The notes under the pieces were generated by a model, which was not told where the DNA came from, did no database searches, and saw only the letters and a list, made by a program, of their open reading frames with translations. From IMG/VR virus record IMGVR_UViG_3300046739_000137, positions 1 through 27,395 of that record: a DNA stretch of 27,395 nucleotides; one strand, given 5' to 3'. Below are positions 1 through 27,395 of the stretch, in pieces. This stretch comes from a virus (Duplodnaviria; Caudoviricetes). Each line of letters begins with the position of its first letter. The stretch's first letter is position 1. The position numbers and the translations under genes were made by a program.

Positions 1-1
1 C

Positions 2-1126
2 ATGGCCAACACGCAAAGCGATCGCTTGGCCACCTTACTGGGCAAGGAGATCGACCTTAGTGGTGCGCCGGCGGCGGGCGATCCCAACGCCATTACCAAT
101 GTCCCGCAAGCGGCAACGACGTTTGGCGATGTTGGCCAGCAACAGTCGACGTTTGGCGCTGCCGGCGACATCACCAAGAGCTACGGCGCCGGCGACTTCT
201 CCGCCGATCGGCAGAACGTGCAGGACGCGCTGATGGCGCGCATGAACCCGCAGCTCGCCATCGAGAAGCAAGGCATCGAGCAGCAACTTGCCGACCAGGG
301 CATCCGTTACGGCAGTCAGGCTTATTCCGATGCCATGATGAACTATTCCCGCCAAGCCAACGACGCGCGCTTTGGCGCGATCAGTCAGGCGGGACAAGAG
401 CAGCAGCGCATGATGGACATGGCGGCGCAGCGCGCCGGGTTCGAGAACGCTGCGCAGCAGCAACAATACGAAGAGGAACAAGGCCGCGGCACGTTTGCCA
501 ACCAGGCGCAGGCAGCCAACTTCCAGCAGGCTGGCGCGCGCGCCGACTACTTGAACGCAGGGTTAGCGCAGCAGGTGGCGCAGGCGCAAACCGGTTTTAA
601 CGCGCAGAACATGGCGCGCAATCAGTTCATGAACGAGCAGTACGCGCAGCGCAACCAGCCGATCAATGAGATCTCGTCGCTGTTGTCCGGCTCGCAGATC
701 AACAACCCCAACTTCGTCAACACGCCGAACAATCAGATCCCGACCACCGACGTCGCTGGCTTGATCAACAACCGGTTCAGCCAGGACATGTCGATCTACC
801 AGCAGCAGAACCAGAACTACCAGCAGCAGCAGGCCGGCATGTACGGCCTCATGGGCGGCATTCTCAAAGGCGGCATCGGGCTGCTGTCGGACGTGCGCGA
901 GAAAGAGAACATCACCAAGCTTGGCAGTGTGCTGACGCCGCACAGCAACGACAATGAGCTGCCGATCTACAAGTACAGCTACAAGGGAGATCCGGCATCG
1001 GTCATGCACGTCGGCCCGATGGCGCAGGACGTCGAGAAGATCGATCCGAGCGCGGTGATCGAACACAAAGGCCGTAAGTACATCGACGGCGGCAAGTTGG
1101 GTTCCGTTTTAGGAATGGCGGCGTGA
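2..1126 (+). CDS. Gln-rich internal virion/ejection protein with C-terminal peptidase S74-like (autocleaving chaperone) domain; probably 5'-truncated
   Basis: Q/A/N-rich helical body, a GGILKGGIGLL linker, then SDVREKENI...LPIYKYSYKGD...HVGPMAQDVEKIDPSAV, matching the S74 pattern. The frame runs to the window edge. Confidence 0.7.
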   Translation: MANTQSDRLATLLGKEIDLSGAPAAGDPNAITNVPQAATTFGDVGQQQSTFGAAGDITKSYGAGDFSADRQNVQDALMARMNPQLAIEKQGIEQQLADQGIRYGSQAYSDAMMNYSRQANDARFGAISQAGQEQQRMMDMAAQRAGFENAAQQQQYEEEQGRGTFANQAQAANFQQAGARADYLNAGLAQQVAQAQTGFNAQNMARNQFMNEQYAQRNQPINEISSLLSGSQINNPNFVNTPNNQIPTTDVAGLINNRFSQDMSIYQQQNQNYQQQQAGMYGLMGGILKGGIGLLSDVREKENITKLGSVLTPHSNDNELPIYKYSYKGDPASVMHVGPMAQDVEKIDPSAVIEHKGRKYIDGGKLGSVLGMAA

Positions 1127-1127
1127 C

Positions 1128-4025
1128 ATGGCACTCGAGGACGCTGGCAGTTTCATATTCGGCGGCAGTACTGGACTGAGCTACGAGCAGCTCAAGCAGC
1201 GGCGCGCAATCGCGCAGGCGCTGGCGTCTCGGCAAGGCGGCTTTCCCAAGAACAAAGGCGAAGGCCTGACTTACTTGGGGCAGAGTATCGGCGAAGCGTT
1301 GTCGGACTTGGGATTGCAACGCCGCGAGGCCGAGGCTTTAAGGCGCAGCGGCGCGTTACGCAGCGGTGCTGGGGCGCCGGCAACAACCTACACGCCGTCG
1401 GAGCAGGCGCCACCGGCAACACCACCGCCAGCATCACCGCCGCCCGCAAAAACCAGTGACGCCGGCGAGGGTGACACGCTGGCACCGGTGGTGGCGGCTA
1501 GCACGATGGATACGGACGAGGCGCCGACGACGTCAGTCGCAGGCTTCTCCGATACAGCGCCGGTGGCGCCTTGGCCAACAACTGTCGCTGCAACCAGCGA
1601 GCAGCCGTCTTTCAGTGACCGGTTTGCCGCGGCAACACCGCCACCAGTGCAGGACACGCCGCCAGCGTCAGTGCGCGATCGCATCGCGGCGCTCGTGCAG
1701 CCGGTGTCGCAGGATCCCAACGCGCCGGCGCCACTGACCGGCGGCAACAACGCAGTCAATGCTGACACCATGGCGTTGCCGCAGCTCGCCTCGATGCAGG
1801 CGAATGTGAAACAGGCTGGCCCCGTGCCGGCGCCGGATGTGGCATTACCGCGCGGAGATCCGCGCACGACGAGCGGTGTCCGCGCCACGATGGAGGCGGC
1901 ATTGTCGCGCGGCGGACAGTCGCCGGCGGCGATCAGCGGCATCGAGCGCAACGTGCGCGATGAGAGCAGCTTTGATCCGAACCTGCGCCACCCCGACCAG
2001 CCGGGATTTTCCGGCGAGGCGCGCTATGCGCACGGCCTCTACCAAGAGGGCGGTGACGAGTGGAACAACTACGTCAACTGGATCGACAAGAACGCGCCCG
2101 GGAGTGATTGGCGGGATCCCAACCTGCAGAGCAAGTTCCTGGCCGAGCGGCTGCAGGATCCACAGTACGCGCGCGCCAATGCGGAGATGAACCGGCCCGA
2201 CACCTCGCCTAGCGGTGCGGCGATCTCTTTCCTGCAGGGCTATCTCAAGCCGGCGCCGCAATACATGGCGCAGCGCACCGAGCAGTACGCGCGCGAGAAC
2301 AATGATCCGGCCTACGCGAACAAGCAGATCGCCCAGGGTGGCGACACCGGCAGTGCCACGGTCGGTGGTCGGGCCGGACCAAGCGGCCGCGAGGGCGGCG
2401 CACCGCCAGAAGACGCGCGCGACCTGGTGACCCAGGCCCTGCTTTCGCAGTCGCAGCAAAAACCGCAGGAGCAGGCTACCAGCGACGATTATCTGCCTGA
2501 TGTCGTCGGAATGACCAACCGCACAACCCTGCCGCAGCGGCCCACAGCGGCCCTTGGGAGGGCCGGTGTGCAGGGAGATGTATCTCTCCCCACCCTGCAG
2601 CCAATGGGCGCACTGACGGGCGCGCCTACCCCCGCGGCAGGTACGCCGCCAGGTTCGCCGCCAGGCTCGCCGCAGGGTGGCGACCCGCGCGATGCGATCG
2701 CGGCCGCTATTGCAGCGCAGCAATCGCCTGATGTGCCGTTGGCAGATCCCACCGGCGCCGGTGCCGTGGCACCGATCGCTGCGCAGGGGCCGCAACCGAC
2801 CATGACCGACATTCAGCCGGCACCGGTCGGCGGGCCCGGTGACGTCCTGGCGCAAGCTGGTCCGCAAACTCCGCAGCAGCCCCCGCCACCGACATACGCG
2901 CAGCGTCCATCGCAGGATCTAATCCCGCCACAGGCGGGTGCGCCGCCGTTTCCCGATCCTGGCAGGCCGCCGACGCGGGCGCCCGACTTGGGTCCGTCGA
3001 AGAGCATGGACTACTGGATGCAGAAGGCGACTGACCCGATGCTCAGTCCCGACGATCGGGCGTACGCACAGCAGAAGTATCAACAGGAAGACACCTTCCG
3101 GCAGCAGCGGCAGAAGGAGCAGGACGCCGACTACGCCAACCGGCTCTCGGTCTACAACGAGAACATCAAGGCGAAGCGTGAATATGAACTCAAAACACAG
3201 CAGCCTGAGTGGGCACTCGACCAGACGATCAAGCGACTGACGATCGAGAAAGACCAGGCCGAGCGCGCCAACGATCCCGTTGTGGCGCAACAGAAGCGTG
3301 TCGACTTGGAGAAGGCCAAGGCGGAACTGGCGAAGACGCGCCAAGGCCTCATTGCGACCGGTCAGCCTGGTCAGCAGCAGCCAGGGCAGCCGCCGCCGCA
3401 GCAAACCGATCCGGCGCTTGGCACACCGCAAAGTCCGCAGCGCAGCGGCACACCCAACGTGCCGCCCGTTCCGGCCGGCATTGCGCCGGAAAAATGGGCC
3501 GAGCTGCAAGCGCCCGTGCAAGTCGCCGCTGTCGAGGCCGTTCAGAAGGCGACGCCACAGTTCGATGATGCGATTAAAGCGATCCAACAGGCGCGGACGC
3601 ATCCTGGCCGGGAATACGGCCTTGGTCCGGCCAGCAGCGTGACGACAAAATTCCCCGGCACTGACGCTTATGCCTTTGGCAAGATCAACGATCAGATGGT
3701 CGGCAAAACATTCTTGACTGCATACAACACCCTTAAGGGCGGCGGTCAGATTTCAAACGTCGAAGGCGACAAGGCGCAGGTTGCACAGGCGCGAATTGAT
3801 CCAAATCAAAAACCTAAGGATTACGATGCGGCGTTGAATGATCTTGAGACGCAGCTGCGCCGTGATCTCGAGACGGCGCAACGCAAAGTCAACGCGCCGG
3901 TTACCGCGTGGCGCGCACAAGGAGACAATTCATCGTATGCGCCTGACATCGGCGAGCGGAAAGGCAACCACCAATATATCGGCGGCAATCCGCGCGATCC
4001 CATGAGCTGGAGAAAGATCCAGTGA
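1128..4025 (+). CDS. Large ejection/DNA-transfer protein with internal phage tail lysozyme-like domain
   Basis: 965 aa, Pro/Ala/Gln-rich. Segment AISGIERNVRDESSFDP...HGLYQ...DPNLQSKFLAERL...AAISFLQGYLKP resembles Phage_lysozyme2. C-terminus is YIGGNPRDPMSW. Lies among virion genes. Confidence 0.7.
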   Translation: MALEDAGSFIFGGSTGLSYEQLKQRRAIAQALASRQGGFPKNKGEGLTYLGQSIGEALSDLGLQRREAEALRRSGALRSGAGAPATTYTPSEQAPPATPPPASPPPAKTSDAGEGDTLAPVVAASTMDTDEAPTTSVAGFSDTAPVAPWPTTVAATSEQPSFSDRFAAATPPPVQDTPPASVRDRIAALVQPVSQDPNAPAPLTGGNNAVNADTMALPQLASMQANVKQAGPVPAPDVALPRGDPRTTSGVRATMEAALSRGGQSPAAISGIERNVRDESSFDPNLRHPDQPGFSGEARYAHGLYQEGGDEWNNYVNWIDKNAPGSDWRDPNLQSKFLAERLQDPQYARANAEMNRPDTSPSGAAISFLQGYLKPAPQYMAQRTEQYARENNDPAYANKQIAQGGDTGSATVGGRAGPSGREGGAPPEDARDLVTQALLSQSQQKPQEQATSDDYLPDVVGMTNRTTLPQRPTAALGRAGVQGDVSLPTLQPMGALTGAPTPAAGTPPGSPPGSPQGGDPRDAIAAAIAAQQSPDVPLADPTGAGAVAPIAAQGPQPTMTDIQPAPVGGPGDVLAQAGPQTPQQPPPPTYAQRPSQDLIPPQAGAPPFPDPGRPPTRAPDLGPSKSMDYWMQKATDPMLSPDDRAYAQQKYQQEDTFRQQRQKEQDADYANRLSVYNENIKAKREYELKTQQPEWALDQTIKRLTIEKDQAERANDPVVAQQKRVDLEKAKAELAKTRQGLIATGQPGQQQPGQPPPQQTDPALGTPQSPQRSGTPNVPPVPAGIAPEKWAELQAPVQVAAVEAVQKATPQFDDAIKAIQQARTHPGREYGLGPASSVTTKFPGTDAYAFGKINDQMVGKTFLTAYNTLKGGGQISNVEGDKAQVAQARIDPNQKPKDYDAALNDLETQLRRDLETAQRKVNAPVTAWRAQGDNSSYAPDIGERKGNHQYIGGNPRDPMSWRKIQ

Positions 4026-5422
4026 GTGAAGAGAGGCCGTGGGAAGATTTTCAAGACCCGCTAACCGCCTCAGCTCCGCCTACTGCGGCGCCGGCCGAGG
4101 CGGCGCCATGGGAGGCCTATACTGATCCGATCGCCGGTCCCGATAAGCCGCCACCACAGTTCAACCAACCCTTTGGCGAACTGAAACCTTACACGCCATC
4201 GCCATCCGAGCGGGTCGGCCAGTGGGCATCGGACCTATTTCGTGGCGCCGGCGCGGATCCGTACACGGCCGGAAAGTTTGGCCGCGGTGCGCGCGACGTC
4301 TTGGGGTTGACACCGGCCGGCCCGTTGATGGCGGGCGCCGATGTGCAGCACTACGCCGGTGAGGGCGATTACGGAAAAGCAGCTCTCAGCGCGGTAGGCG
4401 TGTTGCCTGGCACCAGCCTGGCGCGCAGCGCGGTGGGTGAGGGCGTCAACGCGGCGACCAGGATCCCGCTTAACTTTGCCGAGAACCCTGCGCGCGAGGT
4501 GTTATCGGCGCCGACGAGCCAGCAGCTCCTGGACAAAGGCGCCAGCAGATTTGGCGAGTACCGCAATGCGCCGGTGGTCTACTCGCCGGACTCGATCGCG
4601 CAGCTCGCCAACGACATGAAGGCCAAGCTTGCCTCGAGCGGCCAGTACGAAAAAGCAGCGCCGGTCACGCACGAGGCGATCGATGTCTTGCTCGACAAGA
4701 CCAAGACCAGGCCGCTGATTACGCCGGCGGACATCGATGAATTTCGTCAAGCAACAAGTGTCGGCAGCAAGAAAGGCGAAAGCGGCGCCATGCAGGCGCG
4801 TTCGATGCTCTACGATCATCTCGACAAGACCGGCAACGATGCCTTGCAGAAAGGCGTTGCCGATTACGCCGCCGGCAAACGCGGCAGCATTGTCGACACT
4901 ATCTTGCGCAAGTCAGCCAACGCCTCTGATCCAGAACGCGCATTGACCAATCAGCTGCGCAGCACCGTCGAGAGCACGACGCAGCGCCCGCGTGGTTTCG
5001 TCCCAGAAGAGATTGCTGCGCTCGATGCCGCAAAAACCGGATCTCGCGGGGTGCGCGCGCTCGAGGGCGGCGCCAACGCGCTCACCGGCGGTGGTGGGAT
5101 TGTCGGCGCCTTGTCGCGTCTTACTCCAATCAGTACAGGCATGGCCTACCTTGGTCATGCTGTCGGTGGCCCGGTCGGTGGTGCTATCGGTTTTGCTTTG
5201 CCTGGTGCTACTGCCAGCGGCATGCGCGCTGGCGCTGGTTCGTTGCGACGCGGCGCCGCTGAAGAGGCTGGCAATCTGGTACGGCAACGCTCGCCGATGT
5301 TTCGCGAGGCGCAGGCCGCTAGCGATGCTGATCCGCTCTATTACCCAGGAACACCAGCGCAAAACTTTGTCATGCGCAACGCGATTACGCAGGCGCTGAT
5401 CAATCAGCAGGGGGGTCAGTAA
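4022..5422 (+). CDS. Putative ejection/DNA-transfer virion protein
   Basis: GTGA overlap with the upstream gene. N-terminal PWE repeats and a Gly/Ala-rich hydrophobic C-terminal segment (GHAVGGPVGGAIGFALPG), typical of podoviral ejection proteins. Confidence 0.6.
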   Translation: MSEERPWEDFQDPLTASAPPTAAPAEAAPWEAYTDPIAGPDKPPPQFNQPFGELKPYTPSPSERVGQWASDLFRGAGADPYTAGKFGRGARDVLGLTPAGPLMAGADVQHYAGEGDYGKAALSAVGVLPGTSLARSAVGEGVNAATRIPLNFAENPAREVLSAPTSQQLLDKGASRFGEYRNAPVVYSPDSIAQLANDMKAKLASSGQYEKAAPVTHEAIDVLLDKTKTRPLITPADIDEFRQATSVGSKKGESGAMQARSMLYDHLDKTGNDALQKGVADYAAGKRGSIVDTILRKSANASDPERALTNQLRSTVESTTQRPRGFVPEEIAALDAAKTGSRGVRALEGGANALTGGGGIVGALSRLTPISTGMAYLGHAVGGPVGGAIGFALPGATASGMRAGAGSLRRGAAEEAGNLVRQRSPMFREAQAASDADPLYYPGTPAQNFVMRNAITQALINQQGGQ

Positions 5423-6519
5423 TGCCGCGCGACGGTTCAAACGTCTATCATATCCCGGCCGGCACTCAGGGTATTCCCGATCAGTCGATCGAGAGTAACA
5501 AGTACAACATTTTCATCGCCGACGTTGAGCAGGATCTTAATATCCCGCGTCCAATCATCGCTGGCGGCACCGGCGCCACCAATGTCGATGACGCGCTCAA
5601 CACAATGGGTGGTGAGAAGGCGTCACAGATCGTCACTAATTTCGATAGCCAGCTTTGGTATCCAGGATCGTTTTATGCGGCCAGCACCGCCACCAGCTCG
5701 CCAGTAGCCGGACACGCTTTTGTCGGGTGGGTCTACAGTTCCGATCCGCCGGCCGTGCCGCCGGCCAATAACAACCTGGTGGTCGAGGCGCGCGACCAGA
5801 ACGACACCGTTGTCCCCGGCAGCCTGTGGGTGCGCGAGAAGAAGGGCGGTGTGTGGGGACCGTGGACGAAACCGGCCGCAGCGCAGGCGCCGCTCGACAG
5901 CCCCGTGCTTACAGGAGATCCTCAGGTGCCGACACCGGCATCGGGTGATCATGACAAGAGCATTGCTAATACGGAGTTCGTAGCAAACAGCCTCATCGCA
6001 ATGGGAACGGTGCTGCAGACCAGCATCGACACCAAGGCGCCAATCAATTCGCCAGTACTGACCGGAGATCCGCAAGCGCCGGATCAGACAGCTGGTGATA
6101 ATGACCAAAGCATTGCCAACACCAAGTTCGTGAACGCTGCCATTGCCGCCGCGGCAACAGTTCACGCCACCGTTGCCGAATTTCGCGCCAACTCTGCGCC
6201 AACGCACGTTGTCGATGTCGGCACGGTGTGGGGGGCGGCTGCGCCGGTACTTCTGGTGAGTGGAGTAGCGCCAGATTTTTCGCTTGGTCTTGATTTTCAA
6301 ATATCTGGTGGAGGGTCAGTTACGGTTGCAAATCCGGTCAATACGAAAGTAGGTCAGAAGGGTGTTTTCATGATTGTCGGTCCGACTGCTACTTGGGGGA
6401 CTGCCTACAAGTTTGCCAATGGCATCAAGCCAACAACAACAGGCACTTGGAATGTTATTTCGTACATTGTCTGGGATGCCAGCAACATTCTCTGTTCAAC
6501 GGCATCGGCACTCAGTTAA
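5422..6519 (+). CDS. Tail fibre protein
   Basis: TAATG coupling, an IAGGTGAT motif and two AP.SPVLTGDP..P.....D.SIANT.FV tail-fibre repeats. Confidence 0.8.
   Translation: MPRDGSNVYHIPAGTQGIPDQSIESNKYNIFIADVEQDLNIPRPIIAGGTGATNVDDALNTMGGEKASQIVTNFDSQLWYPGSFYAASTATSSPVAGHAFVGWVYSSDPPAVPPANNNLVVEARDQNDTVVPGSLWVREKKGGVWGPWTKPAAAQAPLDSPVLTGDPQVPTPASGDHDKSIANTEFVANSLIAMGTVLQTSIDTKAPINSPVLTGDPQAPDQTAGDNDQSIANTKFVNAAIAAAATVHATVAEFRANSAPTHVVDVGTVWGAAAPVLLVSGVAPDFSLGLDFQISGGGSVTVANPVNTKVGQKGVFMIVGPTATWGTAYKFANGIKPTTTGTWNVISYIVWDASNILCSTASALS
5887..6132 (+). repeat. Two 32-aa tail-fibre repeats (5887-5982 and 6037-6132)
   Basis: APLDSPVLTGDPQVPTPASGDHDKSIANTEFV versus APINSPVLTGDPQAPDQTAGDNDQSIANTKFV. 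Confidence 0.85.
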
Positions 6520-7466
6520 TGCTCCCCGGTATTCAGGCAATGCTGATTGGAGGTCGGCCGCGGCCGGCAACGCAACAAGTCGCAGCGTGGGGCAGCGGCA
6601 CGACGTGGACAGTCCCCGATAACTGGACTGACGACAAGAACGAGATCCACTGCATCGGCGGCGGAGGCGCAGGCGCAGGCGGGCAATCGGGCGGCGGTGG
6701 TGGTGGCGGCGCCTACTCCCGCGTTATCAATTGCATCCTCTTACCAAGATCTGTCGTCACCATCCGCATTGATGGCCCCGCTGGCTACACGCTGTTCATC
6801 AGGAGCGATGGCGCAACGCTGTGTCAGGCTGCTCCTGGCGCCGGCGGCAGCGGCAATTCTGGGGGCGCCGGCGGCAATGTCGCCAATGGCATTGGTGACG
6901 TGAAGTACAACGGCGGCAATGGCGGCACCGGATATGGTGGCGCCTTTCAGGCTGCCGGCGGCGCAGGTGGTGGTGGTGCTGCTGGCCCCAATGGCGGCGG
7001 CGGTTTTGGCGGCAACAGCAGTAGCGTTAGTTACGCGGCACCAGGTGGCGGCGGCAATGGCGGTGGCGGCAGGGGTGGCGACAGTGCGCCGTCATACGTG
7101 TCCGGCGCTGGCGGCAACAATTACGCCGGCTACGGCGGCGGTGCGGCGATCGGTGGCTCTAATCTTGATGGCGGCCATGCTGGTAACCCGGGTGTCGATG
7201 GTGGCGGTGGTGGTGGAGCCGTCTGGGACAGTTACAACCATCCCAACAATGCTGGACAAGGCGGCACTGGCGGCAACGGTCCTGATTTCGGCCAAGCCAA
7301 CCTTGGATCGGGTGGCGGTGGCGGTGGTGGTGCCAGCGGGTTTCTCGGATCTTCGTGGTACGGCGGCTATGGCGGCTATTACGGTGGGGGCGGTGGGGGC
7401 GGTGCTATATCCGGTCCCGGCGGTCCCGGCGCGCCAGGTTTGATCGTCGTTAAGTGGGGACCATGA
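6519..7466 (+). CDS. Glycine-rich tail-associated protein (fibre tip / receptor-binding candidate)
   Basis: The real start is probably ATG 6519, overlapping the TAA of the tail fibre gene. Contains GTTWTVP...IHCIGGGGAG...GGGGGGAY and ends GAPGLIVVKW, the usual pattern of phage glycine-rich domains. Confidence 0.75.
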   Translation: MLPGIQAMLIGGRPRPATQQVAAWGSGTTWTVPDNWTDDKNEIHCIGGGGAGAGGQSGGGGGGGAYSRVINCILLPRSVVTIRIDGPAGYTLFIRSDGATLCQAAPGAGGSGNSGGAGGNVANGIGDVKYNGGNGGTGYGGAFQAAGGAGGGGAAGPNGGGGFGGNSSSVSYAAPGGGGNGGGGRGGDSAPSYVSGAGGNNYAGYGGGAAIGGSNLDGGHAGNPGVDGGGGGGAVWDSYNHPNNAGQGGTGGNGPDFGQANLGSGGGGGGGASGFLGSSWYGGYGGYYGGGGGGGAISGPGGPGAPGLIVVKWGP

Positions 7467-7765
7467 CCAGGGCGATCGCCACGATATTCGTGATCGTGCT
7501 GCTGGTCGGCACCTTCCTCTACGCGCAAAGTGCAGCACCGCCGACACCGGTTTGCGTGACTGACGAGGACCGCGTCCACATTCGCGCGCAGGTTCTGGCG
7601 GCGATCGATGATGCGTTTCGGGAAAACGTCGGACACCTGTTCACCGGTTGGCTCAAGGATCCGCACCAGCAGCCGGCGCGCGCCGCAGCCGGCATGCAGA
7701 GTTCTATTGTTGCGTATCAGCGCGCTCGCGTCGACGCGCTCAAGTGGTCGCCACAGAGTTGCTAG
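7463..7765 (+). CDS. Small exported/membrane-anchored protein preceding the endolysin
   Basis: ATGA overlap, hydrophobic N-terminus (AIATIFVIVLLVGTFLYA) and two Cys. Confidence 0.65.
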   Translation: MTRAIATIFVIVLLVGTFLYAQSAAPPTPVCVTDEDRVHIRAQVLAAIDDAFRENVGHLFTGWLKDPHQQPARAAAGMQSSIVAYQRARVDALKWSPQSC

Positions 7766-7774
7766 GAGGACGCC

Positions 7775-8371
7775 ATGTCGTTCAGTTACGGCACCATGTG
7801 GCCGCTCTACGCCCAGCAGTGGGATGCCATGGAGGCGATCGACGCCGATTGGGCGGCGATGTTCAAGGAGCTGGGGCAACACGCAATAAGTAATAAATCG
7901 CGCTACCAGGGCGTCGAGCGCGACACTGGCGTTCCCTGGATGATGATCGCGGCCATACATCGCAGGGAAAGCGATTGCGACTTCGATACTTATCTGGGGA
8001 ACGGCGAGCCGCTTAACGAGGTCACCGAGCTGGTGCCGGCCGGCCGCGGGCCGTTTGACAGCTGGGAGGAGGGCGCGATCGACGCGCTCGAGTATGACGG
8101 GCTGACCGAGGTCACCGATTGGCGGCTGGAGAAAATGCTGTTTCACCTCGAGAAGTACAACGGCACCGGCTACTACAACAAAGGCCTGCCATCGCCCTAT
8201 TTGTGGGCCGGCACGACAATCCAGGAGCCTGGCAAGTACGTGGCTGACGGCAAGTTCGATGCCGATACGATGGACCAACAGCCGGGATGCAGCGGCCTGC
8301 TGTATGCAGTACACCGGTTGGATCCGCCGGCGCAGTACGAACGCGAAACGGCGGCGCCGGCCTGGATTTAA
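7775..8371 (+). CDS. Endolysin, lysozyme-family (COG5526-like)
   Basis: AGGAGG RBS. Motifs GVPWMMIAAIHRRES, YLGNGEPL, VPAGRGPF, EKYNGTGY, PSPYLWAGT and GKYVADGKFD. Confidence 0.85.
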   Translation: MSFSYGTMWPLYAQQWDAMEAIDADWAAMFKELGQHAISNKSRYQGVERDTGVPWMMIAAIHRRESDCDFDTYLGNGEPLNEVTELVPAGRGPFDSWEEGAIDALEYDGLTEVTDWRLEKMLFHLEKYNGTGYYNKGLPSPYLWAGTTIQEPGKYVADGKFDADTMDQQPGCSGLLYAVHRLDPPAQYERETAAPAWI

Positions 8372-8373
8372 TT

Positions 8374-8410
8374 AAAAAAGCCGCGACGCCTGACAACGCC
8401 GCGGCCTTTA
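8374..8410 (-). terminator. Hairpin after the endolysin, with its U-tract on the minus strand (possibly bidirectional)
   Basis: AAAAAA-GCCGCG...CGCGGC-CTTT. Confidence 0.45.
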
Positions 8411-8489
8411 AGGTTATGAGACGACCATCGGGGTGAAGGAGCCGCCCCACGAGGTGGTAATACCGTGAACCAGAAAAGGTTGCTGTACG

Positions 8490-8918
8490 GTGTCTGACAC
8501 AGGCGAACCGCGCCCGGTAATGTCGACGCTCACAACGAGTGCCTTCCCCGCCATCGGTGGCGATACAGCCGGCGACGGCTCGTTTCCGCAAGGCACCGAG
8601 GTCACGATCGTCGCCAGGGCGTACCCCGACTACGCCTTCACGCACTGGTCCTACATCAACGGCCTCGAGGCGAGCACCGACGCCTCCTACACATTCACGC
8701 TCACCACCAACACCGAGCTGGTCGCACACTTTGAATATGACAAGGCGGTGTTCGATCTCGTCAAGCTGACGCGGTGCGACAGCGAAGGCGTCCGCCAGCA
8801 GTCGGTCTGGGTGAACCCGGCGCACGTCATTTACGTTACCGTGCGGGCTGATGGCGTGACACACGTTTACTTGCGCGACGAGAAGGAAATGTTCGTCCTC
8901 GAGCGGCCACCGGAGTAA
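8490..8918 (+). CDS. Divergent InlB B-repeat-like domain fused to a FlbD-like domain (start 8490 or 8520)
   Basis: GGDTAGDGSFPQGTEVTIVARAYPDYAFTHWS...YTFTLTTNTELVAHFE, followed by LVKLTRCD...VWVNPAHVIYV...THVYL...MFVLERP. Confidence 0.6.
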   Translation: MSDTGEPRPVMSTLTTSAFPAIGGDTAGDGSFPQGTEVTIVARAYPDYAFTHWSYINGLEASTDASYTFTLTTNTELVAHFEYDKAVFDLVKLTRCDSEGVRQQSVWVNPAHVIYVTVRADGVTHVYLRDEKEMFVLERPPE

Positions 8919-8923
8919 TCGCC

Positions 8924-9148
8924 ATGATCGAAGCAATCATCTATGCGCTGATTTACATTTGCTTGCTGGCGTTGGTGATCTACTTGATCATCTGGGTACT
9001 GCAGACGGTGGCCGGCATTGCCCTGCCACCCAAGGTCGTCCAGATTATCTGGATCATTTTTGCCTTGGTCTGCATTCTCATTCTTGTGAGGTTACTTCTT
9101 CCTCACTCAGGGCGGCTCCTGGGAGGCGTGTTGCCGCTGCTGGTTTGA
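8924..9148 (+). CDS. Small two-TM membrane protein, holin candidate
   Basis: GGAG RBS, two long hydrophobic helices separated by LPPK, located in the lysis region. Confidence 0.65.
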   Translation: MIEAIIYALIYICLLALVIYLIIWVLQTVAGIALPPKVVQIIWIIFALVCILILVRLLLPHSGRLLGGVLPLLV

Positions 9149-9173
9149 CGCAGACGTCATGCGCTGCGATAGT
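9145..9173 (+). promoter_or_regulatory. Sigma70-type promoter for the putative sRNA
   Basis: TTGACG (9145-9150), 17 nt spacer, GATAGT (9168-9173). Confidence 0.6.
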
Positions 9174-9178
9174 GCGCC

Positions 9179-9252
9179 AGCTCCGTTGTGATGAACGAGC
9201 TGTGTTGTGATCAGACGCCACCGGCCTCAGCCCCCGGTGGCGTTTGTTTTTT
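9179..9252 (+). ncRNA. Putative trans-acting antisense sRNA (~75 nt)
   Basis: Bounded by a promoter and an intrinsic terminator, with no credible ORF. The seed CTCCGTTGTGATGAAC (9181-9196) is complementary to five RBS-containing leaders in the window. Confidence 0.6.
9214..9252 (+). terminator. Intrinsic terminator ending the lysis/sRNA transcript
   Basis: ACGCCACCGG-loop-CCGGTGGCGT followed by TTGTTTTTT. Confidence 0.85.
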
Positions 9253-9266
9253 GACGTAGGTCAATG

Positions 9267-9288
9267 AAAAGCCGGCTTGCGCCGGCTT
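9267..9288 (-). terminator. Intrinsic terminator of the leftward operon
   Basis: Minus strand reads AAGCCGGC-GCAA-GCCGGCTTTT (GNRA loop). Confidence 0.7.
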
Positions 9289-9379
9289 GATGGTGTGAGC
9301 CCCCGCGGGCCTGATGGCACCCCTCGCGAGGGGCTGGCTGGCGGCCGCTTATTCGGGGACTAGCGGCCGCCAGTTGCAG

Positions 9380-9574
9380 TCAAGTCTCGCCGGGAATATT
9401 CCCGTGAGGCTCGTGCTCGCTGTTCCTGCGATTAACCCAGTTCTCGAGCGTGTTCTGGATCTCAGCAGCCAGGTCGTTGCGATCGACCTGGCTGTAAAAA
9501 ACAAACTCGTCAGCGAGGACGATTTCAGCCAACTTGCGGCAGTCGTCCTCGAACGGTTTTTTTTCAGCTCCCAT
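9380..9574 (-). CDS. Hypothetical protein
   Basis: 64 aa, ATG directly after the TAA of the upstream gene, AGGGGG RBS. Confidence 0.6.
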   Translation of the reverse strand: MGAEKKPFEDDCRKLAEIVLADEFVFYSQVDRNDLAAEIQNTLENWVNRRNSEHEPHGNIPGET

Positions 9575-9955
9575 TTATTTAGTCACCCCCTTTCTTGATA
9601 CTTTTTCGATGACCTCTTCCCAGCTGTCGCCTTCAGCTTTGACGAGGAAGAACATGCTCTCAGAGACACCAACGGTGATCTTGTGGCAGCGGGTGATGGA
9701 CGACAGCCGATCGGTCCTGTCGCTGGCGACGCGGTGTTCAGCAAACAGGCGTTGGTACTCCGCATCCGCCGCAATGATGGTCCGGTAGCGCTCGTCCTTT
9801 TGTTCTTTGAGCCTGCGGCGCTCCTCCACTGCTGCCGGCAACTCAGCTGCCGCCGCGGCCTTTTCTTCCTGTGTCGGCGCCTTGGTGTTGATGCGATAGC
9901 CCAGTTTCTTGCCAAGCAACTTGCCAAGCTTTTTGATAGCGACCGAGCGTTCCAC
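9575..9955 (-). CDS. Hypothetical coiled-coil protein
   Basis: Probable GTG start at 9955 (MERSVAIKKLGK...), just after the stop of the 57-aa gene. Confidence 0.65.
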   Translation of the reverse strand: MERSVAIKKLGKLLGKKLGYRINTKAPTQEEKAAAAAELPAAVEERRRLKEQKDERYRTIIAADAEYQRLFAEHRVASDRTDRLSSITRCHKITVGVSESMFFLVKAEGDSWEEVIEKVSRKGVTK

Positions 9956-9956
9956 G

Positions 9957-10130
9957 TTACTCGCCCTCGATGTCGAGATAGCGAACGACGTCAGCTGGCG
10001 TGTTGAACGGGATGCGACGACCCTCGTCGTCACGCACGTCCATGTGCGTCCAGCCGCCGGCAATGTGCAGGTCGTAGAACCAGCCCAGGCCGATAATTAG
10101 GCTCTCGTTGTAGGGTAGTGCTCGTGTCAT
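9957..10130 (-). CDS. 57-aa hypothetical protein, not in the ORF track
   Basis: MTRALPYNESLIIGLGWFYDLHIAGGWTHMDVRDDEGRRIPFNTPADVVRYLDIEGE. AAGGAG lies 7 nt upstream, and it is the first gene after a consensus promoter. Confidence 0.75.
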   Translation of the reverse strand: MTRALPYNESLIIGLGWFYDLHIAGGWTHMDVRDDEGRRIPFNTPADVVRYLDIEGE

Positions 10131-10159
10131 TGATCAGCTCCTTGTGATGAACAGGAGCA

Positions 10160-10188
10160 ATATAGGACAGTCTGGCAGCCTTGTCAAG
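10160..10188 (-). promoter_or_regulatory. Consensus alphaproteobacterial sigma70 promoter with an operator-like spacer
   Basis: CTTGAC-aaggctgccagactgtc(17)-CTATAT, nearly identical to the promoter at 21350-21378. Confidence 0.85.
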
Positions 10189-10193
10189 CGGTC

Positions 10194-10382
10194 CTATCTG
10201 TAGAGTTTCTGCGCCCGCTGATAGGCGTAGAGCGCGTCTTCCCTGGTCTTGTAATGACCCAGCGCCATGTTGCGGCCGTCGACGTAAATACGGCTCTTCC
10301 AATACTTGTAAATGCGCCGCCGGCCGGATCGCGTCGTATACTTGACCGTGACTTGGGTAACGCCAGCAGCTCTGCGCGGCAT
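10194..10382 (-). CDS. Stand-alone AP2-like DNA-binding domain protein
   Basis: AAGGAG RBS before ATG 10382. Sequence YWKSRIYVDGRNMALGHYKTREDALYAY matches the AP2 pattern. Confidence 0.7.
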   Translation of the reverse strand: MPRRAAGVTQVTVKYTTRSGRRRIYKYWKSRIYVDGRNMALGHYKTREDALYAYQRAQKLYR

Positions 10383-10440
10383 TCGTCTCTCCTTAATCCC
10401 TGGCGCGGGTGCCAAACGCCGCGCCAGGGTACTCGTTACG

Positions 10441-11208
10441 CTACGCTACAGTCATATCCTGACTGAGTTGCTTCTTGCGCTTGCGCATCAGCATGGCTAG
10501 TCCGCCCATGCCGGCGCCGAACAACCATACGGTTGCCGGCAACGGAACCTCTGATGGTGCTGCAAGCGGCTGGATGAAGAAGCTGTCAGGACCGTCGTTC
10601 GCGTTCTGGATGTTGGCAAAGAAGATCAGTTGGTCGCCCGCATGAATGTCCTGACCGATGGTGATGTTGAACTCACCCAGCGTATAGTCAGGAAACCCCG
10701 TGCCGTTGTTCTGCGTCGCGATGTTGCCGGTCGTCCCGCCGGTAAATGCTGACAACACGGTATGCGTTGTGAGGTTGAGCAGGAAGAACGACGACAGCGT
10801 CTGCGGGTTGTTGGCATCGTTGGCGTCGATACCGATCGTGAACGTCAATGTCGGATCACCAGTTGCGAGCAGATAAGCCCGCAAGAACGAACCGTCATAG
10901 CCGGTACCGACAGTGTTGGTGCCGGGATTGCCGCCACCGATCACGTTGGTCGAGAAGTACACCTCGCTGGTTTGATTACCGGCGTTGCCAAAGTTGGTGT
11001 AGCCGAAGGTGTTCGATTGCTGCGGCTGGTTGGCGCCGCAGATAATGCACTGGATGTTCTGTGGCTGGTTGCCGCCCGGCACAACCGGAGACAGGACGAG
11101 ATTGTCCACTCCGTTGAAGGACCAGTTCGTCCCTCCAAGCGTAATGTCAGCTTTCGCAGCCGTCGCAGCCAGCATGGCCACGGCAGCGAGTAGTAAGACT
11201 TTCTTCAT
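10441..11208 (-). CDS. Secreted VPLPA-CTERM (PEP-CTERM-type) surface protein
   Basis: Signal peptide MKKVLLLAAVAMLAATAAKA, N/T/G-rich body, C-terminal VPLPATVWLFGAGMGGLAMLM followed by RKRKK. Confidence 0.9.
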   Translation of the reverse strand: MKKVLLLAAVAMLAATAAKADITLGGTNWSFNGVDNLVLSPVVPGGNQPQNIQCIICGANQPQQSNTFGYTNFGNAGNQTSEVYFSTNVIGGGNPGTNTVGTGYDGSFLRAYLLATGDPTLTFTIGIDANDANNPQTLSSFFLLNLTTHTVLSAFTGGTTGNIATQNNGTGFPDYTLGEFNITIGQDIHAGDQLIFFANIQNANDGPDSFFIQPLAAPSEVPLPATVWLFGAGMGGLAMLMRKRKKQLSQDMTVA

Positions 11209-11501
11209 GTAGTTTCCTCTGTACGGTTGGTCCCCTTGGGTGGCGATTGTTCCGGCCCGCCTCCCATTTGCCGGACGAACGTATCTCCGTTCTCGTTTGC
11301 CACCCCAAGAATTGGAGACGCGGTAATTGGCTCAAAACTAATTCCACCGTCAGCTTTCACCTGCTCGATGACGATCTCGCGCATGCGCTTAACCTGCGGG
11401 TGAAACCGCCACGGCCAGTAGCCGTAGAGCAGGCGCATGCTGACAAACATCACCACAATGATGACAGCCGCTATCGCAACCATGTCGATGTCTGGTTTCA
11501 T
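11205..11501 (-). CDS. Hypothetical membrane protein
   Basis: N-terminal TM helix and ATGA overlap with the downstream gene. Confidence 0.6.
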   Translation of the reverse strand: MKPDIDMVAIAAVIIVVMFVSMRLLYGYWPWRFHPQVKRMREIVIEQVKADGGISFEPITASPILGVANENGDTFVRQMGGGPEQSPPKGTNRTEETT

Positions 11502-11504
11502 TTT

Positions 11505-11759
11505 CTAGCCAACAAGTAACCCTGCGCGGCCGCAGCCACCAGGAAGGGGTTTGTTGCCTCGGTATTGGACATCGCCAACCATTAAGATTTTTGGACGATG
11601 TTCGTATGCCATTTTTTTAACTGCGTTGTAGAACTCAAGGGCAAACTGTCCGTCATTCCCCGGAGGCCAACTAAACCAGCTAACAATTTTAACAAGCTCG
11701 GTACGCTCGTCATTTGAGAGACTGTTCCAGTCTGGCAGCGTAATGTGATCCAAAGCCAT
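11505..11759 (-). CDS. Hypothetical protein
   Basis: AGGAG RBS, TGATG coupling, locally lower GC. Confidence 0.65.
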   Translation of the reverse strand: MALDHITLPDWNSLSNDERTELVKIVSWFSWPPGNDGQFALEFYNAVKKMAYEHRPKILMVGDVQYRGNKPLPGGCGRAGLLVG

Positions 11760-11917
11760 CAGTTATCTCCTGTAGGGCCATTAAGTTCTTTGCGTAGCTT
11801 TTTGATCTTGCGCGCAGCCTTTCGCATTAAGTCCATTATGTACTCGGGATTTCCAGATAACGCGGCACCGATTCCGGCCCCGCGTTGCAGTTCCTCGATT
11901 AATTCGTTCTCAGTCAT
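11759..11917 (-). CDS. 52-aa hypothetical protein, not in the ORF track
   Basis: MTENELIEELQRGAGIGAALSGNPEYIMDLMRKAARKIKKLRKELNGPTGDN. Fills the gap between neighbours and its stop overlaps the next start. Confidence 0.6.
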   Translation of the reverse strand: MTENELIEELQRGAGIGAALSGNPEYIMDLMRKAARKIKKLRKELNGPTGDN

Positions 11918-11927
11918 TGTGCGGCGG

Positions 11928-12383
11928 TTAGTGTCCCAGCGGCGCTACACGCTCGCGCCATGGCGCAAACGATGGTGGATCGACATCGAGGTCCACGACC
12001 AACGGCCACCGCGTCATCGCTTCTGGCTGCAGCATGGCAACGACCGTGCCGCCTCCCGGCATGAGATCTGGATAAGCCACGGTCGGGCCGTGGGCGACGA
12101 TTGCTTTCTGAACAAGCGCACCATCCGGCTCCAGCTTGGGCCGGTGCAGTGGCAGGCGATCGGCCTTAGGGGTCGCCCGCATCGAGCGGTTATCCCAGCA
12201 ATGCCGCGCGCTATGCCAATACAAATGGCTTGTCTGATACTTGGCGCGCGCCTCTGCCTTGGTGAGACAGGCGCGATCGATATCGGCGCCCATCGCCTTC
12301 CAGACGGCAAAGAAACTGATGGCGGTCGCCAGCGCCAGAACGAGCGCGACGTAGAGCAGGATGCGATCGTCTGGCTTGGTCAT
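11928..12383 (-). CDS. Membrane-anchored hypothetical protein (start uncertain: 12383 or 12503)
   Basis: TM segment ILLYVALVLALATAISFFAVW, then CLTKAEAR...HLYWH...HCW. Confidence 0.6.
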   Translation of the reverse strand: MTKPDDRILLYVALVLALATAISFFAVWKAMGADIDRACLTKAEARAKYQTSHLYWHSARHCWDNRSMRATPKADRLPLHRPKLEPDGALVQKAIVAHGPTVAYPDLMPGGGTVVAMLQPEAMTRWPLVVDLDVDPPSFAPWRERVAPLGH

Positions 12384-12429
12384 GCTGAACGCGGCATCCA
12401 TCTCCGCATCCATGCGCTTGCAATCGCAG

Positions 12430-12630
12430 TCATCTGGCACGGGGCATGGCATTCCTGGGCGCAGGCCGCGGCACCGTGGAACGTCGGGGGGCAGGGGTTT
12501 CATCTTTCACCATCATCATCACGTCGTTGATATGCGACAGGATCAGGTCGCGATCTTTTTGGAAGCTGTCCCAGTAGTGCATGACGAACAGCGTCCACAG
12601 TTCGTCGCGATCAATCAGGCGCTTTGTCAC
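12430..12630 (-). CDS. Hypothetical protein
   Basis: GTG start overlapping the end of the upstream gene, AGGGA RBS. Confidence 0.45.
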   Translation of the reverse strand: MTKRLIDRDELWTLFVMHYWDSFQKDRDLILSHINDVMMMVKDETPAPRRSTVPRPAPRNAMPRAR

Positions 12631-13012
12631 TAATTTTTTCCCTGATGTGCGGGCCGGCCGGAATGCCGCGCGCGCGCATCATGGCGCTGACATCGATGAA
12701 CAGTCCTTCCCAGCTGGCAGAGACCGCAATGGCGTCATCCCGCTCGTGCTGGTAGGAGGCGATGCGCGACTGCGAAGCGGACAACTCAGCGCGCAGGCCT
12801 TCGATCTCGATGCGCGCGACGGTGAGCATCTGCTCTTGCTTGTTCGCCAGGGTACGCGCCTCGTCGCGCTCGAGCTGCAGCCGCTGATAGCTGGCGACGT
12901 GATGCTCGACCGCGGTCTTGACCGCCAGTTCTTCCGGTGTGGGTTGTAAGGGTGGCGGTGGTGCCGGCGGTTTGCCGTTGCGGCGTAATTCTCTCAACGT
13001 AGCGTCAGTCAT
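12611..13012 (-). CDS. Hypothetical coiled-coil protein
   Basis: GGAGG RBS and heptad-rich centre; first gene of the leftward cluster. Confidence 0.7.
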   Translation of the reverse strand: MTDATLRELRRNGKPPAPPPPLQPTPEELAVKTAVEHHVASYQRLQLERDEARTLANKQEQMLTVARIEIEGLRAELSASQSRIASYQHERDDAIAVSASWEGLFIDVSAMMRARGIPAGPHIREKISDKAPD

Positions 13013-13096
13013 TCAGCCCTCCATTTATGTTTGGACAATCACACGTTTTGGACTAACGTGCAAGGGCAACAAAAACACTTAGCCGGGGTACCCCTC

Positions 13097-13513
13097 ATGT
13101 CGAACTGGACACCGCCCGTGATAAACCGATTTAGCAAGCTCATGCAGGACGCTAGCCTCGCTTTCTCCGACATCGCCAGCCGGTTATCGGCCGAATTCGG
13201 CATTCCTTTCACCCGCAGCGCTATCATTGGCCGTGCCAACAGAGAGGGCATGTCCCGCCCTACCGTGCGCTTGCGGCCGCAACGGCGAAAGAAAACCGCT
13301 GTGCAGATCGCCAGGACCAAGCCGCCGCGAAACGTCAGGGAGGCGTTGCCGAGTGGCGCCTACCTGCTCGAGAAGCTGGGCCCCGGCGACTGCCGATGGC
13401 CGACCGGAGATCGGTCGCCGTTTACATTCTGCGGCGCCGCCGTTGTCGAAGACAAGCCCTATTGCCGGCATCACGCACAGATGGCGTATCAAAATTGGCA
13501 GCGACGCCTGTGA
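13097..13513 (+). CDS. gcrA: GcrA-family transcriptional regulator
   Basis: N-terminal NWT...SDIASRL...TRSAIIGRANR helix-turn-helix and C-terminal CRWPTGD...FTFCG...PYCRHHAQMAY motif. Confidence 0.85.
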   Translation: MSNWTPPVINRFSKLMQDASLAFSDIASRLSAEFGIPFTRSAIIGRANREGMSRPTVRLRPQRRKKTAVQIARTKPPRNVREALPSGAYLLEKLGPGDCRWPTGDRSPFTFCGAAVVEDKPYCRHHAQMAYQNWQRRL

Positions 13514-13875
13514 AGCCGGGCGAGTATCGCTCGCTCGCCGACGAGCACCTGATCCAAGCGGCAATCCTCAACTACCTGTACTACAACGCCGCGCCAAACG
13601 TGTTCGCAGTCGCCATCCCCAACGCCGGCAAGCGCAGTGGCCGCATGGGCGCCAGGATGAAAGAGGAAGGGCTTACGCCCGGTGCGGCCGACCTCTGTGT
13701 CCTGCTGCCGGGTGGCAAATGCGCGTGGATGGAGACGAAGACCGCCAAGGGGCGGCAGTCGGACAACCAGAAAGGATTTGAGGCGCGATGCCAAAGATTA
13801 GGCCACCGCTACACCATCGTGCGAACGCTACAAGAAGCGATCGGCTTCCTGCTGACGATCGGCGCGCTAAAGTAA
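13510..13875 (+). CDS. VRR-NUC domain nuclease (resolvase-like)
   Basis: GTGA overlap. Motifs EHLIQ, AIPNAG, GLTPGAADL, METKTAKGRQSDNQ. Confidence 0.85.
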   Translation: MKPGEYRSLADEHLIQAAILNYLYYNAAPNVFAVAIPNAGKRSGRMGARMKEEGLTPGAADLCVLLPGGKCAWMETKTAKGRQSDNQKGFEARCQRLGHRYTIVRTLQEAIGFLLTIGALK

Positions 13876-14048
13876 GCCTCGAAACAATTCCTATCGCGCA
13901 GTTACGCGAGGCGGCACAAGCTTGGCGCCTCGAGGACGTGCGACCAAGTTGGACCGGCCTGCGCGTAATCGAACACAACAAATCGCTGCACGATCGCATC
14001 GATGACCTGGTCGACGAGGTTGAGAGGCTGCGTGACAAATCCGTTTGA
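13872..14048 (+). CDS. Possible short coiled-coil protein without a canonical start
   Basis: Protein-like frame (SLETIPIAQLREAAQAW...RIDDLVDEVERLR) fills the gap, but the overlap reads GTAA rather than GTGA/ATGA. Confidence 0.35.
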   Translation, partial: VSLETIPIAQLREAAQAWRLEDVRPSWTGLRVIEHNKSLHDRIDDLVDEVERLRDKSV

Positions 14049-14511
14049 AGCACAAGGCCTGCGCCAGGTTGTTGCCGCCACCAAGGCAAAGTATCGCGCC
14101 GCAGAAAAGCGCGCGGCGAAGGCGCCGATGGTGCCGACGCCGGCAGAAAAGAAGATGGCTGACCAGTACAAGCAAGTGCGCCACTACTACCGGTGGAAGC
14201 GATCGCTGATCAGGACACAACTAATGGGCCAGCAAAAAGAGCAGTGGAAAACATTGACGCGATTGCTGCGCACGATGACGATCGAAGACAGCGACAAGCT
14301 CATCAGCTATGTGCGCGGCGCCGCGTGGATCCACGATTTGGACGCCGAGGCCAAGCATGTCCTGCTGAGTGTCGTTGCGTCCGCCATCGTTCGCCTGCGT
14401 ATCGTCAACGGCTACGAGCCGTACGATGACGGCATCCCTGGCGAAGGGCCGACGGCGTTCATTACGATCCGCGACATGTTGACAAGGCAGACGACCCGGC
14501 AGAAGCTTTAA
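14032..14511 (+). CDS. Hypothetical protein
   Basis: GAGG before GTG 14032; typical codon usage. Confidence 0.65.
   Translation: MTNPFEAQGLRQVVAATKAKYRAAEKRAAKAPMVPTPAEKKMADQYKQVRHYYRWKRSLIRTQLMGQQKEQWKTLTRLLRTMTIEDSDKLISYVRGAAWIHDLDAEAKHVLLSVVASAIVRLRIVNGYEPYDDGIPGEGPTAFITIRDMLTRQTTRQKL
14479..14507 (+). promoter_or_regulatory. Putative promoter for the exonuclease gene
   Basis: TTGACA-17-GAAGCT. Shares TTGACAAGGC with the 10188 promoter and is followed by the leader motif. Confidence 0.45.
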
Positions 14512-14534
14512 TCGTTCATCACAAGGGAAATCTC

Positions 14535-15590
14535 ATGATCATATCCGATGCCCTGCATGCGTACGCCAACGCGACGCAGCCGGTGTTCTCCAAGGACGAT
14601 CGCGCGTCGACCGTCGGCGCCTCCGAGATTGGCCAGTGCATTCGCAAGATCTTCTGGACGAAGAACGAGGACGACAAGCGCCTGGCGGTGCCGCGCGACG
14701 AAGGCTTTGTCGACAGCTGGGGCGCACGGCGGCGCGGGACGGCGTTCGAGCAGCACTTCTGGGTGCCGGCGATGCGCAAGCGTTTCGGCAAGCGATTGAA
14801 ATTTGCCGGCAAGTCGCAGCGCACGTTTACCAAAGATTATTTATCGGCCACGCCAGACGCATTGATCGTCAACCTCAATGAGCGCGAGCGCGAAGAGATC
14901 GCCATCGATTGCGGCACCAGCGTCACGGCTGAATGCAAGACCGCAGATCCGCGCTCGAACCTGACAAACGCTAAGGCCGAAAACGTCTACCAGACGATCG
15001 TCCAGCTGGGACTGATCCGCGATACGACGCACTACCAGCCGACGCATGCGCTGCTCTCCTACACCGACGCCTCGTTCTGGTCGGAGGGTAAAGAATTCGT
15101 GGTGCCGTTCGACCAGGACATCTACGAGGCGGCGCACTGGCGCGCGACGGTGATCATGACCGATACGACGCTCGAGCGCATCCCGCCCGAGGGCTGGATC
15201 GCCGGCGGCCACGAATGCAAGTACTGCCCGTTCACCAAGGCCTGCGGCATCGAGCGGCGCAATTTGCCGTTCACCGATGACGAAAAGCCGCTCGATAGGC
15301 AGTTCGTCGCTGAGATCACAGACATGGCGCAAGTCATCAAGTCCGCGGAAGGAAGCCGCGACGCCTGCGACGCGCTGATGCGGACCACACAAGACGCCAT
15401 GAAAAACCGCCTGCGCGAGAAAGGCATCCGCAAGGTGCCTGGTGTTGTTGCCTGGACAAATGTGAAGGGGCGCGAGAGCTACGACAACAAGGCGATCCGC
15501 GAGGCGGCCGCCAAGGCTGGCGTCGATGTCGAGCAGTATCAAACAGTGGGAGAACCAACAGATCGGCTGACGATTTCGGTCAGCACATGA
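14535..15590 (+). CDS. Cas4-like PD-(D/E)xK exonuclease with 4-Cys cluster
   Basis: ASEIGQC, ATPD, ECKT, Q..VQ and CKYCPFTKAC give a 1+3 Cys arrangement around the nuclease core. Confidence 0.8.
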   Translation: MIISDALHAYANATQPVFSKDDRASTVGASEIGQCIRKIFWTKNEDDKRLAVPRDEGFVDSWGARRRGTAFEQHFWVPAMRKRFGKRLKFAGKSQRTFTKDYLSATPDALIVNLNEREREEIAIDCGTSVTAECKTADPRSNLTNAKAENVYQTIVQLGLIRDTTHYQPTHALLSYTDASFWSEGKEFVVPFDQDIYEAAHWRATVIMTDTTLERIPPEGWIAGGHECKYCPFTKACGIERRNLPFTDDEKPLDRQFVAEITDMAQVIKSAEGSRDACDALMRTTQDAMKNRLREKGIRKVPGVVAWTNVKGRESYDNKAIREAAAKAGVDVEQYQTVGEPTDRLTISVST

Positions 15591-15638
15591 AAACGGAGGA
15601 AAGCCTTGGCCATCGCGCCTTGGACGCGAGCAGCTCTG

Positions 15639-15745
15639 CCGAATGCAAAGCATCTGCTCCTACGATGTGCCCGACAACCTTGCATTCTTGGGGTCATCCC
15701 TCCGTCTAGGGGTGCCGGTGGGTTCAAGTCCCACTGCACCCCGCA
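15639..15745 (+). ncRNA. Structured intergenic RNA ending in a tRNA-like T-arm/acceptor helix
   Basis: GGGGTGC-C-GGTGGG-TTCAAGT-CCCACT-GCACCCC (15709-15742). Upstream stem GAATGCAA/TTGCATTC. Confidence 0.45.
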
Positions 15746-15795
15746 CTACCTCGCCAACATTCGTTGGCGAGAAAACACAACAGAGGAATAAAACA

Positions 15796-16575
15796 ATGAA
15801 CGAACTTTTGAAAAAGAACGGAAGCACAGATGTTGCGACAACTGGGCTGAACTTCTTTCAACAATACGGCGAAGCAACCCGACAGACGGCGATCGTCGGG
15901 CAACTGCTGAAGTTTTCCAAGGGCGATTGGACGGCCGGCCAGGACGACATGCCGATCGAGGAGGGAACGCAGTTGATCGCCAACATGGACGAGCTGCTGG
16001 TTGGCTGGGTGCGCTGGTCGCAGAACAAGCCAACCGATCACGTCATGGGCAAGGTCGTTACTGGCTACCAGCCGCCGCGGCGCAATGAGCTGGGCGACAA
16101 TGATCAGGACCAATGGGAAGTCGGCGACGACGGCATTAGCCGGGATCCCTGGCAGCTTACCAACTACCTGCTGCTGCAAGGATCGGAGGACGATCTCTAC
16201 ACCTTCACCACCTCGAGCAAAGGCGGCATCAATGCCGTCGGCGACCTGTGCGTGAAGTACGGCAAGCTGCTGCGCCAGCACCCCAACGACTACCCGGTGA
16301 TCAAGATCGGCACCGGCTCGTACATGCACCAGAACAAGTCGTACGGCCGCATCAAGTACCCGACGTTCGAGATTGTCGGGTGGGTGAAAAAGTCGGCGTT
16401 CGTGGAGACGGCCAGCGACGAACGGACAGCCAACGAGGTGAGCGAACCTGATGCGCCGTTCGACACGCCCGAGACGGTCGAGAAAAAAGCAAAGCAGGCA
16501 AAAAAGGTCATGACTGCTGCCGCAGTTGCCGCCAAGGCGCAGCCGGCGAAGGGTAAGACCAAGCCGCGGTTCTAA
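15796..16575 (+). CDS. Putative single-stranded DNA-binding protein
   Basis: GAGG RBS before ATG 15796. Motifs LLKFSKGDW, GWVRW, DPWQ, PTFEIVGWV and a low-complexity tail ending in F. Lies between exonuclease and primase. Confidence 0.55.
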   Translation: MNELLKKNGSTDVATTGLNFFQQYGEATRQTAIVGQLLKFSKGDWTAGQDDMPIEEGTQLIANMDELLVGWVRWSQNKPTDHVMGKVVTGYQPPRRNELGDNDQDQWEVGDDGISRDPWQLTNYLLLQGSEDDLYTFTTSSKGGINAVGDLCVKYGKLLRQHPNDYPVIKIGTGSYMHQNKSYGRIKYPTFEIVGWVKKSAFVETASDERTANEVSEPDAPFDTPETVEKKAKQAKKVMTAAAVAAKAQPAKGKTKPRF

Positions 16576-16590
16576 AGCCGCCATTCGTAC

Positions 16591-16626
16591 CCTTGGCGGG
16601 GCCGGCCTCCGCCAAGGTCTTTTTCT
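16591..16626 (+). terminator. Terminator/attenuator between the SSB-like and primase genes
   Basis: CCTTGGCGG-loop-CCGCCAAGG followed by TCTTTTTCT. Confidence 0.7.
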
Positions 16627-16641
16627 GTCGGGGGAACGACC

Positions 16642-19197
16642 ATGACTGAAGCGGAAGGGGCCATTGCTTTTGTCGCTGAAGTATTCGGCGACCCGATTAC
16701 TCAAGGGCCGATCTACTTCTCCAGCCTCGCCAACGAGCGCGATGGATCAGGTGAGATCCGCCTTTCGACGCGCGACCAGGAGCAGGTCGCCATGTTCATC
16801 AAGAAAAACGATCGCCCTGGCCGCGGCATTTTCGTCTGCGCCGGCACGGTCAACGGCAAGCGCAACAAGGACAATATCCTCGAAAGCGCGGCCATTTACA
16901 CCGACATCGACTTTAAAGACCACCCTGGCGTCCCGGCGGAGGCTATCCGCACTGCCATTGGCCGCGCCAAGTTGCCGCCCTCGATCGTGGTCAGCACCGG
17001 ACACGGCTACCACGTTTGGTATTTGTTCCACGCCGCGGTCAACAGCCAGACCTACCGTGACAGGCTAGAAAGTCTGCTCCGTGCGTTGGCGGTCCATTTT
17101 GGGGGCGACCCCCAGGTCGCTGAGATTAGCCGCCTGATGCGGCTCCCTGGGACGCACAACACCAAGTACGACAGCTGGGTGCCGGTGACAGCCGAGATCA
17201 CCCACGGTAATCGGTACTCGCTTAACGATCTGGAGGGGTGGCTACTCACCAACACTAGACCGCTACTCCAGCGGCGCGCCGTTATCGGTCCCCCCGACCC
17301 CGGCGGCGCGCCGAACCCTTTCCTGGCGGCCGCAGCCGCGCAGGGCTACAAACCGCCGATCGACGTCGAGGCCATGCTCGAGGCCATGGTGCCGGGGACC
17401 ATCAATGAAACCTTGGAACGGTGCACGGCCGCCTTGTTGTCGCGCGGGGAACCGCTCGAGGAGGTGCTGGCGGCTGCCATGGCCGCCTTCCGCACCTGCG
17501 CCGAGAAGCACGGTGCTACCTACAAGTGGAAACACGAGGAACGGAAGTGGCGCCGTGAGTGCCGGCGGTGGCTGGAGAAGCACCCCGAGCTGCTCGAGAA
17601 GCAAAAAGACGGACAGCCTGACCGTAAAAAAGCGACTAATTTAAATCTGTCGGCCGGCACAGAAAACGTCGTTGACCTGGGCGAGGCGCGCGCCAAGCGC
17701 AAACCGAAACCCAAGCCGACCACTGGCGACACGCCGTACATCGTGGCCGATGGCGTCATCCAAGCGCTACATGACAACCGCGAAGACCTGATGCTCACCG
17801 AGGGCGAGGTGTGGCTATATCAGGATGGGTTCTGGCGGATCCTTACCCCCAGCGACGAGCAGCGGCTGCGTGGGCTGATCCAGACCGGGTTCGAGACGAT
17901 CGAGGTGCAGCCGCGCGGTGCACAGCTGGCGCTCGCTTGGACGCGGCTGACGCAACACCCAAAACTTTACCAACAGGACGTCCCCTGGGCCGACGCCGGC
18001 ATGATCGTCTGCCGCAACGGAGTGCTACGTATCGAAACCGGGCATTTCGACAGGCATCAACCCGACACCTACGCGCGGCGGCATGTCGGCGCGACATTCA
18101 CGCCGGGTGAAACATGCCCCGTGTTCGAGCGGCTGCTGGCCAGCATGTTCTGCGATCGGCCGGACGCGATCGCGCTGATTAACCTGATCCAAGAGTGGGC
18201 CGGTGCTGCGCTAGCGATCAGCTCGCTGTCGCGCGAGCAGCGCCGCGCATTGGTCCTGGTCGGTCCATCGCGGACAGGCAAGACCGAACTGGCCAGGATC
18301 TTCGCCCTGCTCCTGGGCGACCCGATTGCAACGCCGGCCGTGTCGGAGCTGGGCGAGCGTTTCGGCCTCTCGAGCCTCTATGGCGCTACGGCCTGGATCC
18401 GCGACGATGCCATCAACGAGGGCGACAAGCTCGACCCGCAACGGTTCAAGACGATCGTCACCGGCGAGCCGATCAACATCGAGCTGAAAGGCAGGCATGT
18501 TATCCAGAACGTGCGGCTCAATACGCCAGTGCTGCTGACCTGCAACAGCCTGCCGCGAGCGCGCGACGGCTCCGATGCGATCTTCAATCGGTCGATCGTT
18601 CTCGAGATGACCAGCGTCGTTGCCGATGAGGAAGCAAAGCGCGCGCGCACCGAGATCCTGGGCAAGGCCGGCGACGTCAGCCTAGGCGCCGGTGTGTTCG
18701 AGAAGGAAAGCGCCGGGATCCTCAATTGGGCGATCCTGGGGCTGGCGCGGCTGCGCCGGCGTGGGTTCTACGACATCCCCGAGAGCGTCGCGACGGCGCT
18801 GCAGCATTTCAAGGACGAGAACAATCCGGTCGGCGAGTGGGCGCGCGAGGCCGTCGCGGTGGCGAAGGGTATGAAGGTGGAACGGCGCGATTTGGTGCGG
18901 TCGTACAATGGCTGGGAAACCGACATGGAGGGCGACGAGGCGCGCACGGTCGGCGGCCGCTGGCTACTGCCCAAGCTGCGCGCGCGCATTCCCGGCCTCG
19001 GTGACATCCAAGGTGATGGTGGCCGGCGCTACATCACCGGTATCAAACTAACCGATGTCGGCAAAGCGGCTTGGGACAGTTACGCCAAGGCGTCGGCCAA
19101 GCCGGGAGGCTTTGCGGCGACCTCAGCCGACATCAACCAGATCAATCTGCCAGATGGACAGGATGGACAGGATGTCAAAAACCAATCACGTTTTTGA
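16642..19197 (+). CDS. RepB'-type AEP primase fused to a D5/P4-like SF3 helicase
   Basis: Primase motifs DIDFK, STGHGYHVWY and RLMRLPGTHNTK. Helicase Walker A GPSRTGKT, WIRDD and motif C LTCN. Confidence 0.88.
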   Translation: MTEAEGAIAFVAEVFGDPITQGPIYFSSLANERDGSGEIRLSTRDQEQVAMFIKKNDRPGRGIFVCAGTVNGKRNKDNILESAAIYTDIDFKDHPGVPAEAIRTAIGRAKLPPSIVVSTGHGYHVWYLFHAAVNSQTYRDRLESLLRALAVHFGGDPQVAEISRLMRLPGTHNTKYDSWVPVTAEITHGNRYSLNDLEGWLLTNTRPLLQRRAVIGPPDPGGAPNPFLAAAAAQGYKPPIDVEAMLEAMVPGTINETLERCTAALLSRGEPLEEVLAAAMAAFRTCAEKHGATYKWKHEERKWRRECRRWLEKHPELLEKQKDGQPDRKKATNLNLSAGTENVVDLGEARAKRKPKPKPTTGDTPYIVADGVIQALHDNREDLMLTEGEVWLYQDGFWRILTPSDEQRLRGLIQTGFETIEVQPRGAQLALAWTRLTQHPKLYQQDVPWADAGMIVCRNGVLRIETGHFDRHQPDTYARRHVGATFTPGETCPVFERLLASMFCDRPDAIALINLIQEWAGAALAISSLSREQRRALVLVGPSRTGKTELARIFALLLGDPIATPAVSELGERFGLSSLYGATAWIRDDAINEGDKLDPQRFKTIVTGEPINIELKGRHVIQNVRLNTPVLLTCNSLPRARDGSDAIFNRSIVLEMTSVVADEEAKRARTEILGKAGDVSLGAGVFEKESAGILNWAILGLARLRRRGFYDIPESVATALQHFKDENNPVGEWAREAVAVAKGMKVERRDLVRSYNGWETDMEGDEARTVGGRWLLPKLRARIPGLGDIQGDGGRRYITGIKLTDVGKAAWDSYAKASAKPGGFAATSADINQINLPDGQDGQDVKNQSRF

Positions 19198-19480
19198 ACT
19201 GATTTTTGGCGGTTTCAAACTGCTGACAAACTGCTTTGAACCAAAGCAAACCAGCACTTAGCAAAGCACCGGCAACCAGACAACTGCTTTGCAAGTTGTG
19301 CCTGCGGCACAGGCGCTACCGGCGGGTTCAAAGCAATAAATCACTTATACTCCTCTTAGAGAGAGAGATATATAAAAAAGGGGGTATATAGAGAACAAAA
19401 AGGAGGAAAAGTAGTGTGTATAGGGGCGGGGGTAGAGAGCGGTGCCGAAACCGCTTTAGTGGGGTGACAGGCTGTCAAAA
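19198..19480. other. Putative replication origin
   Basis: Non-coding stretch after the primase-helicase, with repeated AACTGCT(TTG)/CAAAGCA units and a purine/AT-rich tract (19345-19435). Confidence 0.55.
19465..19477. promoter_or_regulatory. Palindromic operator-like site
   Basis: TGACAG-G-CTGTCA just upstream of the RBS of the 19495 gene; same core as in the 21356 and 10166 promoter spacers. Confidence 0.6.
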
Positions 19481-19494
19481 ACAGGAGGCTGAAA

Positions 19495-19983
19495 ATGACA
19501 CCAAGCGAGCTGCGAAAACGATGGGTGAAAGACGTCAATGAGGCGGCCGCGCAGTTTGAGGCGCGGTGGACGGTTATCGGGCTGCGCCGGCACGACCATG
19601 AGCTGGCGGTGCGGCTGCACGAGCAGCGGGAGATCTTCGCCGAGGCGTGTGCCACAGGCGAGCCGAACGAGGTGCAGGTCCAGGGTGCTGCCCTGGTCCG
19701 CGGCTATGCGGCCGCGGTTAAGGCAATGGAGGAGGCCGACATTCCCGACGACAGCTACTTGCTGGGGGTGTGCCCGACGACCGGGTTTAAGGTGGCGATC
19801 GGCATCCAGAAGGCCAGCCAACCCCGTGTGGTCGAGCTGCACGGCCAGGACGTCGTGTGGATTTCACCCGACGAGGTGGCAACGCTGATGGCCTCCTCTG
19901 AGGCTTTTATGACGGTGGCGGCGATCAAGCGTAAGTTCCCCGGCGCCGAGGTGGTGGAGCGTTATGCTGGCGAGGGATGTTAG
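19495..19983 (+). CDS. Hypothetical protein
   Basis: AGGAGG RBS, 162 aa, ends KRKFPGAEV. Confidence 0.8.
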   Translation: MTPSELRKRWVKDVNEAAAQFEARWTVIGLRRHDHELAVRLHEQREIFAEACATGEPNEVQVQGAALVRGYAAAVKAMEEADIPDDSYLLGVCPTTGFKVAIGIQKASQPRVVELHGQDVVWISPDEVATLMASSEAFMTVAAIKRKFPGAEVVERYAGEGC

Positions 19984-20057
19984 CTGGTTGTTTGCCGCGG
20001 CTGTCAGGGACGCGCGTGGCAGGAAGAAAACGGCGCCGGCGCCACCGCCACCGGTGC

Positions 20058-20717
20058 CTAGAAGAGGCGGAATTGCGGATCGGGCGCGTCGTTCCATTGT
20101 GCCGCCATGGCGGCGGCGATCCCCGGATAGGTAGCCGCGCGCAGCGCCCAGCGGTCATCCGAGGGCGACAGGCGGTTTTGTCCACTGTCGGTCTGGTTGG
20201 CCCAGCGTGGCCGGCCGGCGACTATACGCGGGGCGATGTGCAGGGTCGGTACTAGTGGCGGCAGGTTCTTGAGCCAGAGGCAGGTTGCCTTGCTGGCATC
20301 ATCACCAAACCAGTGCGGCTGGATGATCTGCTGTGGCTTGCCGATGGCTGTTGACAGGTGGCCGATCGGGTTTTCCATGGCAATGCGTGGGATAGGGGCC
20401 GCCAGCAGCTGGCGGACAAAAGCAACGGCCGCAAGACGTGCAGCCTTGCGGGCATTACCGACAAGGGTCTCTGGTTTGAGTTTCTGGTGATATGGACCGG
20501 GACCATAGGCCCATTCGGCTGACACCGTGAGGTAGGTGCAGTCTGGGTGGAAGATGGCGAGATCCCAGCCCTGATCGAGGATGGTGAGGACGTCGCACTG
20601 CAAATGCTGGCCACCATCACTGGCGGGCAGCAGGTCGCAAGACCAAGCGTCATGACCGTGCGCCGCAAAAGCGCGGCGCACGGATCCGGTGTGTTCACAG
20701 CCGATGAGGATTTTCAT
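20058..20717 (-). CDS. Phage C5 DNA-cytosine-methyltransferase-like protein
   Basis: ILIGCEHTG (motif I-like), SCDL, WDLAIFHPDCTYL (motif IV-like) and IAMENP (motif VI). Confidence 0.7.
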   Translation of the reverse strand: MKILIGCEHTGSVRRAFAAHGHDAWSCDLLPASDGGQHLQCDVLTILDQGWDLAIFHPDCTYLTVSAEWAYGPGPYHQKLKPETLVGNARKAARLAAVAFVRQLLAAPIPRIAMENPIGHLSTAIGKPQQIIQPHWFGDDASKATCLWLKNLPPLVPTLHIAPRIVAGRPRWANQTDSGQNRLSPSDDRWALRAATYPGIAAAMAAQWNDAPDPQFRLF

Positions 20718-20989
20718 GCCTGTTTCAGTCCATCGAGGAACGAGAGGATGTCTGTGCTTTTGGTCGCGGCTATACGCAGTTCTTCAAAGGCGGTGCCGAG
20801 AGTGCGGCCCTCGCCTTTACCTCTCTGCTTCAGGTAGGCGCTGAAGAAGTTGAGGCCGTCCTTGTTGGCATGGTCGCCCGACAGTTTCATGCCGCTGAAA
20901 GACTTGGTTATGTTCAGTTTTGTGCCGTCATCGAACCTGATGCGCAGAGTGATGTAGTCGTGCTGGTTGTTGATGGTTGCCTTGGTCAT
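20714..20989 (-). CDS. Hypothetical protein
   Basis: GGAG lies 9 nt before ATG 20989; ATGA overlap with the methyltransferase-like gene. Confidence 0.7.
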   Translation of the reverse strand: MTKATINNQHDYITLRIRFDDGTKLNITKSFSGMKLSGDHANKDGLNFFSAYLKQRGKGEGRTLGTAFEELRIAATKSTDILSFLDGLKQA

Positions 20990-21035
20990 GGTCGCGTTCT
21001 CCGGTTGTGATGAACTGGTGGGAGGAAACGGCAGC

Positions 21036-21323
21036 TTACGCTGCCAGATCCTTGCCGGTACGGGCGCTGACCTTGAGGGTCCGCACCGGGGTGACGTTGG
21101 TGTGCGCCGCAATGAACTGGCGCGAGAGGTGGGCGCGGACCGCCTTCATGTCGAGCGTCTCGCGGTTTGTCTCTGAGATGGAGACACGGAAGAGGTCGCC
21201 CTCGTAGGCGCCGACATCGAGGTCGCCGAGCGCGGCCTTGAGTTCGTCTTCCTTAGCCTTGAGCGCGGCGATCTGCGCCTTGATCTCGCCGAGGGCATCA
21301 ATGGTCTTGGTCAGGTTGGACAT
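21036..21323 (-). CDS. Small coiled-coil early protein
   Basis: GGAG lies 7 nt before ATG 21323; first gene after a consensus promoter. Confidence 0.8.
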   Translation of the reverse strand: MSNLTKTIDALGEIKAQIAALKAKEDELKAALGDLDVGAYEGDLFRVSISETNRETLDMKAVRAHLSRQFIAAHTNVTPVRTLKVSARTGKDLAA

Positions 21324-21349
21324 GTGTTTTCTCCGTTGCGATGAGGCTG

Positions 21350-21378
21350 ATATAGGACAGACTGTCAGCCCTGTCAAG
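21350..21378 (-). promoter_or_regulatory. Leftward consensus sigma70 promoter
   Basis: CTTGAC-agggctgacagtctgtc(17)-CTATAT. Confidence 0.85.
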
Positions 21379-21391
21379 TGGGTTCTGACAT

Positions 21392-21420
21392 ATTGACAGC
21401 CCTGTCTGGGTGGCCTAAAT
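21392..21420 (+). promoter_or_regulatory. Rightward promoter of the HTH gene (back-to-back with the leftward one)
   Basis: ATTGAC-agccctgtctgggtggc(17)-CTAAAT. Confidence 0.7.
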
Positions 21421-21448
21421 AAGGGCATCGCAACAGAGGAGCTGAAAA

Positions 21449-21685
21449 ATGTCTGATTGGCAGAAAGAGCGGTTGATGACGCCGCGGCAATACAAGATGA
21501 TTATCAAGGAGTTAGGGCTCAACAAGGCGTCGGCCGGTCGTTATGTGGGCGTGTCTGGCCGTACCTCGCATCGCTACGTCAGTGGTGATGCCGAGATACC
21601 GATCGCGACGGCGCTGCTGCTGCGATCGCTGGTGGCGCATGGTGAGACGCCGGTGGTACCTAAGTGGAAACGGGGGGATAACTGA
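21449..21685 (+). CDS. Small XRE/Cro-like HTH regulator
   Basis: GAGGAG RBS. Sequence MTPRQYKMIIKELGLNKASAGRYVGVSGRTSHRYVSGDAEIP...LLL. Confidence 0.8.
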   Translation: MSDWQKERLMTPRQYKMIIKELGLNKASAGRYVGVSGRTSHRYVSGDAEIPIATALLLRSLVAHGETPVVPKWKRGDN

Positions 21686-21912
21686 TGACGGGGATCTGGG
21701 GTCCGATTACATTCCTGATCGGTGTGGCGTTGGGTTTTGTGCATCCAGCGTTGGCAGTGATCTTCTGGGTGGTTGTTCTTGTGCCGGTTATCGTTGTCGC
21801 CAGCATCAGGGGAATGATCGAGGCGGGGCGGCGAAAGGCCGAGCGCGACGCTTATTTCCGAAAACTCTTGGCCGGCGAAGTGCCGTTTTCGCATGAGTAT
21901 CCTGAAGACTGA
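21685..21912 (+). CDS. Small membrane protein
   Basis: TGATG coupling to the HTH gene and two hydrophobic segments. Confidence 0.65.
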   Translation: MTGIWGPITFLIGVALGFVHPALAVIFWVVVLVPVIVVASIRGMIEAGRRKAERDAYFRKLLAGEVPFSHEYPED

Positions 21913-21939
21913 ACCAGCGTCCAACTTGACCAAGGTACG

Positions 21940-21972
21940 AGAGGGCGCCCATTGTGGCGCCCTCTTTTGTTT
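21940..21972 (+). terminator. Intrinsic terminator separating the HTH operon from the packaging genes
   Basis: GAGGGCGCC-CATTGT-GGCGCCCTC-TTTTGTTT. Confidence 0.8.
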
Positions 21973-21984
21973 CGGGGTAAGCGC

Positions 21985-22188
21985 ATGCAGAACGACTACT
22001 ACGCTGCTATGGAAAAGCAGCTGAAGGCCTTCATTGCATCCGGCTTTGGTCAACTGGCGCTGCAAATCAAAAACGACTTCATTCGCGATCGCGAGATGAT
22101 CGAGCAGCTGCGCGAGCGCATTAGCGAACTTGAGGATCGCTTCAACATGGTCAATGGCGGCCAAGCAGGGAGGGGGTTGACCCCTTAA
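21985..22188 (+). CDS. Hypothetical coiled-coil protein
   Basis: ATG 21985 preceded by GGGG. Confidence 0.55.
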   Translation: MQNDYYAAMEKQLKAFIASGFGQLALQIKNDFIRDREMIEQLRERISELEDRFNMVNGGQAGRGLTP

Positions 22189-22192
22189 ATCA

Positions 22193-22450
22193 TTGCCACG
22201 CAAAAAAATACCGCCTGACGTCAGGTCGCTAGCGCGCGGCTACACCAAGCAGTGCATCCTGCGCCTGGGAGGGCTCATGCTTGATCCTGGTAAAGATCAA
22301 TCCAACAGCATTAGCGTTGCGGCCGCGCAGATCCTGATGGACCGCGGTTGGGGCAAAGCTATCCAGCCTGTTGCCGGCGCCGACGGCGCTGGTGCGATCG
22401 AAATAACAATCAGGAAAATGTTGAAGGATGACGACGACGGTAAAACTTAA
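22193..22450 (+). CDS. Putative terminase small subunit
   Basis: TTG start, immediately upstream of TerL, contains VAAAQILMDRGWGKA. Confidence 0.6.
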   Translation: MPRKKIPPDVRSLARGYTKQCILRLGGLMLDPGKDQSNSISVAAAQILMDRGWGKAIQPVAGADGAGAIEITIRKMLKDDDDGKT

Positions 22451-23804
22451 GATCGATGTGCCATACAACAACTGGCATCCGCGGCCGCACCAGGAAAAGT
22501 TGTGGCAATACTTGGCGCGTGACGGTAAGCGCGCGATGGCTGTGTGGCATCGTCGTGCTGGCAAAGATGAAGTGTGCTTGCACCACACTGCGGTGTCGAT
22601 GATGGAGCGTGTCGGCAATTACTGGCACTGTCTTCCCGAGTATGCACAGTCACGCAAAGCGATCTGGACAGCGATCAACGCACACACCGGCAAGAGGAGA
22701 ATTGATGAAGTTTTTCCCAAACAGATCCGCGACAGCACTAACGACAACGAGATGTTTATCAGGCTTAGAAACGGATCAACCTGGCAATGCATTGGCAGTG
22801 ATACCTACAACGCCACCGTCGGCGCCTCAGTCGCCGGCATTGTCTACTCAGAGTGGGCGCTCGCCAACCCAAGCGCCTGGGCCTATCACCGACCGATGCT
22901 CGAGGAGAACAACGGCTGGGCGGCATTCATCACTACTCCCCGCGGACGCAATCATGCGTTCGAGATGTTTCGGCATTCGGCTCAATCATCAGAGTGGTTC
23001 TCCCAACTCCTCACCGTTGATGATACGCATGCACTCACTAAGGCTGCTCTCGCAGAAACGCTGAAGGAGTACACGGCGCTATACGGGGCCGATGTCGGCC
23101 GCGCCCAATATCTTCAAGAGTATTATTGTGATTGGCAGGCTTCCATCTTGGGTGCGTACTTTGCGCTCGAAATGGCCGATGTCCGCAATGAAGGGCGAAT
23201 TGTTGAGGTTGAGGCCATTCCAGGCCAGTTCGTACATCGCGCGTGGGACTTGGGAGTGAAAGACGATACGAGCATTTGGTGGTTTCAGATCGTCGGCGCG
23301 CAGCTCTTCATCCTTGACCACTACGCGGCTAGTGGCGTCGGCGTTGAGCATTACGCAACGGTCATTGAGGAACGCGAGCGCAAATACGGGTGGATGCATG
23401 GCACGGACTATGTTCCTCATGATGCGAAAATAAAAGAGTGGGGCACTGGCAAGACGCGCGTCGAAACCATGTCGGCGTTGGGGCTCAAACCCCAACTCGT
23501 TCCGTTCGCGACGTTTCAGGACGGCATCAACGCAGCCCGCCGTACGTTGCCGTTGTGCGTGTTTCATCCGAGGACGGAAGAAACCGGCATCAGCGCGCTC
23601 GAACAATACCGTCGCGAGTGGGATGATGAGAAGAAAGCCTTCCGACAATCCGACGTGCACGATTGGACAGCGCATCCGGCCGCGGCGTTTCGTTACCTAT
23701 CGCTCGCATGGCGTCAGGCAGAGCGGCGCCAGGTGGCTGAAGAACCAGAACCAGGCTGGCACATTCCGTTGCCGGTAGAAGAGCGCAAGGGGATCCGGCT
23801 GTGA
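22428..23804 (+). CDS. terL: Terminase large subunit
   Basis: ATPase motifs PRPHQ, WHRRAGKD, YSEWA and ITTPRGRN. Nuclease motifs WDLG..DD and HDWTAH. Confidence 0.92.
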   Translation: MTTTVKLKIDVPYNNWHPRPHQEKLWQYLARDGKRAMAVWHRRAGKDEVCLHHTAVSMMERVGNYWHCLPEYAQSRKAIWTAINAHTGKRRIDEVFPKQIRDSTNDNEMFIRLRNGSTWQCIGSDTYNATVGASVAGIVYSEWALANPSAWAYHRPMLEENNGWAAFITTPRGRNHAFEMFRHSAQSSEWFSQLLTVDDTHALTKAALAETLKEYTALYGADVGRAQYLQEYYCDWQASILGAYFALEMADVRNEGRIVEVEAIPGQFVHRAWDLGVKDDTSIWWFQIVGAQLFILDHYAASGVGVEHYATVIEERERKYGWMHGTDYVPHDAKIKEWGTGKTRVETMSALGLKPQLVPFATFQDGINAARRTLPLCVFHPRTEETGISALEQYRREWDDEKKAFRQSDVHDWTAHPAAAFRYLSLAWRQAERRQVAEEPEPGWHIPLPVEERKGIRL

Positions 23805-23986
23805 AGTTGTTTACTGATGACGGATTGCGCCGTGTCGCCGAAGCAATCTGCATGTCACGATCGTGCGAGGGTTCGAGCTGTTGTCAGCATCCGGCCAACC
23901 GCGGTCGCGTCGAGTGTCCGGTTAAGAAAGGCGGCTATGACGATGCGGCTATCGCCGCGATCGCAGCTGTGGGGGAATTGGTATGA
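23801..23986 (+). CDS. Small Cys-rich hypothetical protein
   Basis: GTGA overlap at its start, ATGA overlap at its end, five Cys. Confidence 0.55.
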   Translation: MKLFTDDGLRRVAEAICMSRSCEGSSCCQHPANRGRVECPVKKGGYDDAAIAAIAAVGELV

Positions 23987-24249
23987 TCATTAAACTAACG
24001 CAATGCGACGAAGCGAGACAACCAACGAAACCGCTGTGGGTCAGCATTCTGTCCATTGTCGGCTTCGAGGTGACGAAGGACGACATCACACTGCTGCGCT
24101 TTGGCGGCCTGGCTGCTTTTGTGAAGGAGACGCCAGAGCGCATCGCCGAGCTGATCAACGAGGCGCGTAATGAAAAAGCGTACGAGCAAGCGCCGGTGGA
24201 AAGCACGTACCCGCCTAGGGCGCGCCATACCGGCTTTCGCGATGGTTGA
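23983..24249 (+). CDS. FlbD-like small protein
   Basis: MIIKLTQCD...LWVSILSIVGFE...TLLRF...FVKETPERIAELI. Confidence 0.6.
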   Translation: MIIKLTQCDEARQPTKPLWVSILSIVGFEVTKDDITLLRFGGLAAFVKETPERIAELINEARNEKAYEQAPVESTYPPRARHTGFRDG

Positions 24250-24309
24250 GCACGAGCTGCGGCGTTGGTTTGTGATGGTGCCCGAGCAAAGTAACCGGGA
24301 CTTCTGGCA

Positions 24310-24390
24310 ATGGATTGGTCACTGATTGCATTGTTGGTATTGATCCTGGCGGCCGGCATTTATTTGGGGTGGACACGTTATGGCAGTTAA
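24310..24390 (+). CDS. Possible 26-aa membrane peptide
   Basis: MDWSLIALLVLILAAGIYLGWTRYGS, overlapping the portal start. Confidence 0.4.
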   Translation: MDWSLIALLVLILAAGIYLGWTRYGS

Positions 24391-26713
24391 GAAACCAAAT
24401 GCAGCGGCCGATCCCGACGTGCGGCACGACGACCTGGAATATAATCCGGCGATCGAACCCAAGAAGGCCAAGGCTTGGCTCAACTTGCTGACCGAGAGCG
24501 AGAAGGTTTTCGAGAAGTGGCACGATCACTGCGACAAGATCGACAAGCAGTATGCATCGCTCGAGCGTCTGTCGAATATGGCGCGCGACAAGGAGTACCA
24601 GATATTCTGGGCGAATTGTGAGGTGCTCAAGCCATCGATCTACGCCAAGCCGCCTGTCCCCGTTGTGGTGCCCAAGTTCAAGGACAGGCGAGCTGTCCCC
24701 CAAGCTGCCAGCGAGCTGCTCGAGCGATGTACGGTTGTTGCCTTCGACCTGACCCGTATCAATGACGTAATGATGCTGTTGCGCGACGACGTCGCACTGA
24801 TCGGCCGCGGCGTTCCCTGGTGTCGGTACGAGGCCAAGAAGGATACAACCGGCTACTACTCAACCGAGCGCGTCTGCATCGACTTCAAGCACCGGCGCGA
24901 CTTTCTGCATTCGATCAGTCGCTGCTGGCAGGAGGTGACGTGGGTTGCGGCCGCCAGCTACTTGACCAGAGGCGAGGCGCGCAAACGCTTTTACGAAAGC
25001 AGCGGCGACGCCTATCAGGAGGCCGACTACAAAGTTGATAGAGATACGAAAGAAGTTGGCGGCGCCGACAAGCGCGAGCGCGCCAAGTTCTGGGAGATCT
25101 GGCACAAGTCAGAGCGGCGTGTCGTCTGGGTTGGCGAGGGTTGCGAAGACATCCTGGACGAGGACGATCCGCACCTAGACTTACAAAACTTCTTCCCGTG
25201 TCCCAAGCCGGCGTACGGAACGTGTCAGCGCAATTCGCTCGTGCCGGTGCCCGACGTGTTGCAATACAAGGACCAGCTCGAGGAAGTGAACCTGCTCACG
25301 GGCAGGATCCACGCGCTCTCCGATGCGCTCGAGGCGAAAGGATTTTATCCCGCCGGCGGCGCCGAGATCTCCGATGCAGTGCAGGCGGCGATCAAGATGA
25401 AGACACCAGGGCGGATGTTGGTGCCGATTTCCAACTGGGCTGCATTTGGCGGCAGCAAAGAGGTGATCATCTGGCTGCCAATCGACATGATTGCGCAAAC
25501 CATCACCGCCCTGGTGGCACTGCGCAAGCAAGTGATCGACGACGTTTATCAAATCATCGGCCTCTCCGACATCATGCGCGGGCAGACCGATCCGCAAGAG
25601 ACGCTTGGCGCGCAAGAACTCAAAACCGATTACGGATCCACGCGGGTGCGTGACAAGCAGTCGGAGTTGGTGCGCGTGGCTCGCGATCTTGCGGAGATTG
25701 TCGCCGAGATCATCACCGAAAAGTTTTCACCGGTGACGATGATTGAAATGTCGCAGACGCAGTTGCCGACGAAACAGATGGTGCAGCGGCAGATCCAGCA
25801 GGTGGTCGAGCAGATGCAGCAACATCATCAGCAGGCGCTGACGATGATCCAGCAGCCACAAATCCAGCAGATGGCGCAGCAAAACCCCGAGCAGGCGCAG
25901 CAGCTGCAGCAGCAGTTTCAGCAAATGCAGCAGGCGGCGTCCGGCACGATCATCAAGCTGCAGGAAAAGCCGACCATCGAGCAGGTGTTGGAATTTCTCA
26001 AGGATAACCGCACCAAATCATTCGTGCTCGACATTGAAACCGACAGCACCATTCAAGCCGACGAGAATGCCGAGAAGCAGCGGCGCTCTGAGTTCGTTGG
26101 CGTTTTGGGCGGCCTACTGCCGCAACTGGCGCAGATGATTGCAGCACAGCCGCAGTGTGCAACATTCTGTGGTGAGCTGCTCAAGTTCGCCACCGCACCA
26201 TTCCGTGCTGGCCGATCGCTCGATGGTGCGATTGATGACTTGGTGGCGCAGATGGAGCAGCAGGGCAGTCAGAACCAAACTGATAACAACCCAGCGCAGA
26301 TCAATGCCAAGACTGCGCTACAGATCGAGCAAATGAAAGACAAGCGCCAGCGCGACAAGGACCAGATGGACCAGGCGATGACGGCGGCCGAGCTGAAGCA
26401 GAAGGACGATCACAAGAAGATGGAGCTGTTTAACGCGCAGCGCATCGAGCAAATGCGACTGTCGACCAAGCAAGGTGACCAGCAAGCCAAGGTGCAGGTG
26501 CAGAACCAGAAGGCGATGGAGAGCCGCGAGGCGCACCAGATGCAGATGCTCGAGGGCCAACAGGACATGCAGATTAACCGCGAAAAGGCTGAGGCCGACA
26601 TTCAAAAGAGCATCGCTTCGCGCGCGCAGATGGCCGAGAAGATGCAGCAGCAGCGCGCGCAGGCACAGTTCAAGATGACACAACCGCAACGACCGGTGAT
26701 GCCAGGTGGCTGA
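24380..26713 (+). CDS. Portal protein with long Gln-rich C-terminal coil
   Basis: 777 aa downstream of TerL. Contains IFWAN...LKPSIY, FFPCPKP and IIGLSDIMRG, plus a Q-rich barrel-like tail as in P22-type portals. Confidence 0.82.
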   Translation: MAVKKPNAAADPDVRHDDLEYNPAIEPKKAKAWLNLLTESEKVFEKWHDHCDKIDKQYASLERLSNMARDKEYQIFWANCEVLKPSIYAKPPVPVVVPKFKDRRAVPQAASELLERCTVVAFDLTRINDVMMLLRDDVALIGRGVPWCRYEAKKDTTGYYSTERVCIDFKHRRDFLHSISRCWQEVTWVAAASYLTRGEARKRFYESSGDAYQEADYKVDRDTKEVGGADKRERAKFWEIWHKSERRVVWVGEGCEDILDEDDPHLDLQNFFPCPKPAYGTCQRNSLVPVPDVLQYKDQLEEVNLLTGRIHALSDALEAKGFYPAGGAEISDAVQAAIKMKTPGRMLVPISNWAAFGGSKEVIIWLPIDMIAQTITALVALRKQVIDDVYQIIGLSDIMRGQTDPQETLGAQELKTDYGSTRVRDKQSELVRVARDLAEIVAEIITEKFSPVTMIEMSQTQLPTKQMVQRQIQQVVEQMQQHHQQALTMIQQPQIQQMAQQNPEQAQQLQQQFQQMQQAASGTIIKLQEKPTIEQVLEFLKDNRTKSFVLDIETDSTIQADENAEKQRRSEFVGVLGGLLPQLAQMIAAQPQCATFCGELLKFATAPFRAGRSLDGAIDDLVAQMEQQGSQNQTDNNPAQINAKTALQIEQMKDKRQRDKDQMDQAMTAAELKQKDDHKKMELFNAQRIEQMRLSTKQGDQQAKVQVQNQKAMESREAHQMQMLEGQQDMQINREKAEADIQKSIASRAQMAEKMQQQRAQAQFKMTQPQRPVMPGG

Positions 26714-27395
26714 CGACGACTACATCATGGGCGAGCTGGCGCGGTCGGATCTCTATCCCGACGAAAGCCAGATGCAGCCGCCGGCGAATGCACCAGGCGG
26801 CCTGACGCCAGAAGATTGGATGTTATCGGGGCAGCAACCACCGCAAGCAACGTATGATCCTGTCCTGCCGCGGAGCTGGATGGAAAAACTTCAGGACGTC
26901 GAAGCAAAACGAATTGCCGATTATAAAAGTGGCGGCACCCCGGCGATGCTTGCCGGATTGGTACAGGACAGCGGTGCAGAACAGGAATTGTTTGGCGGTT
27001 TTGGTGGTGTCACCAAGAGCGTTAAAGGGCCGGCGGAAGTCATTAAGGGATTTGCGCCAGGGGCAACATTTGAGACAGCGAAGACGCCGCGTATGGCGTC
27101 GCCGGAAGAGATCACGCGCGCGGCCGCGATCAGCAAGCAGGGCGTTACGCAACCAGAGTTGCGCGAGCTGTATAATCAGTTGGGGCTGACCGGTCGGCCG
27201 GCGTCGGAATTGGCACAGCCATCTCTCGAGGCTAGGCAGCCGGCGCAAGTTGTGCGGCAGGCAACGGATCTCAAGCTCGCCGATCGCGAGGCGCTTAATC
27301 AGCTCTCGCCAGAGCAGCGGATTGAGTATCAGAAGAGCGGCAAGTTGCCGGAAGGGCAGATGATGCCGTCACAGGAGGCGGCCGCGCCTGGTCTG
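26706..27395 (+). CDS. Post-portal protein, 3'-truncated, not in the ORF track
   Basis: GTG 26706 overlaps the portal end. The frame MADDDYIMGELARSDLYPDE... stays open for 230 codons to the window edge. Confidence 0.7.
   Translation, partial: MADDDYIMGELARSDLYPDESQMQPPANAPGGLTPEDWMLSGQQPPQATYDPVLPRSWMEKLQDVEAKRIADYKSGGTPAMLAGLVQDSGAEQELFGGFGGVTKSVKGPAEVIKGFAPGATFETAKTPRMASPEEITRAAAISKQGVTQPELRELYNQLGLTGRPASELAQPSLEARQPAQVVRQATDLKLADREALNQLSPEQRIEYQKSGKLPEGQMMPSQEAAAPGL

Follow-up and report, generated by a model that had tools for sequence, protein, structure and literature searches.

What is the function of the short interval at positions 9145 to 9252, where a promoter and a terminator enclose a non-coding stretch at the end of a phage late operon? 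The first-pass annotation had read it as a small RNA (sRNA) gene whose product silences an early regulon by covering the Shine-Dalgarno (SD) sequences of five dispersed genes. The window, by which we mean the whole stretch of DNA that was analysed (27,395 nucleotides), is 27.4 kb out of the 42.9-kb genome of a podo-type phage; a complete, near-identical genome with direct terminal repeats (G001) was examined along its full length; integrase, resolvase and ParA were all looked for in it and not found. Because the window encodes a GcrA-family protein (13082-13513, + strand; Pfam PF07750, E 8e-18), and because relatives of the phage terminase occur in Bradyrhizobium and Rhizobium genomes and phages, the genome contents point to an alphaproteobacterial host. 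The GcrA-family protein, also encoded by most sRNA carriers, could rewire sigma70 promoters. Matching DNA came from soil and rhizosphere metagenomes, and the matching datasets listed included no RNA run. Four DNA runs confirmed the window sequence, with no variant within 9145-9252 among the matches listed, and a related contig was found without 9251-9330 and 9373-9959.

The promoter, the non-coding stretch and the terminator were all present as annotated. The sigma70-type promoter (TTGACG-17-GATAGT; 9145..9173, + strand) has its -35 box at 9145-9150, overlapped by the stop codon of a small membrane gene (8924..9148, +) that is the last of the late operon and that we infer to be holin-like from hydrophobicity and position; the -10 box lies at 9168-9173. 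Transcription starting 6-7 nt past the -10 box would yield an sRNA of about 74 nt (9179..9252, +). A predicted seed hairpin (9178..9202, +), with the loop GUGAUG at 9188-9193, an anti-SD 5' arm (GCUCC), a bulge and GUU/AAC, is followed by a variable G/U-rich linker with a second UUGUGAU (9203..9211, +), not conserved in homologs, and by an intrinsic terminator hairpin with a U tract (9212..9252, +; stem 9212-9246, T run up to 9252). Folding of the whole RNA gave z = -4.5 to -5.0, with none of 200 shuffles equally stable, and the AUG inside the loop opens no conserved reading frame (7-202 codons across 20 genomes). On sequence evidence, the locus has the features of a trans-encoded base-pairing sRNA, namely its own promoter and an intrinsic terminator without a conserved ORF. 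The sRNA terminator was absent from the output of a simple terminator scan of the window, and Rfam gave no match at the locus in the window (E<=5) or at four homolog loci (E<=3). Beyond the sRNA, a GC-rich hairpin at about 9265..9288 (-) is likely the terminator of the converging leftward early operon, and a further GC-rich hairpin lies at 9299-9336, between the sRNA and that operon.

Related phages were searched for the same unit. A promoter-plus-leader search gave 37 viral loci, and 17 records were examined whole or nearly so. All seven large relatives picked by their leaders (28-44 kb; G006, G007, G010, G011, G012, G013 and G015) carried one reverse copy of the leader motif with a promoter and a terminator; relatives that keep the motif and lack the antisense copy, which the first-pass annotation had named as evidence against its reading, were thus not encountered among them. 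The leader-bearing records without the sRNA, G002 (68% complete) and G044 (87%, ending at the holin), are partial contigs that lack the locus or end before it. Searches with the seed recovered the unit, judged by eye, in 19/63 and 7/8 viral loci (overlapping sets, with three loci identical to the window) and in 19 of 80 fetched metagenome loci (at least 119 matched). The terminator reached -22.9 kcal/mol or lower in 18 of these 19 metagenome loci, vs -15 kcal/mol or lower in 4 of the 61 other matches. In total, 40 loci have the unit, with 30 distinct arm sets. Homologs retain the promoter hexamers, GUUGUGAUG-R-AC and a 5' arm rich in pyrimidines, and the spacer, the linker (about 5-60 nt) and the terminator are free to diverge. 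Homologs found by the seed alone keep TTG/TAG, A2 and T6 around a freely varying promoter spacer; the promoter is tested by the viral set only, as TTG, A and T had partly entered the selection of the 19 metagenome/locus matches, and since most homologs were found by seed search, the invariance of the seed is partly circular. No nucleotide match to the sRNA locus was found in cultured phages, and a search of bacterial genomes returned nothing. Neither of the nearest terminase relatives in culture carries the sRNA (RHph_I3_18, at 62% and with an annotated integrase and repressor C; ppBjS10J-1, at 59%), nor does a prophage region of B. oligotrophicum; the best score was 16.6 bits. The sRNAs of G006 (17683-17757, -) and G049 (37563-37620, -) carry CATCAC, complementary to the loop, at their own 5' end, predicted to allow an alternative, self-masking fold.

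These loci bear on a simpler explanation, namely that the interval is only the terminator of the late operon beside a chance or relic inverted leader. The unit does follow the last late gene and face a converging operon in many genomes, and the promoter pattern by itself occurs in the window at chance level (4 found vs 5.0 expected). Against this, the upstream gene is divergent in five genomes (G043, G067, G011, G013 and G070), so that the unit stands alone and is not merely the 3' end of a late operon; the promoter hexamers are conserved around a free spacer, and the arms covary. We regard a mere late terminator as extremely improbable and are highly confident that 9145-9252 is a real sRNA gene.

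The targets proposed for the sRNA could be checked directly. Near-copies of the seed complement cover, on the coding strand, the SD of all five genes named by the first-pass annotation, which start at 14535(+), 10130(-), 20992(-), 21323(-) and 21449(+). When the sRNA was paired with 54 curated start regions of G001, the one genome for which such a list was made, the five leaders took ranks 1-5, as the annotation had expected. Rank 1 went to the promoter TTGACA-17-TATATT with the leader GTTCATCACAAGGAGCTG (10135..10187, -), ahead of a 57-aa gene (10130-9957), and rank 2 to TTGACA-17-GAAGCT with its leader (14479..14528, +), ahead of a RecE-like exonuclease gene that heads an exonuclease/SSB-like/primase run. 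Rank 3 is an internal leader without a TTGACA promoter (20999..21015, -; 91-aa gene 20992-20717), rank 4 is TTGACA-17-TATATC with its leader (21331..21377, -; 95-aa phage protein, 21323-21036), and rank 5 is a divergent promoter, TTGACA-17-TAAATA, with its leader (21393..21444, +; Cro/C1-type HTH gene, 21449-21685). In four of the five cases the leader starts only a few bases from a TTGACA promoter and forms the first bases of its transcript, and the -35 box of the sRNA promoter is weaker than theirs. Just upstream of the promoter of the 57-aa gene lies a small AP2/HNH-endonuclease-like fragment gene (10194-10385, -; PHROG 99). The early region also encodes a PEP-CTERM-like secreted protein (10441-11208, -; weak Pfam match), a gene that was considered as a sixth target and rejected (net -3.1 kcal/mol).

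Pairing energies of the five leaders ranged from -28.0 to -24.2 kcal/mol, a gap of 7 kcal/mol separating them from the sixth start region (-17.4), with the remainder at -11.8 +/- 2.3. The ranking was equalled by none of 500 seed shuffles that kept the anti-SD arm and by 2/500 random genome 20-mers. With the full folded sRNA, the five leaders remained at the top (net -18.4 to -10.8 kcal/mol; next -9.5). The result holds when the search is restricted to start regions; an unguided, ungapped scan of the whole window allowing G-U pairs did not single out the five, being swamped by GC-rich G-U matches. The pattern CATC[AG]CAA..GGAG/GGGA, chosen after the fact, occurs seven times in the window, whereas 300 dinucleotide shuffles yielded 0.07 occurrences on average and never more than 2; the seven are the five leaders, the complement of the sRNA itself and one site within the tail-fibre gene. 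This last site (about 5993-6006, +) matches TCATCGCAATGGGA in sense orientation, probably by chance. Computationally, the sRNA shares with GcvB the pairing with a CA-rich enhancer beside the SD of several mRNAs.

The leaders were then compared across 30 terminase relatives at least 90% complete, with carrier status taken from model R1 and inspection. Leaders tagged with CATCAC ahead of the SD numbered 1-6 (mean 3.4) in the 13 carriers, nine of which, G001 among them, had entered via leader or seed searches, and 0-2 (mean 0.4) in the 17 non-carriers; the subset picked by terminase alone held 4 carriers of 20. When a TTGACA promoter was also required, 9/13 carriers and 1/17 non-carriers qualified. 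With leaders selected by promoter only, CATCACA was found within one mismatch in 33/48 leaders of carriers, leaving 15/48 without the tag, and a near match occurred in 2/7 promoter-led leaders of integrase-bearing non-carriers. Two cultured temperate relatives had one loose leader match each and no sRNA. When automatic gene calls were used, tagged leaders were not top-ranked in G011, G038, G039, G049, G067 and G070; the automatic caller missed starts. The first genes behind tagged leaders mostly encode small, variable, phage-only proteins, the commonest family (9 genomes) being that of window 21323-21036, and the tag is retained while the first gene changes. Its position ahead of the HTH gene and of the exonuclease-primase run, seen in the window, is not shared by most relatives. 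The replication module has been exchanged between carriers (window 14535-19197 vs G007 19200-14800, with the sRNA and HTH gene retained); the window has a D5-like primase-helicase, and G007, G038, G049 and G078 have the Prim-Pol/AAA type. In many relatives, PEP-CTERM-like genes are found close to the sRNA, and those of G038, G039, G068 and G069 are tagged.

The leader consensus is CATCRCAAC-GGAG. A rival reading takes the tag and the 9.2-kb copy as one DNA palindrome, GTT-N6-AAC, in opposite orientations, to which the HTH protein of the phage would bind at promoters without any RNA pairing. Many leaders are indeed palindromic around CATCAC: 13/27 fold around it at <= -3 kcal/mol, with arms that covary with the SD (p 0.0005), and an HTH homolog is encoded by all 13 complete carriers (vs 3/17 non-carriers). 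However, leaders invariably have CATCAC as the spacer where the terminator-flanked copy has GTGATG, many leaders have no left half of the palindrome, and the conserved terminator would be left unexplained. Moreover, the motif follows the SD and not the -10 box (sd of the spacing 1.8 vs 4.3) and is also found at internal genes without a promoter. An operator for the HTH protein is therefore a very improbable reading of the tag. The promoters of the targets offer another candidate operator for this protein. They are alike beyond their hexamers (TTGACA-[AG]GGCTG..., with TGACAG/CTGTCA repeats), with three copies each in five genomes: the window, at 10159-10187(-), 21349-21377(-) and 21393-21421(+), and the relatives G007, G010, G012 and G015. 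Two of these repeat-bearing promoters form a divergent pair.

The leader fold may have a role of its own. In many leaders (window 10135-10158(-), for example), the stretch that separates the -10 box from the tag is complementary to the SD, and about half of the leaders can hide the SD in a fold if the bases just past the -10 box are transcribed. Such a fold could provide a kissing-loop start for pairing or silence read-through transcripts, for which T4 gene e is the model (PMC3014915). Activation of translation by opening this SD hairpin was considered and rejected, as the sRNA itself covers the SD.

If the sRNA and the leaders pair as RNAs, they should change in step, and we found that they do. 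In an arm-swap test on 23 distinct arm sets, the 3' arm of each sRNA fitted its own stem better than foreign arms did (-8.1 vs -6.2 kcal/mol, residual -1.8; 0/20,000 permutations). Column covariation in a fixed register was not significant (41/500 and 128/500 shuffles equally high), because the stem bulge shifts between homologs; a second fixed-register test, its register poorly chosen, was also negative. For the leaders, the sRNA 5' end preferred those of its own genome in 11/11 lineages (mean -1.96 kcal/mol, 0/50,000 permutations), with the reservation that the leaders were selected by motif and that similarity in base composition may contribute. The 11 are the lineages with distinct 5' ends, four of 15 genomes having been dropped: three have a 5' 20-mer identical to that of a retained genome, and G078 comes from an error-prone contig and gave the sole clearly positive residual (+2.1) in a looser version with all 15 (mean -1.5, 0/20,000). 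The changes can be read in single genomes: CCUGUU in the sRNA of G066 matches ACAGGAG leaders, CCGUU in that of G006 matches ACGGAG in 5/5 leaders, and CCGUGUGAUG in that of G049 matches CAUCACAC leaders. A conserved seed complementary to unlinked targets, both changing in step, is again a property of trans-encoded sRNAs. The covariation looked for by the first-pass annotation thus exists as own-genome fit and is not significant in fixed-register stem columns. Its observation that A-to-G variants would form G-U pairs fits all five tag substitutions (5/5 A>G), a weak argument alone, as most transitions are wobble-compatible.

The same data bear on the possibility that the leaders are translation enhancers only and that the sRNA, although real, aims mainly at CA-rich leaders of the host, as GcvB does, or serves to titrate Hfq or S1. 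CA-rich leaders act as enhancers in general, which speaks against a leader-specific reading; ACA motifs are described both as enhancing translation and as the target of GcvB (PMC3879156), and a constraint from outside the phage would account for the invariant seed. Yet the full tag, TCATCRCAA..GGAG, occurs only 0-2 times per genome in five candidate hosts of 5-8 Mb, and a lineage-specific fit to the leaders of the phage itself would not be expected. We judge a host-directed role to be improbable and consider that the sRNA probably pairs with and represses the five phage leaders. The original proposal of one sRNA silencing an early regulon is strongly supported, as to a free-standing gene and its pairing, by conservation, co-occurrence and own-genome fit; repression is expected from the coverage of the SD.

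A further question is whether such repression serves lytic growth or immunity. Integrase was found in none of the 13 carriers and in 14/17 non-carriers (0/4 vs 13/16 in the terminase-picked subset), and ParA in none of the 13 complete carriers. The terminase tree (built in quick mode; 36/44 records with a usable terminase) groups the carriers in a single supported clade with 19 rows, in which G022 and G046, integrase phages without the sRNA and without the leaders, are nested. Since the carriers are essentially one clade, the genome counts are not independent, and the sRNA/integrase pattern amounts to about three independent changes, not thirty. With timing and lifestyle judged by the absence of integrase and ParA only, the carriers are apparently virulent podophages. 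One whole carrier phage, with the sRNA and three leaders, lies within a 1.27-Mb MAG contig (G078 C1, about 776,900-819,300); the contig is labelled Actinomycetota, is long-read and has frameshifted genes, the phage has no integrase or att repeat, and the break is inside an operon, so this is probably an assembly chimera.

The mutual exclusion of sRNA and integrase, including the absence of both sRNA and leaders from the two nested integrase phages, would also suit an sRNA that keeps an unintegrated resident phage quiet or excludes superinfecting kin in place of an integrase/CI module. Small RNAs serve P1, P7, P4 and N15 in this way (PMC3632133), and a common seed would act across lineages. On the other hand, the carriers show no ParA and no means of stable maintenance, the sole embedded carrier is the probable chimera, and the seed has not diversified as immunity determinants do, 4 nt being described as separating P1 from P7 (PMC5320573). 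We therefore consider a carrier state or exclusion unlikely, and equally so the broader idea that an RNA master switch replaced the integrase/CI module in a non-integrating podophage clade, acting with the HTH protein in unintegrated persistence or kin exclusion, as a recurrent design that would also explain the SAS repeats discussed below. The immunity part of the first-pass annotation found no support, the carriers having neither integrase nor ParA and the seed not diversifying between lineages as C4 specificity does. Given leader pairing and repression, lytic shut-off is somewhat favoured over immunity as the main role.

Taken together, a trans-encoded, multi-target sRNA that blocks the CA-rich enhancer and SD of early mRNAs, probably for early-gene shut-off, is the reading that we hold to be likely. 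The host sigma70 polymerase would transcribe the RNA of roughly 74 nt, as its conserved promoter and terminator suggest. The GUGAUG loop would nucleate on CAUCAC, the tag that the strongest early leaders have immediately before the SD; the stem, which is weak and always bulged or mismatched, would then open, and pairing would zip via the ACAA enhancer into GGAG, giving a computed duplex of 14-18 bp over the ribosome-binding region, a mechanism modelled on GcvB and C4. Translation of the first gene in each early transcript would be blocked, and decay or polarity downstream would probably be hastened. Such an sRNA could act as a delay timer, in which host-takeover proteins, the HTH protein and, for this phage, replication proteins would first be made in an early burst and then be shut off jointly; this is the likeliest use, because the sRNA promoter is weaker than those of its targets and a structured sRNA should outlive the mRNAs. 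The sequence itself shows the seed, the targets and the compensatory variants that occur in nature, so the 74-nt RNA and its five leaders are testable at once.

The N15 counterpart of the c4 and CI RNAs is the CA RNA. Like P1/P7 c4 and P4 CI, the present sRNA would be a phage RNA whose loop pairs with targets and occludes the ribosome-binding site (PMC5320573, PMC3632133). C4, as described in PMC5320573, has three stem-loops with two seed loops (a' and b'), is cut by RNase P from a longer transcript and serves lysogeny, whereas the present sRNA has one seed hairpin and a terminator, dispersed targets, integrase-less carriers and no Rfam C4 match; its own promoter and terminator argue against RNase P processing. 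By these features it is not a member of the C4/CI family. Like GcvB, it would silence several targets at ACA enhancer motifs that immediately precede the SD (PMC3879156). GcvB is an enterobacterial host gene controlling amino-acid transport, unlike the phage sRNA, whose seed occupies a hairpin loop and continues into the SD, and its Rfam family gave no match at the locus or at four homolog loci; the sRNA is predicted to work like GcvB on the regulon of its own phage, a likeness of function and not of family. SviR, VpdS, PreS and sar likewise provide trans or multi-target regulation (SviR paper, PMC12197685) but are directed at a helper phage, at host mRNAs or Hfq, or at a single target in cis (PMC12197685), and none of the sRNAs in the available parts of PMC12197685 and the SviR abstract mirrors a shared leader of its own early regulon. 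Our literature search found no description of the sRNA or the leader motif, and four supplementary files of PMC10690425 (10,000 candidate viral RNAs) gave no match, a source that may list the sRNA unnamed in its alignments. The sequence comparisons thus describe a phage sRNA family that is real, conserved and uncatalogued, and that is predicted to control several early leaders of its own phage. To our knowledge, a function has been assigned to few sRNAs of virulent phages.

In its effect, the proposed shut-off resembles T4 RegB, which jointly inactivates early mRNAs at the SD and so eases passage to later phases (PMC3014915); RegB is a protein nuclease and the present agent would be a base-pairing RNA, which makes this a functional analogy only. 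If confirmed, the sRNA would do by RNA what RegB does in the early-gene shut-off of T4, or would stand in, as an RNA, for a lysogeny repressor. In architecture, the sRNA and its leaders resemble the SAS/ESAS of cluster K mycobacteriophages, a repeat that includes an SD, precedes non-structural genes and frequently follows a conserved promoter; four K1 phages have a single reverse copy of it that is not at a gene start (PMC3203893, PMC11373665). The phages studied here have the same arrangement, an SD-containing repeat at non-structural starts and one reverse copy, and the likeness is one of architecture only: sequence and host are unrelated, SAS phages are temperate, and the leader consensus differs from the 13-bp SAS consensus GGGATAGGAGCCC (PMC3203893). 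In the available parts of the SAS papers, the role of the repeats is called unknown and the reverse copy is not described as an sRNA gene (PMC3203893, PMC11373665, PMC12699233). For these repeats, whose role was still given as unknown in 2024-2025 (PMC11373665, PMC12699233), the present sRNA offers a direct hypothesis.
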